A DNA stretch of 64,000 bases from Candidatus Caccalectryoclostridium excrementigallinarum (GTDB lineage: Bacteria > Bacillota > Clostridia > Christensenellales > UBA3700), in NCBI GenBank assembly GCA_018714485.1, contig DVNJ01000001.1, positions 94,985 through 158,984 of the forward strand, in the 5' to 3' direction. How positions within the stretch are numbered: the stretch's first letter is position 1; each line of letters begins with the position of its first letter. Of the stretch, positions 1-64,000 are shown in pieces. Under the pieces are notes generated by a model that saw only the letters and a list, made by a program, of their open reading frames with translations, was not told where the DNA came from and searched no databases. A program made the translations under genes and the position numbers.

Positions 1-1081
1 GCTTGCTCAGATTGATGCCCAAAGGCACGCGCTGGGCGACGTCGCCCTCGGGATAGCAGTTCTGCAAAAGCATATAGGAAGAAAGCCCGCTCGCGTTGAT
101 GACCTCGGCAAAGGCGCTCTCGTTGCCTTTCTTGACCGCTTCCGCACCCGCGTCCACGCGCTTGTTCTCGTCGTAAAAATGCATGGCGCGCATGATGGCT
201 CTGCCGCTGACTTCGTTTTGCAGCGCGGAGATCTTGTCGTAAAAATCCTCTTCGCTCACTTCACGCAGCGTTTTGCCGCCCAATTTTCCCGCCACGAGCT
301 CCATTTCGCGGCGTATCGCGGCATAATTGTCGGTGAGATTGCAATGGTCGCCGCCCGTGTTGGTGATGACGATATCCATGTCGTCAAAGCCCCAATGAAT
401 GCTCTCCACTTCGGGATCGACGGTGGATTTGAAGTCTATGTAGCTCACGCCGCCGAGCGCGATCGCGCTCTGGTCGAGAAGTCCGCTGGGCTTGCCGAAA
501 TAGACGTTTTCGGCAAAGTAAGAGGCTTTCGCCTTGTCCATGGCGCCGAGCTTGCCGCCGTTATAAAGGCAGTTGAGTATTTCGCAGATGAGAAGTTCGA
601 AACTCGCCGACGAGGAAACTCCCGCGCCTTTGAAGACATTGCTCTGCGTGGTGGCTTTGAAGCCGCCTATCTTCCAACCGTGATCGAGATAATATTTGCA
701 GATGCCTTTGATGATGGCGGTCGAATCGCCCTCTTCCTCCTTTATCTTGCTGAGGTCGGCAACGTTGACGAAAACGGGCGGATAGCCCACAGACTCCACG
801 ATTATCACGCCGTCGTCCGTCTTGGTCACGCAGGCGAGCGTGTCCACGGTTATGGACGCGCAGAGCACTTTGCCGTTATTGTGGTCGGTATGATTGCCGC
901 AGACCTCTATCCTGCCGGGCGAAGAGAAAAATTCGCCTTCGCCGTATTTCGCCGCATGCAGATTGGCGAGCATGGCATAGCGCTCCGCCGCCTGAACGAC
1001 GTCCGCAGAGCCGTTAAGACGGGCTATTTCCGCCGCAAAAGCGGGATCGGATAAAAATTCTTTGGCGTTTGACTTACTCAT
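1..1081 (-). CDS. galK: Galactokinase (GHMP kinase), 3' end truncated by the window edge
   Basis: Not in the ORF track. Manual minus-strand translation from ATG 1081 (SD GAGGTG) gives MSKSNAKEF...FSSPGRIEVCGNHTDHNNGKVL, the GHMP ATP motif GAGVSSSAS and FGKPSGLLDQ. Divergent from galT. Confidence 0.92.
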   Translation of the reverse strand, partial: MSKSNAKEFLSDPAFAAEIARLNGSADVVQAAERYAMLANLHAAKYGEGEFFSSPGRIEVCGNHTDHNNGKVLCASITVDTLACVTKTDDGVIIVESVGYPPVFVNVADLSKIKEEEGDSTAIIKGICKYYLDHGWKIGGFKATTQSNVFKGAGVSSSASFELLICEILNCLYNGGKLGAMDKAKASYFAENVYFGKPSGLLDQSAIALGGVSYIDFKSTVDPEVESIHWGFDDMDIVITNTGGDHCNLTDNYAAIRREMELVAGKLGGKTLREVSEEDFYDKISALQNEVSGRAIMRAMHFYDENKRVDAGAEAVKKGNESAFAEVINASGLSSYMLLQNCYPEGDVAQRVPLGINLSK

Positions 1082-1169
1082 AACACTCACCTCTTCATTG
1101 TCGTTAGTAAGATTATAGCACACACGCGCGCGATTGTAAATATATAAGAGCGTGCTTGAAGGAAAACTC

Positions 1170-1198
1170 TTGCAAAATGCGCGTAAAAGTCTTATAAT
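1170..1198 (+). promoter_or_regulatory. sigmaA-type promoter of galT
   Basis: TTGCAA-17 nt-TATAAT upstream of galT; a divergent TTTACA-17-TATAAT on the minus strand serves galK. Confidence 0.65.
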
Positions 1199-1247
1199 AT
1201 ATTCGATCGAATATTTTCGATGCTTAAATAACTTTACGAGGTCATTT

Positions 1248-2780
1248 ATGTTGACGGAAGAACAACTCAGAGAAAAAGTAAGTCAGCTCGTCGCGTACGC
1301 GCGCGACCATATCGCCATGAACGAGGCGAACAGGATCTATGTGACCAACACCCTGCTCGACTTTTTCGGCTTGACGTATCCCGCGCCCATTCCGGAGAAA
1401 TACGGAGATTTTCAGACGGAGATAGTCGACCCGATCGTTCAACACGCCATCGAAACGGGCAGGATCAAGCCCGAAGAGAACATCCTCTTCGAAACCAAGC
1501 TTCTCGGTCTCGTCACTCCTTCTCCCGCAGAGGTGATCGCACAGTTCGACGCCATCGCGGGCAACAAGAGCGTCGAGGAAGCCACGACATGGCTCTTCGA
1601 GCTGAGCAAGGCGAACAATTACATACGCATGCCCGACATACGCAAGAACATCAAATGGTCGCATGAAGGCAAGAGGGGCGACATCGACATCACCATCAAC
1701 CTCTCCAAGCCCGAAAAAGACCCCAAGGCGATCGCGGCGGCGAAACTGCTGCCCAAGACGGGCTATCCCGCCTGCATGCTCTGCCCCGAAAACGTGGGCT
1801 TTGCCGGCAATCTCAACCACCCCGCGCGCCAGACGTTGCGCACTATCCCCATCGAACTTGACGGAGAACCTTGGGAGCTGCAATATTCTCCCTATCAATA
1901 TTACACCGAACACGTTATCGCCTTCTCCTGCGAACACCGTCCCATGGCGGTGACGGACGCGGCTTTCAGAAGGCTGCTCGACTTCGTCGACCTCTTCCCT
2001 CACTACTTCATTGGTTCGAACGCCGCTCTGCCCATTGTCGGCGGCTCGATCCTCACTCACGATCATTATCAGGGCGGAGCCAAGGTCCTGCCCATGATGA
2101 CGCGCGACTTCCGCAAGACTTATACCTGCACGCAATATCCCGACGTCAGGATAGGCATACTCGATTGGTATAACTCGGTCGTGCGCGTGTGCGGTAAAGA
2201 CCGTGAAGGCGTATATAATCTTGCAAAACGCGTCCTCGACACATGGCAGAATTGGACGGACGAAGAGGCGAACGTGATCTGCCGCACGGACGATCAGCAC
2301 AACGCGATCACCCCTATCTGCCGCAATAACGAGGGCGAATATGTCTTCGATCTCATCTTGCGCAACAACCGCACGGACGAAAAGCACCCCTACGGCATCT
2401 TCCACCCCGAAGAAAGCATGCACAACATCAAGAAGGAAGGCATCGGCATAATCGAGGTCATGGGCTTGTTCATTCTGCCCGGCAGATTGAAAAAAGAGCT
2501 TGCCGAAGTGGAAAAATATCTGACCGGCGAGAACATTCTCGACCTCAAGGCGCTCTCGGACGCGGAAAATCCCATGTCCAAGCATGCGCAGATGATCTTG
2601 CAGCTCGTCAACGACAACGGCAACACCAACTCCGCCGAACGCGCGGAAAAGCTCGTCACCGACTTTGTCAACGACACCTGCGAAAAGATCTTGGAGTGCA
2701 CGGGCGTCTTCAAGAATACCGAAGTCGGACAAAAATGCTTTGACAGATTTATGAAAGAAGGCTTGAACCTGAACGACTGA
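1248..2780 (+). CDS. galT: Galactose-1-phosphate uridylyltransferase (class II)
   Basis: Motifs ITINLSKPEKDPK, QYSPYQYY and PIVGGSILTHDHYQGG; ATG 1248 follows SD GAGGT. Confidence 0.95.
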   Translation: MLTEEQLREKVSQLVAYARDHIAMNEANRIYVTNTLLDFFGLTYPAPIPEKYGDFQTEIVDPIVQHAIETGRIKPEENILFETKLLGLVTPSPAEVIAQFDAIAGNKSVEEATTWLFELSKANNYIRMPDIRKNIKWSHEGKRGDIDITINLSKPEKDPKAIAAAKLLPKTGYPACMLCPENVGFAGNLNHPARQTLRTIPIELDGEPWELQYSPYQYYTEHVIAFSCEHRPMAVTDAAFRRLLDFVDLFPHYFIGSNAALPIVGGSILTHDHYQGGAKVLPMMTRDFRKTYTCTQYPDVRIGILDWYNSVVRVCGKDREGVYNLAKRVLDTWQNWTDEEANVICRTDDQHNAITPICRNNEGEYVFDLILRNNRTDEKHPYGIFHPEESMHNIKKEGIGIIEVMGLFILPGRLKKELAEVEKYLTGENILDLKALSDAENPMSKHAQMILQLVNDNGNTNSAERAEKLVTDFVNDTCEKILECTGVFKNTEVGQKCFDRFMKEGLNLND

Positions 2781-2794
2781 CCGCAACAAACGGC

Positions 2795-2825
2795 AAGAGC
2801 GCGGCGAAAACCGCGCTCTTTTTTT
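2795..2825 (+). terminator. Rho-independent terminator of galT
   Basis: AAGAGCGCGG-CGAAAA-CCGCGCTCTT followed by a T tract. Confidence 0.85.
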
Positions 2826-2882
2826 GCGTCGAACAGCTTGCGACGCCGCAGCGAAAGAAAACCTCTACAAAGCAAGGACATG

Positions 2883-2910
2883 AAAAAACCGCCCTCACGG
2901 ACGGTTTTTT
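2883..2910 (-). terminator. Rho-independent terminator of the decarboxylase operon
   Basis: Minus strand CCGTCC-GTGA-GGGCGG-TTTTTT just after the oadA stop. Confidence 0.8.
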
Positions 2911-2927
2911 GCTTGTTCGTCTGATGA

Positions 2928-4319
2928 TCACACGGGCATTATCTTCTGCTCTACGCTTCCCACTTCCGTATCGACGTGATGCATGTTCGCCTGACGATAC
3001 TTGAAATAGTTCGTGGCGACCTGCGGGAAGAGCGCGTAAGAGAGGACGTCCTCTTCCTGCTCGATATATTCCGCGCATTCGGCGCGATATTTGTCCATTT
3101 CCGGTTGCAGGAGATCGGCGGGACGGCAGGTGATGCGCTCCTCGTCGCCGATGGCTTTTTTGACGACTTCGGGGTTAGGCTCTGCGGGAAGTTTTCCGTA
3201 TTCGCCGCGAAGCACGCCCTTAGTCTCGGAAGAGACCACCTTATATCTCTCGCCGTAGAAGACGTTGAACACCGCCTGCGTACCGACGATCTGGCTGGTC
3301 GGGGTGACCAGAGGCGGATAGCCGAGATCTTCCCTCACGCGCGGCACTTCCGCGAGCACCTTGTCGTAAAGATCTTCGGCGTGAAGCTGCTTGAGCTGGT
3401 TGACCAGGTTGGAAAGCATGCCGCCGGGAACTTGATAGATGAGCGCCCTGACGTCCGTCTGCAAGGACTTGTCGGTGAGGAAACCGTCCGCTTTGAGCCT
3501 CGCCGCAACCTTCTTGAAGTGCTCGGTCAGCTCGTTGAGCTTGACGATGTCGATACCCGTGTCGTATTCGGTACCCGCAAGCGCGGCGACCATGGGTTCG
3601 GTCGCGGGCTGAGAGGTGCCGTTGCCCAAAGGCGAGAGCGCGCAGTCGATGATGTCCACGCCAGCCTCGATAGCCTTTAAATAAGTGAGGTTGCCCACGC
3701 CTGCGGTCTGGTGAGTATGCAGGTGAATGGGGATCCTGATTGCGGATTTAAGCTCTTTGACCAACTCGTAAGCCGTGTAAGGGAGCAATATGCCCGCCAT
3801 ATCCTTGATACAAATGACGTCCGCGCCCATCTTTTCGAGCTTCTTGGCAAGCTCGACGAAATATTCGTTGGTGTGGACGGGGGACGTGGTGTAGCTGAAC
3901 GCCGCCTCGCAGATACCGCCGTGCTTTTGGCAGGCTTTCATCGCCCTTTCCATGTTGCGGGGGTCGTTGAGCGCGTCGAAGATACGCATGACGGTGATAC
4001 CGTTTTCGATGGACTTCTTCACGAATTCGTCCACGACGTCGTCGGCATAGTGCTTATATCCGAGCAGGTTCTGTCCGCGCAGCAGCATTTGCAAAGGCGT
4101 TTTGGGCATCGCCTCTTTGAGCTTGCGCAGTCTCGTCCAGGGATCCTCGTTCAAAAAGCGCAGGCAGGAGTCGAAAGTCGCGCCGCCCCAGCACTCGATC
4201 GAATAATAACCTATCTTGTCGAGCTTGTCGGCAACGGGCAGCATTTCGTCCAATCTCATGCGCGTTGCCGCCTGCGACTGGTGAGCGTCTCTTAAAATAG
4301 TTTCCGTTATCTTTACCAT
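2928..4319 (-). CDS. oadA: Oxaloacetate decarboxylase alpha / transcarboxylase 5S-like carboxyltransferase, without a fused biotin domain
   Basis: Motifs LRDAHQS, ECWGGATFD, IKDMAG, HLHTH, QVPGGMLSNL and GYPPLVTPTSQIVG. Confidence 0.88.
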   Translation of the reverse strand: MVKITETILRDAHQSQAATRMRLDEMLPVADKLDKIGYYSIECWGGATFDSCLRFLNEDPWTRLRKLKEAMPKTPLQMLLRGQNLLGYKHYADDVVDEFVKKSIENGITVMRIFDALNDPRNMERAMKACQKHGGICEAAFSYTTSPVHTNEYFVELAKKLEKMGADVICIKDMAGILLPYTAYELVKELKSAIRIPIHLHTHQTAGVGNLTYLKAIEAGVDIIDCALSPLGNGTSQPATEPMVAALAGTEYDTGIDIVKLNELTEHFKKVAARLKADGFLTDKSLQTDVRALIYQVPGGMLSNLVNQLKQLHAEDLYDKVLAEVPRVREDLGYPPLVTPTSQIVGTQAVFNVFYGERYKVVSSETKGVLRGEYGKLPAEPNPEVVKKAIGDEERITCRPADLLQPEMDKYRAECAEYIEQEEDVLSYALFPQVATNYFKYRQANMHHVDTEVGSVEQKIMPV

Positions 4320-4336
4320 AATTTACCTCTTTGATC

Positions 4337-5809
4337 TTAGAATACGCCGAAGCAGGCGAGCAATACGCCCGCAGCGACAGCCGAGCCGATAACGCCGGAG
4401 ACGTTAGGACCCATTGCGTGCATGAGCAGATAGTTGTTGGGGTTCTCCTCCTGCCCTACGTTGTGCGCGATACGCGCCGCCATAGGAACTGCGGAGACGC
4501 CCGCGGCGCCGATGATCGGGTTGACCTTGCCCTTGGTGAGCAGGCACATGAGCTTTCCTATCAGCACGCCGCCCGCGGTACCCAAACTGAACGCCACGAC
4601 ACCGATGACCATGATGAGCAGCGTCTGCTGCGTGAGGAAGGTGTCGGCGGTAGCCTTGGAACCGACCAAAGTACCGAGCAGAATGGTGACGATGTTGATG
4701 AGTTCGTTGCTTGCCGTCTTGGTGAGACGAGGCACGACGCCCGACTCTCTGAACAGGTTACCGAGCATGAGCATACCGATGAGCGGGATCGCCGAAGGCA
4801 GAAGCACGCCCACGATACCCGTGACGACCAGCGGGAAGATGACCTTCTCCGTCTTGGAAACGGGACGCAGCTGTTCCATGACTATGCCCCTCTCCTTCTT
4901 GGTCGTGAGCAGCTTGATGATAGGCGGCTGGATTATCTTGATCAGCGCCATATAAGAGTAAGCCGCAACGGCGATGGACGCCAGCAAGTGAGGCGCCAAC
5001 TTGGTGGTCACATAGATAGCCGTGGGACCGTCCGCGCCGCCGATGATACCGATGGAAGCCGCCTCTTCGCCCGTGAAGCCGATGAGGATAGCCACCGTGA
5101 AGGTGATGAAGATACCCAGCTGAGCCGCCGCGCCCATGAGCATACTGCTCGGGTTGGCGATCATGGGACCAAAGTCGGTCATTGCGCCGATACCCATGAA
5201 GATGAGCGGCGGGAAGATGACCCATTCGACGCCCTTATAAAGATAATAGAAAATACCTTCGTTGGCGACGATGCCCGTGGCGATCGAAAACTCGTTGCCT
5301 GCGTACATGGTGCCCGCCATGGCGTCCTGCACCGCCTTCAAGACGGTGAACACGCTCTCGTCGGCAGAGGTCATGGGCAGCGCAAGCAAGGTCTTCTGCG
5401 CCTCGGCGGAAAGCTCCGCCCAAGTCGCGGGCAGCGTTTCAAGCCCGGAGAGCGCTCCCTTGAACGCCCCGGGATCGATATTGTATATCCAGGCGATAAG
5501 CCCTTCCTGCGAACCTTTGAAGATGTCCGCGCCCGTCGTGGCGTTGGTCAATATGTATCCCGACGTTCCGTATAAGATGTTATACGCGCCCGGGATATTG
5601 ATGATAAACATACCGAAACCGATAGCCACCAGCAAGTTAGGCTCGAATTCTTTATATACCGCCAGATAGATGAGGATACACGCTATCGCCAGCATGATAA
5701 AGTTTTTCCAGATGTCCGCGCCCGTGGTCATGAAGCCCGTGCTCTCCCACAGGGTCTTCATCGCCTCCACGAACTCGAACGAGGAAAATGATGAGAATAT
5801 ATCTACCAT
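4337..5809 (-). CDS. oadB: Na+-translocating decarboxylase beta subunit (OadB/MmdB/GcdB family)
   Basis: Motifs IFPPLIFMGIGAMTDFGP, IGIIGGADGPTAI and HAMGPNVSGVIGSA; multi-pass membrane protein. Confidence 0.92.
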   Translation of the reverse strand: MVDIFSSFSSFEFVEAMKTLWESTGFMTTGADIWKNFIMLAIACILIYLAVYKEFEPNLLVAIGFGMFIINIPGAYNILYGTSGYILTNATTGADIFKGSQEGLIAWIYNIDPGAFKGALSGLETLPATWAELSAEAQKTLLALPMTSADESVFTVLKAVQDAMAGTMYAGNEFSIATGIVANEGIFYYLYKGVEWVIFPPLIFMGIGAMTDFGPMIANPSSMLMGAAAQLGIFITFTVAILIGFTGEEAASIGIIGGADGPTAIYVTTKLAPHLLASIAVAAYSYMALIKIIQPPIIKLLTTKKERGIVMEQLRPVSKTEKVIFPLVVTGIVGVLLPSAIPLIGMLMLGNLFRESGVVPRLTKTASNELINIVTILLGTLVGSKATADTFLTQQTLLIMVIGVVAFSLGTAGGVLIGKLMCLLTKGKVNPIIGAAGVSAVPMAARIAHNVGQEENPNNYLLMHAMGPNVSGVIGSAVAAGVLLACFGVF

Positions 5810-5824
5810 ACTAACCTCCGCGGG

Positions 5825-6223
5825 TTACGCTATCGTGCAAAGCAGCGCGCCGGTATCCACGTTGGCGCCTTCGTTTACGCAGTAAGTAATAACGCCGCTC
5901 TTGGGAGCCACGACGGGGGTATCCATCTTCATGGCTTCAAGGGTGATTATCTCCTTGCCCGCCTCTACGCTCGCGCCGTTGGCAAAGCAGAGCTTTTTGA
6001 CCAGACCGGGCATGGGGGAATTGACGGGTTCGCCCTTTCCTGCCGCAGCGGGAGCCGGAGCGGGTGCGGGTGCGGGCGCAGCGGGAGCCGGAGCGGGAGC
6101 TGCGGCAACGGGTGCGGGAGCCGCCGCAACGGGTGCGGGTGCGGGAGCCGCGGCGACGCCGCCTATCTCCTCTACTTCCACGGCATAGGATCTTCCATTG
6201 ACGTTAACATTGAACTTGCGCAT
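5825..6223 (-). CDS. Biotin carboxyl carrier subunit (MmdC/GcdC-like)
   Basis: EAMKM biotinylation motif, Ala/Pro linker, N-terminus MRKFNVNVNG. Confidence 0.92.
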   Translation of the reverse strand: MRKFNVNVNGRSYAVEVEEIGGVAAAPAPAPVAAAPAPVAAAPAPAPAAPAPAPAPAPAAAGKGEPVNSPMPGLVKKLCFANGASVEAGKEIITLEAMKMDTPVVAPKSGVITYCVNEGANVDTGALLCTIA

Positions 6224-6249
6224 TTTTATTTCTCCTTGAATGATTTTCT

Positions 6250-6792
6250 TTATTTGATCTCTTTAATCGAGCGTACGCGGAATTTAAGATTGGAACGCTC
6301 GTATGCGGGCATTGCGTCGTAATAGGCATATATCGCCGCCATGACCGCCGCTATCTCCTCTTCTTCGTCCGTTTCGGAAGCAACGGGCGCGGGAGCATCC
6401 TTTTTCTGCGCCGCTTCGACTCTGGCGCGGGCGGCATCTATCTTCGCCTGCTTTTCGGCTGCCTTTCTCGCCTTTGCCTCGGCTTTGCGCGCCGCTCTGT
6501 CCTTTCCCCTGCCTGCGCTCGCCTGCTCCAATTTTTCAAGCAGCATCTTCAAGCCTTTGATGAGGATGATGAGCACGATGAGGACGACGAAGACGACCAA
6601 AAGACCGATCGCCGCGACTTGAAGTCCGGTGAGCAGCCTGTCGCCGCCGTTCATGTCCGCAATGCCCATGTCGTCAGGCTCGGCGGGGTCGCTTATCATC
6701 TCGCAGCCGGCAAACAGCATGACGACTGCCGCGCAGGCGATGAGGGCGATAAGCGCAAAAGTTAAAAATAACTTCTTTTTGTTCATATACAC
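6250..6792 (-). CDS. OadG/MmdD-family membrane anchor subunit
   Basis: TM segment GLLVVFVVLIVLIILI, Ala/Lys linker, EEIAAVMAAI and FRVRSIK C-terminus; operon position. Confidence 0.8.
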   Translation of the reverse strand: MYMNKKKLFLTFALIALIACAAVVMLFAGCEMISDPAEPDDMGIADMNGGDRLLTGLQVAAIGLLVVFVVLIVLIILIKGLKMLLEKLEQASAGRGKDRAARKAEAKARKAAEKQAKIDAARARVEAAQKKDAPAPVASETDEEEEIAAVMAAIYAYYDAMPAYERSNLKFRVRSIKEIK

Positions 6793-6797
6793 CTGCC

Positions 6798-8192
6798 TTA
6801 TATACCCAAGAGCATCAACAGCGCGGAGCTGACGTAAGGACGCAGGTCTCCCGCCTCGATGACGTTATCGATGTAGCCTTCACCCGCCGCGGCGAGAGGG
6901 CTTGCCATGTCGCTCTCGAACTGCTTTTCGAGAGCCTTGCGCGCCTTGGCGCCGTTGCTCTTTTTCAACTCTTCCGTATAGAAGACATGAACGCCCGTAT
7001 CGGCGGTGACGGGAGCGATCGCCGCAGCCGTCGTTGCCAAGGTGTAATCAAAGCCGATACCCTTGCTCATCAGCGCGGAATAAGCCGCGCCCACGGCGTT
7101 GCCGCAAGCCACGCCTATCATGGGATGTTCGTAAGAGGCGATCGCCTTGAACAGGCATGCCGTCTTGTCGGCAAAGCCGCAAAGCTCCTCTTCGAGAGTG
7201 GGATCGAAGCCCTTGCTGTCCACCAAAGAGATGAGCGGGAGACCGAAAGCGTTGGCTTTCTTGATAAAGCTCGCCGCTTTCTTGATGGCGTTTTCGCTCA
7301 TATAGCCGTTGTTTTCCGAGGAATCGCCCGCCACGACGGCGACGGAGATACCGTTCACCTTGGCGTAAGCGCAGACGACGTCTTTGGCAAAATCGGGATT
7401 CACTTCCACATATTTGCCGCCGTCGCAGAGCGCGGAAAGCGCGCTCTTGACGTCATATTTCTTCGTGAGTGCGGAGAAAACGCGGTTGGGATCGTCCTCC
7501 GCCTCTTCCCTGTCGATGACGCCGATCGTCGCCAAAAGCTCGACGAGTTTTCCTTTGAGTTCCTTTTCGCTCGCAAAGCCGTCGTTCACCGTGATGCCCG
7601 CGCTCTTGTAAGCGTCAAAGCCCGCCATCTTGTTGAGCTTGGGAACGGCGGAGAGCTTGGAGGCGTGATACATGGGCGAATTGACGGAAAGGACGGCGTC
7701 CTTGCTCATAAAAACGTGATCCGCCATCGCCGCGAAGGTGGCGGTCATGCCCACCGCAACGCCCTTGACTACACAGATATGCGGCACGGTCTCGGCGACT
7801 TCCGCCGCCATGGCGAGCAGCTGCGCATAAGATTCCATCACCGCGGTGCCCTCGCTCAGACGCGCGCCGGAGCAATCGAGGACGGAGATGAGCGGAGTTC
7901 CCGTCTTGCAGGCTCTTTGCATGCATTTGACGATCTTCTTGGCAGACGCCGCGCCGATACTTCCCAGCATCACGTCCGCGTTCTGGGCAAATACGTTGAC
8001 GGGAGTGCCTTCGATCGTGGCATAACCCGTAACGACGCCCTCGCCCGTTACGCCCTGACTTTCCGCGCCGACCACGAAAGCGTCCGTTTCCACGAACGAG
8101 CCTTCGTCCACGATGCCGCCGATAAAATTCCTCGCCTTTTCGCTGACTTTGTCAACGGCAGCCTGAGCCGACACAAGTTGCTTTTTGTCCAT
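6798..8192 (-). CDS. Acyl-CoA carboxyltransferase domain protein (MmdA/PccB-like, divergent)
   Basis: Motifs GEGVVTGYATIEG, DCSGARLSEG and AAGEGYIDNVIE; first gene of the decarboxylase cluster. Confidence 0.8.
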   Translation of the reverse strand: MDKKQLVSAQAAVDKVSEKARNFIGGIVDEGSFVETDAFVVGAESQGVTGEGVVTGYATIEGTPVNVFAQNADVMLGSIGAASAKKIVKCMQRACKTGTPLISVLDCSGARLSEGTAVMESYAQLLAMAAEVAETVPHICVVKGVAVGMTATFAAMADHVFMSKDAVLSVNSPMYHASKLSAVPKLNKMAGFDAYKSAGITVNDGFASEKELKGKLVELLATIGVIDREEAEDDPNRVFSALTKKYDVKSALSALCDGGKYVEVNPDFAKDVVCAYAKVNGISVAVVAGDSSENNGYMSENAIKKAASFIKKANAFGLPLISLVDSKGFDPTLEEELCGFADKTACLFKAIASYEHPMIGVACGNAVGAAYSALMSKGIGFDYTLATTAAAIAPVTADTGVHVFYTEELKKSNGAKARKALEKQFESDMASPLAAAGEGYIDNVIEAGDLRPYVSSALLMLLGI

Positions 8193-8406
8193 TATAAAAA
8201 CCTCCGAAAATTTTCGAGTTGATCCCTCTTACCTTACGCCGCACGCGATCACGCGCCCGACGGTACGTCCTAATAATTGTATAATCAAAGTAAAAATTTT
8301 GCAAGCAATTCAAACGCGTTTTCTCAACTTTTACCTTGAAAATTTCCTTTTGAAGACAGCTTATAAATATAGGTTATATTTGCCCGCAGTTCTGCGCCGA
8401 GAAATC

Positions 8407-8434
8407 AAAAAAGACGGCTTATGCCGCCCTTTTT
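8407..8434 (-). terminator. Rho-independent terminator after rluB
   Basis: Minus strand AAAAGGGCGGC-ATAA-GCCGTCTTTTTT. Confidence 0.75.
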
Positions 8435-8450
8435 ACGCCGCCCGAGCGGC

Positions 8451-9164
8451 TCAAAATCTTTTCAGATATTCCACTTCTTCTTCGCGCAGATAGCGCCAGG
8501 CGCCGCGCGCAAGCCCGCCGAGACGCAGATCGCCTATCGCCACTCTTTTGAGGAAAACGACGTTCCTTTCCACCGCTTCGAACATGCGGCGCACCTGCCT
8601 GTTGCGTCCCTCGGTTATCGTCACGAGCAGCTTGGCTTCCTTTTCGCCCTGCTCCAAAAGTTTGACCTTGCTGCGCTTTGTCTTGACCCCGTCTATCTCC
8701 ACTCCTTTGCGCAATTTTGCGAGTATGTGTTCGGGAAATTCGCCTTCGGCGCGCACGAGATAGCTCTTCGGAACTTCGCCCGAAGGATGGGCGAGGCGGT
8801 TGACGAGTTCGCCGTCGTTGGTGAGCAGGAGCAATCCTTCCGTGTCGTAATCCAGCCTGCCTACGGGCACGAGATGGGGAACTTCGACGTCGAGATAGTC
8901 ATAGACCGTCTTTCTCCCCTTTTCGTCGCGCAGAGACGTTATGCAACCCTTGGGCTTATAGAGCATGATATAGGTCATTTTCGACACGGGCTCGACTTTT
9001 TTACCGTCGAGCGTGACCGTATCGTTATCCGTTTCGACCATTTTCCCCAGCTCGGTCACGACGATCGAATTGACCCTGACCCTGCCCGAGGCGATCAGCT
9101 CATCGGCTCCCCTGCGGGATGCCGCGCCGCAGCTTGCAAGAAATTTGTTCAGCCTCACTTTCAT
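8451..9164 (-). CDS. rluB: rRNA pseudouridine synthase (RluB/RsuA family)
   Basis: S4 domain RLNKFLA..G..SRR, catalytic GRLDYDTEGLLLLTNDG, and EGRNRQVRRM. Confidence 0.9.
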   Translation of the reverse strand: MKVRLNKFLASCGAASRRGADELIASGRVRVNSIVVTELGKMVETDNDTVTLDGKKVEPVSKMTYIMLYKPKGCITSLRDEKGRKTVYDYLDVEVPHLVPVGRLDYDTEGLLLLTNDGELVNRLAHPSGEVPKSYLVRAEGEFPEHILAKLRKGVEIDGVKTKRSKVKLLEQGEKEAKLLVTITEGRNRQVRRMFEAVERNVVFLKRVAIGDLRLGGLARGAWRYLREEEVEYLKRF

Positions 9165-10266
9165 ACTTCACTTCCACCTCGCCGCGATAATTTTCCGCGG
9201 CATAAAGCTGTTTTTCGCTCGTTATATCATTTATGGTAAACAAACGCGAAGAAAAAAGCAAGCGTTCGCCGGCAAAAACCTCGATCCTTCCCAGATCTTC
9301 GCCCGCTTCGAGCGGCAGCTTATGATCGCCGTCGGGAATAATTCGATAACTTAACGCGCTTATATCCGCCTTTTTTGCGGCAAAAGTCAGACCGCCGCGC
9401 ACGCCGACGGCAACGCCGTCCGCGGAAGAATAGAGCGTTTCGCCCTCATTGCAGCCGCGCACGGCGCAATATTCGTCAAAGGCGCGCTCCATATAGGCGG
9501 CGCAGTCGTTCCACATATCGTAATGGTTGAGCGCCACGCAGACAAGCTGCATCCCCTCGCGCTCGGCAGCCGCAACAAGACATCTGCCCGACTTTGTCGT
9601 ATATCCCGTCTTGATCCCGTTCGCTCCCTCGAAAGAAGAGAGCAGCTTGTTTTTGTTATACCAGACGCGCTGAGCGGTATGATCGCTCGCGGGGACGTCG
9701 AATCTCTTTGTCGAAACTATCTTTTTGAACACGGGATCGCTCATCGCCCGGCAGGCGATCAGTCCCAAGTCGCGCGCCGAGGTGAAATGATCGGGGTCGT
9801 GAAGCCCGTGAGGATTGGTGAAATGCGTGTTTTTCAAGCCGAGAGAGCGCGCTTCCTCGTTCATCATCTCAACGAAATCGTCCATATTTTTCCCGACGTG
9901 AAGCGCCAAGGCGACAGCGCTGTCGTTGCCCGAGCGCAGCATGAGGGCATATAAAAGCTGCTCCACGGTAAAATGCTCTCCTTCTCTCAAATAAACTGAC
10001 GAGCCTTCGATGCCCACGGCTTGCTTGGGTATTATGACCACTTCGCTCAAAGCGCACTTTTTCAGCGTCACGAGCGCAGTCATTATCTTTGTCGTGCTCG
10101 CCATGGGAAGGGGCGTATCGAGGTTTTTGCCCGCCAAGACCTGCCCGCTGCCTGCATACATCACCACATATGAAGAGCCTTGCTCGGCTGTCGATTTTTT
10201 ATCACTCAATATTATAAAAGTCGAGATAGTTATGAAAATAAGAATAATCGAGAATACTTTTAGCAA
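9100..10266 (-). CDS. dacB: D-alanyl-D-alanine carboxypeptidase (S11, DacB-like, sporulation context); start uncertain (TTG 10266)
   Basis: SxxK (ASTTK), SGN, NPHGL and KTG motifs; N-terminal signal/TM; ytfI-ytfJ-dacB-rluB synteny. Confidence 0.8.
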   Translation of the reverse strand: MLKVFSIILIFITISTFIILSDKKSTAEQGSSYVVMYAGSGQVLAGKNLDTPLPMASTTKIMTALVTLKKCALSEVVIIPKQAVGIEGSSVYLREGEHFTVEQLLYALMLRSGNDSAVALALHVGKNMDDFVEMMNEEARSLGLKNTHFTNPHGLHDPDHFTSARDLGLIACRAMSDPVFKKIVSTKRFDVPASDHTAQRVWYNKNKLLSSFEGANGIKTGYTTKSGRCLVAAAEREGMQLVCVALNHYDMWNDCAAYMERAFDEYCAVRGCNEGETLYSSADGVAVGVRGGLTFAAKKADISALSYRIIPDGDHKLPLEAGEDLGRIEVFAGERLLFSSRLFTINDITSEKQLYAAENYRGEVEVKYESEAEQISCKLRRGIPQGSR

Positions 10267-10268
10267 TA

Positions 10269-10625
10269 TTATGACTTTTTCATTGCGTTGAAAACCGCCT
10301 TTGCCAGATTCAGCCATTTGTTATCCTCCTTTTCGCCACTTTCGCTCACCGCCTTATATTCTCCCCTTTCCGCGATCAAAAAGCCGCAGGGCGTCAGCGT
10401 CACGCCTCCGCCGCTCAAGGCGGCAAAGGGGACGGTCAAACTCTTTTCTTCTTTTTTTTCGTATTCTCCCCCACCGTAGACAAAGCCGAGAGATACCTTG
10501 CAATAGGGAATGACGACGACGTCCTTGTCGAGCCTCACGGGTTCGCCGAGAATATTCCCTCCGCCCGAGAGCTTTTTTAAGTTCTCGAACGTTACACCCA
10601 TAATATCCATAATATTTTCATGCAT
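10269..10625 (-). CDS. ytfJ: GerW/YtfJ family spore protein
   Basis: ILGEPV...VVIPYCKVSLGFVYGGGEY...GGGVTLTPCGFL; ATG 10625 follows SD AGGAG. Confidence 0.85.
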   Translation of the reverse strand: MHENIMDIMGVTFENLKKLSGGGNILGEPVRLDKDVVVIPYCKVSLGFVYGGGEYEKKEEKSLTVPFAALSGGGVTLTPCGFLIAERGEYKAVSESGEKEDNKWLNLAKAVFNAMKKS

Positions 10626-11217
10626 ATCTTTTTTCTCCTTTACCCAACTTCTCTCCTCTTTTCGTCCTGCTCCCAAGCAGCATAAACATAGCTCGAATGA
10701 CAACTCCCCAACCCGCGACCACGCGCAAGTTTATCTTTACGTTCTCCGAACCGAAGTCCGGTTTGACGGCGATCTTCATCTCCCGCGCGTCGACATAGCG
10801 TTCTATCGCCGCTTTGAGCGCGTTCGATGCGAAAACACAGCCCGCGGCGGTCACGGCGGCGGGACCTATGCCCGCCGCCGCGTTCACGCTCAAGCTCCGA
10901 ACTTTCAGCCTTTTATGCGCGCCGCGAGTTTTTTGAGGCTCTTTTTCACCTTTTTTCCCGTTTTCTTCATTCTTGTCACCTTTTTTCTTTATTTTCAGCG
11001 GACGCAGCCCGCCTCCGTTGAATGCGTAATACAATCTGCCGTCGCTCTCGAAGAGCTTTACGCGCGCCGCAAGCACGCCCATGACCGTCAATGTCGCCGC
11101 GCCGCACCCGCGTGCGGGATCCGCGCTTATCTGTAAGCAAAATCCCGCGCATAAGATCGCCGCGAGAAATGCGGCAAGCAGTACGGCGGCGCCCGCCGCC
11201 CACCATAAAAATATCAT
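10618..11217 (-). CDS. YtfI/DUF2953-like protein
   Basis: Hydrophobic N-terminus, Lys-rich linker, GPAAVTAAGC and VKPDF; directly upstream of ytfJ. Confidence 0.65.
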   Translation of the reverse strand: MIFLWWAAGAAVLLAAFLAAILCAGFCLQISADPARGCGAATLTVMGVLAARVKLFESDGRLYYAFNGGGLRPLKIKKKGDKNEENGKKGEKEPQKTRGAHKRLKVRSLSVNAAAGIGPAAVTAAGCVFASNALKAAIERYVDAREMKIAVKPDFGSENVKINLRVVAGWGVVIRAMFMLLGSRTKRGEKLGKGEKRYA

Positions 11218-11222
11218 GTGCT

Positions 11223-11251
11223 TATTTTGTGGAGATAATATCAAATTATGA
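11223..11251 (-). promoter_or_regulatory. Forespore (sigmaG/F-like) promoter of the ytfI-like gene
   Basis: TCATA-17 nt-CAAAATA, then 5 nt, then ATG 11217. Confidence 0.55.
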
Positions 11252-11275
11252 AAAAGGCGGGTCGCCCCGCCGTTT
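11251..11275 (-). terminator. Rho-independent terminator after scpB
   Basis: Minus strand GGCGGG-GCGA-CCCGCC-TTTTT. Confidence 0.7.
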
Positions 11276-11339
11276 AATTATTCTATATGTCGAAAATCGT
11301 CGCAATAACGCCTATTTGACCGATCGTTTTCTCAAACTC

Positions 11340-12233
11340 TCATTCTTCATCATCATCGTCTTCGTCGAAAAATTCTTCGTCCTCGAAATCGTTCCCCGTG
11401 TCGATATCTTCCTCTTCGATCTCGTCCTCAGTCTCTTCGTCCGCGACCTCTTCGCGGTCGTTCTCCGCGACATCCTCGCCTTCGGCAATATCCGCAGCCG
11501 CCTCGCCGCTCACATATTCGACGTCTTCGCCCTTGAGGAAGTCGGGAAGCTCCTCGTCCTCGGCGAGCAGCTTGTCCAGCTGTTTCTCCTCGGCGTTGAG
11601 CGCGTCCGTGCCCTCATCGTCCGCGCCATAGACCTCGCCCGTGAAATCGTCGGCGAGATCCACTTCCCTGAACAGTTCTTCGCGCTTGACGTTGTATGTA
11701 CCCAGCTCGGCAAGACGCTTCATCACGTCCTTGTAATCGGGCAGGTCGTTGAGATTGCGCAAGCCGAATCTGCGCAAAAACTCGTTGGTCGTGACATAGA
11801 GCCACGGGCGCCCGGGCGTATTGCGGTGACCGCTCACGCGTATAAGTCCCGCGCGCGTCAAAGTGGTGAGCGCATAGTCTGCGCTCGTGTTGCCCCTGAT
11901 CTCCTCGATCTCGCCGCGCGTTATGGGCTGCTTGTAAGCTATGATGGCGAGAACTTGCAAAAGCGTGTCCGAAAGCGCCTTTTGACGAATGGGACGCAAG
12001 ACGTCCGAGACAACTTCGCCATAGGCGGGATTGGACGTGAACTGCACATAATCGTTAAATTCGACGAGCAAAATGCCTCTATCGCCCTTATATCGCTGCA
12101 TCAGGGCGCGAATGGCGTCGTTGAGCTGCTTGCGGGTGACGCCCTCGAGCTTGTCCAAGATCTCCTTGCGCTTTATCTCCGTGCCGGCGGAAAAGATTAT
12201 CGCTTCCACGGTTTGAATCAGGTTTTCCATCAC
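11340..12233 (-). CDS. scpB: SMC-Scp complex subunit ScpB with a long acidic tail
   Basis: Motifs VEAIIF, LAIIAYKQPITRGEIEEIRG and PGRPWLYVTTNEFLRRFGL..L.DLP. Confidence 0.92.
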   Translation of the reverse strand: MMENLIQTVEAIIFSAGTEIKRKEILDKLEGVTRKQLNDAIRALMQRYKGDRGILLVEFNDYVQFTSNPAYGEVVSDVLRPIRQKALSDTLLQVLAIIAYKQPITRGEIEEIRGNTSADYALTTLTRAGLIRVSGHRNTPGRPWLYVTTNEFLRRFGLRNLNDLPDYKDVMKRLAELGTYNVKREELFREVDLADDFTGEVYGADDEGTDALNAEEKQLDKLLAEDEELPDFLKGEDVEYVSGEAAADIAEGEDVAENDREEVADEETEDEIEEEDIDTGNDFEDEEFFDEDDDDEE

Positions 12234-13051
12234 TCGTCCTCCTCGGTCGTCGCAAGCTGACGCATATCTGCTTTTTCTATGTCGAAATTCTCGTCGAGCC
12301 TGATATAGATCTCGCCGAAAAGCTCCTTCTGTTCGGCTTTCGCCACCTGCTTTTTCATCAATTCGAGCAGCGCAGAAAAAGTGGCGATAACTTCGCTCTT
12401 GTCGAAAACCGAAGTGAAAAGCTCGGAAAATTCCACGCTCTTTTTTTCCGCGAGCACGGTCGTTATGTAGACTATCTTTTCCGCGACCGTATAAGTGTCG
12501 CGCGCTATCTTTTTCGTTGAAGTCTTTCTGTCCTCGTCGCTGAAATTGAACAATATTTTGCCGTATGCGTCGATAAGGCTGTCCAAATTAAAGCTCTTGA
12601 TGACGATCTTCGCGTCCTCGTCCGTATAAACAGGCTCGCGCGTGAAACGATTGGTCGTCTCCAAGGATCGTAGCTGCAACGACTGTTGCTTGAAGATCTC
12701 ATATAAGCGCAGCTGAAATTCCAGCCTTTCGCGCGGATCTTCCTGCCATTCGTCGCCGTCGTCCATAAAGGCTTCTTCTTCCGCGGGCGGCAGCACGGAA
12801 CGGGACTTTATCTCCAAAAGCGTCGCCGCCATCGCCAAAAAGTCCGCCGCAACGTCCATGTCGAGCGTGTCTATCTCGCGCATATATTCCATATACTGTC
12901 CCGTTATCTCCGAGATGGGGAAGTTGTCTATCTGATATTCCCCTTCGACGATGAGCGTATAAAGCAGCGCGATCGGACCCTCGAATTCAAATTCCGAGAG
13001 CGAAAATTTCAGCTTGTCGCTCGCATGATATTCAAAAGCCTGCGCCGCCAT
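12230..13051 (-). CDS. scpA: Segregation and condensation protein ScpA
   Basis: Motifs FEGPIALL, FLAMAATLLEIKSRSVLP and IATFSALLELMK. Confidence 0.9.
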   Translation of the reverse strand: MAAQAFEYHASDKLKFSLSEFEFEGPIALLYTLIVEGEYQIDNFPISEITGQYMEYMREIDTLDMDVAADFLAMAATLLEIKSRSVLPPAEEEAFMDDGDEWQEDPRERLEFQLRLYEIFKQQSLQLRSLETTNRFTREPVYTDEDAKIVIKSFNLDSLIDAYGKILFNFSDEDRKTSTKKIARDTYTVAEKIVYITTVLAEKKSVEFSELFTSVFDKSEVIATFSALLELMKKQVAKAEQKELFGEIYIRLDENFDIEKADMRQLATTEEDE

Positions 13052-13818
13052 CACGCCCCTCCCACGATAGCGCTCTGCACTACCTCGATCAGATCGATGA
13101 AAAGCCCCTGCCAACGCGAGAAGATGTCGATGTTCACGCCGATGTAACTCGCGATATATCCGAACACGGTGAATATCAAAATAACGCCTATGAGCAGAAA
13201 ATTGCCGTAACGATAGTTAAATCTCACAAAGGCGTTGTCGGGCTTTGCCAGCGTTTCCACCACGCGGAAACCGTCGAGCGGATAAAGCGGCACGAGATTG
13301 AAGAGAAAGAGCGTCATGTTGACGGTTACGCCGTATGTGCACCAATAATAGAAAAAGCGGTAGGCGTTGTAAGCGGCGGCGGGCTGAGTATATATGCCCA
13401 CGCCGTTTGCCGTGGCGACCAGCGTACCCGAAGAGGCGAAGATAGCCGTCAGCGCGCAGAGCGAGACAAAGGCGATGAGCGCCATGATGAGATTTGCGGT
13501 GACGCCCGCGAGCGCGGTCGTGAGCATGCCTTTTTTGTAATTGCGGAAATTGCGCGAATCCACGGGTACGGGTTTTGCCCAACCGAAGCCCACGACGAGC
13601 ATCATGATCGTGCCGAGAATGTCGAAATGCTTGCGCGGATCGAGCGTGAGCCTGCCCGCGAGTTTCGCCGTAAAGTCGCCGTTGAGATACGCCACCCAGC
13701 CGTGCGCCAACTCGTGCATCATGATGGCGGGCAATATGGTCAAAATGAGCGCCAAAAGCATGAGCAGCGCGCCCGCCCAATCAGATCTCAATCCGTTTAT
13801 GACTTGATATATCAGCAC
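13051..13818 (-). CDS. Site-2 protease family (M50) membrane metalloprotease
   Basis: HELAH zinc motif, GFGWAKPVPV and FNLVPLYPLDG. Confidence 0.92.
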   Translation of the reverse strand: MLIYQVINGLRSDWAGALLMLLALILTILPAIMMHELAHGWVAYLNGDFTAKLAGRLTLDPRKHFDILGTIMMLVVGFGWAKPVPVDSRNFRNYKKGMLTTALAGVTANLIMALIAFVSLCALTAIFASSGTLVATANGVGIYTQPAAAYNAYRFFYYWCTYGVTVNMTLFLFNLVPLYPLDGFRVVETLAKPDNAFVRFNYRYGNFLLIGVILIFTVFGYIASYIGVNIDIFSRWQGLFIDLIEVVQSAIVGGA

Positions 13819-13821
13819 TTT

Positions 13822-15147
13822 TTACTCCGTTTGAGGGATCGCGTCCAGCCGCGCGATGTCCTCATAAGTCTGCGGCTTTACGGCATAACCGCTCTTGCCT
13901 CCGCGCACGAAGACGACGGGCGGCACGGCGTTGCGGTTATAATTGCTCGCCATGGAATAGCAATATGCGCCCGTGGTGAAAACGGCGATGAGATCTCCCC
14001 TCTTCGCCTCGGGCAGGCATATATCCTTTATTATTATATCCCCGCTCTCGCAGCACTTGCCCGCGATAGAAACTTTTTCTTTCGCTTCATCATTTGCCCT
14101 GTTTGCCAGAATAGCTTCGTATTTTGCTTCATAGAGCGCGGGGCGGATATTGTCCGTCATACCTCCGTCGACCGCGACATATTTTCTCACGCCGGGAATA
14201 TCCTTGACGGCGCCGACGGAATAGAGCGTAACGCCCGCTTCGCCCACGACGGCGCGCCCCGGTTCGATGACGAAAAAGGGCTTTTTCAGATTTTTACGTT
14301 CCACGCATTCGCACAAAGTGCGGGTGAGCAGGCTGACATAGTCGCAATATTCGTCCACGTTGTATTTGGGATCCTCTTCCGTGTAATGAACGCCGAAGCC
14401 GCCGCCCATATTGAGCGTTTCGACCTCGATGCCCTCGCCCGCCAGCTCGCGCATATAATCGGTCATCACGTCCACGGCGAGCGCAAAAGCGGAACGGTCG
14501 AAGATCTGCGAACCGATATGGCAATGCAGTCCGGAAAAATGCAAGTTCTTGCGCGACAAAACGTCTTTTATCGCCGCCGTCGCCGCGCCGCTGCTCACGG
14601 AAAATCCGAACTTGGAATCCACTTTCGCCGTCTGGATATAAGAATGCGTATGCGCTTCCACGCCGGGATTCACCCTCACGAGCACATTTTGCACCCTCTC
14701 GAAGCGCCGCGCAAGCGTGTCTATCCTTTCCGCATCGTCGGCGGCGTCGATGACTATCGTGCCTACGCCCGTGCGCATGGCAAGCTCGAGTTCGCCGTCC
14801 GTCTTGTTGTTGCCGTGAAAGAACGCTCCGCTCATGTCAAAGCCGACGCTCGCGGCGGTATAGATCTCTCCGCCCGAGACCACGTCGATGAAGGTCTTTT
14901 CCTGCTTCATCACGTTGTAGATCGCCTTGCAGGAAAAAGCCTTGGACGCATAAGCCATATTGCCGCTGCCGTATGTCTTTTCTATCGTCTGCTTAAAGGC
15001 GCGGCAGACGGAACGGACATACTCTTCGTCCATGACGTAAAGCGGAGTCCCGTATTGCCTTGCCAGCTCGACGCAGTCGCAGCCGCCTATTTCCAAGTGC
15101 CCTGCCGCATTTATTTTCATCGTATCTCTGTAATTCATTTTCTTCAC
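13822..15147 (-). CDS. lysA: Diaminopimelate decarboxylase
   Basis: Motifs YGTPLYV, YASKAF (PLP lysine), HCHIGSQI, EPGR and CESGD. Confidence 0.95.
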   Translation of the reverse strand: MKKMNYRDTMKINAAGHLEIGGCDCVELARQYGTPLYVMDEEYVRSVCRAFKQTIEKTYGSGNMAYASKAFSCKAIYNVMKQEKTFIDVVSGGEIYTAASVGFDMSGAFFHGNNKTDGELELAMRTGVGTIVIDAADDAERIDTLARRFERVQNVLVRVNPGVEAHTHSYIQTAKVDSKFGFSVSSGAATAAIKDVLSRKNLHFSGLHCHIGSQIFDRSAFALAVDVMTDYMRELAGEGIEVETLNMGGGFGVHYTEEDPKYNVDEYCDYVSLLTRTLCECVERKNLKKPFFVIEPGRAVVGEAGVTLYSVGAVKDIPGVRKYVAVDGGMTDNIRPALYEAKYEAILANRANDEAKEKVSIAGKCCESGDIIIKDICLPEAKRGDLIAVFTTGAYCYSMASNYNRNAVPPVVFVRGGKSGYAVKPQTYEDIARLDAIPQTE

Positions 15148-15331
15148 CTGCTCGTAAATTAAAGTTATTATATCATACGCCCGCCCGCCTTGTCAAAATA
15201 TTGCCCGCGCGCATTTTATATATTTTTGTAAAGAGCGCCGCCTTCCCTCATTGTTGACACAGATATTCATATTATGTTATCATTATCTTATCAAAATCAA
15301 AAGCTGAAGCGCTTTGGCGCGGGAGGAAAAT

Positions 15332-16249
15332 ATGCTCGACAAACTTCTTTCTATGACCATAGACTTGATCAGTCACGAAAAGACGACGGCGGGAGCGATC
15401 GCCGCACGCCTTGAACTTTCCGTGCGCACGGTCTATCGCTACTTGGACGTTTTGAGCGCCGCGGGCATTCCCGTCTATACGCAGAAAGGGCGCGGCGGCG
15501 GCATCATGGTAGGAAGCGAATTCAGGCTCCCCGCGACTTTTCTCACCCGCGAAGAGCTGGACATGACCATCGCCGCCCTCTCCGAGCAAAAAGACCTCAA
15601 CGCCGCCGTTTCCGCGCGCGACAAGCTCCTGACGATGAAAAAGCGCCGCCCCGCGGACGTGACGCAATATTATAACGAAAGCTTCGTTGTGGAAAACAGC
15701 GACGCGAACAGCAACGCCGCACTCGCCGACAAGATAAACACCATCGTCGAGAGCAAGCGCAATCGCCGCACGCTGCGCATTTGTTACCATAGCTATTCGG
15801 GCGAAAAGACGACGCGCGACATAGACCCTTATTATCTCGTCTATCACGACGGCAGCTGGTACGTCAACGCCTTTTGCCATTTGCGCAAGCAGATGCGCCT
15901 TTTCAAGATCGCGCGCATCACTCACCTCACCTATACGGGCGGCGTCTTCCTGCCCGTGAGCAAGCAGAAAACTTACACTTTCGATCTCGAACCGCGCCCG
16001 CAGCAGACCGACTTGGTCATGACCGTAACGCCCGAGGGCAGATACGAAGCGGAGGATTGGCTGGGCGTGGAAAACGTCAAGCCCGCCGAAGACGGCGTCA
16101 ACTTCCTCGCCGCGGGGAGCGTCCCCGTCAATGAGGAAACTTTCGCCAAAATAGTCAAATTCGGCAAAAACGCCAAGGTGATCTCTCCAGCGTCCGTGAG
16201 GGACGCCGTCAAGAAAATGTGCCTTTCCTGCCTCGAAGTCAACGGCTGA
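15332..16249 (+). CDS. HTH-WYL-WCX transcriptional regulator (YafY/PafBC family)
   Basis: HTH LELSVRTVYRYLDVLSAAGIPV..GRGGGI; WYL domain SWYVNAFCHLRKQMRLFKIARI; SD GGAGG. Confidence 0.9.
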   Translation: MLDKLLSMTIDLISHEKTTAGAIAARLELSVRTVYRYLDVLSAAGIPVYTQKGRGGGIMVGSEFRLPATFLTREELDMTIAALSEQKDLNAAVSARDKLLTMKKRRPADVTQYYNESFVVENSDANSNAALADKINTIVESKRNRRTLRICYHSYSGEKTTRDIDPYYLVYHDGSWYVNAFCHLRKQMRLFKIARITHLTYTGGVFLPVSKQKTYTFDLEPRPQQTDLVMTVTPEGRYEAEDWLGVENVKPAEDGVNFLAAGSVPVNEETFAKIVKFGKNAKVISPASVRDAVKKMCLSCLEVNG

Positions 16250-16264
16250 GTCGGCAGATAAACG

Positions 16265-16293
16265 AAAAAAAGACGGCGCGAGCCGTCTTTTTT
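16265..16293. terminator. Bidirectional terminator between the WYL gene and icd
   Basis: A-tract-GACGGC-GCGA-GCCGTC-T-tract between convergent genes. Confidence 0.85.
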
Positions 16294-16311
16294 ATCACTT
16301 TACCGCTTTTG

Positions 16312-17511
16312 TCAAAGCTTTTCGGCTATCTTTTTGATGAAGTCTTCCGTGTTGAGCTTGACGGCAGGCTTGTCGCTTTCAAAGAGCGGCACGAGGTCGC
16401 CCGTCATGAAACCGCTCTCGATCGTCTCGATCGTCGCCTTCTCGAGCTTTTCGGCAAATTCGACGAGAGGCGCGTTTTTATCCAACTCTCCCCTCTTGCG
16501 CAAAGCGCCCGACCAGGCGAAGATGGTGGCGACGGGATTGGTGGAAGTGGTTTCGCCTTTGAGATATTTGTAATAATGGCGGGTGACAGTTCCGTGCGCG
16601 GCTTCGTATTCGTAATTGCCGTCGGGGGAAACGAGCACGGACGTCATCATGGCGAGCGAGCCGTAAGCGGTGGCGACCATGTCGCTCATCACGTCGCCGT
16701 CGTAATTCTTGCAAGCCCAGATAAAGCCGCCGCTCGAACGCATGACGCGCGCCACGGCGTCGTCGATGAGCGTATAGAAATATTCTATGCCCGCCTTTTC
16801 GAACTTTTCCTTATATTCGTTTTCGTAGATCTCGGCAAAGATGTCCTTAAAGGTGTGGTCGTAAGTCTTGGAGATGGTGTCCTTGGTGGCGAACCATACG
16901 TCCTGCCTGACGTCGAGCGCGTAATTGAAGCAGCAGCGCGCGAAGCTCGCGATGCTCTTTTCGGTGTTATGCATGCCGAGCACAATGCCGCCGCTTGCGG
17001 AAAAATCGAAGATCTCGATCTCGCGCCTGCCCTTTTCGTCTTCGATCACGAGCTTTGCCTTTCCGCCCTTGCTCACCTTGCTCTCCACGTCGCGGTAGAT
17101 GTCGCCGTAAGCATGCCTTGCCATGGTGATGGGGCTTGTCCAGCCGGGAACGTAAGGCTTGATGCCCTTGACGAGAATGGGCGCGCGGAAGACCGTTCCG
17201 TCCAAGACCGCCCTGATCGTGCCGTTGGGGCTTTTCCACATACAGGAAAGGTTATATTCCTCCACGCGCTGGGCGTTGGGGGTTATCGTGGCGCATTTCA
17301 CGCCGACGCCGTATTTTTTGATAGCTAAGGCGGCTTGCGTCGTCACTTCGTCCTTGGTCTCTTCGCGGTGGACAAGTCCGAGGTCGTAATACTCGCAGTT
17401 CAATTCCACATAGGGCTTTATCAGAATGTCTTTGATCTGCTGCCAGATGACGCGGGTCATCTCGTCGCCGTCCATTTCCACGAGCGGAACGCTCATTTTG
17501 ATCTTTTCCAT
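16312..17511 (-). CDS. icd: NADP-dependent isocitrate dehydrogenase (subfamily II)
   Basis: Motifs MDGDEMTR, KCATITP, WKSPNGTIR, NYDGDVMSD and EAAHGTVTRHY. Confidence 0.95.
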   Translation of the reverse strand: MEKIKMSVPLVEMDGDEMTRVIWQQIKDILIKPYVELNCEYYDLGLVHREETKDEVTTQAALAIKKYGVGVKCATITPNAQRVEEYNLSCMWKSPNGTIRAVLDGTVFRAPILVKGIKPYVPGWTSPITMARHAYGDIYRDVESKVSKGGKAKLVIEDEKGRREIEIFDFSASGGIVLGMHNTEKSIASFARCCFNYALDVRQDVWFATKDTISKTYDHTFKDIFAEIYENEYKEKFEKAGIEYFYTLIDDAVARVMRSSGGFIWACKNYDGDVMSDMVATAYGSLAMMTSVLVSPDGNYEYEAAHGTVTRHYYKYLKGETTSTNPVATIFAWSGALRKRGELDKNAPLVEFAEKLEKATIETIESGFMTGDLVPLFESDKPAVKLNTEDFIKKIAEKL

Positions 17512-17542
17512 AGTTGTCTCCGTAAATTTGATACAGACAATA

Positions 17543-18658
17543 TTATATATGTCCGCCGCCCGTTTTGCAAGCGTTTACGCCTTGAGAATAAAGCCTGAGC
17601 ACGTTTGAGGAAAATTCGCCGCGCCGCTCCCCCGTGTCCGCGCATGCCTCTTCGATGAGAATGTCCATCAACCGACAGCCGTCTATGCCCTTGTCCGTGA
17701 AGAGATAATCCGCGAGCGAGCCGGGAACGGTGTTGGCTTCGTTGAGATATATCTTCCCGCCTTTGTCGATGAGAAAGTCAAAGCGCACCACTCCCCTCAT
17801 TTCCAGCTCCTTATAGGCAGTTGCTGCGGCGTTTTGCACGGCGGCGCAGCTTTCTTCCGATAACTTCGCGGGAAACTCCCTGCCGCACGCGCTCATCTTG
17901 CCGCCCGAGAGATATTTGTCCTCATAGGTCAGTATCTCGCTCCTGCTCAGCGGTCTTTCGGGCGAAGAGACGATGATCTCGCCGCGGCTTTTGACGCAGG
18001 CGCAGTTGATCTCGGTGAAATCTTCCAGCGCGCGCTCGATGAGTACGAGCGGATCGAACTCAAACGCGACCGCGAGCGCTTCGTCAAGCTCGCTTTCGCT
18101 GCGCGCCACGCCTATGCCTATGGACGAGCCTTGACGCGCGGGCTTGACGATGACGGGATAACCTATCTCTTTTGCGTATGCGTGCGCCTGCTCTTCGCCG
18201 CCGCGCTCCACCTTTGCCGCCGAAAGCACGTCTATGCCCAAAGAGGCGAAAACGCTCTTTGAAGTTATCTTGTTCATGCAGACGGCGGACGCCTCCACCC
18301 CGGGCGAGGTATAAGGAATGCCGCAAAGCTGCAAAAAGCCCTGCAAGACGCCGTTTTCCCCTTCGGCGCCGTGAGCGCAGATGAGCGCGCAGTCTATCTT
18401 CGCTATCCTGCGAACGAAACTCCCGCCCCGACAAAGATCTCTGCCCCTGAAAAATACGGGCGCGCCGATGATTTTTTCCGTGATATATGTCTGTATGTCC
18501 TCGGCATTATGCGGCATGAGCATGCCGCCGCTCTCTTTGAGCATGACGGGATATATCTCGTATTTCGTTTTATCGAGCTTTTCCATTGCCTGCAACGCCG
18601 TTATCACGGAAACGTCTCTTTCGCACGAGCTTCCGCCATAGATCACCGCAATATTCAT
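17543..18658 (-). CDS. ddl: D-alanine--D-alanine ligase
   Basis: Motifs GGSSCERDVS, HGAEGENG, KPARQGSSIGI, YEDKY and NEANTVPG. Confidence 0.9.
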   Translation of the reverse strand: MNIAVIYGGSSCERDVSVITALQAMEKLDKTKYEIYPVMLKESGGMLMPHNAEDIQTYITEKIIGAPVFFRGRDLCRGGSFVRRIAKIDCALICAHGAEGENGVLQGFLQLCGIPYTSPGVEASAVCMNKITSKSVFASLGIDVLSAAKVERGGEEQAHAYAKEIGYPVIVKPARQGSSIGIGVARSESELDEALAVAFEFDPLVLIERALEDFTEINCACVKSRGEIIVSSPERPLSRSEILTYEDKYLSGGKMSACGREFPAKLSEESCAAVQNAAATAYKELEMRGVVRFDFLIDKGGKIYLNEANTVPGSLADYLFTDKGIDGCRLMDILIEEACADTGERRGEFSSNVLRLYSQGVNACKTGGGHI

Positions 18659-18670
18659 AGTTCCCTCCCG

Positions 18671-20230
18671 TCACAAGTTTTCCGGCATATCGTTTTCGAT
18701 AAGCAGCACGTCGCCCTCTCTCAATATGCGAGCGAACAGCTTCTGCGCCCTTTCAAGGCTGCTTTCGATATATATGCGCTCGGGCGGAAAAGCGTGCTTT
18801 TCCAAGCCGCGGCGCAAAAATTCCGCCTTCACGCCGATGAGCACGACGATGTCCGCCACGCACGCGATCTGCTCGCCGAGCGCCGTGTTGAGTTTTTCGT
18901 CTGCTTTTCCCGCCTCGGCGAATCCCTGAGCCGCCACCACCTTTCTGCCCTTGAAGAGCGAAAGCGCGTCGAGAGCCGCCTTAGCTCCGCGAACATTCGA
19001 GTTATAGCCGTCATCCAAAATCGTTATCCCGCCGCGAGTCTTCAAAACTTCCAGCCTGTGCGGCACGGGCGCGATCTCACTTGCGCGCTCGCATAACTCG
19101 TTCACGTCCTCGCCCAAGGCAAGACAGGTCTGCATCGCAAGACAAAAGTTTTCTATATTATGCCTGCCTACGAGCCGCAGAAAACAGCGCCTCTCTTCGC
19201 CGCCCGCTTTGAGGAAAAAGCGGCTCCCCTCCTCGTCAAGCTCGACATCGGAGAAAGAAACGCTGCGCTCTCCCGTGATAAATTTCCGCCTTAACACGCA
19301 TTTTTTGAACATATCGGCGCAAAGATCGTCATAGCCGTTGAAGACGGCGATCCCCTTACAGGGAAGAGAATCGATAAGTTCGCCCTTTGTCGCAACAATG
19401 TTTTCCAGCGACTTGAAAGTCTTCAAATGCTGCGGCGCTATCCCTGTGATCACGCCTATTTGCGGACGCACGATCGAGCAAAGGCGGGCGATGTCGCCCC
19501 TGCGCCCCGCTCCCATCTCGCAGATAAAATACTTCACTCCCTCCGGCATACCGGAGATCGCCTTGCAAACGCCCATGGGCGTGTTATACGAGGCGGGGGT
19601 CGCATACGCCCGCTCGCCGAGCAACGCCGCTATCATGTTTTTCACGCTCGTCTTGCCGTAACTGCCCGTAACGCCTATCACGACAAGCCCGCTCATGCTC
19701 TCCAATCTGCGCCGCGCTCTTTTCACAAAGCGGGAAAATATGAGCGCTTCGAGAGGATAGATAAAAGCGCGCGCCAAAGCCGCCCCGGGCAGAGTCAGGA
19801 GGGGGACAAGAAAGAGCGCCACAAAAGCTCCCTTACCGCTTTCGAATATTACCGCACCTATCTGAGTAAGCAGACGCGCGAGGAAAAAGTCAATGACGAA
19901 AAGTGCACAAAGCAGACGAACCGCACGCGGCGTAAATTTGAGATGCTGCTTTGATCTAACCCAAGTGCATAAAGTAAACAAGCAGGCGCTCAAGCTGAAA
20001 ACGCCGAGATAGAGCCAAAGCGCATATTCGGCGTCAAAGCTTTGCTCAAAGGCGTAAGCCGCCGCCGTGAGCGCCGCCCAGACAAGGGCGAGAAGGGCAA
20101 GGCGTAATTGCTCCCGCGCCGCCTTTTTCCCGAGAGAAAGGCGGTATCCCGCGCGCTGGATATGCCCCAAGGTTTCAAGGGATAATAAAGCCGCCGCCAC
20201 CGCGGCGACAAACGCGATCGCCCATTCCAT
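18671..20230 (-). CDS. murF: UDP-MurNAc-tripeptide--D-Ala-D-Ala ligase with an N-terminal membrane region
   Basis: Motifs GVTGSYGKTSVK, SYNTPMG, EMGA, PHRLE and DDGYNSN; adjacent to ddl. Confidence 0.88.
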   Translation of the reverse strand: MEWAIAFVAAVAAALLSLETLGHIQRAGYRLSLGKKAAREQLRLALLALVWAALTAAAYAFEQSFDAEYALWLYLGVFSLSACLFTLCTWVRSKQHLKFTPRAVRLLCALFVIDFFLARLLTQIGAVIFESGKGAFVALFLVPLLTLPGAALARAFIYPLEALIFSRFVKRARRRLESMSGLVVIGVTGSYGKTSVKNMIAALLGERAYATPASYNTPMGVCKAISGMPEGVKYFICEMGAGRRGDIARLCSIVRPQIGVITGIAPQHLKTFKSLENIVATKGELIDSLPCKGIAVFNGYDDLCADMFKKCVLRRKFITGERSVSFSDVELDEEGSRFFLKAGGEERRCFLRLVGRHNIENFCLAMQTCLALGEDVNELCERASEIAPVPHRLEVLKTRGGITILDDGYNSNVRGAKAALDALSLFKGRKVVAAQGFAEAGKADEKLNTALGEQIACVADIVVLIGVKAEFLRRGLEKHAFPPERIYIESSLERAQKLFARILREGDVLLIENDMPENL

Positions 20231-20930
20231 AAAACACCCCGTTGACAAAATTTCTGATCAAACTCAGCGTCTTATTGACCTCGTCGAGATAACAAAAATG
20301 TCCGCCTTCAAGCATGACAAGCCGCGAGTTTTTTATCCTCTTGTGCATTTTATGCGCCATATAGGGCGGCGTGTCCCTGTCTTTTTTGCCCCAGATCAGC
20401 AATACGGGCTTTTTTATGCTGCAAAGAGCGTCGTCCTGATATGTGTTGACGATGTTCACGAAAGTGCGCTTCATGAGCGGCGAGAGCGCCCTAAAATCGG
20501 GCGAGCCGCAGTCGGACAGATCGCGGCGCAGCAGCTTTTTCAGTGCGTATTTGCATTTTCGGGCAAGTCTTTTCAAGGTCGGACGCGGCTTGACGCCCGC
20601 TCCGTCCATGATGACAAGCGCTTTTATCCTTTGCTCGAGGGCAAGTTCGAGCGCCACTCTGCCGCCGAAGGAATGCGCGATGACGACGACCCGCTCCGCC
20701 CTTTCTTTTTCAAGTATACTCTTTACTCCGTCTACAAAGTCGTGCAAGAAATAGACATGTTCGGCGCCCGTCTGTCCGTGACCGTAAAAATCGGGCGCGA
20801 TACAGCGATAGGTGTCGCTCAAACTGTCGATAAGCGGCATCATCGAGGCGTACGATCCGCCCCAGCCATGCAAAAAAAGAAGGGTTTTTTCGCCCTTGCC
20901 CTTGACGATATAGTGCATTTGCTCTTCCAT
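20175..20930 (-). CDS. Alpha/beta-fold hydrolase
   Basis: Motifs FLHGWGG, AHSFGG nucleophile elbow, WGKKDRDTP and GGHF. Confidence 0.9.
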   Translation of the reverse strand: MEEQMHYIVKGKGEKTLLFLHGWGGSYASMMPLIDSLSDTYRCIAPDFYGHGQTGAEHVYFLHDFVDGVKSILEKERAERVVVIAHSFGGRVALELALEQRIKALVIMDGAGVKPRPTLKRLARKCKYALKKLLRRDLSDCGSPDFRALSPLMKRTFVNIVNTYQDDALCSIKKPVLLIWGKKDRDTPPYMAHKMHKRIKNSRLVMLEGGHFCYLDEVNKTLSLIRNFVNGVFYGMGDRVCRRGGGGFIIP

Positions 20931-20963
20931 ATCATATAAGATATGAAAAAATCGACAATTAGG

Positions 20964-21401
20964 TTAAGTGCAATAAAAATACAAAACGGCATCTTCCTCG
21001 CCGTCGTAATATTTTTTCCTGAGAGAATATTGCTTGAAGGAGAATTTTTCGTAAAGCGCGCGCGCCGCCTTGTTGGAAGAGCGCACTTCGAGATACAGCC
21101 GTTCCACTCCCCGCTCTTTCGCCTTTTCTAGCATATCGCGCATGAGCGCCTTGCCCACGCCCGCGCCGCGCAGGCGGGCGAGCACGGCGATATTGTTCAC
21201 GTCGCCTTCGTCGAGACAATAATAAAAACTGTAATAACCCGCGATCGCGCCTTGTGCCTCGGCGACACGCGCCACGGCGTTGGGAGCGCAGGCGAGCGCG
21301 GTGAGCGAGCCCTGCGACCATGGCTTTGAAAAAGCCTCGCACTCGATCTCGTAAACGGCGCGCACGTCTTCCGCGCGCATATCCCTGATACTAATTTCCA
21401 T
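20964..21401 (-). CDS. rimI: RimI-like GNAT N-acetyltransferase
   Basis: Motifs FSKPWS, NIAV, RGAGVG, LEVRSSNKAARALY and RKKYY; follows tsaB. Confidence 0.88.
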   Translation of the reverse strand: MEISIRDMRAEDVRAVYEIECEAFSKPWSQGSLTALACAPNAVARVAEAQGAIAGYYSFYYCLDEGDVNNIAVLARLRGAGVGKALMRDMLEKAKERGVERLYLEVRSSNKAARALYEKFSFKQYSLRKKYYDGEEDAVLYFYCT

Positions 21402-21978
21402 CGGCGAGCCTTTCCGCCTGCGATTTTTTCAGGTAAAGGGGCGAAAGTGAAGGCACAAAGGCGCCGCTTTGCGCAAGATATTCCGCCGCCGCAGCCATGG
21501 TCTCGGCTTTTAAGCTGCCTTCGTGGCGCACGACCTTGATCTCGAGCGCCGCGATCTCGCTCTCCTGAGCCGCCCCACACTCGCTCATATGCAGCCAATC
21601 GCCGTCAAATCGCGCCAGGTAGCTCTCCGTCGGACGGCATTGCAGCGCGACGGCAAAGCTGCCCTTTTCGCCGAAAGCGCGAACTTGCAGCGAATTGAGC
21701 GCGATGATTTTGGCGCCCGTGGCGCGCGCGAGCGCGTGAGCCGTCGAAACGCCTATGCGGATACCCGTGAAAGATCCCGGTCCGACCACGCATGCGATCG
21801 CGTCCAAGTCGCGCACGCTTATCCCCGCACGCGACAAAAGCTCGTCGGCAAAAGGCAGAATGAGCGAATTATGTTTTCTGCTGCCCTCGCCGCCGCTGTC
21901 TAAGGCGAAAACTTTCCCTTTTGCGCTCAACGCGAGGGTCAGGACCTTACCCGCGCAGTCAATCGAGAGGATATTCAT
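21391..21978 (-). CDS. tsaB: tRNA t6A biosynthesis protein TsaB
   Basis: Motifs GPGSFTGIRIG and PLYLKKSQAER. Confidence 0.92.
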   Translation of the reverse strand: MNILSIDCAGKVLTLALSAKGKVFALDSGGEGSRKHNSLILPFADELLSRAGISVRDLDAIACVVGPGSFTGIRIGVSTAHALARATGAKIIALNSLQVRAFGEKGSFAVALQCRPTESYLARFDGDWLHMSECGAAQESEIAALEIKVVRHEGSLKAETMAAAAEYLAQSGAFVPSLSPLYLKKSQAERLADGN

Positions 21979-22388
21979 AGCGCCGCCCCCTGTATTTCGA
22001 TCTCTCTGGGCGCGTCACCCGATCCCGAGATCGACACATTTATCACATTTTTCAGATCTTCGAACTTATTCCATTCGATCGCGCAGACGCCCTCTTTGTC
22101 GCCGAGATATTCTTCAAGCCCCAGCTCGTAAAGCTCGCTTGCGTCAGTGACGCGATACATGTCGTAATGATGCAAAGTAAGCCTGCCCTTATAGCTTTTC
22201 ATAAAGGTGAAAGTCGGACTGGTCACGACCTCTTTGACGCCGAGCGCCGCCGCAAGCCCCTTTGTGAAAGCGGTCTTTCCCGCCCCGAGGTCGCCCGTGA
22301 GCAAAATTATCTCCCCGCCTTTCAGCGTGCGGGCGAGTTTTTGCGCCAAAGCATAGGTGTCTTCGAGAGTTTTGCAGACAAATTTCAT
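21975..22388 (-). CDS. tsaE: tRNA t6A biosynthesis ATPase TsaE
   Basis: Motifs [20 protein letters not shown] and IEW. Confidence 0.95.
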
Positions 22389-22394
22389 AAAACA

Positions 22395-22423
22395 ATTATA
22401 ATATACTTGACATCTTAAAGCAA
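22395..22423 (-). promoter_or_regulatory. sigmaA promoter of tsaE (apparently leaderless)
   Basis: TTGCTT-17 nt-TATAAT, then 6 nt, then ATG 22388; no SD. Confidence 0.65.
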
Positions 22424-22435
22424 TCGTTTCATAAT
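22407..22435 (+). promoter_or_regulatory. sigmaA promoter of the riboswitch-ribU unit
   Basis: TTGACA-17 nt-CATAAT directly before the aptamer. Confidence 0.75.
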
Positions 22436-22441
22436 GAAATC

Positions 22442-22556
22442 AATCTTTGAGGTCGAGTGAAATTCTCTACCGGCGGTAAAGTCCGCTAACGCCTCCTCGG
22501 CGCCGAACGGGTGAAATTCCCGTACCGACGGTCAAAGTCCGGACAGGAAAGGAGTT
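22442..22556 (+). ncRNA. FMN (RFN)-class riboswitch, variant sequence; SD embedded in the P1 3' strand
   Basis: Two GTGAAATTC T-loop hairpins, ACCGGCGGT, AGTCCGC, CCGACGGT and AGTCCGGA; directly upstream of an ECF S-component gene. Confidence 0.92.
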
Positions 22557-22558
22557 TT

Positions 22559-23356
22559 ATGAAAAAAATCAAATTCAATGCGCGTTTTGTCGCGTGGACT
22601 GCCGTTTTTGCGGCGCTCGCTGCCGTTTTGCAGCTGCTCGAATTCCATTTGCCGATACTGCCCACTTTCTTAGCTGTGGACTTCTCCGAACTGCCCGCCG
22701 TCTTGGCGTCCTTTTCGCTCGGACCCACGTCGGGCGTCTTGGTCTGCCTGATCAAAAATCTCATCAAGCTCATCACCACGACCACGGGCGGCGTGGGCGA
22801 ACTTGCGAACTTTTTGATCGGCATCTTCTATGTCATTCCCGCGGGATTTATCTATAAATACCGTCATACCTTCGGCGGCGCGGTGATCGGCATGGTCGTC
22901 GGCATAGTCTGCTGCGGACTCATCAGCGTCCCGCTCAATTATTACATAACCTATCCCGTCTACTATAACTTCATGGCTCCGGACGCCATTTTGGGCATGT
23001 ACCGCGCCATCTATCCGGGAACAGAGTCCATTCTTCAGGCGCTGTTCATCTTCAACCTGCCCATGACCGCGGGCAAGATGCTCGTCAATTCGGCGATCAC
23101 GCTTTTGGTCTATAAAAAACTTTCCAACCTGATAAAGTTCGGCTTCAAGCGCAAGAAAAAAGCGGTCCCCGCGCAGACGGCGGCAGGCAACGTGGGCTGC
23201 GCGCAGATCGGAGAGAAACCTTCTTCGACTCGCACGGCGTCGAGATGCCCTTTTTGCGGCGCGGACTTAGACGCGAAAAACGCTGACGAGTGCCCTTACT
23301 GCAAGACAAAATTCGTCGCGGAAAACAAGCCGGACGAAAGAAAAGAAGACAAATAA
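22559..23356 (+). CDS. ribU: ECF transporter S component (RibU-like) with a C-terminal zinc-ribbon extension
   Basis: FLAVDFSELPAV, LIKNLI and GGVGELANF typical of RibU; FMN-class riboswitch upstream; tail CPFC-x10-CPYC. Confidence 0.82.
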   Translation: MKKIKFNARFVAWTAVFAALAAVLQLLEFHLPILPTFLAVDFSELPAVLASFSLGPTSGVLVCLIKNLIKLITTTTGGVGELANFLIGIFYVIPAGFIYKYRHTFGGAVIGMVVGIVCCGLISVPLNYYITYPVYYNFMAPDAILGMYRAIYPGTESILQALFIFNLPMTAGKMLVNSAITLLVYKKLSNLIKFGFKRKKKAVPAQTAAGNVGCAQIGEKPSSTRTASRCPFCGADLDAKNADECPYCKTKFVAENKPDERKEDK

Positions 23357-23361
23357 GCGCG

Positions 23362-23388
23362 AAAAAGCGGGGCACGCCCCGCTTTTTT
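23362..23388. terminator. Bidirectional terminator after ribU
   Basis: AAAAAGCGGGGC-AC-GCCCCGCTTTTTT. Confidence 0.85.
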
Positions 23389-23435
23389 CAAGCCGAAAGT
23401 CATTCGCTTTGCCGATTTTTTGCGCCGCGCCCGTT

Positions 23436-23795
23436 TTATTCGAGTATTCCCGCCCTCTTCAAGGCGTTGCCGATGAGGCGGCGCACTTCTTCTTCGGACA
23501 AGTCGGACTCGGACGCCTTTTTCGCAAGATAGAAAATGTCGCTGTCCGTACTTATCACGACTTCGCGGCAGGAAAATTCTTCCTTGACCGCCTGCTTCAA
23601 AGCGTTCTTATATGCCTGCGCCTCAGAACGCCCGAACATGGGGCGGACTTTGGCGGCAACGAGCGCAATGTCTTCATACATCACGCAATATGCCTCTTCC
23701 ACGCCTTCATAGGCGCAGACGAACTGCGTCAGATCCGCGTCGAAGAGCGCGCATGGCAAGGACGCAAAACTCACTATCGCCATCAAAGTATTCAT
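23436..23795 (-). CDS. Putative YhcN/YlaJ-like sporulation protein
   Basis: EGVEEAYCVMYEDIALVAAK...EVVISTDSDIF pattern resembles YhcN/YlaJ; forespore-type promoter upstream. Confidence 0.5.
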   Translation of the reverse strand: MNTLMAIVSFASLPCALFDADLTQFVCAYEGVEEAYCVMYEDIALVAAKVRPMFGRSEAQAYKNALKQAVKEEFSCREVVISTDSDIFYLAKKASESDLSEEEVRRLIGNALKRAGILE

Positions 23796-23800
23796 GAAAG

Positions 23801-23829
23801 CAATATGCGCAAATAAAAAATATTTATCC
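23801..23829 (-). promoter_or_regulatory. Forespore (sigmaG/F-like) promoter
   Basis: GGATA-17 nt-CATATTG, then 5 nt, then ATG 23795. Confidence 0.5.
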
Positions 23830-23842
23830 GCGAGCGAAAAAT

Positions 23843-25036
23843 TTAATCGGCTGCGCCGAAATAATATGCGTAAGCCTGCGCCGTGAGCGGATACATTTCT
23901 CCGCCCTTTTTGCGCACGTTGTCATACGAAGCTTTAAGGCAGGCGCGAAAACCCTCTTTGAAATCGCTCAGCATGACGCGGCGCAGCTCGTCCACGCCCG
24001 GATAGTCGCGTCCCTCTTCGAGGACGTCGGCGCTGAAAATAAGTTTTTCCATAGTACTCATGCCCGCCCTTCCCGTGCAATGATAACGTATGCCGTTCAA
24101 TATCTCCTCGTCCTTCACGCCGAAGACGCTCTCGGCGAGCACCGCGCCCACGAACTGATGCTCCACGGGTTTACCCACGGCGTCCGCGGGAATGAGCTTG
24201 ACGTCGAAAGGTTCGGGACAGGCGACTTTCTGCCTGTCCTCTTCGTCCGCCTGCGGAGAAAGCGGCATTTTTGCCCTGTTGAGATCGAACACGGAACTGC
24301 CTTTGCCGCAGTCATGCAAGAGCCCCGCCAAAAACACTTTTTCCTCGTCTAACCTCAGGCGCAGCCTGACGTTGAGCATGAGGGCATATTCGCAGGTGCG
24401 CTTGCAATGCTCAAAGCGCGCGGGCTTGACCATTTGCGCAAGGCGGGTCAAAACGCGGGAATAATTGTTATAAACAGCGTTCTTTTCGATATATTCGGCG
24501 ACTTTCTCGTCAAGACCGACATAGTTGCCAAGCTCGGCGCGCAGGCGCGCCAAGGTGGAGGAGATGTCGGAAGGATAATAATCCATGACGCGGATATCCG
24601 CGCCCATGCCGCGCCAATAGTCGAGCGCGCGCTCGAACTCCCCGTCTCTGCCCGCCCTGCGGCAGACGAGGAAGGGGCACATTTTGATTATCTTTTCCGG
24701 CTCATGCCACTTTTTCAGGTCTATGAGGCTGTCTCCGCCGATGAGATAGTGCGCGCCGCGATATTTTTTCAGTACTTCGGGCAGCACTTCGGACGTGTAA
24801 TTCACGCCACCGACTTTAAGCTCGTGATCGTCGATGATGAACTTGTCCGAGCCGCGCGCGGCAATGCGCAGCATCTCGAGCCGCGTTTGCGCGCTCACGT
24901 TGCAGCTCTTATGCGGCGGGATCCCCGACGGCAGCAAGACCACCCTGTCATAGCCGCTCGAGAGGGCGTGACGGGCGATGGCGATATGTTCGAGATGAGG
25001 CGGATTGAAGGTCCCGCCGTAGATGACGTATTTCAT
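23843..25036 (-). CDS. nadD: Nicotinate-nucleotide adenylyltransferase NadD fused to a YqeK-type HD hydrolase
   Basis: N-terminal GGTFNPPH, IGGDSL..W and ISST; C-terminal RFEH, AGLLHDCGK, IRYHCTG, ADVLEEGRDYPGV. Confidence 0.9.
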   Translation of the reverse strand: MKYVIYGGTFNPPHLEHIAIARHALSSGYDRVVLLPSGIPPHKSCNVSAQTRLEMLRIAARGSDKFIIDDHELKVGGVNYTSEVLPEVLKKYRGAHYLIGGDSLIDLKKWHEPEKIIKMCPFLVCRRAGRDGEFERALDYWRGMGADIRVMDYYPSDISSTLARLRAELGNYVGLDEKVAEYIEKNAVYNNYSRVLTRLAQMVKPARFEHCKRTCEYALMLNVRLRLRLDEEKVFLAGLLHDCGKGSSVFDLNRAKMPLSPQADEEDRQKVACPEPFDVKLIPADAVGKPVEHQFVGAVLAESVFGVKDEEILNGIRYHCTGRAGMSTMEKLIFSADVLEEGRDYPGVDELRRVMLSDFKEGFRACLKASYDNVRKKGGEMYPLTAQAYAYYFGAAD

Positions 25037-25043
25037 TAGGGAT

Positions 25044-25072
25044 ATTATAGCACTTACACGCGCTTTGGTAAA
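25044..25072 (-). promoter_or_regulatory. sigmaA promoter of nadD (apparently leaderless)
   Basis: TTTACC-17 nt-TATAAT (TG-extended), then 7 nt, then ATG; no SD. Confidence 0.65.
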
Positions 25073-25073
25073 G

Positions 25074-25102
25074 GAATAAGGCGGAAGTTTACGTCAATAA
25101 TA
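25074..25102 (+). promoter_or_regulatory. Forespore (sigmaG/F-like) promoter of a hypothetical membrane gene
   Basis: GAATA-17 nt-AATAATA, then 5 nt, then ATG 25108. Confidence 0.5.
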
Positions 25103-25107
25103 GCGCT

Positions 25108-25902
25108 ATGGGAAGATATGCTGACTTCGTTCTTTTGCAGTTCATGGTCTTCACGGCGGCTTTGACCGTCTGCGCCTTTTTCGGGCTTTACGCGCCTCTC
25201 GCGGCGGGAATCGCGCTCGCCTGCGCCCTGCTCACGGGACTTATCGGCGTCGCCCTTTCGCGCCGTGAGAAAAAGAGCGGCGGCATAAGTTTCAAAAATT
25301 GGGTATTTTTCTGCAAAGCGGGCGGAGACGAAAGGCTCGAAAAGACCGCCTTGAACGTTTTTCGCACTCTTAGGGCGGCTGAAAGCTCGGAAGGGATAAT
25401 TTTCACGGGCGACTTCGCCGTCGCCGTTTTCGCGCGCTTTGCTCCCCTTTCGGCGGACGCTTCGGCGGCGCTTTTCCGTAAATGCGAACGCTTGGGCATA
25501 AAGAGTCTACATATCCTCTCGCCCAACCGCGAAAGCCGCGCCGCCGCGATCGGAGTAAGGCTCGGCTTTGAAGTGAGGCAGCTGCCTTTGCGCGCCTTTT
25601 ACCGCTTGGCGTGCGGCGCGGGCGAAGTCCCGCAAAAAACAAAGCGCGCCCTCAAACGGGGCGCAGCCTTGAAAGCCGCCTCGGCGCGGCTCTTTCGCCG
25701 CGACATCGCGGCGCGCTTTTGTCTCGCGGCGCTCGCGCTCTGCCTCTTGTCGCAGGTAACGCCGCTGCAAACTTATTATCTGAGCGTTTCCGCTCTTTCG
25801 CTCCTCTTCTCACTCGTCTGCTTTGCCTTTTCTCTCAAAGGCTACGGAAAAGACGATTCGCCTCTTCTGCCCGAGAGTGAAAAGCTCTTGACGAAGAGAT
25901 GA
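25108..25902 (+). CDS. Hypothetical membrane protein (2 TM, soluble domain, 2 TM)
   Basis: 264-aa ORF filling the gap between nadD and yhbY; hydrophobic pairs at both ends. Confidence 0.7.
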   Translation: MGRYADFVLLQFMVFTAALTVCAFFGLYAPLAAGIALACALLTGLIGVALSRREKKSGGISFKNWVFFCKAGGDERLEKTALNVFRTLRAAESSEGIIFTGDFAVAVFARFAPLSADASAALFRKCERLGIKSLHILSPNRESRAAAIGVRLGFEVRQLPLRAFYRLACGAGEVPQKTKRALKRGAALKAASARLFRRDIAARFCLAALALCLLSQVTPLQTYYLSVSALSLLFSLVCFAFSLKGYGKDDSPLLPESEKLLTKR

Positions 25903-25903
25903 G

Positions 25904-26203
25904 CTATCCCAAGATATGCTTCACGCCCTCTTTTTTCGACGGACGGTAAAGGACGATCTTGAAGCCGACCGCCTGAACGGGCGCGGCGTCAAGCTCTTGA
26001 GCCAATTCGTCCACAAGCTCGCGCGGCTTTACGTCCGCGGTGCGTAAAACGGTTATTTTGACGAGTTCTCTGCTCTCGAGCTGATCGGAGAGCATGTCCA
26101 AAAATGCGTCCGTGATGCCGTTTTTACCTATCTGCGCCGTGGGCTGCAATTTCATGGCAAGCCCGCGCAGACGGGCGCGTTGAGATGAAGAAATAACTAA
26201 CAT
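25904..26203 (-). CDS. yhbY: YhbY/CRM-domain RNA-binding protein
   Basis: QRARLRGLA, QIGKNGIT, ELVKITVL and IVLYRPS; downstream of obgE. Confidence 0.9.
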   Translation of the reverse strand: MLVISSSQRARLRGLAMKLQPTAQIGKNGITDAFLDMLSDQLESRELVKITVLRTADVKPRELVDELAQELDAAPVQAVGFKIVLYRPSKKEGVKHILG

Positions 26204-26206
26204 AAC

Positions 26207-28848
<2,642 letters not shown>

Positions 28849-28849
28849 A

Positions 28850-29668
28850 TCAATACCTCATCATGCGGCAGTCGTTGCCTCTCTTCTTATAAAAGTCCAC
28901 GCGTTGCATAGCCTCTTTGAAGTCCACCTGGTGACCGTCGAATTCCGGTCCGTCCACGCAGGCGTACTTGGTCTCCCCGCCCACGGTTATGCGGCAGCAG
29001 CCGCACATGCCCGTTCCGTCGAGCATGAGCGAATTCATGCTCACCACGGTGGGTATGCCGTATTTCGCGGTGACGTCGCAGACATTCTTCATCATTATCA
29101 TCGGTCCGACGACGAACACGCAGTCTATTTTTTCGCCGCCCGTGATGAGCAGTTCGAGCTGAGTGGTGACAAAGCCCTTCAAGCCCTCACTGCCGTCGTC
29201 CGTGGTGATATAGAGCTTTTTGGCGAACTTTTTGAAGTCCTCTTTGGCAAAGAGCAGTTCGCTCGTCTTTGCGCCGATGATTATCGTGCAGGGCTTGCCC
29301 TCTTTCATGCGTTTTTTCGCCTGCGGATAGATGACCGCGCAGCCGATACCGCCGCCGACGAGCACCACGTTTTCGTATTGTTCAAGTTCGGTGGGGTTGC
29401 CGAGCGGACCCACGAGGTCGTGGATATAGTCTCCCGTTTTCAGAGCGCCTATCTTCGCCGTCGTCTCTCCGACCACTTGAACAAGAAGGGTTATCGTCCC
29501 CTTCTCTCTGTCGTAGTCGCAGATCGTGAACGGGACTCTTTCGCCGTCCGCGTCCACCCTAAGAATGATAAATTGACCGGGCTGACAATGGCACGCGACG
29601 TCGGGAGCATCCACTTCGAGCTTGACGACGCGGGGCGCGGTCTCTTCTATACTTAAAACTTTGTTCAT
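28850..29668 (-). CDS. nfnA: NfnA/SudB-type ferredoxin-NADP reductase small subunit
   Basis: PGQFIILR..ERVPFTI, GGGIGCA and DGTGMCGCCR...CVDGPEFDGH. Confidence 0.88.
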   Translation of the reverse strand: MNKVLSIEETAPRVVKLEVDAPDVACHCQPGQFIILRVDADGERVPFTICDYDREKGTITLLVQVVGETTAKIGALKTGDYIHDLVGPLGNPTELEQYENVVLVGGGIGCAVIYPQAKKRMKEGKPCTIIIGAKTSELLFAKEDFKKFAKKLYITTDDGSEGLKGFVTTQLELLITGGEKIDCVFVVGPMIMMKNVCDVTAKYGIPTVVSMNSLMLDGTGMCGCCRITVGGETKYACVDGPEFDGHQVDFKEAMQRVDFYKKRGNDCRMMRY

Positions 29669-30330
29669 ATTCCACCTTCGTTGAAGAATTTGCAATAGTT
29701 TGTTATCGGGCACGCGGCGCAGTCGGGTCTGCGCGCCGTGCAGATATATCTGCCGTGAAGAATGAGCAGATGGTGCGCCTGAGTGAGCCGTTCGGTCGGT
29801 ATCAGTTTTACCAGCCTCTTTTCCACTTCGAGCGGACTTTTCGAATGGATAAAACCTATCCTGTTCGCAAGACGCAGGACGTGTGTGTCCACAGCCATGG
29901 TCTGTTTTCCGAACGCCACTCCGGCGACGACGTTGGCGGTCTTTCTGCCCACGCCCGCGAGCGAAAGCAGGCTGTCGAAGTCCTCGGGGACTTTTCCGCC
30001 GAATCTTTCCGTGATGTCGCGCGAGCAGGAGATGATGTGCGCGGCTTTACTGCGGTAAAAACCGCAGGAATAGATGAGCTTTTCCAACTCTTCCTGCCTG
30101 AGCGCGGCAAAGTCATCGGGCTTGTTGTATTTTTCGAACAGCACTTTCGTGACTTCGTTCACCCGCTTGTCCGTGCACTGCGCCGAAAGTATCACCGCCA
30201 CGAGCAGTTCGAAGGTCGAAGAATAATTGAGTTCGCACTTCGGCTCGGGGTGCACTTCAAGCAGCCTGTCAAGCAAGTCGCCTATCTGCTCTTTCGTAAA
30301 CTCCATAGTCTTCGCGCACGCGCGCGCCAT
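29665..30330 (-). CDS. nth: Endonuclease III
   Basis: LSAQCTDKRVN, HhH LAGVGRKTANVV, VDTHV and the C-x6-C-x2-C-x5-C Fe-S motif. Confidence 0.95.
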   Translation of the reverse strand: MARACAKTMEFTKEQIGDLLDRLLEVHPEPKCELNYSSTFELLVAVILSAQCTDKRVNEVTKVLFEKYNKPDDFAALRQEELEKLIYSCGFYRSKAAHIISCSRDITERFGGKVPEDFDSLLSLAGVGRKTANVVAGVAFGKQTMAVDTHVLRLANRIGFIHSKSPLEVEKRLVKLIPTERLTQAHHLLILHGRYICTARRPDCAACPITNYCKFFNEGGI

Positions 30331-30340
30331 ACCTTTTTAA

Positions 30341-31615
30341 TTACTTGCGGACTATGTATTCGCTGCGCTCCGCGCCCACGGATACCAGGCTGATCTCGCA
30401 GTCGACCGCCTTTTCGATATAGTCCACGTATTCGCGCGCCGCCTTGGGCAGATCCTCTTCCTTGCGGCAGCGGGAGACGTCGCACTTCCATCCGTCCACA
30501 TATTCATAGACGGGCTTTGCCTCGTCAAGCTCCACGCCGCGCGGGAAATCGTATACCCTTTCGCCGTTCACTTCGTATGCCACGCAGACGGGGATCTTGT
30601 CCATATAAGACAAGACGTCGAGCTTGGTGAGAGCCAGCGTATCCGCGCCCTGGGCGAACACGCCGTAACGCGACGCCACCGCGTCGAAAGGTCCGACTCT
30701 GCGCGGTCTGCCCGTCGCGGCGCCATACTCGCCGCCCGCGGCGCGCAGCTCTTCCGCCTCTTTGCCGAACCATTCCACCGTGAACGGTCCCTCGCCCACG
30801 CAGGAAGAATACGCCTTCATTATTCCGATCACCTTGTCCAGCTTGCGGTTGGGGATACCCGCGCCCACGGGCGCATAAGCGGCGATGGTGTTGGAAGAGG
30901 ACGTATAGGGGTTGATGCCGAAATCTATGTCGCGCAGCGCGCCCAGCTGAGCTTCGAACATGATGTTCTTGCCCGCGTCTATCGCCTTTTCGAGGAAGGA
31001 GGAGACGTTGCAGACGTGCGGTTTGAGCCTGTCGCCGTAAACGGTGAGATATTCTATCATCTCGTCAAGGTCGATCGCTTCCGCGCCGTAAGCCTTGTTG
31101 ATGAAGAGGTTTTTGTAATCGATGATGCCCGCGAGCCTCTTTTTCAGCTGTTCGGGATAGAAAAGATCGCCCATCATGATCACTTTTTTCAGATATTTGT
31201 CGCCGTAGACGGGCGCGATACCGCGGCGGGTGGAGCCGTACTTGGCGTCGCCCAGCCTGTCTTCTTCGAGGCAGTCCTGGCGCACATGGTAAGGCATGCA
31301 GATGACCGCTCTCTCGCTGATCTTCAGCCTGTCGGGAGTTATCTCAACGCCCGCGGCGGCGAGCTTGTCCATCTCTCCGCAAAGGTGCTTGATGTCGATG
31401 ACCATGCCGTTGCCCATGACGTTGGTCACCTCGGGACGCAGTATGCCCGAGGGAATGAGGTTGAGAATGAATTTCCCGCGCTCGTTGATGACCGTGTGCC
31501 CGGCATTGTTGCCGCCCTGATAGCGGCAGACGACGTCATAGTCGCGGGAGATCAGATCGACCATCCTGCCCTTGCCTTCGTCGCCCCAATTTATACCGAC
31601 TATTGCTGTTAACAT
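30341..31615 (-). CDS. purA: Adenylosuccinate synthetase
   Basis: Motifs WGDEGKG, GGNNAGHT, GEYGAATGRPRR and TKLDVL. Confidence 0.97.
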   Translation of the reverse strand: MLTAIVGINWGDEGKGRMVDLISRDYDVVCRYQGGNNAGHTVINERGKFILNLIPSGILRPEVTNVMGNGMVIDIKHLCGEMDKLAAAGVEITPDRLKISERAVICMPYHVRQDCLEEDRLGDAKYGSTRRGIAPVYGDKYLKKVIMMGDLFYPEQLKKRLAGIIDYKNLFINKAYGAEAIDLDEMIEYLTVYGDRLKPHVCNVSSFLEKAIDAGKNIMFEAQLGALRDIDFGINPYTSSSNTIAAYAPVGAGIPNRKLDKVIGIMKAYSSCVGEGPFTVEWFGKEAEELRAAGGEYGAATGRPRRVGPFDAVASRYGVFAQGADTLALTKLDVLSYMDKIPVCVAYEVNGERVYDFPRGVELDEAKPVYEYVDGWKCDVSRCRKEEDLPKAAREYVDYIEKAVDCEISLVSVGAERSEYIVRK

Positions 31616-31652
31616 ATGCTTACTCCTTTGAGATGATTTTCTCGTTGTATTT

Positions 31653-33188
31653 TTATTCCCACTCGATGGTTGCCGGCGGCTTGGAAGTGATGTCGTAGAC
31701 GACTCTGTTCACATGCTTGACCTCATTGACGATGCGCTCGGAAATGCGGCTGAGAACGTCGAAAGGTATCCTCGCCCAATCCGCCGTCATGCCGTCCACC
31801 GACGTGACCGCGCGCAAAACGACCGTGTAATCGTAAGTCCTGCTGTCGCCCATGACGCCCACGCTGCGCATGTTGGTGAGCACGGCGAAATACTGCCAGA
31901 TCTCGCTGTCCAAGCCGTTGAGCGCCACCTCTTCGCGCAATATGTAGTCCGCGTCGCGCAAGATGGAAAGTTTGCGCTCGGTGATGTTGCCGATGACCCT
32001 GATCGCAAGTCCCGGGCCGGGGAAAGGCTGACGCATGACGATGTTTTTGGGCAGTCCGAGTTCGAATCCCACCTTTCTGACCTCGTCTTTGAACAGGTCG
32101 CGCAGCGGCTCGACCAACTCCTTGAACTTGATCACGCTGGGGAGACCGCCCACATTGTGATGGCTCTTGATGGTGGCGGAGTTGCCCAGACCCGACTCGA
32201 TGACGTCGGGATAGATAGTCCCCTGAACGAGGAAGTCCACTTCGCCTATTTTATTTGCCTCCTCTTCGAACACGCGGATAAATTCCGCGCCGATGAGCTT
32301 GCGCTTTTTCTCGGGTTCTTTGACGCCGCGCAAAATTTTGAGGAAACGCTTGGAAGCGTCGGCGAGAATGACGTTCATGCCGCGCTCTTGCTTGAACACG
32401 CGCATGACCTCATCGGCTTCGTATTTGCGCAAAAGACCGTGATCGACGAAAATGCAGGTCAGATTGTCGCCCACGGCGCGGTGGATGAGCGTCGCCGCAA
32501 CGGCGCTGTCCACGCCGCCGCTGAACGCGCAGAGAACTTTTTTGTCGCCTATGCGCTGTTTAAGCTCTTCGACCTTGCTCGCAACAAAGTTGTCCATCGT
32601 CCAATCGCCGTGAACGCCGACGACGTTATAGAGGAAGTTGCGCAGCATGGCAATGCCCTGATCGGTGTGCACCACTTCGGGATGATACTGCACGCCGTAA
32701 ATGCGCGTGTCGTCGTTGCCGAAAGCGGCTATCTTGCAAGTGTCCGTATAAGCGAGAGTTTTGAAGCCCTCGGGCAGCTCTTCCACCTGATCGGTGTGGC
32801 TCATCCAGCAAACGCCGCTGCCGCTAAGCCCCTTATAGATGGGAGAGGAAAGATCGTAAGTCGCCTGCTGCCTGCCGTATTCGCGCTTGTTGGCATGCAC
32901 GACCTTGCCGCCGAGCGTATGGGCGATGAGCTGGCAGCCGTAACAGATGCCGAGCACGGGAATGCCCGCCTGCAAAAGCGCCTTGTCGATATGCGGCGCG
33001 CCCTCTTCGTAGACGCTGGAAGGTCCGCCCGTGAAGATTATGCCCTTGGGGGCTTTGGCGAGTATCTTCTCGGTGGGCGTGGTGCAGGGATACATTTCGC
33101 AATAGACGTTCTGCTCCCTCACTCTGCGCGCGATCAGCTGGTTATACTGACCGCCGAAGTCGAGTACGATAACTAATTCATGGTTCAT
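31653..33188 (-). CDS. guaA: GMP synthase (glutamine-hydrolysing)
   Basis: Motifs [34 protein letters not shown] and KPPATIEWE. Confidence 0.97.
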
Positions 33189-36175
33189 TTGTCTTTCTTT
33201 ATACTCCCGATAAACTTATTTACTGTATTTTTTGCCCATGTATATACGTTGACGAAAAATTTCTTTATCGTCCGATACAGCTCTCTTATCGCGCCCACCT
33301 CGGCGCGCATGAACAGAATGCACGGCGGCACGCAGACCATCATTATTATCAGCTTGGTGAGCATATCCGACGTGAGCGAGGTGATCGAGAAGAACTCGCG
33401 CGTCCAATCCACGCTGACGGCAAAGATGAGCACGACCACCGCTAAACCTATTATCAGCAGCCTGAGCTTTGTGTAGGGATAGCAAGCCTGCAAAAGCACT
33501 ATCAGCGAGCTTAGCGCCGTGATATAGAACGCCATGGTCGCTATCTGCGCCGAAACGTCCAGACCGATGTCGCGGTAAAGCAGGCATGATATGGTCACCA
33601 TAAGCGTTATCGTCATGCCCGCCGGCAACGCCTTCGAGAACACTTTGGAAAGGAAATTGCCCTCCACCTTGCGCCCGTTCGGCTCCAAGGCGAGGAAGAA
33701 GGACGGGATCCCGACAAACAGCGCGCTCGTGAGCGTGAGCTGAATGGGTTCGAAGGGATAGGACATCTGCAAAATTATGCACATGAGCGAAAGCAGCGTA
33801 CTGAACGTCGTCTTGACCAGGAAGAGGGACGCCACGCGCTCGATGTTGTTGATGACTCTCCTGCCCTCGAGCACCACGCTGGGAAGAGAGGCAAAGTCGC
33901 TGTTCATGAGCACGAGCTGCGCCACGTTGCGCGCCGCTTCGCTGCCCGACGCCATCGCGATCGAGCAATCCGCCTCTTTGAGCGCCATGACGTCGTTGAC
34001 GCCGTCGCCCGTCATGCCCACGGTGTGACCCTTGGCTTTCAGTCCCTGAACGAGCAGTTTTTTCTGCTTGGGGGTCACTCTGCCGAAGATGGTATACTTG
34101 TCGCAGGCGGCAAGCACGTCCTCTTCCGTGAGCAGCGTCGTCGCGTCGATATAGCTGTCAAAGCCCTTCACGCCCGCGCGTTCGGCGACCTTTGAGACGG
34201 TGATGGGATTATCGCCCGAGATTATCTTGATCTCCACGCCCTGCTCGGCGAAATATCTGAGCGTCTCGCCCGCGCTCGCCCTGATCTTGTCCGAAAGCAC
34301 GAGCAGCGCCACTGGTTTGAGCTTGTCTTCACGCACGTTTTCTTTGATCTGCAAGGGCGAATAGGCGAGCACGAGCACGCGGAAGCCGCGCTTTGTGTAT
34401 TCCTCTACGTCCTTTTGAACGAGGTTATATCTTTCTTTGAGCACGAACTCGGGCGCGCCGACGATGAACCTGCCCTTTTCGCCGAAGTCCGCGCCGCTCC
34501 ACTTGCGCGCGGAGGAAAAAGGCACGGTGGACTCCGCCGTCCAGACCGTCTCGCCCTTGAAATATGCCGCGAACGCCTCGAAAGTCGAACCGCTCGCGCC
34601 CAGCGCCGCCACCATACTCGTCATGATGTCGGTCACGCCGCCGAACTTATCCGTGTAAACATGCACGCTCTCCACCTGCATACTGCCTTCGGTGATCGTC
34701 CCCGTCTTGTCGAGACAGAGCATATCGACGCGGGCGAGCGTTTCTATCGAATAAAGATCCTGAACGAGCGTCTGCTTGCGCGCGAGCTTGATGACGCCCA
34801 CCGCCAGCGCGATCGAGGTCATCATCACCAATCCTTCAGGGATCATGCCCACCACCGAGGCGACCGTGTTGGTTATCACCGAACTCACCTTTTCCGCCAT
34901 GTCGCTCGAAGTGATGTTGAACATGGCGGCAAAGCCCACGCCCCTGTCCGCGCAGTTGGTCAGATACATGAGAATGCCCATGGGGAAAATGGCGATGGTG
35001 ACTATCCTGATTATCCAATTTATCGAACGCATGAGCTGCGACTTGGACTTTTTGTATTTTTTCGCTTCCGAGAGAATGGTCGCGGCAAAGTTATCCTTGC
35101 CGACCTTGACCACGCGCGCGCGGCAGCTCCCCGCCTGCACCACGCTTCCCGAAAGCAGTTCCGCGCCTTGCGTCTTGTGTATATCGTCCTGTTCGCCCGT
35201 GAGCATGCTTTCGTTGACTTCGCACTCCCCGCTCACGACCACGCTGTCCGAGGCTATCTGCTCGCCCGCGTGTATTTCGATGATGTCGTCGATGACGATA
35301 TCCGACATATCCACCTGTTTTTTCTCGCCGCCGCGAATAACGCTCACCTTGGGAACGTTGAGCAGCGACATTTTTTCCAGCACCAACTTGGAGCGTATCT
35401 CCTGAACGATACCCACGACCATATTGCAGATGACCAAAATTATGAAGGTCATGTTCTTGATGCTGCCGTAGACGAGAATGAGCGCGGCGAGCAAGAAGTT
35501 CAAGCCGTTGAACAGCGTGATGACGTTTGAACGGAAAATGTTCAGGTAAGATTTGGTGACGATGTTGGGCTGCTCGTTGTTAAGCCCGCGTTCCGCGCGC
35601 TCGAGCGCCTGGGCTTCGCTGAGACCCACTTCGGGATCCGCTTCCACCCTCTCCAAAGGGGCATCGAAAACTTTTTCCTGCTTTTTCTTGCGTGAAAAAG
35701 CCTTTTTCTTCTCTTTTTCCCCGCCGCCCGCGGGCTTCACGGACTCAACGGCAGCCTCTTCGGGCGCGGCGGGAGCCTCTTTCGAAAGAGGCTTTTCCGC
35801 TTTCTCCGCCGCCGGCTCTTCGGCGGCGGGCGGAACGGGCTCTTCCTCGGCGGGAGCCAAACTCTCTTCCGCCTTTTTTTCTTGAGCGGTTTTCTTTCCG
35901 CTCCTCTTGCGAGGAGCCTTGGCGGCGGGAGCCTCGCTCTCCTTTTTCTCCGAAACCGCTTTTTGCTCATCTTCGGAAGCTTGCTTTTGCTGCTTTTCGG
36001 GAGCTTGCTCTTTCAGCGCCACGGGGCGCTCTTCCCATTCCGGTCTTTCTTCGGCTGCCTTTTTGACCGCTTTGCGCGTGCGCGAAGGCGCGGAAGGTTT
36101 CTCTTCCGTCACGGCGAGTTCTTCGAGCGGCAGCGCCGCTTTGACTTCTTCCGTCGCTTTCTTCTTTGCAGCCAT
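33185..36175 (-). CDS. P-type cation-transporting ATPase (CtpE-like) with a long low-complexity N-terminus
   Basis: Motifs [24 protein letters not shown] and TGDGVND. Confidence 0.92.
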
Positions 36176-36181
36176 ACTAAG

Positions 36182-36211
36182 ATGATAACATTATTCCCTT
36201 AAATATGTCAA
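36182..36211 (-). promoter_or_regulatory. sigmaA promoter of the P-type ATPase gene (apparently leaderless)
   Basis: TTGACA-18 nt-TATCAT (TG-extended), then 6 nt, then ATG 36175. Confidence 0.6.
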
Positions 36212-36248
36212 TCTATTATTTGCGCGTACGCGTGATTTTTCCGCGCGC

Positions 36249-37418
36249 TCACTTTGCCGTAAGTTTCAGAACTTCCGCGCCCGCGACCGCTTCGTCAATG
36301 AGCGCCTGCTCGCCTTCGAGCTTGCTCTCTTCCGCGCGCGCCTCATCCAAATCGGGGTGAATGACGGGATTGCGCGGCAAAAACACCGTGCAGCAATCCT
36401 CGAAAGGCTGCTTACTTATGTCGTATGTGTCGATATGCTCCGCCTGTTCCATGATCTCCGTCTTGTCCATGGCGATGAGCGGACGGAAGATGGGCAGGCG
36501 TTCGGCGGCGTCTTCCGTGCTCGTTATGCTCTCCATCGTCTGCGACGCCACCTGCCCCAAGCTTTCGCCCGTGATGAGACAGCCGCAGCCCTCGCTCAGG
36601 GCTATCTTTTCGGCGATGCGGACCATGACGCGACGCATGATCGTTATCATGAAGTCGCCGTTGCAGCGGCGGTGAATTTCTTCCTGTATGTGCGTGAACG
36701 GCACCACATAGAGGGTGACGTCGCCGCACCAGCGCGTGAGTTTTTTGGCAAGTTCGACAACTTTTTCCTTGGCTTGCAGGCTCGTATGCGGATAGCTGTG
36801 ATAATGTACGGCGTAAACTTTCATGCCTCTCTTCGCCATGCGCCAGCCCGCGACAGGGGAATCGAAACCGCCGCTCAAAAGCAGCATGCCCTTCCCCGCC
36901 GTACCCACGGGCATGCCGCCGGCGCAGGGAACGCTGCCCATGAAAATATAGGTGAAGCCGTTTTCGCGTATGTCGATGTTGACGACGGCTTCGGGATCGT
37001 GAAGGTCGACGGAGAGATATGGCTTTTCTTTGAGGATACGCGCGCCCGCCTCGATCGCTATCTGCATGGAATTGAGGGGCAGGCTCTTGTCCGCGCGCTT
37101 GACGTTGACGCGGAAAGTCGACTCGCAGGAAGGCGCGAGCTCGATCGCCGCGGCATAGACGCTTTCAAGCTCGGTGGGGAGCTTAACCGCCACGGAGAGC
37201 GAATGCAGACCGAAGACGCATTTGAGCCTTTCGACGATCGCATATTCGTCGCAAGCATCGTATTTTTCCACATAATATCTGTTTTGCGTGCGGGAAAATT
37301 CGCACTCGAAGGGCGCGAGCGCCGCCTTGATGTTGCGCGCGAGAACGCCCTCGAAATAAGAGCGGTTCCTGCCCTTCAAAAAGAGTTCTCCGTAACGCAG
37401 CATTATCACTTTATCCAT
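36249..37418 (-). CDS. thiI: tRNA 4-thiouridine synthase ThiI
   Basis: RYGELFLKGRNR, THUMP domain, PP-loop SGGFDSPVA, GESLGQVASQT and DCC. Confidence 0.95.
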   Translation of the reverse strand: MDKVIMLRYGELFLKGRNRSYFEGVLARNIKAALAPFECEFSRTQNRYYVEKYDACDEYAIVERLKCVFGLHSLSVAVKLPTELESVYAAAIELAPSCESTFRVNVKRADKSLPLNSMQIAIEAGARILKEKPYLSVDLHDPEAVVNIDIRENGFTYIFMGSVPCAGGMPVGTAGKGMLLLSGGFDSPVAGWRMAKRGMKVYAVHYHSYPHTSLQAKEKVVELAKKLTRWCGDVTLYVVPFTHIQEEIHRRCNGDFMITIMRRVMVRIAEKIALSEGCGCLITGESLGQVASQTMESITSTEDAAERLPIFRPLIAMDKTEIMEQAEHIDTYDISKQPFEDCCTVFLPRNPVIHPDLDEARAEESKLEGEQALIDEAVAGAEVLKLTAK

Positions 37419-37421
37419 ATT

Positions 37422-38570
37422 TCACCTCTGTTCGGCAGCGCCGAATTTTCTCTCGTTTCTTATCGCTTCGACCAGCTTACGGCAGGCGGCGAGCAAGTCG
37501 CCCTTTTCGTTCATATCCCCCGCCGTCAGGCGTAGCATACCGTCGAAATATTCCTCTTTCAAGCCCAAAGCCTGCGCTATGCGCTTGTCTTTACTGTGCG
37601 AAGAACAGGCGCTGCCCGTCCCGATCATGATCCCTTCGTCGTCGAGGATGTGCACGAGGACCTCTCCTCTCACGCCCTTCACCGCTAAGGATAAATATCC
37701 CGTGACGCAGGCGCCGCCCTGAGAAATTATGACTATATCGTCTATATTTTCCCGCAGGTAAGCCGTCGCCTCAGAGAACTCCTCTTTCGCCTCTTTTTCG
37801 CCCGCGCGCATCCTCTCCCACGCGAGCCTTGCCGCCTTGGCAAAGGCGCATATCCCCGCCACGTTTTCCGTCGCCGACCTCACGCCCTTTTCCTGCCCGC
37901 CGCCGTGGACAAAGGGAGAAAGATTGACTCCCTTTTTCACATAGAGCGCGCCCACGCCCTTTGGTCCGTGGACTTTATGCGCACTCACCGAATACATGTC
38001 CACTCCCGCCGCGTGCAGATCGATGCGCACCTTGCAAAAAGCCTGAACGCCGTCGCTGTGAAAGAGAGCCTTCGGCGCGCGCTTTTTCGTCAGCGCGGCA
38101 AGGCGGGCGATGTCGTTGACCGCGCCCGTTTCGTTGCACACATGCATTATCGAAACGAGCACCGTGTCGGGCGTGAGCAGGCGTGCGAACGCCTCTTCGT
38201 CCACCGCGCCGCAGGAAGTGACGGGGGCGAAAATTATCTCATAGCCGCGCCGTTCAAGTTCGCAGGCGCACTTATAGACGGCGGAATGCTCGACGGAAGA
38301 GATGATCACTCTGCCGCTTTTGCGGCGCAGAGAGCACAAAAGCGCCATATTGTCCGCTTCGCTCCCCGAGGCGGTAAAATATATCTCCCCCGCGTCCGCG
38401 CCCAAAAGCGCGGCAATGCGCTCGCGCGCGCCGTTCATCGCCTCTTGGGCTTTGAGCGCGCCTTTATAGCGGGCGGAGGGATTAAAGAATACCTCTTCGT
38501 TATATTTTTTCAGCACTTCTCCGCATTCTTCATACATTTTCGTCGTTGCGGCATTGTCAAGATATATCAT
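37422..38570 (-). CDS. Cysteine desulfurase (NifZ/IscS-like) paired with thiI
   Basis: Motifs YLDNAATT, SAHKVHGPKG and GSACSS. Confidence 0.92.
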   Translation of the reverse strand: MIYLDNAATTKMYEECGEVLKKYNEEVFFNPSARYKGALKAQEAMNGARERIAALLGADAGEIYFTASGSEADNMALLCSLRRKSGRVIISSVEHSAVYKCACELERRGYEIIFAPVTSCGAVDEEAFARLLTPDTVLVSIMHVCNETGAVNDIARLAALTKKRAPKALFHSDGVQAFCKVRIDLHAAGVDMYSVSAHKVHGPKGVGALYVKKGVNLSPFVHGGGQEKGVRSATENVAGICAFAKAARLAWERMRAGEKEAKEEFSEATAYLRENIDDIVIISQGGACVTGYLSLAVKGVRGEVLVHILDDEGIMIGTGSACSSHSKDKRIAQALGLKEEYFDGMLRLTAGDMNEKGDLLAACRKLVEAIRNERKFGAAEQR

Positions 38571-39006
38571 CTTCTCTCCTCGTAAACAGGGAATACATAT
38601 ATTCGTCCAAACTCAAAATATAAGTCTTGCCCCGATCTTTTATGGCATATAAGTCGAAATAACTGTCGCCATAGAGCCTTTTCCCCTCTTCGCTCCCGTC
38701 GCAGGGGACGAGCTTTTCGCCCGCTTTGAAGACGGCTATCCTTCTGCTCTTCCCCGTTTTGACCTTGAACACGGCAAGCTCTCCCTCGCGCAGTTCGTAG
38801 CGGTAGGAAAAGACGGTCTCGAGGCTTATCCGCCGCAGAAGATAGTCAAAGAGCAAAACTCCCGCCGCCGCGGCAAAGAGCAGGTGCTCGGCAAAGGCGG
38901 CGAAAAAGAGGAACACGGCGGCGATGTCGCCCGCGATCGCCGCGATGAGCAGCAGGGCGCGCAGCGGCTTGAGCGAATATTTTTCGCTGACGATGACGTA
39001 GCTCAT
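38557..39006 (-). CDS. Hypothetical membrane protein (2 TM plus a small soluble domain)
   Basis: Overlaps both neighbours in the operon; two hydrophobic helices. Confidence 0.7.
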   Translation of the reverse strand: MSYVIVSEKYSLKPLRALLLIAAIAGDIAAVFLFFAAFAEHLLFAAAAGVLLFDYLLRRISLETVFSYRYELREGELAVFKVKTGKSRRIAVFKAGEKLVPCDGSEEGKRLYGDSYFDLYAIKDRGKTYILSLDEYMYSLFTRREDDIS

Positions 39007-41342
39007 TTCAAGGTCACCACGGTCACGCCGTTGTCCCCTTCCCCGTAGCCGCCCGTGCGGAAAGAGAGCACGCGGGGATCGTTTTTCAGCATGCTTTGCA
39101 GGGCGGCGCGCAACGCTCCACTCCCCTTGCCGTGAATGAGGCGCACCTCGTGCAGTCCCGCCTGCGCGGCATTGGACAGATAAATGTCCGTGTTATATTC
39201 CGCCTCTTCGCGCGTCTGTCCGCGCAGATCTATCTCGAAAGAGACATCCGGGCGCGCATAATATTCGCCGACTCGGCGCGGCGCGGACTTTTCGCCGCTC
39301 TTTTGCGCCTTATAGACGTCGGCGGCGGGGACTATCGTCGTCAAAACTCCCGCTTTGACCGTATACTCGCCTTTTTTGTTGATGTTGAGCACGACGCCCG
39401 TCTTGCCCAGCGACTTGACAAAGACCGTGTCGCCCTCGCCTATCTCGCCCGCCGCGCCTTCCGCTCCCGACCTTTCGGGAAGCTCGCCCGCCTTTTCGGC
39501 AAGTTTGTTTTTCAGGCGGCGCGCCTCGAACAGGGCGCGCTCGTCCCCCTCTTTGACCTTTTGCTTTATGCTCTCGACCAGCTCTTCCGCCTCTTCGACG
39601 TAATCGGCAAGCAATTCGCGGTAGCCGCGGCGTATCTTCTCTTCCAGCCTGTCTTTCAGCTGCTCGACGGCGTCGCCGGCGAGCTTGGCTTTTTCAAGTT
39701 CCGCGTCCGCCTCGCTTCTCTCTTTTTTCGCCTTTTCTCTCTCCGCCTCGGCGTCTCTGAGGGCGCGCTCCGCGCCCGCGATCAGGCGGCTCAATTCGCG
39801 CTTTTCGGGGGATATGAGTTCATGGGCGCGCTTCAAGACCTCTTCCGGCATGTCAAAACGCGCGGCTATCTCCAAGGCGTTGGACGATCCCGCGACGCCG
39901 TAAAGCAGCCTGTATGTGGGCGCGAAGGTGACGGGGTCGAAGTCCATGGAAGCGTTCATCACTCCCTCGCTGCGGGCGGAGAAACTTTTCAGCTCGTCAA
40001 AGTGAGAAGTTATCATGCAGCGGCAGCCGATGGACAGCAGTTTTTCCGCGCAAGCGACCGCCAGAGCGCTCCCCTCGGCGGGATCCGTCCCCGCGCCAAG
40101 CTCGTCCAAAAGGACAAGGCTGCGCGCGTTGGCGTTTTTCAGTATCTTTGCGACGTTGACCACATGCGAAGAAAAGGTGGAAAGCGCGAGTTCGATGCTC
40201 TGGTCGTCGCCGATGTCGCAGAAAACTTCTTCGAACCATGACATACGGCTGCCTTCCGCGCAGGGAAGGAAAAAGCCGCAGGCGCTCATGAGCGCAAATA
40301 GTCCGCATAGCTTGAGCGTCACGGTTTTTCCGCCCGTGTTCGGACCGGATATTATCATTACATTGAACTCTCCGCCCAATCGCACCGACACTGGGACGAC
40401 TTTTTTGCCGTCGATGAGCGGATGCCTGCCCTCTTTGACGTCAATCTTTCCGTCGTCGGAATAAGCGGGCATGACCGCTTTCGTGTCGCGCGCATAGCGG
40501 GCTTTGGCGAAGATGACGTCGAGCGCCGAGACCGCCGCGCAGGAACGTTTGATGTTTTCGCTCTCACCGCGGATCTCATGAGTGAACGCCTGCAATATCC
40601 TCTCGCACTCCGCGCTCTCCTGCGCTTTCAGGGCGCGGATCTCGTTGTTCATCTCCACAAGCGCATAAGGCTCGATATAGACCGTCGAGCCGCTCGCCGA
40701 CCTGTCATGCAGCAGTCCGGGCACGGAAGAGCGGCATTCCGCCTTCACGGGCAGAACATATCTGCCCTCGCGCACGGTGACGAGATTTTCCATCAAAAAC
40801 TTAGACTGCGCGCCCGTCAAAAAGGCGTTCAGCCTGCTTCTCACCGCCGCTCCCGCCGCCTTGATCGCGGCGCGCAGACGGCGCAGTTCGCCCGACGCCT
40901 CGTCGGTAAGTTCGCCCTCTTGAGAGATGGCGTCAAAAATATGTTTTTCAAGCGATCTGTCCGTCCCTATCAGGGAGGAAATTTCGCGTATATGTTTGAT
41001 ACGGTCGTCGGGAACATTGTCAATCGCGCCCGCACAGAGCCGAGCCGTGCGCATGGCGACGCCCACTCGCCTGACCTCGAGGGCGGAAAGAGTGGACATT
41101 TTTTCCGCCGCGTCGAGACAGGCGGAAACGTCGTCGAAGGCAAATTCGGGCGAAACGACATGCTCGTGAAGTATTATATCCGCTTCGCTCGTCTGCTCCA
41201 AAAGCAGGCGCGCGGCGTCAAAAGAGCTTTGCGGGCGCAGAGAAAGAATGGCGTTTGCGGCGGCGGCTCCGTGGCAGTAGCCGGAAGCGCGCGCAAGCAC
41301 CTTGTCGAGTTCGAGCGCGATGATACTCCTTTCTCCGTTCAT
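39003..41342 (-). CDS. mutS2: MutS2 family ATPase with a C-terminal Smr domain
   Basis: SGPNTGGKT, DIGDDQSIELALSTFSSH, DELGAGTDP and Smr IDLRG...IHGKGSG. Confidence 0.95.
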   Translation of the reverse strand: MNGERSIIALELDKVLARASGYCHGAAAANAILSLRPQSSFDAARLLLEQTSEADIILHEHVVSPEFAFDDVSACLDAAEKMSTLSALEVRRVGVAMRTARLCAGAIDNVPDDRIKHIREISSLIGTDRSLEKHIFDAISQEGELTDEASGELRRLRAAIKAAGAAVRSRLNAFLTGAQSKFLMENLVTVREGRYVLPVKAECRSSVPGLLHDRSASGSTVYIEPYALVEMNNEIRALKAQESAECERILQAFTHEIRGESENIKRSCAAVSALDVIFAKARYARDTKAVMPAYSDDGKIDVKEGRHPLIDGKKVVPVSVRLGGEFNVMIISGPNTGGKTVTLKLCGLFALMSACGFFLPCAEGSRMSWFEEVFCDIGDDQSIELALSTFSSHVVNVAKILKNANARSLVLLDELGAGTDPAEGSALAVACAEKLLSIGCRCMITSHFDELKSFSARSEGVMNASMDFDPVTFAPTYRLLYGVAGSSNALEIAARFDMPEEVLKRAHELISPEKRELSRLIAGAERALRDAEAEREKAKKERSEADAELEKAKLAGDAVEQLKDRLEEKIRRGYRELLADYVEEAEELVESIKQKVKEGDERALFEARRLKNKLAEKAGELPERSGAEGAAGEIGEGDTVFVKSLGKTGVVLNINKKGEYTVKAGVLTTIVPAADVYKAQKSGEKSAPRRVGEYYARPDVSFEIDLRGQTREEAEYNTDIYLSNAAQAGLHEVRLIHGKGSGALRAALQSMLKNDPRVLSFRTGGYGEGDNGVTVVTLK

Positions 41343-43597
41343 TTGACTCCCCTGAACAGGTGCCCGCTCGTGACCGCGCCCTCGGGCGCGCCCCCGTCTT
41401 TATAACGCGCAAGCGTGTAAGACACCTCGTCCGCACCATATTCTATCATATCCAGAAAAATTTTGCCAGCGAAAGAAGGCGCGAGGCGCATTTTGGCGGA
41501 AATATCGGTGACGGCGGGGTTATAGAGAGCAAAATAACAATTTGCGACGCGGGTACGGCGCAAGGGATAGACGCCGAACCTGTCGGCATATTCCAAGCCG
41601 CCGTCATAGCGGCACTTGCCGCAGTCGCCGCCGAAATTGAGCTTGACGGGACAATGAGTGAGCGTCATCAGCCTCACTCTCCCGAAAGCATATATGACGG
41701 GAGAAGGCAGGGAAGAAAGTTCTTTCGCGCTCAGCTCGCACGAGGCAACATAGTCATCGAGCGGCAGAACATTTATGCACTTTGAGTTATAAATATTCAA
41801 GCCTATCCCGCCCACGATCTTCTTGTCAAATTCAAGAGCAAGAGCGATCGCGCCCAAGTTTTCGCAATAAAAACCTTCGAATTTTTCCGCATACTTTTGC
41901 AAAAACGCCCGCAAAACTTTCATATCGGCGCTGCGAAGCACTACGGGAATAGCCAAAATATTGCCGATATTATTATCAAATATTTTGTTTTTCATAATAA
42001 TATCAAGCTCTTTCGACATATAGTCGTTAATTTGCAAAATTGCGGCATAACCGGCGTCTTTAGCTGCTTTCATCGCCTCGGCGCTTGAACACACGACATA
42101 TCCCAAGACTTGAAGCGCGCCTTTACTCCTCTCTTTGCCAAGAGCGGGCACGCAAGCGCCGCTGTTTCTCTTCAAGATGTTTTTATTATAATTATCCAAA
42201 AGTTTTTCGCAAAGTTCTGCATAAACGCGCCTGCGCATTTCGTTGAGCAGCGACTTGGGAACAAAGGCGTTTTTTATCTCGATCGAGGTCGCCGCGGGAG
42301 TAAACTCGCCGTATCCCTTTTTGAGCACGTCCGCGCACGCTTGCTCTTGATCGCTCTTCGCCGCCTCGCAGACTTCGCCTTCGACTTCCGCTTCAACTCC
42401 ACTCACGCTCGTCTTCAATTTGACTCTCTCCCCCGCCGCGGCGGTCAGGGTCAGACGGACGGGCAAAGACTTTTTCACCTTTTTCAACTCTTCCGCGCGC
42501 GCTCTGTCAAAAGTCACAAAGATGAGATCTTCCTCGCGCAGCGAGCCGCTTTTGCAGGATATGCGCAGCAATTTTCCCGCCCACTGCGCCTTTTCCACGG
42601 TAAAACCGCCCACTTCTTCGCCGCCGCGCACGATCTTTACGCCGTCGCCGAGCGCGATCTCCGCCTTTAACTCCGCGTCGATATATCCTCTGCCCACGGC
42701 GCGCACCACGCCCGAAAGCTCGCCGACATTGTTCTGTATCTTCACGGACATGAGCCTCGGCGTGTCGTCGACGCCGTATCCGCGCGTAAAGCCGCCGCGG
42801 TTGAACGCCCTCAAAAGGCGCGGCATCTCCCTGCCCGTGAGTTTTCCGTCGATCGCCGCGCGGTAAGAGGACACGACCTCGGCGCAATAGTATGCCGTTT
42901 TCAGTCTCCCCTCTATCTTCAAGCTGTCCGCGCCCGCCGCTCTCAGCTCTTCGACCCTGTCCAAAAGGCAGAGATCCGCCGCCGAGAGCAAATATCCGCT
43001 CCTGCCGTTGCAGGAATATTTCAGACGGCAAGGTTGATTGCACCGTCCGCGGTTGCCGCTGTCGCCGCTCATGAACGAAGACATCAGACAGCCGCCCGAA
43101 AAACTCACGCACAAGGCACCGTGAGCGAAAATTTCGACTTCAAGCCCGACTTTTTTCACTTCACGAATATCTTCTATCGTGCATTCGCGCGCGAGCACGA
43201 CGCGCGAAAAGCCCAGCTCTTTCGCCATTTTCGCGCCCTCGGCGTTATGGATCCCCATCTGCGTGGACGCATGAAGGGGGACCTTGCTCTTTGCGAAAAT
43301 TTCGAGCGCGCCGAGATCGGTGACGATAAAGGCGTCCGCGCCCGCGTCGGCGGCAGCCGTCACATATCTTTCGAGCGCAGGCAATTCCGCGTCTTTGACG
43401 CAGGTGTTAAAAGCAATATAGACCTTTACCCCGAAAAGGTGGCAAAAGTCTATATGCTCTTTGATGTTTTCTATGGTGAAGTTTTCCGCTTTCGCGCGCG
43501 CGTTGAAGAGGTCGAGCCCGAGATAGACCGCGTCGGCGCCGTTATAGACCGCCGCTTTCAGCGATTCGACATTCCCCGCGGGCGCAAGCAGTTCCAT
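41339..43597 (-). CDS. Peptidase U32 family Fe-S protein (long RlhA-like RNA hydroxylation type)
   Basis: ELLAPAG, HASTQ, HGALCVSFSGGCLMS, NRGRCNQPCR and SLKIEGR. Confidence 0.88.
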   Translation of the reverse strand: MELLAPAGNVESLKAAVYNGADAVYLGLDLFNARAKAENFTIENIKEHIDFCHLFGVKVYIAFNTCVKDAELPALERYVTAAADAGADAFIVTDLGALEIFAKSKVPLHASTQMGIHNAEGAKMAKELGFSRVVLARECTIEDIREVKKVGLEVEIFAHGALCVSFSGGCLMSSFMSGDSGNRGRCNQPCRLKYSCNGRSGYLLSAADLCLLDRVEELRAAGADSLKIEGRLKTAYYCAEVVSSYRAAIDGKLTGREMPRLLRAFNRGGFTRGYGVDDTPRLMSVKIQNNVGELSGVVRAVGRGYIDAELKAEIALGDGVKIVRGGEEVGGFTVEKAQWAGKLLRISCKSGSLREEDLIFVTFDRARAEELKKVKKSLPVRLTLTAAAGERVKLKTSVSGVEAEVEGEVCEAAKSDQEQACADVLKKGYGEFTPAATSIEIKNAFVPKSLLNEMRRRVYAELCEKLLDNYNKNILKRNSGACVPALGKERSKGALQVLGYVVCSSAEAMKAAKDAGYAAILQINDYMSKELDIIMKNKIFDNNIGNILAIPVVLRSADMKVLRAFLQKYAEKFEGFYCENLGAIALALEFDKKIVGGIGLNIYNSKCINVLPLDDYVASCELSAKELSSLPSPVIYAFGRVRLMTLTHCPVKLNFGGDCGKCRYDGGLEYADRFGVYPLRRTRVANCYFALYNPAVTDISAKMRLAPSFAGKIFLDMIEYGADEVSYTLARYKDGGAPEGAVTSGHLFRGVK

Positions 43598-45996
43598 CAG
43601 CGCAAAACGGCTCCGAGTTTTTCTTTCAGTCGCGCGAGCAGTTTTTCCATGCGCTGCGCCATCTCGTCATCCGTGAGCGTGCGGTCGTCGGCGCGGAAGA
43701 CCATGCCCACCGCGACGCTCTTTTTGCCCTTGCCCACAGCTTCGCTGCGATAAACGTCGAAGATCTCCGCTTCGCGCAATATCGCTCCGCCTGCCGATCT
43801 TACCGTTTCGAGAATCTCTCCGCCGCTCACGCTCTCGTCCACGACGACGGCGATGTCGCGCTCGACGGGCGGGAACTTGCTGATAGGTTCAAACTTATAG
43901 GCGGTTTTTTCATACTTGTTTATCAAGTCGACGTTGAGCTCGGCGACATAGAGCCTTTCGCTCGCGCCCATGCTCTGCGCGACTGCGGGATGGATCTCGC
44001 CCACGAATCCGAGACTCTTTCCCCCCTTCATTATCTCCGCCGCCCTGCCGGGATGAAGGAAGGGCGCGCCGCTGCGCACATATTTCACCTCGATCCCGAA
44101 GGCGTCGAGCATAAGCTCCACGACCCCTTTCAGCGAATAAAAATCTTCGTCCTTGCCGTAGGCGCCGAGCACGATATGCGTCTGCTCTTCCGGCTGGCGA
44201 TCGATGGGAATTTCGCCGACGGGCAGATAGACCGAGGCGACTTCGAACATGCGCGCCGCTTTTTGCGATTTGAGCAGGTTGGAAGTCAGCGTGCCGAGCA
44301 TGGAATAGACCAGCTGCGTGCGCATCACCGACATATCTTCGCCCAGAGGATTGATTATCTCGACCGCGCGGCGCAGCGGATCTTGCTTTTCAAGGCGCAG
44401 CGCATCGGCAAAGGCGGGCGAAACAAAGGAATAAGTGAGCGTTTCGTGCATGCCGCAGGAAACGGCTATCTCCTTGAGCTTATCCTCGTTGCGCTGAGCG
44501 CGCGTTTTGCCGCCCACCGTCTGCCTGCCCTTGTCCATGAGCGTGCCCACGATATTGTCGTAGCCGTGATAACGGATGATCTCTTCGGCGATGTCGTTGG
44601 CGCTCTCCAAGTCGTCGCGCTCTTCGGGAGCGACGCAGACGAGCCTTCCGTCTTTTATTTGCGCATCTATGCGCAGGCGGCGCAGAATGTCGAGCTTTTC
44701 GGCGTCGTCTATGGCGATCCCGAGGATGGAATCTATCTTTTCGGGAGTGGTTATTATCGGCTTTCTTGCGGGAATTTCACCGCATATGTCGATAATGCCC
44801 TGCGCTATCTTGCCGCAGCCGAATTCTTGGACCAAGGCGAGCGCGCGCTTCAATCCGAGCGGCTGAGAGGAAAAATCTATGCCTTTTTCAAAACGGGCGG
44901 ACGAATCCGACCTCAGTCCCAGCGCTCTTGAAGTGCGCCTGACGCTGTCGCGGGCGAATTTCGCGCTCTCGAAGACCACGAGCGACGTGTCCTCTCTGAC
45001 GCCGCTGTTCATGCCGCCCATGATACCAGCCACGGCGTTGGCTTTCTCCGTGTCGGCGATGACGAGCATGGAGTCGTTCAGCTCGTATTCCTTGCCGTCG
45101 AGCGTCACTATCTTCTCGCCGTTTTCCGCCCTGCGCGCGACTATCTTGCCGCCGACGATATCCCTGTCGTCGAAAGCATGCATGGGCTGACCCACTTCCA
45201 TGAGCACATAGTTGGTTATGTCCACCATGTTATTGATCGGGCGCAGTCCGACCGCCTTCAATCTCCTGCGGATATATTCGGGCGACGGGGCGATCTTTAT
45301 GTCCGTGACCGCCGCCGCCATATAGCGCGGGCAAAGGTCGGGATCGCGCACTTCCACGCCGACGATGTCCTCGATCTTTTTCGCGCCGTCGAAAACTATT
45401 TCCGTTTTGGGCGCGCGCAGCGGCTTTTTCAGCACGGCGGCTATCTCGCCCGCGATGCCGTAAACGCTGTTGCAGTCGGGACGGTTAGCCGTCACGCCCA
45501 CGTCGAGTATGACGTCGTCGTTGCCCAAAACGTCGTTGATGTCCGTGCCGAGCGGCGCGCTCTCTTTATTCATTATCAAGATGCCGTAAACGCCCGCGCC
45601 CTCATAGTCGGCTTCGGAAAGTCCCAGCTCCTCGCCGCTGCAAAGCATGCCGCAGGACTCCACGCCGCGCAGCTTGCCCTTTTTGATGCTCTTTCCGCCC
45701 GGAAGCAGCGAGCCGTCTTTGGCAACGGGCACCTTGTCGCCCTCTTTGATGTTGTTCGCGCCCGTGACTATCTGCAAAATTTCGCTTCCCACGTCGATTT
45801 GACAGACGACGAGCTTGTCCGCGTCGGGATGCTTTTCGATCGAGAGTATCTTTCCCAAAACGACGTTTTTGATGTTTTCGCGCGGGTCGACGATCTCTTC
45901 CACCTCAAAGCCCACGCTCACGAGCTTGTCGGCAAGTTCGCGCGCGGGAATATCTATATCCACAAAATCTTTCAGCCAATTATAGGTAACTTTCAT
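43597..45996 (-). CDS. pheT: Phenylalanyl-tRNA synthetase beta subunit
   Basis: HPDADKL, TANRPDC, DITNYV..E.GQPMHAFD and FDX-ACB tail (RDIAVVV, DRTLTD). Confidence 0.97.
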   Translation of the reverse strand: MKVTYNWLKDFVDIDIPARELADKLVSVGFEVEEIVDPRENIKNVVLGKILSIEKHPDADKLVVCQIDVGSEILQIVTGANNIKEGDKVPVAKDGSLLPGGKSIKKGKLRGVESCGMLCSGEELGLSEADYEGAGVYGILIMNKESAPLGTDINDVLGNDDVILDVGVTANRPDCNSVYGIAGEIAAVLKKPLRAPKTEIVFDGAKKIEDIVGVEVRDPDLCPRYMAAAVTDIKIAPSPEYIRRRLKAVGLRPINNMVDITNYVLMEVGQPMHAFDDRDIVGGKIVARRAENGEKIVTLDGKEYELNDSMLVIADTEKANAVAGIMGGMNSGVREDTSLVVFESAKFARDSVRRTSRALGLRSDSSARFEKGIDFSSQPLGLKRALALVQEFGCGKIAQGIIDICGEIPARKPIITTPEKIDSILGIAIDDAEKLDILRRLRIDAQIKDGRLVCVAPEERDDLESANDIAEEIIRYHGYDNIVGTLMDKGRQTVGGKTRAQRNEDKLKEIAVSCGMHETLTYSFVSPAFADALRLEKQDPLRRAVEIINPLGEDMSVMRTQLVYSMLGTLTSNLLKSQKAARMFEVASVYLPVGEIPIDRQPEEQTHIVLGAYGKDEDFYSLKGVVELMLDAFGIEVKYVRSGAPFLHPGRAAEIMKGGKSLGFVGEIHPAVAQSMGASERLYVAELNVDLINKYEKTAYKFEPISKFPPVERDIAVVVDESVSGGEILETVRSAGGAILREAEIFDVYRSEAVGKGKKSVAVGMVFRADDRTLTDDEMAQRMEKLLARLKEKLGAVLR

Positions 45997-46004
45997 ATCT
46001 CACC

Positions 46005-47030
<1,026 letters not shown>

Positions 47031-47056
47031 AACATACCTCTCAATTTTTTTCGTTA

Positions 47057-47272
47057 TAAAAAACGGACGCCCCGACATAGGGCGTCCGCACGCTGTACCA
47101 CCTATTTTCACGCATATATGCGCCTCTTGAGGATAACGGGCTCACCGTCCGCCCCTACTTTTCAGGGCAGCCGCTCACGGGCGAATCCGCCTGACGCACC
47201 GCAATCCGCCCTTTCAGCCCACGAGGCGGAATCTCTTTTGCCGCTTTTCAGACCACGTTCCCGATCTTCGCT
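47057..47272 (-). promoter_or_regulatory. T-box riboswitch, Phe (UUC) specifier
   Basis: Minus strand: AGAGA bulge, GCTGAAA loop, specifier TTC (plus 47183-47185), stem II AGTA, T-box AGGTGGTACAGCG, terminator CGGACGCCC...GGGCGTCCG-TTTTTT; promoter TTGCAA-17-TAAAAT at 47309-47281. Confidence 0.93.
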
Positions 47273-47384
47273 TTTTTAATATTTTAGCACCGAAAAGCAA
47301 ATTTTGCAAGGATTTTCACGCAAATAGCAAAAAGCCTTTCGCCTTTAAGAAAACTTTTCCGCAAAAACGGCATATATATGAGAT

Positions 47385-48047
47385 ATGCCCTATTATGTGG
47401 TGAGCAAAAAGCCGCCCAAGCGCGCCAAAAAGAAAAAGATCAAGGCGATCGCCGCGATCCTCACTCTCATACTGCTCTTCACGGGCGCATTCTTTTATTT
47501 CAACAAGCAGGCGCACGAAGTGATAGATCAGCTCACGCGCGCCACGATAAGCAACCGCCTGACCGTCAAGATGAACGCCGCGTTCGACGAACTCATGGCG
47601 AGCTTTGACGACGAATATTCGAGCTACGTTCATATCGAGCGCAATTCGAGCGGAGAGATAACGCTGATCACGGCGGACATGATCAAGATAAACAAGCTCA
47701 TGGCGCAATACTCCACCATCGTTCAAAGCCACGTCAGCGAGATCGAAGAGGACGACATCAGCGTCCCCATGCTCGCCTTCACGGGCTGGCCGCTCGTCTC
47801 CACTTTGGGCGCGGACATCAAGCTCGACATCGTTGCCGTCGGCGACGCTCCCTGCTCTTACCGCAGCGAATTTAAGGAGGTGGGGATCAATCAGACCCTG
47901 CACAGCATCTATATCGACGTAAGCGCCAAAGTGGAGATAATTTTGCCCATCGACAACATCGAAGTGGAATGCCCTTCGAGCGCCCTCGTCTGCGAGAGCG
48001 TGATCGTGGGAAGAGTTCCTCAGTTTTATCTGCAAAACAAAATTTAA
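47385..48047 (+). CDS. yunB: Sporulation protein YunB
   Basis: Basic N-terminus plus TM, ISVPM, SEFKEVGINQTLHSIY and IVGRVPQFY. Confidence 0.88.
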   Translation: MPYYVVSKKPPKRAKKKKIKAIAAILTLILLFTGAFFYFNKQAHEVIDQLTRATISNRLTVKMNAAFDELMASFDDEYSSYVHIERNSSGEITLITADMIKINKLMAQYSTIVQSHVSEIEEDDISVPMLAFTGWPLVSTLGADIKLDIVAVGDAPCSYRSEFKEVGINQTLHSIYIDVSAKVEIILPIDNIEVECPSSALVCESVIVGRVPQFYLQNKI

Positions 48048-48197
48048 CTTTGGACCTTGTCGTTGGCGCGCCGAGAGCATTTTAGCCGATTATCTTCTTT
48101 TTATTATACAATTTTCGGTATTTTAGAAGTATATGGCAATATATATTCTATTTTATAAGAATAAGTTATCGAGATTTTAGCAATATATTATCTTGAA

Positions 48198-48575
48198 TCA
48201 CAGCTTTTTCGGCTTGGGCTTGAATATCAAAGCGACAAAAAATCCGCAGACTATCGCCGCCGTCAGCCCTGCCGAGACGTTCGAAAGCCCGAAAGTCACG
48301 GCGTGAAAAAGGCTTATCCTGCTCCCCTCCACCGCGCCTTTGGCAAGCAGCGCGCCAAAGCCCGTGATAGGCGCGGTTATGCCCGCTCCGCCCCATTCCT
48401 TGATATATTTGAATACGCCGAAAGCCTCGAGCGCCACCCCGAGCAAGAGGAAGGTCACGAGTATGCGCGCCGACGTCATCTTGGTGCGGTTGATGAGTAT
48501 CTGACCGATAAGACAGACGGCGCCGCCCACCAAAAACACCTTGCCGTATTTGATAAGATATTCCTGCCATTCCAT
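48198..48575 (-). CDS. spoVAE: Stage V sporulation protein AE (SpoVAEb)
   Basis: FLVGGAVCLIGQILI, GAGITAPITGFG and ALIFKPK. Confidence 0.88.
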   Translation of the reverse strand: MEWQEYLIKYGKVFLVGGAVCLIGQILINRTKMTSARILVTFLLLGVALEAFGVFKYIKEWGGAGITAPITGFGALLAKGAVEGSRISLFHAVTFGLSNVSAGLTAAIVCGFFVALIFKPKPKKL

Positions 48576-48576
48576 A

Positions 48577-49578
48577 TCAAGCCTCCACGGAGACCGCGTG
48601 CGCGATCCCCGGTATGCTCTCCCCTTGAAGAGAAGAGCCTTTCGACAAGAGCGCGCCCGTGGGGACGAGCAAAACTCTCTTTATGTTCCCTTCCTTCATC
48701 TCCTTATAGATATAAGAGCAAAAGACGGCGGCGAGACAGCCCGCGCCCGAACCGCCCTGCATGTCCTTTTGCTTTTCCGAATAGATGAGCGCTCCGCAAT
48801 CGTTGAGACAGGACGAGAGATCCAGCCCGCGCTCCTTGCATAGGTGGTAGAGCGTTTCCGTTCCGTATTTTCCCAGATCGCCCGTGAAGATATAGTCGTA
48901 ATAATTTTCCCTGCGTCCCGTATCTTGAAGATGCGTGACGATCGTGTCCGCCGCCGCGGGCGCCATCGCCGCGCCCATATTGTTGGCGTCGCAGATACGG
49001 TAATCCACTATCTTGCCGATCGTGCAGCCGGTAAGACGCGGCTGCCCCTCGCCCTCCGTGCTCAAAAGCGCCGCCCCTGCCGCCGTGACCGTATATTGCG
49101 AAGAGGGCGCGGGCTGAGTTCCGAGTTCCAGCGGATAACGGAACTGCCGCTCCACGGCGCCGTAATGCGAGCCCGTGCAGCAAAGCACGTTTTTCATGTT
49201 TTGACCGCCGATGAGAAAAGATGCTATTGCCAGCGCCTCGCCGAAAGAAGCGCAGGCGCTGTAAACGCCGAGGCACGGTATTTCAAACTCTCGGGCGGCA
49301 AAGGTGGAGGCGACGAGTTGATTGAGCAGGTCGCCGCCGATCAGGCAATCCACCTCTTCGCGCGCCTTTTTGCTCTTTTCGATCGCCTTTTCGATGGCGA
49401 ACTTATGCATTTTTATCTCCGTCTTTTCGTGCGTCTTGCAGTCCCAATCGGGATCTTCGAGAACGGCGTCGTAATAAGAGCCGAACCTTCCGCGCCCCTC
49501 GTTGGGACCCGCGATCGCGCATGTCGAGAGAATGAAAATATCTTCGCTCGGAATAAAAGTATGTCTTCCCTTTTTCAT
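48577..49578 (-). CDS. spoVAD: Stage V sporulation protein AD
   Basis: GGDLLNQ, ERQFRYPLE, NNMGAAMAPAA, TGDLG, GGSGAGC and ESIPGIAHAV. Confidence 0.95.
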   Translation of the reverse strand: MKKGRHTFIPSEDIFILSTCAIAGPNEGRGRFGSYYDAVLEDPDWDCKTHEKTEIKMHKFAIEKAIEKSKKAREEVDCLIGGDLLNQLVASTFAAREFEIPCLGVYSACASFGEALAIASFLIGGQNMKNVLCCTGSHYGAVERQFRYPLELGTQPAPSSQYTVTAAGAALLSTEGEGQPRLTGCTIGKIVDYRICDANNMGAAMAPAAADTIVTHLQDTGRRENYYDYIFTGDLGKYGTETLYHLCKERGLDLSSCLNDCGALIYSEKQKDMQGGSGAGCLAAVFCSYIYKEMKEGNIKRVLLVPTGALLSKGSSLQGESIPGIAHAVSVEA

Positions 49579-49596
49579 TTTTTCAATATTAGGGCG

Positions 49597-50040
49597 CTAT
49601 ACGATCGCAATAATGCGGTAAATCACGCCGACGATGACAGAAGAAACTATCCCCGTGACGATGACGGGACCCGCGATCACGAACATCTTCGCCATCAGTC
49701 CGAAAATTATGCCTTCCCTGCGAAATTCCATGGCGGGAGAGGCGATCGAGTTGGCAAAGCCGGTGATGGGAACGATGCTGCCCGCGCCCGCGACTCCGCC
49801 TATCTTGTCATAAATGCCGAAACCCGTGAAGAGCGCGCCGAAGAATATCATGGTCGCCGAAGTCAGGCTCCCTCTCACGCTCTCCTCCGCCTCGGGGAGC
49901 AAAAAGGCATAAAGGTCGGAAAAGCCCTCGCCTATCATGCAGATCAGACCGCCTATGGCAAACGCCGCCAAAAGCGTCTTTAATTCGCTCGTGCGCGGAG
50001 CCGTCTTGCTCACATATTCGCAATAGCTCTTTCCGTCCAT
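49597..50040 (-). CDS. spoVAC: Stage V sporulation protein AC
   Basis: AFAIGGLICMIG, GAGSIVPITGFANS and MFVIAGPVIV; ATG 50040 follows SD GAGGGAG. Confidence 0.93.
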   Translation of the reverse strand: MDGKSYCEYVSKTAPRTSELKTLLAAFAIGGLICMIGEGFSDLYAFLLPEAEESVRGSLTSATMIFFGALFTGFGIYDKIGGVAGAGSIVPITGFANSIASPAMEFRREGIIFGLMAKMFVIAGPVIVTGIVSSVIVGVIYRIIAIV

Positions 50041-50135
50041 TATCTGCACTCCCTCAACGCCGCGGGCTTGCGCCTGATCTCGCTCTCTTCGGGATTTTTG
50101 CCGCGCACGTCCGTTTTTATCTCGCTCTTGTCCAT
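50040..50135 (-). CDS. Putative 31-aa leader ORF upstream of spoVAC (MDKSEIKTDVRGKNPEESEIRRKPAALRECR)
   Basis: ATG 5 nt after a sigmaG-like -10; its TAA overlaps the spoVAC ATG (TAATG). Confidence 0.4.
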   Translation of the reverse strand: MDKSEIKTDVRGKNPEESEIRRKPAALRECR

Positions 50136-50140
50136 ACGCT

Positions 50141-50169
50141 TATTTTGCGCCGGGCATGAAAAGATATAC
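50141..50169 (-). promoter_or_regulatory. sigmaG-like promoter of the spoVA operon
   Basis: GTATA-17 nt-CAAAATA; spoVA is a known sigmaG operon. Confidence 0.7.
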
Positions 50170-50181
50170 CTTTTTCGCATG

Positions 50182-50205
50182 AAAAACGCGCCCGTTAAGG
50201 CGCGC
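50182..50205 (-). terminator. Rho-independent terminator of the aro operon
   Basis: Minus strand GCGCGCC-TTAACG-GGCGCGT-TTTT after tyrA. Confidence 0.65.
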
Positions 50206-50243
50206 CGATGCTTCTGATCTTTGAATATTATTTACAATATAAC

Positions 50244-51116
50244 CTATTTACGTTCGTTCTTTATGAGCGCAAAGCGGCGGGCGGAAGATTTTTCGAACAT
50301 CGCCCTCAGGCTCTCTTCGTCCTTTTTTTCGACCGCGGAGCGTATTTTTTTCAGCTGATCGGCAAAGCAGTCGATGGCTTCGAGCAGATTTTCGCGGTTC
50401 CCGATGAAAAGCTCCTGCCAAAGATCGGCGTTTATCTGCGCTATGCGCGTGAGATCGCGGAAGCTGTCGCCGATAAAGTCGCCCGTAGAAGAGTTTTCTT
50501 CGTCGCTGTTGATGAGCGCCACGGCGAGCGCATGCGGCAGCTGCGAGGTATACGCGATGACCTTGTCGTGCTCCTCGGGAGAGAGCGTGCGCACTTTCCC
50601 AAAGCCCATGTCAAGAGCGAGCGTCTCGATCGTCTTCATGCCTTCGCGCGACGAGCGTTCAAGCGGCGTGATGATGAAATTCGCGCCTTTGAGGACGTCA
50701 CCCGAGGCATAATCCAAGCCGCGCTTTTCCCTGCCTGCCATGGGATGGGCGGGGACGTAATCGAGATATTCGGGCAGATGAGCGGCTATCTTTTGCGAAT
50801 AATAGCGCTTTATCCCCAGAACGTCCGTGACGAGTGCGCCCCTTTTCATGACGGCGCCGAGAGTGCGCGCGCAATCTTCCGCGCCTGTGGGATAGACGGC
50901 GATCACGGCGATGTCGGCGCGGGCGGCAAAGTCTTCAAGGCGGGTCGAACCGTCCTCGATGATCCCCGCGGCGATCGCCTTTTCGATCGCGCCGCGGCTG
51001 CGATTGACGGCAAAAACATGCTTATAACCCGCATTTTTCAGAGCTATCGCATACGATCCTCCCACGACGCCCAATCCTATTATTAAAATGTTTTTTTCTT
51101 TAAGCTCGGTTTTCAT
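50244..51116 (-). CDS. tyrA: Prephenate dehydrogenase
   Basis: GLGVVGGS, HPMAGRE, EHDKVIAYTSQLPH and FRDLTRIA. Confidence 0.93.
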   Translation of the reverse strand: MKTELKEKNILIIGLGVVGGSYAIALKNAGYKHVFAVNRSRGAIEKAIAAGIIEDGSTRLEDFAARADIAVIAVYPTGAEDCARTLGAVMKRGALVTDVLGIKRYYSQKIAAHLPEYLDYVPAHPMAGREKRGLDYASGDVLKGANFIITPLERSSREGMKTIETLALDMGFGKVRTLSPEEHDKVIAYTSQLPHALAVALINSDEENSSTGDFIGDSFRDLTRIAQINADLWQELFIGNRENLLEAIDCFADQLKKIRSAVEKKDEESLRAMFEKSSARRFALIKNERK

Positions 51117-51540
51117 CTTGCAAAAGTATGTCGACGGCGTGAAGATAGCCGGGTATCCCTTCTCCCGCGATACGCGCCTTGCAGGCGGGCGTGATCACGG
51201 AATGTCTGCGAAATTCTTCGCGCTTTTCTATGTCGGAAATATGAACTTCCACGGCGGGGATATCCACCGTTTTGAGCGCGTCGAAAATCGCGTAGCTGTA
51301 ATGCGTATAGGCGGCGGGATTAATGACTATCCCGCCCGTCTTGTCAAAATAACATTTATGGATAAAGGAAACTATCTCCCCTTCGCCGTTACTTTGAAAG
51401 AACTCGACCTCAACGCCCTTTTTCGCGCAGTATTCCTCGATGATCTTGCAAAGATCGGCATAAGTCGTCCTGCCGTAGATATTCGGTTCGCGTATGCCGA
51501 GCATGTTCATGTTCGGTCCGTTTATCACCGCTATTTTCAT
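51100..51540 (-). CDS. aroQ: Type II 3-dehydroquinate dehydratase
   Basis: NGPNMNMLGIREPNIYG, INPAAYTHYS and EVHISD. Confidence 0.95.
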   Translation of the reverse strand: MKIAVINGPNMNMLGIREPNIYGRTTYADLCKIIEEYCAKKGVEVEFFQSNGEGEIVSFIHKCYFDKTGGIVINPAAYTHYSYAIFDALKTVDIPAVEVHISDIEKREEFRRHSVITPACKARIAGEGIPGYLHAVDILLQDENRA

Positions 51541-52823
51541 AAAACCTCCCTTATCGCCGCCAAGCCTTGCTCGGCGCTGCCGTTGTTGTCAATGATAAAG
51601 TGCGCGCAGTTTTCGTAAAGGCTCTTGCGCTCGCGGTAGATGGCGTAAAGCCTGTCCGCGCCCGCCGCGAGAAGGGGTCTGTTGCTCCTGTCCACGTCCT
51701 TTATTATATTCTCCACGCGCCTGTCCACATAGACGACTATGCCGCTCGAACGCATGGCGTCACAGTTGACCGCGCGCGTCACCGCGCCGCCGCCCGCCGC
51801 GACCACGAGCCCTTTTCTGCCCGAGAGTTCGAGCATGGCGCGCGTTTCTCTTTCGCGGAAAAAGTCCTCCCCGCGTTCAAACATTTGCGGAATGCTCATT
51901 CCCGCCGACTTTTCGATATATTCGTCCGCGTCCACGAACTCTCTGCCCAGCTCGCGCGCGAGCATTTTTCCGAGTGTGCTCTTGCCGCAGGACATCATGC
52001 CGATAAGATAGATATTCCCGCCGTTTCGCTCGAAATAATCGCGCAAAAGCAAGTTGTAGATGGGATCGATGTCCTTTGTCTGGATCTCCTCTTCGCGCCA
52101 GATGCTCTGAGAACCTATACCCTGCGCAACGAGCATATAAAGCCCGCTGAACGCGCGTATGCCTGCGGCGAGGGCGCGCCTTACGAAGGTCGTCATCACG
52201 GGGTTATAGACCACGTCCGCCGCCGCTTCGAAGCGGGAAAAGACCTTTTCCGACGCCGCGCAGCCCTCTTCGTGCGGGAACATGCCCAAGGGCGTCGTGT
52301 TGACCAGAAGATAGCCGCCCGCGCCCTCTTCGAGCTGCCCGTAGCTCATATATTCGTGACCTTTGAGCAGTTCGTCTTCCTCACGGCGCACATAAACCAC
52401 CTCTGCGCCCGCCTTTTCGAGGGCGTAGATGACCGATTTCGCCGCGCCGCCGCTGCCCAAAACGACCGCTCTTTTCCCCTTCACGTCAATGCCGTTTTTG
52501 ATAAGCATTGCCGAAAAGCCGTAAGGGTCGGTGTTGTAGCCGATAAGCCTGCCGTTCACGTTCTTTATCGTGTTGACCGCGCCGATGAGCCGCGCTTCTT
52601 CGCTTATCTCGTCCAAAAGCGGCATGACCGTCTGCTTATAAGGCACGGTGACGTTGACGCCGTCGTATTCGAGCAGCTGCGCCCGCGCCTTCACTATCTC
52701 GTCGCGGGAAAACTCGCGCACGCCGTATTCGCCCTTTTCGCCGACGCTTTGAAAGAACATCTCGTGTATCTGCGGCGACATCGTATGCGGCAGTTTTTCT
52801 CCTATCACGCAAAACTTATTCAT
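51537..52823 (-). CDS. aroE: Shikimate dehydrogenase-shikimate kinase fusion (AroE-AroK)
   Basis: N-terminal SPQIH, NVTVPYK, GAVNT, NTD and GSGGAA; C-terminal GMMSCGKST, GEDFFRERE and GGGAV. Confidence 0.92.
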   Translation of the reverse strand: MNKFCVIGEKLPHTMSPQIHEMFFQSVGEKGEYGVREFSRDEIVKARAQLLEYDGVNVTVPYKQTVMPLLDEISEEARLIGAVNTIKNVNGRLIGYNTDPYGFSAMLIKNGIDVKGKRAVVLGSGGAAKSVIYALEKAGAEVVYVRREEDELLKGHEYMSYGQLEEGAGGYLLVNTTPLGMFPHEEGCAASEKVFSRFEAAADVVYNPVMTTFVRRALAAGIRAFSGLYMLVAQGIGSQSIWREEEIQTKDIDPIYNLLLRDYFERNGGNIYLIGMMSCGKSTLGKMLARELGREFVDADEYIEKSAGMSIPQMFERGEDFFRERETRAMLELSGRKGLVVAAGGGAVTRAVNCDAMRSSGIVVYVDRRVENIIKDVDRSNRPLLAAGADRLYAIYRERKSLYENCAHFIIDNNGSAEQGLAAIREVL

Positions 52824-53943
52824 CTATCTCGCTCCTGTCGTATTCTCCGAGCATCTTGTAATATCCGCACTCGGCGCGCACCTGCGCCAAGGCGCGTTCT
52901 GCCTCCTCGGCGTTGCCGGATATATCCACATAAAAGATATATTCTCCCGGCTTGTTCTTTTGCGGACGCGACTCCATCTTGGTCAGATTTATGCCGTTAT
53001 AGGCAAAATGCCTGAGCACGCCGTAAAGCGCGCCCGGCGTGTTTCCCAAAGTGAACATGACGGATATTTTATCCCCGTGCCCGCTCTTCATCTTGGGGGC
53101 GATGACGATAAAGCGCGTGTAATTGTCGTTTTGCGAATTTATGTCGCTCGCCAAGATCTTCAAGCCGTAAAGCTTCGCCGCGGCGCGGGAACAGATCGCG
53201 GCTTTGCTCTTCTCGCCGCACCTTGCCACATACGCCGCCGCTTTCGCCGTGTTCCCGAAGGGGATCGCGCTCACCTCGGGACGGTCGGAAAAATATTCCG
53301 TGCATTGACTTATCCCCTGGGGATGAGAATAAACTTCCCTCACGTCCGCCTCGCTCGCGCCGTCCACTCCCGCTAAATGCTGACGAATGCGCTCCCAATG
53401 CTCGGCGACGATGAAAAAGTCGTATTCGCCCAAGAGGTCGTAGACGTCGCTGATCGAACCCGTGGAAGAATTTTCTATCGGCACCACGCCGCAGTCTATC
53501 TCGCCATTTTTGAGCTTTTCGAAGACCTCGCGGAAAGTCGGGCAGGAGATCCTCGCGCTCGCCTCGGGGAAGAATTTTTCGCTCGCCACATGCGAATGCG
53601 AGCCGTTGTCGCCGAAAAAGCCCACCCGCGCCTTTGCGCTTATCTCTGCGCGCGGATAAACGGCTTTTTCGACAAGGAGCAGCTTTTTCTGATAGTCCTT
53701 GTTCACGTCCATGACCGCGCCCATGAGCTGCCTGATCTCGGAAGAAAAGCGCTTGTCTTTAAGCGCCTCTTCCGCCCGCGCCAGCACCTGCTTTTCCCTT
53801 TCGGGTCGAAAGACGCTCTTGTCTCCCGAGGCGGCTTTGGCGCGCGCGACCTCTTCGCCCGCGCGCAGGCGCTCTTCAAAGAGCGGCACGAGCTTGTCGT
53901 CTATCTTGTCTATTTTCTCTCTTGCCTTTTTCAGATCGTCCAT
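52816..53943 (-). CDS. pheA: Chorismate mutase-prephenate dehydratase (P-protein)
   Basis: N-terminal AroQ-type mutase (REKIDKID), VPIENSSTG, SHPQGISQC, NYTRF and ACT domain (INLTKMESRP). Confidence 0.93.
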   Translation of the reverse strand: MDDLKKAREKIDKIDDKLVPLFEERLRAGEEVARAKAASGDKSVFRPEREKQVLARAEEALKDKRFSSEIRQLMGAVMDVNKDYQKKLLLVEKAVYPRAEISAKARVGFFGDNGSHSHVASEKFFPEASARISCPTFREVFEKLKNGEIDCGVVPIENSSTGSISDVYDLLGEYDFFIVAEHWERIRQHLAGVDGASEADVREVYSHPQGISQCTEYFSDRPEVSAIPFGNTAKAAAYVARCGEKSKAAICSRAAAKLYGLKILASDINSQNDNYTRFIVIAPKMKSGHGDKISVMFTLGNTPGALYGVLRHFAYNGINLTKMESRPQKNKPGEYIFYVDISGNAEEAERALAQVRAECGYYKMLGEYDRSEIDE

Positions 53944-53944
53944 A

Positions 53945-55006
53945 TCACATCAATATATCGCTCAGCGCGATCGCCGCCGCCGCTTCGATGACGACCGCCG
54001 CCCGTACGGCGATGCAGGGATCGTGCCTGCCCTTCACTTGCAGTTTCGCCTCTTTCATCTCCCTAACGTCCACGGTGTCCTGTTCGAGGAAGATGGAGGA
54101 CGTGGGCTTGATCGCCGCGTCGAAGAGAATGGGCATGCCCGTGGCGATCCCGCCCAAGATGCCGCCGTTGTTGTTTGTGGAGGTGACGACCTTTCCCTCG
54201 CTCATGCGGAAAGGATCGTTCGCCTCGCTCCCGCGCATGCGCGCCAAGGCATAGCCCTTGCCGAACTGCACGCCCTTGACGGCGGGAACGGAAAAGAGCA
54301 TATGCGCTATCTTTGATTCCACGCTGTCGAAAAAGGGATCTCCCGCGCCCGCGGGCACGCCCGTCACCGCGCATTCGATGACGCCGCCCACGCTGTCGCC
54401 GCGCTCCGCCGCCGCGAGCACTTTCGCGCGCATGCGCTCCCATGCCTTTTCCGAAAGCGTCCCGCAGGGCAATATCTGCTCTATCTGCGGGCAGACGGGA
54501 TCGAAGCGTTCGTCCTCTTCGCCCGCTATCTCGGCGATATGCGCGCCTATCTTTATCCCTTTTTCTTCGAGCAGCTGCATCGCCAGTGCGCCCGCAAACA
54601 CGAGCGGCGCGGTGAGCCTGCCCGAGGAATGCCCGCCGCCGCGATAATCGTTAAAGCCCTTTTCCTTGACGAAATATCCCCAATCGCTGTGCCCGGGGCG
54701 CATGAGAAAACGCATACGTTCGTAATCGGGCGAATGAGTGTCCTTGTTGCGAATGACGGCGCAAAGGGGCGTACCCGTGCAGGCGCCGTCGAAATATCCC
54801 GAGACTATCTCGTATTCGTCCCCTTCCCTGCGCGCCGTGGCGAGTTTTTCCCTGCCCTTAGCGCTACGGCGCGCCATCATGGCGTCCACTTTCGTAAGAT
54901 CGGGCTTGAATCCCGCGGGAAGTCCGTCGATCACGACGCCTATCGCGGCGCCGTGCGATTCTCCGAACAGGGTGACTTTGAATTTTTCTCCCCAAGTTGC
55001 GCCCAT
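53945..55006 (-). CDS. aroC: Chorismate synthase
   Basis: GESHG, RPGHSD, RGGGHSSGR, NNNGGILGG, KPTSSI and GRHDPC. Confidence 0.96.
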   Translation of the reverse strand: MGATWGEKFKVTLFGESHGAAIGVVIDGLPAGFKPDLTKVDAMMARRSAKGREKLATARREGDEYEIVSGYFDGACTGTPLCAVIRNKDTHSPDYERMRFLMRPGHSDWGYFVKEKGFNDYRGGGHSSGRLTAPLVFAGALAMQLLEEKGIKIGAHIAEIAGEEDERFDPVCPQIEQILPCGTLSEKAWERMRAKVLAAAERGDSVGGVIECAVTGVPAGAGDPFFDSVESKIAHMLFSVPAVKGVQFGKGYALARMRGSEANDPFRMSEGKVVTSTNNNGGILGGIATGMPILFDAAIKPTSSIFLEQDTVDVREMKEAKLQVKGRHDPCIAVRAAVVIEAAAAIALSDILM

Positions 55007-55007
55007 T

Positions 55008-56273
55008 TCAGTCCTCCGTTATCTCGAATTTTCCGCCCAGCTTTTTCAAGTCTTCGAAAAATGCGGGGTAAGATTTGTCTATGCTCTCGTAGCCGCATAT
55101 GGTCACGGGCAGCGCGCAGACCGTCGCCGCCACGGCAAAAGCCATGACCATGCGGTGGTCGTGATAATTCTTAATCTCGACGCCGCCCTCAAGCTTGTCC
55201 ACGCCGTCGAAAAACATATCCTCGCCGCCCTCTTTCACCTTTGCGCCCAGCGCTTTCAGCCCTTCCGCGGTCGCGGCGAGCCTATCGCATTCCTTGATAC
55301 GCAGCCTGCCGGCGTTGATGATATGCGTGCCGCCCTTTCTCAGTGCGCAAGCCACGCTCAGCACGGGGACGATGTCGGGGACGTTTTTGACGTCCAAGGT
55401 CAAGAGCCTCTCGGGCGAGACCGCGCGCAGCATGCCGAGCATATCCGCGATCACTCTGTCGCCCTGAACGGAAAGAGGCGTCACGCCCGCGACCTCCACC
55501 TCGTGACCGAGATGACGCGCGACGAGGAAAAACGCCGCCTGGGACCAATCGCCCTCGACCACATAGGGCGCGCTGCGGTAAGCGCGCGCGGAAAAAGTCT
55601 GCCCGCCGAAGACGGTGAATTTGCGCTCCAAGGGATCGTAACTCGCCGTAACGCCGTATTTTTCCATCACGTCCATGGTGATGCGCACATAATCTTTTGA
55701 TTCGAGCGGCTTGCTCAGCGTGATCGTGCTGTCGTAGGCAAGGCGGGGGCAGGCGAGCAAAAGCCCGCTGATGAATTGCGAACTCACATTGCCTTCAAGC
55801 TCGAAATCGTCGGCGATGAGGTCTCCCCTGACCGTGAGATCCAAGCCGCTTTGACCGCTGTTGTTGCGGTAATATATCCCCTGCGCGTCGAAAATTTTCA
55901 GATATTCGTCGAGCGGACGCAGTCCCAACTTGCCGCCGCCCACAAAGCGCACATAGCCGTCGCACAGAGTGAGCGCCACGGGCAGCATGAAGCGCAGCGT
56001 GGATCCCGATTCGCCGCAGTCGATGACGACGTCCTCGCTCACCCTGCCGCTTATGCCGCGCACGAGAAAGGTGTCGCCGTCAAATTCGACCTTGGCGCCG
56101 AGAGCGGTCACCGCCCTGCAAGTCGCGCGTATGTCATCGCTCACCGCGCCGCATTTTATCCTGCTCTCGCCCTGCGAAAGCGCGGCGCAGATGAGCGCCC
56201 TGTGAGCAAAGCTCTTGGACGCGGGGACTTGAACAACGCCTTTAAGCGCACCGGGATATACGGTAACTTTCAT
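55008..56273 (-). CDS. aroA: EPSP synthase
   Basis: PASKSFAHR, DCGESGSTLRF, SSQFISGLL, LRIKECDR and HDHRMVM. Confidence 0.95.
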   Translation of the reverse strand: MKVTVYPGALKGVVQVPASKSFAHRALICAALSQGESRIKCGAVSDDIRATCRAVTALGAKVEFDGDTFLVRGISGRVSEDVVIDCGESGSTLRFMLPVALTLCDGYVRFVGGGKLGLRPLDEYLKIFDAQGIYYRNNSGQSGLDLTVRGDLIADDFELEGNVSSQFISGLLLACPRLAYDSTITLSKPLESKDYVRITMDVMEKYGVTASYDPLERKFTVFGGQTFSARAYRSAPYVVEGDWSQAAFFLVARHLGHEVEVAGVTPLSVQGDRVIADMLGMLRAVSPERLLTLDVKNVPDIVPVLSVACALRKGGTHIINAGRLRIKECDRLAATAEGLKALGAKVKEGGEDMFFDGVDKLEGGVEIKNYHDHRMVMAFAVAATVCALPVTICGYESIDKSYPAFFEDLKKLGGKFEITED

Positions 56274-56274
56274 C

Positions 56275-57321
56275 TCAGCTCCTGAAATATTCGGGCGACG
56301 CGGGATAGACAAAGGCGCTGCCGATGTCTTTGAGCAGCACGATGTCAAGCCCCTTGCCCGAGCTTTTTTTGTCGTTGCGCATGGCGGCGACTATCGCGTC
56401 GCGGTCCGCCTTGATGTCCGTGTTCAGACCGAAAGCGCGGCAAACTCTTTCTATGCGCTCGGCGCAGCCCGCCTGCGTCTGTCCGCGCCTTTGCGAGATG
56501 AGCGTGACTTCGCGCATTCCCGCCGCGACAGCCAAGCCGTGAGAGATCTCGAAGTTGTTGAGTTTTTCCAGCGCATGTCCGTAAGTATGCCCGAAGTTGA
56601 GCAGCTTGCGCTCGCCGCTCTCCTTCTCGTCTTTTTCCACTATCTCGCGCTTTATGTCCACGCAGGAGAAAATTATCTCCTCTATGTGTTCGAAAAGCTT
56701 TTCTTTGCTGCCGTTAATGCCCTCGAGACGCTCAAAAAGCTCTCTGTCTTTTATGCAGCCGTATTTGATCACTTCGCCCATGCCGTCAGCGATGAAGGCA
56801 TCGGGAAGAGTTTTGAGCGTGTCGGGGTCGATGAGCACGCAGGCGGGCTGATGAAACGCGCCGACGAGGTTCTTGCCCTCGGGCAGATCCACGCCCACTT
56901 TTCCGCCCACGGAGCTGTCCACCTGCGCGAGGAGCGACGTGGGCATCTGCACGAAACTCACGCCGCGCATATAAGAGGCGGCAAAAAATCCGCCCAAATC
57001 GCCGATGACTCCTCCGCCCAGCGTGACGACCGTGTCCGCGCGGGTCAGACCGAAGGAGAGCGCGAGCGAATAGAGCGCGGGAAGCGAGGAAAAAGACTTT
57101 GTCTTTTCGCCCGCGGGCAACGTCACCGACCTGACTTCAAGACCCGCGCCTTGGAGCGATCTCACGACCGCGCCCAAGTAAAGAGGCGCGACGTTGGAAT
57201 CGGTGACGACAAAGACTTTTCCGCCCCTCGAGCGCACGAACTCTCCCGCCCGGGCGACAAGCCCGCGCTCGAAAAGGATATCGTAACTTCTCTCTCCCAG
57301 CTCGACGCGCAGTTTTTTCAT
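56275..57321 (-). CDS. aroB: 3-dehydroquinate synthase
   Basis: GGGVIGDLGGF, AQVDSSVGGK, KNLVGAF and LLNFGHTYGHALE. Confidence 0.96.
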   Translation of the reverse strand: MKKLRVELGERSYDILFERGLVARAGEFVRSRGGKVFVVTDSNVAPLYLGAVVRSLQGAGLEVRSVTLPAGEKTKSFSSLPALYSLALSFGLTRADTVVTLGGGVIGDLGGFFAASYMRGVSFVQMPTSLLAQVDSSVGGKVGVDLPEGKNLVGAFHQPACVLIDPDTLKTLPDAFIADGMGEVIKYGCIKDRELFERLEGINGSKEKLFEHIEEIIFSCVDIKREIVEKDEKESGERKLLNFGHTYGHALEKLNNFEISHGLAVAAGMREVTLISQRRGQTQAGCAERIERVCRAFGLNTDIKADRDAIVAAMRNDKKSSGKGLDIVLLKDIGSAFVYPASPEYFRS

Positions 57322-58334
57322 TTGACTTCCCTGCCCACAACGGGCGCTATCGTGCGCAGATCTTTGACCACTTCGTCGAACTGTTCGGGACGAATGGACT
57401 GGCTGCCGTCGCAGAGCGCATGTTCGGGGTCGTTATGCACCTCGATGATGAGTCCGTCCGCACCCACGGCGATCGCCGCGCGCGCCAAGGCGGGCACCAT
57501 CCACGCCTTACCCGTCGCATGCGAAGGGTCGACGATGACGGGAAGATGAGAAAGCTGCTTGACCGCCACGATCGCGCTCAGATCGAGCGTGTTGCGCGTA
57601 TACGTCTCAAAGGTGCGTATGCCGCGCTCGCACAAGATGACGTCGGAATTGCCGCCCGAGAGGATATATTCCGCAGACATGAGCCATTCTTCGATCGTCG
57701 CGGACAGTCCGCGCTTGAGCAGCACGGGCTTGTTTATCTTCCCCAGCTCTTTGAGCAGTTCGAAGTTCTGCATGTTGCGCGCGCCTATCTGGATGACGTC
57801 CACGTCGCGCACGAAACGATCGATGTCGTAAGGGGACATAAGCTCGGTGACGATGGGAAGTCCCGTCGCCGCCTTCGCCTCTTTCAAAAGTTCCAAGCCC
57901 TCGTATTTTAACCCCTGGAAAGAATAGGGCGAGGTGCGCGGCTTGAACGCGCCGCCGCGCAGCATGGTCGCGCCGCTTTTTTTCACCGCTTCGGCGATCC
58001 CGACTATCTGCTTTTCGCTCTCGACCGAGCAAGGTCCGGCGATGAGCGCTATGCTCTTTCCGCCCACTTGCGTGCCGCCCACGTTGACTATCGTGGGATC
58101 GGGATGAAATTTACGGTTCGCCTTCTTGAAAGGCTCGGAAACGCGCATCACGCGCTCCACGTTCTCGTTGGCTTCGAGTATCTTCATGTCGACGTTGGAA
58201 GTGTCGCCGACGATACCCAAAATGGTGGCTTCGCTTCCCACCACCTTATTTACCTGTACGCCCATGGACGAGATGGACTTTGAAAGTTCCTCGATCGCTT
58301 TTGCGGGCGTATTTTGCTTGAATACGACTATCAT
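57318..58334 (-). CDS. aroF: DAHP synthase type I-beta with an N-terminal ACT domain
   Basis: IAGPCSVES, GGAFKPRTSPYSFQG, QIGARNMQNF, DPSH and ALCDG. Confidence 0.95.
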   Translation of the reverse strand: MIVVFKQNTPAKAIEELSKSISSMGVQVNKVVGSEATILGIVGDTSNVDMKILEANENVERVMRVSEPFKKANRKFHPDPTIVNVGGTQVGGKSIALIAGPCSVESEKQIVGIAEAVKKSGATMLRGGAFKPRTSPYSFQGLKYEGLELLKEAKAATGLPIVTELMSPYDIDRFVRDVDVIQIGARNMQNFELLKELGKINKPVLLKRGLSATIEEWLMSAEYILSGGNSDVILCERGIRTFETYTRNTLDLSAIVAVKQLSHLPVIVDPSHATGKAWMVPALARAAIAVGADGLIIEVHNDPEHALCDGSQSIRPEQFDEVVKDLRTIAPVVGREVK

Positions 58335-58462
58335 TTTTCTACCTCGTAAAAATATATAGTGATAATAGGATACAACAATTTTGCGACATTTTCAAGCGCT
58401 TATGTATATTTGCGCACAAAAATTTATATAAAAAGCGCACGGGCGCGGGAGGAGCGAGAAGT

Positions 58463-59863
58463 TCAGAGAAGTTCGGCGTTATAAAGAGCGGGCTTCAAAA
58501 AGGGATTTTGAGGCATCTTGTTTATCCTGAAAACAAAGGTGAGGACGGTGAAGACGCAAGCCGCGCTTCCCGCCAGCAGCCACGACGCGGGGACCGCCCA
58601 ATATATCCCCTCTATTCCGTAAAAATGCTCGAAAAGATAAGAAAACGCGACTCTGCCCAATATGGACGAAACGGTCGTCATGAAGAAGAATTTCATCTTC
58701 GCCACGCCCTTGAAGAGCGATTGACAGAGCAAAATAATGCCCATGAAAACATAGCCGTAGACCATGACTTGCAGAAAGCGTGCGCCCACTTCGACGACCT
58801 TTTCGCCCTCCCCTTCGCCCACGAAAGCCTGCGAGAGCGGCACGCAAAGCAGCGTCCCGAGAGCGATGGCGACCGCCGCGTTCAAAAGGCAGAGCCAAAG
58901 GCTGTCTTTGAAGCCGGAAACAATGCGCATGCGCTTGTTTGCGCCCCAATTTTGCGCATAATAGTTGGTCAGGGCGTTGGTGTAACCGCGGAAGGGAGTT
59001 TGCATGAGCGCGTCGAGGCGCGTGGCGTTGTTCACGCCCGCCATGACGTCGGTGTCGTAAGTGTTGACCAGCCCCTGAACGGCTATCCTGCCCGCGTAGA
59101 CGACCACTTGCTGCAAGCCCACGGTAAGCCCGTAGCCCATGCAGGTTGAGAAGAGTTTTTTGTCGAAAACCCATTCTTTACGGCACAAATGCAGCACTTC
59201 CACCCTCTTTCTCACATAGATAGCGCAGAGAATAACGGTGAGCGCCTGCGCCGCGATCGTGGCGATCGCCGCGCCCTCGATGCCCAAGGGCGTATGCACG
59301 ACGAGGACGACGTCGAGCACGGCGTTGAGGATCACCCCGCCGCCCAAAAACACGAGCGGAGCGGCGGAGTTGCCCACCGCGCGCATGGAAAACATATAGT
59401 AATTATACAAAAAAGTGAAAACGCCACCCGCGAAAATTATCTTCAAATAAGAATCCGCGGGAGGGATCGCCTCGGCGGGCGTTCCCAGCCAAATGAGGAA
59501 ATATTCGCTCAGTCCCACGCAGAGCGCGCTGAGCACCACGGTGAAGACGCAGCCCGCGATCATGCCCGTGGAGAGGACGCGCTTTAAGGTTTTTATGTCC
59601 CCCTTGCCGAAATATTGCGACAAGATGACTCCCGTGCCCATCGCCAAGCCCATCAGGAAATTTATAACTATGGACATTATGGGAGTGGCGACGCCCACGC
59701 CCGCGAGCGCGACGCTGCCCAAGTTCTGACCGATGATTATGCTGTCGACGGCGTTATAGAGCTGTTGCAGAAAGTCGGAGAGCATAAAAGGCAGGGCAAA
59801 CCTTGCTATCGTCGCAAAATGTCTGCCCTGCGTAAGATCGGTTGTCGAATGTCTGCTGCCCGT
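58463..59863 (-). CDS. MATE family efflux transporter; the conserved N-terminus implies a non-canonical ACG start at 59863
   Basis: DLTQG...RFALPFMLSDFLQQLYNAVDSIIIG, RAVGNS, LNAVLD and GIEGAAIAT; SD AAGGAGG 6 nt before ACG; first in-frame ATG (59785) lies inside TM1. Confidence 0.85.
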   Translation of the reverse strand, partial: TGSRHSTTDLTQGRHFATIARFALPFMLSDFLQQLYNAVDSIIIGQNLGSVALAGVGVATPIMSIVINFLMGLAMGTGVILSQYFGKGDIKTLKRVLSTGMIAGCVFTVVLSALCVGLSEYFLIWLGTPAEAIPPADSYLKIIFAGGVFTFLYNYYMFSMRAVGNSAAPLVFLGGGVILNAVLDVVLVVHTPLGIEGAAIATIAAQALTVILCAIYVRKRVEVLHLCRKEWVFDKKLFSTCMGYGLTVGLQQVVVYAGRIAVQGLVNTYDTDVMAGVNNATRLDALMQTPFRGYTNALTNYYAQNWGANKRMRIVSGFKDSLWLCLLNAAVAIALGTLLCVPLSQAFVGEGEGEKVVEVGARFLQVMVYGYVFMGIILLCQSLFKGVAKMKFFFMTTVSSILGRVAFSYLFEHFYGIEGIYWAVPASWLLAGSAACVFTVLTFVFRINKMPQNPFLKPALYNAELL

Positions 59864-59875
59864 AAGGCGCCTCCT

Positions 59876-61540
59876 TTATCCGAGCATATTGTTGAGCGCG
59901 CTGACAAGAGCGTTGACGGACGCCACGATGATGTCGCTGTGAACTCCCGCGCCCCAGATGAGCTTATCTTCGCCCTCTTTTTGCAGGGCGACATAAGACA
60001 CCGCGAGCGACTTTGACGTGCGCGTCAAGGCGTGCTCCTGATAAGTTTCGATATGATAATCGAAAGGCACGACGCTCTTTATCGCCTCGTTCACGGCGTT
60101 GAGCCTGCCGTTGCCGAAGCCTTCGAGGACTTTCCTTTCGCCGTTCATCTCGAGCGTCACGACCGCGTCGATATTGCCGTCGACCTGCTTATAGTGGTGC
60201 TCAACGACTTTGATGGGCGAGGTCAGATTGACGTATTCTTTCTCGAATATCTCCTTGACCTCGTCGGGCGAAAGCTCCTTATGCCTGTGGTCGGAGACTG
60301 ATTTGACCTTATAGCCCAAGTCTTCGCGCATTTTCGCGGGCAAGTTGATGCCGAAGCGCGTCTCGAGCAGATAGCCTATGCCGCCCTTGCCCGACTGGCT
60401 GTTGATACGAATGACGTCGCCGTCATACTGCCTGCCCACGTCCTTGGGATCGATGGGCAGATAAGGGACCGTCCAACGGTCTTTTTCCTTTTCCTCGTGA
60501 TATTTCATGCCCTTGGCGATCGCGTCCTGATGCGAGCCCGAGAACGCGGCGAACACGAGCGCGCCGCCGTAAGGCTGGCGGGGGTTGACCTTCATGTCGG
60601 TGAAGCGTTCGTATTCCTCGACCAGCGCGGGCATATTCGTGAAGTCCAAGCCGGGATCCACGCCCTGCGAGAACATGTTGAGCGCCAAGGTGACGATATC
60701 CACGTTACCCGTGCGTTCGCCGTTGCCGAACAGCGTACCTTCCACTCTGTCCGCGCCCGCGAGCAGGGCGAACTCCGCGTCCGCGACCGCACAGCCGCGG
60801 TCGTTATGCGGGTGCGTGGAAACGAGCACGTTTTCGCGGTATTTGAGATGCTTGCACATATATTCTATCTGCTGGGCGTAGACGTGAGGCATGCTCTCCT
60901 CCACCGTCACGGGCAGATTGATGATGACTTTTTTCTCGCTCGTGGGCTTCCAGACGTCCAAGACCGCGTTGCATATCTCCAAGGCAAATTCCGGCTCGGT
61001 GCCCGTGAAGCTCTCGGGAGAATATTCAAAGGTGAAGTTGCCCTTTGTCTCCTCCGCCTCTTTGAGCAAAAGCTCGGCGCCCTTCACGGCGATCTCGATT
61101 ATCTCCGGCTTTTCCTTGCGGAAGACCTGCTTGCGCTGGGCAACGGACGTGGAATTATAAAGATGCACGACCGCATGCTTCGCCCCTTCGAGCGCTTTGA
61201 ACGTCTTTTTGATTATATGCTCGCGCGACTGAGTAAGAACCTGAATGGTCACGTCGTCGGGAATAAGTCCGCGCTCGATGAGCGCGCGGCAGAATTCGTA
61301 TTCCGTCTCGCTCGCGGCGGGAAAGCCTATCTCGATCTCCTTGAAACCTATTTTGCAAAGCAAGGTGAAGAACTCCAATTTCTGCTCTAAGCTCATCGGA
61401 ACGACGAGCGCCTGATTGCCGTCGCGCAGATCCACGCTGCACCAAACGGGAGCATGATCGACAAAGTCTTTCTTGACCCAATCGAAGCAAGGCTCCGGCG
61501 GCAGGAAATACCTCTTTGCGTATTTGCCTACGTTCTTCAT
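59876..61540 (-). CDS. leuA: 2-isopropylmalate synthase (LeuA2/yeast-mycobacterial type)
   Basis: SVDLRDGNQAL, FEYSPESF, HPHNDRG, GNGERTGN and RINSQSGKGG; Leu T-box upstream; SD AAGGAGG. Confidence 0.95.
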   Translation of the reverse strand: MKNVGKYAKRYFLPPEPCFDWVKKDFVDHAPVWCSVDLRDGNQALVVPMSLEQKLEFFTLLCKIGFKEIEIGFPAASETEYEFCRALIERGLIPDDVTIQVLTQSREHIIKKTFKALEGAKHAVVHLYNSTSVAQRKQVFRKEKPEIIEIAVKGAELLLKEAEETKGNFTFEYSPESFTGTEPEFALEICNAVLDVWKPTSEKKVIINLPVTVEESMPHVYAQQIEYMCKHLKYRENVLVSTHPHNDRGCAVADAEFALLAGADRVEGTLFGNGERTGNVDIVTLALNMFSQGVDPGLDFTNMPALVEEYERFTDMKVNPRQPYGGALVFAAFSGSHQDAIAKGMKYHEEKEKDRWTVPYLPIDPKDVGRQYDGDVIRINSQSGKGGIGYLLETRFGINLPAKMREDLGYKVKSVSDHRHKELSPDEVKEIFEKEYVNLTSPIKVVEHHYKQVDGNIDAVVTLEMNGERKVLEGFGNGRLNAVNEAIKSVVPFDYHIETYQEHALTRTSKSLAVSYVALQKEGEDKLIWGAGVHSDIIVASVNALVSALNNMLG

Positions 61541-61587
61541 AAATCTACCTCCTTGTTTTTTACGAAAGCGCGCGCGGCGCCTGCATA

Positions 61588-61815
61588 TAAAAAAACTTTC
61601 GTCCCCCAAAGAGACGAAAGTTTACTGCCGTGGTACCACTCTTCTTCACGCTCCCCGACCATGTCGGCAAGCGCCTTTTCGGGATATAACGCTCCCACCG
61701 TCGCAAACTCATCGCCTGCACGACTCCCGGGCGAGATTCTCGCATATCTTCGTCCGCCTTTCACCTCACGGCGGCTCTCTGCACCCGAATTTGCGATACT
61801 GCTCCCGTTCACAGT
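61588..61815 (-). promoter_or_regulatory. T-box riboswitch, Leu (CUC) specifier
   Basis: Minus strand: AGTA, AGAGA, GGTGAAA loop, GAATCTC specifier (plus 61733-61735), T-box AGAGTGGTACCACG, terminator AAACTTTCGTC...GACGAAAGTTTTTTT. Confidence 0.93.
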
Positions 61816-61833
61816 CTTTTTTATATTGTCAAT

Positions 61834-61862
61834 ATTATATTATAAGCGCAAGCGGCTGTCAA
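61834..61862 (-). promoter_or_regulatory. sigmaA promoter of the T-box-leuA leader
   Basis: Perfect TTGACA-17 nt-TATAAT. Confidence 0.85.
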
Positions 61863-61880
61863 GTGTTAAGTACACATAGT

Positions 61881-62048
61881 GTGAAATTTTTGCGCGGATA
61901 AGAGCGAGCAATATGCGAGCATATCTTCCGCGCAAAAGTGAAATGTTTTTGCCAAGGCAAAAACGTGAAATGTACCCTCGAACCGCTGCGCGACGAGAGG
62001 GCACGTGAAATGTTTGCTCATACTGCCGCAAAGCGGCGCTTCGCAAAC
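61881..62048. repeat. Array of four GTGAAAT linkers, each followed by a different hairpin
   Basis: GTGAAAT at 61881, 61938, 61965 and 62005; inverted repeats at 61888-61937, 61945-61964, 61972-62004 and 62012-62048 start immediately after each linker. Confidence 0.8.
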
Positions 62049-62114
62049 GTTGCGGCTGCCTGCGGCGCATTAGAAAAAGTCTAATCAAGGCGTTGAAAAT
62101 CGCATTTTCGACGC

Positions 62115-62212
62115 CGTTACCTCTAAAATGCGCCGTGCGCATTTTCCGAATGAGCGAAGCAACGCGAGCGAATGAGGGCGGAAAGAGTGAATTTTTGCGG
62201 GTAAGGCGAGCG
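62115..62212. repeat. 98-bp direct repeat, copy 1
   Basis: Matches 62527-62624 with one mismatch; contains the hairpin AAAATGCGC-CGT-GCGCATTTT. Confidence 0.92.
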
Positions 62213-62526
62213 GCAGCGTGACGCTGCACCCAAGTAAAGTTTAATTCCCGCCACCGAAAACCACGCTTTTCGGTGAGCGCACCTTGAGCGGGACGACTGT
62301 TCCGCACGGAGCACAGCGCAGGCGGAAAGGGGTGAATTTCCGCGGAAAAGGCGAGCCACGCTCTCGCGCAACTCGCCGCGGAAAGAGGGGAAAACAGCAG
62401 CGGAGCGGGTCGGGTTTTCCCTCAAGCAAGCGAAAAACGAAAAGGCAGACGCGGCTTGTGCCGCACCTGCCCTTTTCCTTTTTGTTTTTCACTTAAATCA
62501 AGCGCGGCAAAATCGCATTTTGCAAG

Positions 62527-62624
62527 CGTTACCTCTAAAATGCGCCGTGCGCATTTTCCGAATGAGCGAAGCAATGCGAGCGAATGAGGGCGGAAAGAGT
62601 GAATTTTTGCGGGTAAGGCGAGCG
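62527..62624. repeat. 98-bp direct repeat, copy 2
   Basis: Matches 62115-62212 at an offset of 412 bp; one C/T difference. Confidence 0.92.
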
Positions 62625-62839
62625 CGAAACCTTGACACTCTCCCGCAAAAAGAGAGAAAACCGCGCCTCAAGAAAACGATCTTGCGGCGAAACAGAGTTC
62701 CGCCGCAACGCGCAATAGTGCGTTATATTCGCGGGGTCGTTTTCGAATGGCGGGGTTGTCTTTAAGCAAGCGAAAAATCGAGAGGCGGAAAAAGTTTGCA
62801 ACTTTTCCCGCCCCTTTCCTCGAGATTTTTCGCTTATTC

Positions 62840-63436
62840 CTATTGCATTAAAACATCCAACAACGAATCCATCGCCACGTCCGCCACGTCCGACGTGGTG
62901 TTCAAATGGCGGTAAACTTCCCTATATTTGAAGACGAGATGGAAGTCATCCTGATCGAAGAGGGCGCCGAGCGCGCGGTAATAGTGATTGCCCACCTTGT
63001 TTTCCAAGCCCTTGACCTTGATGGCTTCGTCTTTGGCGATATTGGGGTGATGCTCCATATTGGCGACCGCGCGGGAGATATGCTTGCAAATGTCCACGAG
63101 TATACCCACGATGTCCGTCATCGCCTCGTCGGGCAGGATACGGAAGAGGCGCAGCTCGTCTATCGTCGCCTTGGCGTAATCGAGTATCTCGTCAATCTGA
63201 CGCGAGAGGTTGAAGATATCCTTGCGCTCGATGGGCGTGATAAAGGTGTTGTTCAACTCGTCGATGAGAATGCGGCGGCGCATATCGCCGTCCTCCTCTA
63301 TCTTGACCACCTCGTCGGCGAAACGCTCTTCCTTGGTCACGCAATAGTTATAAAGCGCCGTCAAGCCCTCGCTCATGCAGTCGCACTGCGAGGACAAGAG
63401 ATGATAAAAGTTGATCCTTTTTTTGAACAGTTTCAT
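62840..63436 (-). CDS. DUF47 / PhoU-like phosphate transport accessory protein
   Basis: EEDGDMRRRILIDELNNTFITPIERKDIFNLSRQIDEILD and KYREVYRHL; ATG overlaps the stop of the upstream PiT gene (ATGA). Confidence 0.9.
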   Translation of the reverse strand: MKLFKKRINFYHLLSSQCDCMSEGLTALYNYCVTKEERFADEVVKIEEDGDMRRRILIDELNNTFITPIERKDIFNLSRQIDEILDYAKATIDELRLFRILPDEAMTDIVGILVDICKHISRAVANMEHHPNIAKDEAIKVKGLENKVGNHYYRALGALFDQDDFHLVFKYREVYRHLNTTSDVADVAMDSLLDVLMQ

Positions 63437-64000
63437 AACGATCCTCCCGGTATTATCGCGTTGAGCAGCGCGCAGATCGCCGCGCCCACGCCCATCGCCA
63501 CGGGAAAGGTTATCACCCATCCCGTAAAAATCTTGATAAATCTCAGCCAGCGCACTCCCGTCACGCGCTGCGCCATCCCCACGCCGATTATGCTCGAAGT
63601 CATCACCTGCCCCGTGGAAATGGGTATCCCCAGCACGGTGGAGAGCACGCTCACGGTCATGGACGCCGTCTGCGCCACATATGACTGCATGAGGTTGAGC
63701 GCGAAGAGCTTCTTCCCGATCGCATAGATGAGGCGGAAGCCGCCGAGCAACAATCCCGACGCGATCGCCGCGCAAAAGAGGATCACTATCCAGACGGGCA
63801 AGCCGTCCGCCGCCGCGGAAGTGTCGCTGAACCCGCCGCCGCACAAGACCGCCGCGAGCAGATAAACTCCCAAGCCCTTTTGCGTGTTATTGAGCGATAT
63901 CGCGCCCGAAAGCACGGTCATATTGAGCACTTGCGCGCCTTTGAGCACCTTTTCCACGCTGCGGGTGAAATATCCCGAAAGCGCGAAGACGAGCTTTTCC
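63433..64000 (-). CDS. PiT-family (PHO4) inorganic phosphate transporter, C-terminal part; 5' end outside the window
   Basis: NNTQKGLG, GGFRLIYAIG, LGIPISTGQVMTSSIIGVG, VRW and WVITFP; coupled to DUF47. Confidence 0.8.
   Translation of the reverse strand, partial: EKLVFALSGYFTRSVEKVLKGAQVLNMTVLSGAISLNNTQKGLGVYLLAAVLCGGGFSDTSAAADGLPVWIVILFCAAIASGLLLGGFRLIYAIGKKLFALNLMQSYVAQTASMTVSVLSTVLGIPISTGQVMTSSIIGVGMAQRVTGVRWLRFIKIFTGWVITFPVAMGVGAAICALLNAIIPGGSL

Follow-up and report, generated by a model that had tools for sequence, protein, structure and literature searches.

An FMN-class leader with a coupled substitution at positions 10 and 47 upstream of a RibU-type transporter gene

The leader and the RibU-type gene

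The window, by which we mean the whole stretch of 64,000 nucleotides that was analyzed, harbors a gene for a RibU-type ECF S component, oriented divergently from tsaE (21975 to 22388) and preceded by an RNA leader of the FMN class. The features of this locus are as follows:

22407 to 22435, forward strand: sigma-70-like promoter, TTGACA (22407 to 22412), 17-nt spacer and CATAAT (22430 to 22435); consensus match only, 11 of 12 positions
22439 to 22558, forward strand: FMN-class aptamer (RF00050), P1 to P6 with a minimal P3; cmscan, 88.4 bits, E value of 7.8e-19
22441 to 22448, forward strand: 5′ strand of P1 (CAAUCUUU); six of its eight positions form standard pairs with 22549 to 22556, two being nonstandard
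22450, forward strand: position 10, A (consensus G, the first G of the J1/2 GGGC); Rfam alignment read against the sequence
22487, forward strand: position 47, U (consensus G; the J3/4 GA becomes UA), partner of position 10; Rfam alignment
22549 to 22556, forward strand: 3′ strand of P1 (AAGGAGUU), containing the Shine-Dalgarno (SD) sequence AAGGAG (22549 to 22554); cmscan alignment and sequence
22559 to 23356 including the stop codon, forward strand: the regulated gene, a RibU-type ECF S component of 265 amino acids; PF12822, 91.8 bits, E value of 6.2e-26

The match to RF00050 is full length (model positions 1 to 138), its score lies well above the gathering score of 66.2, and a genome-wide search with this family retrieved it as the sole RNA above the cut-off in the genome of the window (G000; 1.43 Mb, 95.9% complete). 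All six helices are intact in the cmscan alignment, as are the two T-loop-like loops, L2 and L5 (UGAAAUUC), while P3 is reduced to 4 bp and a 6-nt loop. An earlier note on this DNA, made from the sequence alone, had described an FMN-class aptamer carrying A at position 10 and U at position 47, and all three assignments are borne out by the Rfam alignment, with which our position numbering agrees, as it does with the published numbering (PMC12219259, Table 3). The remaining guanines G11 and G12 (22451 to 22452), G32 (22472), G62 (22505) and G84 (22527) are kept, as are the flavin-contact adenines A48 (22488), A85 (22528) and A99 (22543) together with G98 (22542); the retention of A48, G62, A85 and A99 had likewise been read by the earlier note.

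Two promoter-like sites occur in the leader region, compared with a mean of 0.8 in shuffled sequence, and transcription from the predicted promoter given above would begin no more than a few bases from the 5′ end of P1. The ATG of the RibU-type gene (22559) is situated one base past the end of the RF00050 model, and no terminator-like site was found between the aptamer and this start codon. The cmscan alignment confirmed that the SD sequence forms part of the 3′ strand of P1, a placement from which the earlier note had argued for direct translational control; this claim is supported by the SD sequence in P1, by the lack of a terminator ahead of the ATG and by a promoter that would start the transcript at the foot of P1. 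Its description of the downstream gene as an uptake S component also agrees with the PF12822 match, which spans residues 10 to 185 of the 265. The product additionally possesses a C-terminal tail of approximately 70 amino acids outside this match (window positions 23150 to 23356), lysine-rich and then zinc-ribbon-like (CPFC...CPYC); homologs in relatives range from 200 to 274 amino acids in length.

Elsewhere in the window, a 397-amino-acid open reading frame on the reverse strand (23843 to 25036) combines a cytidylyltransferase-like domain of the NadD type with an HD domain, and a T-box leader on the same strand (61607 to 61821) scores 94.9 bits, just above its gathering score of 93.

Searches of the genome of the window for lumazine synthase (RibH) and riboflavin synthase (RibE) domains returned no match, while a flavokinase domain is present in an open reading frame of 323 amino acids. 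The genome therefore has the appearance of a riboflavin auxotroph, which would import riboflavin and make FMN from it.

Positions 10 and 47 in related genomes and beyond

RF00050 was searched in the genome of the window and in 60 related genomes, 57 of the 61 yielding a match at an E value of 0.001 or lower, and the resulting 86 matches were assigned, according to their sequence signature, to two groups, one of 55 ordinary leaders with high scores and one of 31 leaders of a second kind. This division was borne out by the downstream proteins, which differ accordingly: a homolog of the window transporter is encoded after 54 of the 55 ordinary leaders and a different S component after 30 of the 31 others, the two misses being failures of ORF picking.

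Among the 55 related leaders, compensatory changes were apparent in every helix from P1 to P6, 21 of 28 pairs having changed on both sides, and paired cells amounted to 90.8%, as opposed to 75.4% in shuffles and 37 to 54% when the pairing partners were slid. Such changes argue against a decaying aptamer, i.e., one whose pocket change has abolished binding and whose leader now persists as a constitutive, weakly structured 5′ UTR. The two nonstandard positions of P1 would agree with decay, as would the minimum free energy (MFE) fold of the leader alone, which did not recover P1 and was no better than shuffles (z = −0.96); such a poor fold is, however, to be expected of a ligand-dependent, multihelix junction, and it was left out as evidence. 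With a score 22 bits above the family cut-off, helices and both T-loop-like loops intact, and an A10 form that is kept across several genera, decay is considered very improbable.

The states of positions 10 and 47 in the 55 leaders were G/G in 24, A/A in 22 (21 as aligned and one, L049, read by eye because it was misaligned by one base), A/U in 6, and G/A, G/C and G/U in 1 each, counts which exceed the number of separate events since the leaders derive from kin genomes. A10 was never accompanied by G47 (0 of 28), whereas G10 was accompanied by G47 in 24 of 27 leaders. The two positions are thus linked, as the earlier note had supposed, and represent a coupled swap of one pair. A/U was observed in four genomes of the window's genus (G000, G004, G005 and G007) and in G035 and G060, while the sister species G001, G002 and G006 carry A/A upstream of orthologous genes, the encoded proteins sharing 49 to 84% identity with that of the window. 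All of G11, G12, G32, A48, G62, G84, A85, G98 and A99 were kept in each of the 28 A10 leaders.

The earlier note had placed weight on the Watson-Crick complementarity of A10 and U47, a reading which the relatives do not uphold: A10/A47 is the commonest A10 state (22 of 28), one sister species has U47 where another has A47, and G-G is the parent pair. The Watson-Crick interpretation was consequently rejected. G-G, A-A and A-U would all be allowed if the purine at position 10 paired via a non-Watson-Crick edge.

Published work, cited here and below from the portions of text that were available, offers a structural context for this swap. In the Fusobacterium nucleatum aptamer, G10 and G47 form a noncanonical pair (PMC12219259, section 13 and Table 3), so that A10 and U47 affect both partners of a single tertiary pair. 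G10, G11, G32, G62 and G84 are reported to contact the FMN phosphate (PMC12550836, PMC6298564 and PMC7573352); G10, G11 and G62 are described as unpaired with open Watson-Crick faces, the face of G10 being hydrogen bonded to the phosphate (PMC12550836), and an A at this position would accordingly be expected to cost or alter one phosphate contact. The available text of the same three sources does not include G47 in its lists of ligand-contacting guanines. The statement of the earlier note that both junction guanines line the pocket needs qualification for G47, which is described as the partner of G10.

Loss of G10 could, in principle, weaken phosphate recognition to the extent that riboflavin or another unphosphorylated flavin is sensed besides or instead of FMN, as the earlier note had proposed. 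Such altered or relaxed specificity would suit a leader which controls uptake only, and it would be in keeping with the place of G10 among the five guanines reported to bind the phosphate. The changes of Csp, a natural variant that rejects FMN, include A10 and A47 (PMC12219259, Table 3); the same source reports no FMN binding for a natural variant with A10, A11, A12, A47 and A62, nor for a natural aptamer with G10, A12 and A47. Our literature search found no binding data for an aptamer altered at A10 alone. The published FMN-rejecting variants, with which the earlier note had compared the leader, nevertheless change most of the pocket guanines (PMC6298564 and PMC12219259), whereas the leader described here changes one. 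Furthermore, the remaining pocket guanines, which would be free to drift if the phosphate were not read, are invariant in the 28 A10 relatives.

The distribution of A10 beyond these relatives was assessed in several ways. A loose A10 pattern was applied to one genome per species, and 56 of the 120 matches listed were FMN-class according to R1, a covariance model built from the alignment of the 55 related leaders (A1). Among the matches listed, these 56 comprised 42 true A10 elements and 14 G10 elements with J1/2 one base shorter, and position 47 of the 42 was A in 32, G in 6 and U in 4. By Pfam assignment of the genes downstream of these listed elements, A10/A47 preceded RibD in 8 cases and an ECF S component in 22 (none readable in 2), A10/G47 preceded an S component in 4 (none readable in 2), and A10/U47 preceded an S component in 3 (none readable in 1). 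Two A10/A47 FMN-class elements upstream of ECF S components, L156:1343-1462 from Limosilactobacillus and L119:4617-4736 from Lactobacillus, are without an A at position 99, since J6/1 reads GUAGAUA or GUAUAUA, and are possible true pocket variants.

For a more even sample, paired A10 and G10 patterns were applied to 401 genomes of the phylum; both demand that position 13 be other than G and that the L2/P3 frame be fixed, and they capture part of the class. The A10 pattern gave 11 matches, i.e., the window itself, 2 chance-like matches and 8 that were FMN-class by R1; 6 of these 8 were clear A10/A47 elements, all of them upstream of RibD, while the other 2 were ambiguous (J1/2 one base shorter, G47). 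The G10 pattern gave 264 matches in 229 genomes, counted by pattern alone. By these pattern counts, A10 accounts for approximately 3% of the class, in line with the conservation of G10 at >97% given in the available text of PMC6298564. The earlier note had made its reading hinge on whether A10/U47 is common among ordinary members of the family, and the answer differs with scale: A10 is the majority form in the window's order (28 of 55 leaders) but a minor one across the phylum.

A complete scan for G9-A10 ... U47-A48-A49 identified 25 stretches in 25 species, all of which were FMN-class and derived from Clostridia-type assemblies; 22 precede a homolog of the window transporter, none precedes ribD, and 3 are without a readable gene. 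In total, 14 A10/A47 aptamers were located upstream of ribD (8 among the listed matches and 6 in the 401 genomes). A10 occurs with A47 or U47 in otherwise ordinary members, 14 of them before ribD, and A10-U47 is tentatively treated here as within-family variation rather than as the failure of a defining feature of RF00050.

These distributions bear on the specificity question from both sides. The minority status of A10 (approximately 7 clear cases against 264 G10 pattern matches in the 401 genomes) and the occurrence of A10/U47 exclusively upstream of transporters (22 of 22 readable cases) would be compatible with a change of ligand. Transporter-only targets are, however, to be expected from the small number of A10/U47 lineages and from a genome in which RibH and RibE have no match, and A47 and U47 are swapped between sister species while A10/A47 controls ribD in the cases counted above. 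With all other pocket bases kept in the leader and ribD operons elsewhere under A10/A47 aptamers, we do not uphold the altered-specificity claim and regard a change or relaxation of ligand preference as unlikely.

The position of the start codon relative to the aptamer was also compared. In the window's order, it lies between −6 and +5 nt from the model end in 24 of 28 A10 leaders, compared with 1 of 27 G10 leaders, most of the latter being located 34 to 164 nt upstream of their genes. A tie between A10 and an expression platform with the SD sequence in P1 was considered and rejected, as A10 elements of the wider sample are located 34 to 190 nt upstream of genes; the association is absent there and is, therefore, read as a lineage effect.

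Gene context does not distinguish FMN from riboflavin as the signal. Three observations favor FMN: A10 is always accompanied by the other phosphate guanines, A47 and U47 are freely interchanged among sister species, and ribD operons are found under A10/A47 aptamers. We consider it probable that the leader is an FMN-sensing translational OFF riboswitch upstream of a riboflavin uptake S component. In the proposed mechanism, transcription would begin at the foot of P1, and FMN, made by the flavokinase from imported riboflavin, would occupy the junction pocket and cause P1 to close. The closed P1 would hide the SD sequence within its 3′ strand, such that the ribosome would be unable to load and riboflavin uptake would be throttled. 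A10/U47 is envisaged as a compensated substitute for the noncanonical G10-G47 pair, which would brace J1/2 against J3/4, leaving the phosphate pocket (G11, G12, G32, G62 and G84) and the flavin contacts (A48, A85 and A99) unchanged beside it.

A second FMN-fold leader in the same genome

The second kind of leader retrieved by the RF00050 search is represented in the genome of the window, outside the window itself, by one element:

G000:C1:7547-7678 (equivalent to L002:1501-1632), on another contig: second FMN-fold leader; RF00050, 52.1 bits, below the family cut-off

Of the 37 genomes of the window's family that were searched, 30 contain a leader of this type, as does a single genome from a different family. 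In the 31 sequences, which were chosen by the RF00050 search without a pattern, no variation is seen at G10, G11, G32, A48, G62 and G84, and 30 sequences retain G12, while position 85, canonically A, is occupied by C in 29 cases and by U in 2; position 46 is A, position 47 is C, and position 99 is variable (A, C or U). The T-loop motif of L2 is usually lost; in addition, P3 has an extension and little of P4 is left. R2, a covariance model derived from these sequences, matched 100 of the 100 loci searched, and the signature pattern occurs in at least 119 species. In the R2 alignment, two-sided changes are seen in 16 of 24 pairs and paired cells amount to 97.9%, values which are model fitted and include many columns fixed by the pattern. 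Columns free of the pattern, read across 94 distinct sequences, gave C in 86, U in 3, A in 4 and G in 1 at position 85, A in 86 at position 98, and A in 57, C in 23 and U in 14 at position 99.

The gene following the second leader encodes an S component of PF07155 (76 to 118 bits in five examples), the family to which the B6 transporters PdxU and PdxU2 belong (PMC9997740, available text). A kinase gene stands next after the transporter in 27 of the 84 listed loci with enough DNA, 35 of the 119 listed being too short. As assigned by Pfam on 18 examples and by seed BLAST, the kinases among these listed loci comprised 17 that are PdxK-like, 9 that are APH/fructosamine-kinase-like and 1 with the kinase first. 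Six PdxK-like examples scored 205 to 256 bits against the NCBIfam pyridoxamine kinase model, three of them passing its 231-bit cut-off. In the genome of the window, the APH-type kinase open reading frame (L002:2486-2824) is cut by the contig end, and BLAST with this 113-amino-acid fragment was too insensitive, finding 6 of 62 second open reading frames. APH/fructosamine-kinase-like open reading frames also occupy the place of the pyridoxamine kinase after a PdxU-family gene at L249:3825-4718, L282:1834-2727 and L353:6814-7731. Searches of G000 for PdxS, PdxJ and a PF08543 kinase returned no match, and the APH-type kinase which follows the PdxU-family gene is a candidate nonorthologous pyridoxal kinase.

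Within the window's family, PdxS is confined to one genus (5 of 5 genomes), and these five are among the seven genomes without the second leader, which is present in 29 of the 31 PdxS-negative genomes; as the PdxS-positive genomes form a single clade, this exclusion counts as a single event. The second leader of the window's genome has its own promoter-like site and is followed by a hairpin and U-run, which was read by eye as a terminator; the automatic scan found no terminator after this leader.

We tentatively suggest, from the arrangement of sequences and genes, that the second leader may be an FMN-fold riboswitch respecified to sense PLP or PMP as a phosphorylated form of vitamin B6, a possibility to which we assign somewhat less than an even chance; FMN or something else could still be the ligand. 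Our literature search found no description of a riboswitch for PLP or PMP and no report linking an FMN riboswitch with pyridoxal kinase and ECF. In its available text, PMC6593275, the one source found to mention both riboswitches and PdxU, classes 114 gut genomes as B6 auxotrophs and marks them "missing PdxK?", and the APH-type kinase would, if this suggestion is true, be nominated for that missing function. The second leader would then represent an FMN-fold RNA reused for vitamin B6 control and would matter more than the leader in the window; respecification of the FMN fold to drive an ECF S component may be found at the second leader rather than at the A10/U47 leader.

Comparison with known FMN-fold systems

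We class the leader in the window as an RF00050 member in which one tertiary pair adopts an uncommon state. Its relatives illustrate how a double pocket substitution can reflect the compensated exchange of a single tertiary pair rather than a change of ligand, and the G-G, A-A and A-U states constitute natural covariation evidence for the G10-G47 contact. Such information is of use in screening riboswitch classes for true specificity variants and in judging FMN-riboswitch drug targets.

In overall architecture, the leader resembles the FMN riboswitch (RFN element, RF00050; F. nucleatum aptamer, PDB 3F2Q), with which it shares the six-helix junction and the T-loop-like L2 and L5, and other RF00050 aptamers, with which it shares the flavin contacts A48, A85 and A99 and the phosphate guanines G11, G32, G62 and G84. 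Its association with a riboflavin uptake gene is also that of FMN switches which precede riboflavin transporters. It differs from the F. nucleatum aptamer in carrying A10-U47 in place of G10-G47 and in its minimal P3, and from the closest FMN systems in an expression platform which consists of P1 with the SD sequence and nothing else.

The variant FMN subtypes 1 and 2 described by Atilho, Perkins and Breaker in 2019 (PMC6298564), as far as the available text of that source describes them, have most of the guanines of the ribityl-phosphate region replaced by adenine and reject FMN, while retaining positions 48, 85 and 99. Subtype 1 possesses an extended P3 (P3a/P3b), a ribosome-binding site hidden in P1 and riboflavin-transporter-like genes downstream, whereas subtype 2 is an ON switch for efflux pumps. 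Csp, whose changes take in A10 and A47 as noted above, is a natural variant of this sort. By that same description, the leader in the window shares with these subtypes only the placement of the ribosome-binding site in P1 and the transporter target: it alters G10 alone among the phosphate guanines, with G11, G12, G32, G62 and G84 kept, it lacks the extended P3 of subtype 1, and an uptake S component rather than the efflux pump of subtype 2 lies downstream. The second FMN-fold leader likewise differs from both subtypes as they are described in this text.

A further parallel is provided by the engineered orthogonal aptamers M11 and M15 (PMC12219259, available text), which share the fold and owe their altered specificity to G-to-A substitutions within the phosphate pocket. 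These aptamers change G11, G12 and G62, together with G84 in M15, and keep G10 and G47, while the leader described here does the reverse.

Follow-up and report, generated by a model that had tools for sequence, protein, structure and literature searches.

Gut-1 was described by Weinberg et al. in 2010 (Genome Biol 11:R31) as a likely non-coding RNA, graded "RNA? Y" and "n" for cis-regulatory function (PMC2864571). The motif is given there as "Human gut only" and as known from environmental sequence only, and several of its seeds come from one contig (PMC2864571). Its seed alignment has short hairpins placed flush between GUGAAAU or GUGAUAU linkers (PMC2864571). A literature search found no treatment of Gut-1 beyond the original description and one benchmark paper, and the matches listed for the 7-mer GTGAAAT concern microRNAs and unrelated topics.

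The REP and BIME elements of enterobacteria and pseudomonads are intergenic palindromes present in many copies and arranged in mosaics, often lying between convergent genes or near terminators, and they are patchily distributed. A conserved tetranucleotide marks the 5′ foot of the REP palindrome. The MITEs and the pneumococcal BOX elements are modular repeats that do not code for protein and whose internal units vary in number. Sponge sRNAs of the CsrB/RsmZ type consist of tandem hairpins that carry their motif mostly in the loops, and they are encoded by single or few genes.

Here we consider an array of linkers and hairpins beside leuA in a 64-kb stretch of DNA, the window, taken from the genome that we call G000. 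We propose, with a probability of about 0.6, that the array is a long-hairpin variant of Gut-1, that it is a module of a many-copy intergenic mosaic of the REP/BIME kind, and that it came to lie at leuA by insertion.

The linker–hairpin array

A motif search of the window finds GTGAAAT on the + strand at 61881, 61938, 61965 and 62005, exactly where an earlier note on this DNA had placed four linkers. The hairpins H1, H2 and H3 each finish flush at the following linker, as that note had also claimed, and H4 is followed by GTTGCGG. The layout of the array is as follows.

61881–62055, + strand: Gut-1-type array of four GTGAAAT linkers, hairpins H1 to H4 and, at the 3′ end, the motif GTTGCGG (alignment with 28 further copies)
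61881–61887, + strand: linker 1, GTGAAAT (motif match)
61888–61937, + strand: hairpin H1, 50 nt, with an 11-bp foot (inverted repeat)
61938–61944, + strand: linker 2 (motif match)
61945–61964, + strand: hairpin H2, 20 nt (inverted repeat)
61965–61971, + strand: linker 3 (motif match)
61972–62004, + strand: hairpin H3, 33 nt, with one A·C mismatch and an inner CGC/GCG helix (inverted repeat)
62005–62011, + strand: linker 4 (motif match)
62012–62048, + strand: hairpin H4, 37 nt, enclosing GCCGC-AAA-GCGGC (inverted repeat)

The arms of H1, TTTTGCGCGGA and TCCGCGCAAAA, are 11 nt each and 100% complementary. H2, when read on the − strand, scores as terminator-like. The motif GTTGCGG also closes the short arrays of G006, a genome of the same genus.

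The array is a genuine feature and not a product of chance. On both strands together, the window holds 17 matches to GTGAAAT, against 7.48 ± 3.02 in 100 shuffles, two of which have 17 or more, so that the excess is local rather than window-wide. Elsewhere in the window, the GTGAAAT pairs at 9782/9818 and 22457/22511 lie inside ORFs and have no hairpins. When the 1-kb spacer was simulated with a first-order Markov model, none of 2000 simulations produced three identical 7-mers together with two flush stems of five or more Watson–Crick pairs; the real spacer contains one such arrangement. A stricter definition, with four linkers and three flush stems of at least six pure Watson–Crick pairs, was reached in none of 200 whole-window simulations, but the real array fails it too because of the A·C pair in H3, and the looser test was used instead. 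The segment 61875–62075 folds at −81.6 kcal/mol on the + strand (z −3.97) and at −70.1 kcal/mol on the − strand (z −3.25), and on either strand none of 200 shuffles folds as well.

Four other kinds of element were set aside on the anatomy of the array. With a constant part of just 7 nt and palindromes as its variable parts, the array does not fit CRISPR. Type III toxin-antitoxin RNA arrays have constant direct repeats beside a toxin gene, integron attC arrays would come with cassette genes, which are lacking here, and the compensatory double changes described below are unlike those of a coding sequence, such as a small ORF.

Relation to Gut-1

The earlier note recognised no named family in the array; its architecture is nevertheless that of Rfam Gut-1 (RF01706), although the score is low. 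A match to a described Rfam family was among the outcomes that the note itself had named as counting against it, and the array is thus no unnamed family. In a permissive Rfam scan, the Gut-1 RNA model matches 61879–62016 on the + strand with 28.8 bits and an E value of 0.012. The alignment covers model positions 1–77, that is, the whole model, with all four linkers aligned and at least three flush hairpins between RUGAWAU linkers, a plan shared by the published seed alignment (PMC2864571). The gathering cut-off of RF01706 is 50 bits, which is reached neither by the window copy nor by the best copy in G000 (36.1 bits). The window array falls below it because its hairpins are far longer than those of the model, with loop inserts of 38, 10 and 23 nt. 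Given 28.8 against 50 bits, it is therefore a divergent Gut-1 variant and no scored member of the family.

Sub-threshold Gut-1 matches are weak by themselves, since control genomes have them too: 9 of 14 control genomes match at E ≤ 10 and one at E ≤ 0.01, with none above the cut-off. The assignment rests on relatives that exceed it. Among 41 genomes, Gut-1 scores above 50 bits nine times in G006 and three times in G009, a genome of the same family. Across the family, 6 of 74 species have a match above the cut-off; at E ≤ 0.001, the number rises to 16 of 74, spread over 4 of 11 genera. Broken down by genus, with G000 left out, the survey gave 2/7 in g1, 3/7 in g11, 2/15 in g3 and 8/23 in g9, with 0/9 in g10 and 0/7 in g8.

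The likeness to Gut-1 RNA extends to the A-U and U·G closing pairs, the three unpaired nucleotides between helices, the covarying stems and the gut habitat. The two differ in hairpin size, which is about 13–23 nt in Gut-1 and 20–50 nt in the window type (up to 56 nt for H0, an additional hairpin of other copies). They also differ in what is known of their setting: the published motif, as its description presents it, comes from human-gut metagenome reads alone, with no host or genomic context, whereas the hosts of the window type are small-genome Clostridia-type MAGs and its context is a repeat mosaic. The array is thus a long-stemmed variant of the described motif.

A scan for three linkers, with one genome per species, gave a wider picture. 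Among the 123 matches listed, there are at least two flush hairpins at 61 loci and a single one at 3; the 59 loci that lack them are chance matches or tandem repeats of another kind. Of the 61 flush-hairpin loci among the matches listed, 55 are in Clostridia-type gut MAGs from ruminants, chicken, horse and human, labelled Clostridia, Eubacteriales, Ruminococcaceae, Acutalibacteraceae, Oscillospiraceae and Christensenella, with one Candidatus Coproplasma avicola. The others in the same set are four loci in three Akkermansia-type MAGs, one in a Bacteroidaceae MAG and one unlabelled. Arrays outside Clostridia may reflect binning errors. The DNA of the window itself is present in chicken-gut metagenome runs.

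Consensus structure and reassortment of hairpins

A consensus was obtained from 29 full copies, 9 from G000 and 20 from its congener G001. In the RNAalifold fold, each hairpin is closed by an A-U and a U·G pair contributed by the ends of successive linkers. That is, the last AU of one linker pairs with the first GU of the next, so that GAA alone stays unpaired, in agreement with the Rfam model. At the three inter-linker feet, the AU and the UG are each present in 29 of 29 copies, and at the foot of H0, which is absent from the window copy, in 27 and 28 of 29, respectively. The single ATGAAAT linker changes its U·G foot pair into U-A.

Linker and pairing are conserved while the stem sequence is free, a contrast first drawn from the window copy alone and borne out by the alignment. 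Of the cells in the 29-copy alignment, 98.2% pair. Among its 57 pairs, 23 are changed on both sides, compared with 13.6 ± 1.6 in shuffled controls (0 of 500 reach the real value) and 3–8 in slid controls. H0 alone has three pair types at several positions. Among the copies, H1 has at least three stem types, complementary in all, H4 has three alternative types, and the loop of H2 is found in both orientations (GCCAAGGC and GCCTTGGC). Stems are about 96% Watson–Crick, with 3 G·U among some 830 pairs.

Hairpin types reassort between copies. Four-gamete quartets are seen for H0/H1 (three), H1/H3 (one) and H3/H4 (one), and there are hairpin types common to G000 and G001.

The arrays of G006 and G009 are organised differently, as convergent pairs around a central hairpin, forming units of 300–400 nt with inverted ends; the two arms of a unit differ in hairpin sequence, and the window copy corresponds to a single arm. 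In having two arms and inverted ends, these units resemble MITEs and BOX elements, but their arms carry unlike hairpins and are not simple inverted copies.

Copies in the genome and the repeat mosaic

The G000 assembly has 1.43 Mb in 33 contigs and contains 14 same-strand linker clusters. Twelve of these make up 13 arrays that share a spacing of 57, 27 and 40, and the remaining two are chance pairs within ORFs. In G001, there are about 42 matches to the window array. These further copies agree with a REP-like dispersed repeat, which was among the options that the earlier note had offered. In most G000 copies, the first linker is preceded by H0, a hairpin of 56 nt; the window copy and a copy on C12 open directly at a linker. 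Several of the copies sit at contig ends.

The array is the first module of a mosaic of dispersed repeats, about 960 nt long, that extends from 61880 to 62840. When 61840–62850 was compared with G000 by BLAST, each 20-nt bin of 61880–62839 was matched 9–19 times, against 1–2 times for the flanks. Beyond the array, the mosaic comprises the following modules.

62096–62212, + strand: repeat module B, a 117-nt unit that recurs at 62509–62624 (direct repeat of 98 nt, 99% identical)
62210–62231, + strand: repeat module C, a hairpin with an ACCC spacer (BLAST copies)
62245–62495, + strand: repeat module D, ending in a terminator-like hairpin at 62440–62475 (BLAST)
62496–62837, + strand: repeat module E, about 342 nt, a unit that recurs (BLAST)

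The order of the modules differs between loci, and in the BLAST comparison with G000 they are often found at contig ends. Module C, for example, comes directly after linker 3 in four other copies. The hairpin of module D pairs fully on the − strand only, and module E has terminator-like hairpins on the − strand at 62815–62781 and 62708–62682. In contigs of X1, X15 and X16, which come from other strains, position 62494 is joined to 62841; those strains therefore lack the last module, E.

Window-type arrays are thus many-copy intergenic palindromic units in mosaics, patchy between relatives, and in these respects like REP and BIME elements as generally described. The two differ in what is constant: in REP/BIME it is the palindrome, and in Gut-1 arrays the short junction between palindromes that vary. 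No REP tetranucleotide is found, the constant element of the arrays being the 7-nt GTGAAAT.

The leuA locus in the window and in relatives

The array and its mosaic fill the space between leuA and a DUF47 gene, where these features are found.

59876–61540, − strand: leuA, 2-isopropylmalate synthase (HMGL-like, IPMS_D2 and LeuA_dimer domains)
61607–61821, − strand: T-box leader of leuA, outside the repeat (RF00230, 94.9 bits, cut-off 93)
61834–61862, − strand: promoter of leuA, TTGACA, 17 nt, TATAAT, outside the repeat (12/12 consensus)
62840–63844, − strand: DUF47/PhoU_div gene, downstream of a PHO4 phosphate transporter gene (domain search; start codon uncertain)

The 3′ end of the DUF47 gene adjoins the mosaic, and the PHO4 gene is likewise on the − strand. 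The leuA–DUF47 spacer, 977 nt, contains no convincing ORF. The first linker begins 18 nt past the −35 hexamer of the leuA promoter. The array lies beyond this hexamer and is no part of the transcribed leuA leader, whose T-box occupies 61607–61821; promoter and T-box are complete without it.

The position so close to the −35 hexamer would suit an upstream regulatory array specific for leuA, with repeated sites for a factor acting on its promoter. We compared the same locus in five congeners (G001, G002, G005, G006 and G007), with spacer lengths read by eye. A query of leuA plus leader matched in all five, and the DUF47 gene was reached beyond it in all but G005.

G002, leuA–DUF47 spacer: about 15 nt, no repeats
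G006, leuA–DUF47 spacer: about 50 nt, no repeats
G007, leuA–DUF47 spacer: about 560 nt, other modules, no array
G005, spacer beyond leuA: more than 1.4 kb, other repeats
G001, leuA–DUF47 spacer: about 1.2 kb, with a complete array oriented as in the window but some 230 nt more distant from the promoter
G000, leuA–DUF47 spacer: 977 nt, array plus mosaic

Thus, leuA, its T-box and the promoter region are retained in G002 and G006, whose spacers of some 15–50 nt hold no array; the array of G001 is about 230 nt more remote from the promoter, and the other 12 arrays of G000 adjoin unrelated genes. Regulation specific to leuA is, on this sequence comparison, already contradicted, and we regard it as highly improbable. 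The earlier note was right in placing the array beside the leuA −35 hexamer, but the proximity appears incidental. Since spacers at this site in relatives are short or array-free, the array would lie beside leuA by insertion and have no part in leuA control.

G002 has about 50 copies of the module that flanks the G006 arrays, yet no Gut-1 match, whereas at least 21 arrays are joined to this module in the closely related G006. It follows that the arrays are gained or lost as a class, and they do not belong to leuA control.

The strand that folds

The signals for the folding strand conflict: the foot pairs point to the GUGAAAU strand, and the loops and mismatches to the opposite one. The earlier note had favoured the minus strand, to which the loop sequences and mismatches lend some support and the foot pairs none.

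The U·G foot pair is kept at each of the four feet in 28–29 of 29 copies, a signal for the GUGAWAU strand, and the window array gains 11.5 kcal/mol when it is folded as the + rather than the − strand. A set of 209 distinct short flush hairpins was drawn from many MAGs. On the linker strand, their triloops are TNC in 66 of 105 cases and GNA in 4 of 105, and their tetraloops are T..C in 46 of 61 cases and G..A in none of the 61, nearly all with a closing C-G pair. On the opposite strand, the favoured triloops become c(GNA)g and the tetraloops c(GNNA)g. Single non-Watson–Crick pairs on the linker strand are A·C rather than G·T in 10 versus 3 and 14 versus 3 cases (two counts); an A·C on that strand is a G·T on the opposite one. 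All of these counts overstate independence, because the copies are related. Nearest-neighbour energies of the two strands leave the matter undecided for the 209 short hairpins, with a mean difference of 0.12–0.18 kcal/mol. The long variant of the window has no loop bias, the H2 loop being found in both orientations and the H4 loop being AAA.

The motifs GCGNAGC and GCGNNAGC are described as "mini-hairpin DNA", far more stable as DNA than as RNA (PMC13037366), and are reported at single-stranded DNA priming signals and in phage N4 promoters (PMC13037366; PMC3201870). On the opposite strand, 63% of the triloops and 75% of the tetraloops of the short Gut-1 hairpins have the loop and closing pair of such a motif. 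The natural examples named in those papers are single sites, whereas Gut-1 forms arrays, and the long hairpins of the window do not share the bias.

Two further explanations draw on these opposite signals. The first is that the arrays encode a multi-copy, trans-acting small RNA: transcripts of the GUGAAAU strand would present identical hairpin-foot/GAA sites that bind or titrate an RNA-binding protein, or at which a nuclease cuts. This is the way in which Rfam reads Gut-1, and the "RNA? Y", non-cis-regulatory grading speaks for it (PMC2864571). The retained U·G foot pair, replaced by U-A where a linker is ATGAAAT, fits such an RNA, as does the better fold of the + strand. So do the convergent pairs of G006 and G009, where transcription from either side would meet a sense array first, and the 17 of 25 arrays there that point the same way as the gene 5′ of them. 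There is a weak promoter-like site (9/12) upstream of the window array at 61808–61836 on the + strand. No conserved block was found in the 100 nt upstream of the copies, however, and hence no common promoter, and no + strand terminator-like site was found in 61881–63000. Stems with only 3 G·U in about 830 pairs, loops biased towards the other strand and 13 to about 42 reshuffled copies that are patchy within genera, with short or array-free spacers in relatives, would be unusual for sRNA genes. The resemblance to CsrB/RsmZ is one of working only, the same short motif being displayed repeatedly on tandem hairpins; the Gut-1 motif forms the junction between helices and recurs in 13 to about 42 copies, whereas CsrB/RsmZ carry theirs mostly in loops and are encoded by single or few genes. 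We consider the small RNA unlikely.

The second explanation is a single-stranded DNA element on the ATWTCAC strand, whose hairpins would fold, for example, in the lagging-strand template or in transferred DNA. The 7-nt spacer would then be a candidate site for nicking, priming or recombination by an enzyme, through which hairpin cassettes would be shuffled and spread. The mini-hairpin loops on that strand argue for it, together with the excess of A·C over G·T on the linker strand in otherwise perfect stems and the loops that are flipped between copies. Against this, the conserved foot pair would become a C·A mismatch on the ATWTCAC strand, the two strands differ by only 0.12–0.18 kcal/mol on average, the long variant of the window is free of loop bias, the mismatches counted are few and come from related copies, and no HUH gene was found. 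We judge this explanation quite unlikely.

Mobilising enzymes, orientation and transcripts

The earlier note had pointed to a HUH or RAYT gene as a possible companion of the array. Y1_Tnp (PF01797) has no match in G000, G006, G009 (one complete contig) or G022, and four in G001. A RAYT/Y1 transposase is thus rejected as mobiliser: it was not found in four of the five array-bearing genomes, and one of the PF01797 loci of G001, L027, has no array. This is a further difference from REP/BIME, which have a cognate RAYT. A link with TnpB/IS605 is rejected as well: PF07282 exceeds its cut-off in none of the five array-bearing genomes and does so only in G019, G024, G028 and G037, none of which bears arrays.

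For the window copy, no target-site duplication, fixed termini or related autonomous element was identified. Just outside the G006 and G009 units, the DNA again consists of repeats; a duplication was not observed, nor was any transposase linked to the units. A paralogue screen of the 1118 ORFs of G000 returned only three families with paralogues of at least 70% identity; one is a two-ORF unit with two copies on C20, IS-like by eye and away from the arrays.

With crude ORF calls, 6 of 13 arrays in G000 and 17 of 25 in G006 and G009 share the orientation of the gene that lies 5′ of them. In four G009 loci, tRNA-Leu genes precede two of five composites. The arrays of G000 are all more than 2 kb away from any tRNA, and the ORFs adjoining the G009 composites have no Pfam family other than one EamA transporter. 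Array and module sequences are present in assembled contigs from three metatranscriptome libraries of two studies, and these contigs, like the stretches that they leave uncovered, are uninformative on transcription, strand and ends.

A proposal for the spread of the arrays

The proposal that the array is a long-hairpin Gut-1 variant within a REP/BIME-like mosaic builds on observations: the resemblance to Gut-1, the copy number, the make-up of the mosaic, the short or array-free spacers of relatives, the covariation of the stems and the reassortment of hairpin types. According to this proposal, an array would form a row of hairpins, each closed by the A-U and U·G pairs from the ends of RUGAWAU linkers, with GAA between helices. 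The modules would have colonised intergenic spacers, and the spacer between leuA and DUF47 would have grown in this way from a few tens of nucleotides to 977 nt. We infer that modules persist and spread at the DNA level through recombination between copies and through a putative insertion process that recognises the hairpin foot or the linker. Their effect on the host would be mostly structural, as stable hairpins in read-through transcripts or in single-stranded DNA, and the arrays may act in company with the terminator-bearing modules.

Some observations count against a repeat: no mobilising enzyme was found, Weinberg et al. graded Gut-1 as RNA, and array sequence occurs in metatranscriptome contigs. 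The co-orientation of 17/25 in G006 and G009 counts the same way, although the 6/13 of G000 shows no such lean. Moreover, the linker is near-invariant across families, perhaps phyla, which suggests a conserved partner or function and is left unexplained if the arrays are purely selfish.

A bolder version, which we judge quite unlikely, is that Gut-1 as a whole is a system of single-stranded DNA cassettes and not a set of small RNAs. Each hairpin would be a DNA mini-hairpin with a c(GNA)g or c(GNNA)g loop on the strand opposite to that annotated in Rfam, and an enzyme other than RAYT/TnpA or TnpB would cut or recombine at the invariant 7-nt junction. If this is true, a Gut-1 junction enzyme would exchange, flip and multiply cassettes, seeding intergenic sites across gut Clostridia and possibly Akkermansia.

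What the arrays mean for Gut-1 and for gut Clostridia

What is new here is the long hairpins with an additional 5′ hairpin, the patchy, many-copy mosaic context with its reassorting cassettes, and the conflict between strand signals. Gut-1 has been an orphan motif since 2010, and the window sets a variant of it in assembled genomes, with its context. The question of what Gut-1 is thereby becomes testable, by the strand that folds, by whether it acts as RNA or as single-stranded DNA, and by the gene that tracks its presence. There is also a warning for annotation. In the small genomes of gut Clostridia, sub-threshold Gut-1 matches and "empty" spacers of about 1 kb would be repeat mosaics of the kind found between leuA and DUF47, and would be neither regulators of the neighbouring genes nor genes that have been missed.

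Further Elements in and beside the Mosaic

Three features accompany the Gut-1-type array (hairpins set flush between GTGAAAT-type linkers) in or beside the repeat mosaic that is bordered by leuA and a DUF47 gene, as follows.

61808-61836, + strand: weak promoter-like site (TTCACA, 17 nt, AATATT; 9/12)
62210-62231: single unit made of a GC-rich hairpin and ACCC(C)
62428-62494: hairpin between an A-run and a T-run

The promoter-like site points out of the leuA leader and toward the array. The GC-rich hairpin followed by ACCC(C) is the unit of a second kind of hairpin array in the same mosaic; such units stand in tandem in one congener, G001 (L036, L042, and L043), and in the leuA spacer of another, G005 (L071). 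With its flanking A-run and T-run, the hairpin at 62428-62494 has the appearance of a bidirectional terminator; both of the internal mismatches (two in all) become G·U pairs on the − strand only, and the terminator scan listed it for the − strand only.

Repeat Modules in Congeners

In the leuA spacer of G005, more than 1.4 kb on the upstream side of the gene is filled with repeats: five are palindromes of the GTGTCCAC-AAAA-GTGGACA type, and there are several others. No Gut-1 array was found in G002, a further congener. G002 does have the module that flanks the Gut-1 arrays of the congener G006, in about 50 copies (including L210, on G002:C4); here, other palindromic modules follow it in place of arrays.

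Gut-1 Composites in a Family Member

Locus L064 (G009:C1:262600-268950), from a genome of the same family, holds two 305-nt Gut-1 composites (convergent array pairs) that lie in inverted orientation and are 95% complementary. Among four fetched loci of this genome, tRNA-Leu genes directly precede two of the five composites.

L064 1974-2278 and 4076-4380: Gut-1 composites
L064 1908-1994 and L065 1876-1958: sites where a composite follows a tRNA-Leu gene

The 1797 nt between the two L064 composites contain ORFs of 274 and 115 amino acids, a layout that matches that of a composite transposon. The 274-residue product has hydrophobic stretches, as judged by eye, and matches no Pfam family. In one composite adjoining a tRNA-Leu gene, the linker lies inside a perfect 18-bp palindrome, so that it is able to pair with its own complement.

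Copy Number and Strain Variation

In the window's own genome, a unit of two ORFs (135 and 269 amino acids) is present in two copies, at G000:C20:18996-20236 and 59537-60794; by eye, it looks like a putative insertion sequence. Since aragorn finds only 25 tRNA genes in the whole genome, the assembly is incomplete, and the repeat copy numbers for this genome are therefore lower bounds. In contigs from one DNA run and from two runs on RNA libraries, position 62494 of the window is joined to 62841, with six other letters between them; thus, the 342-nt module E (62496-62837), the recurrent unit at the DUF47 end of the mosaic, is absent from some strains.
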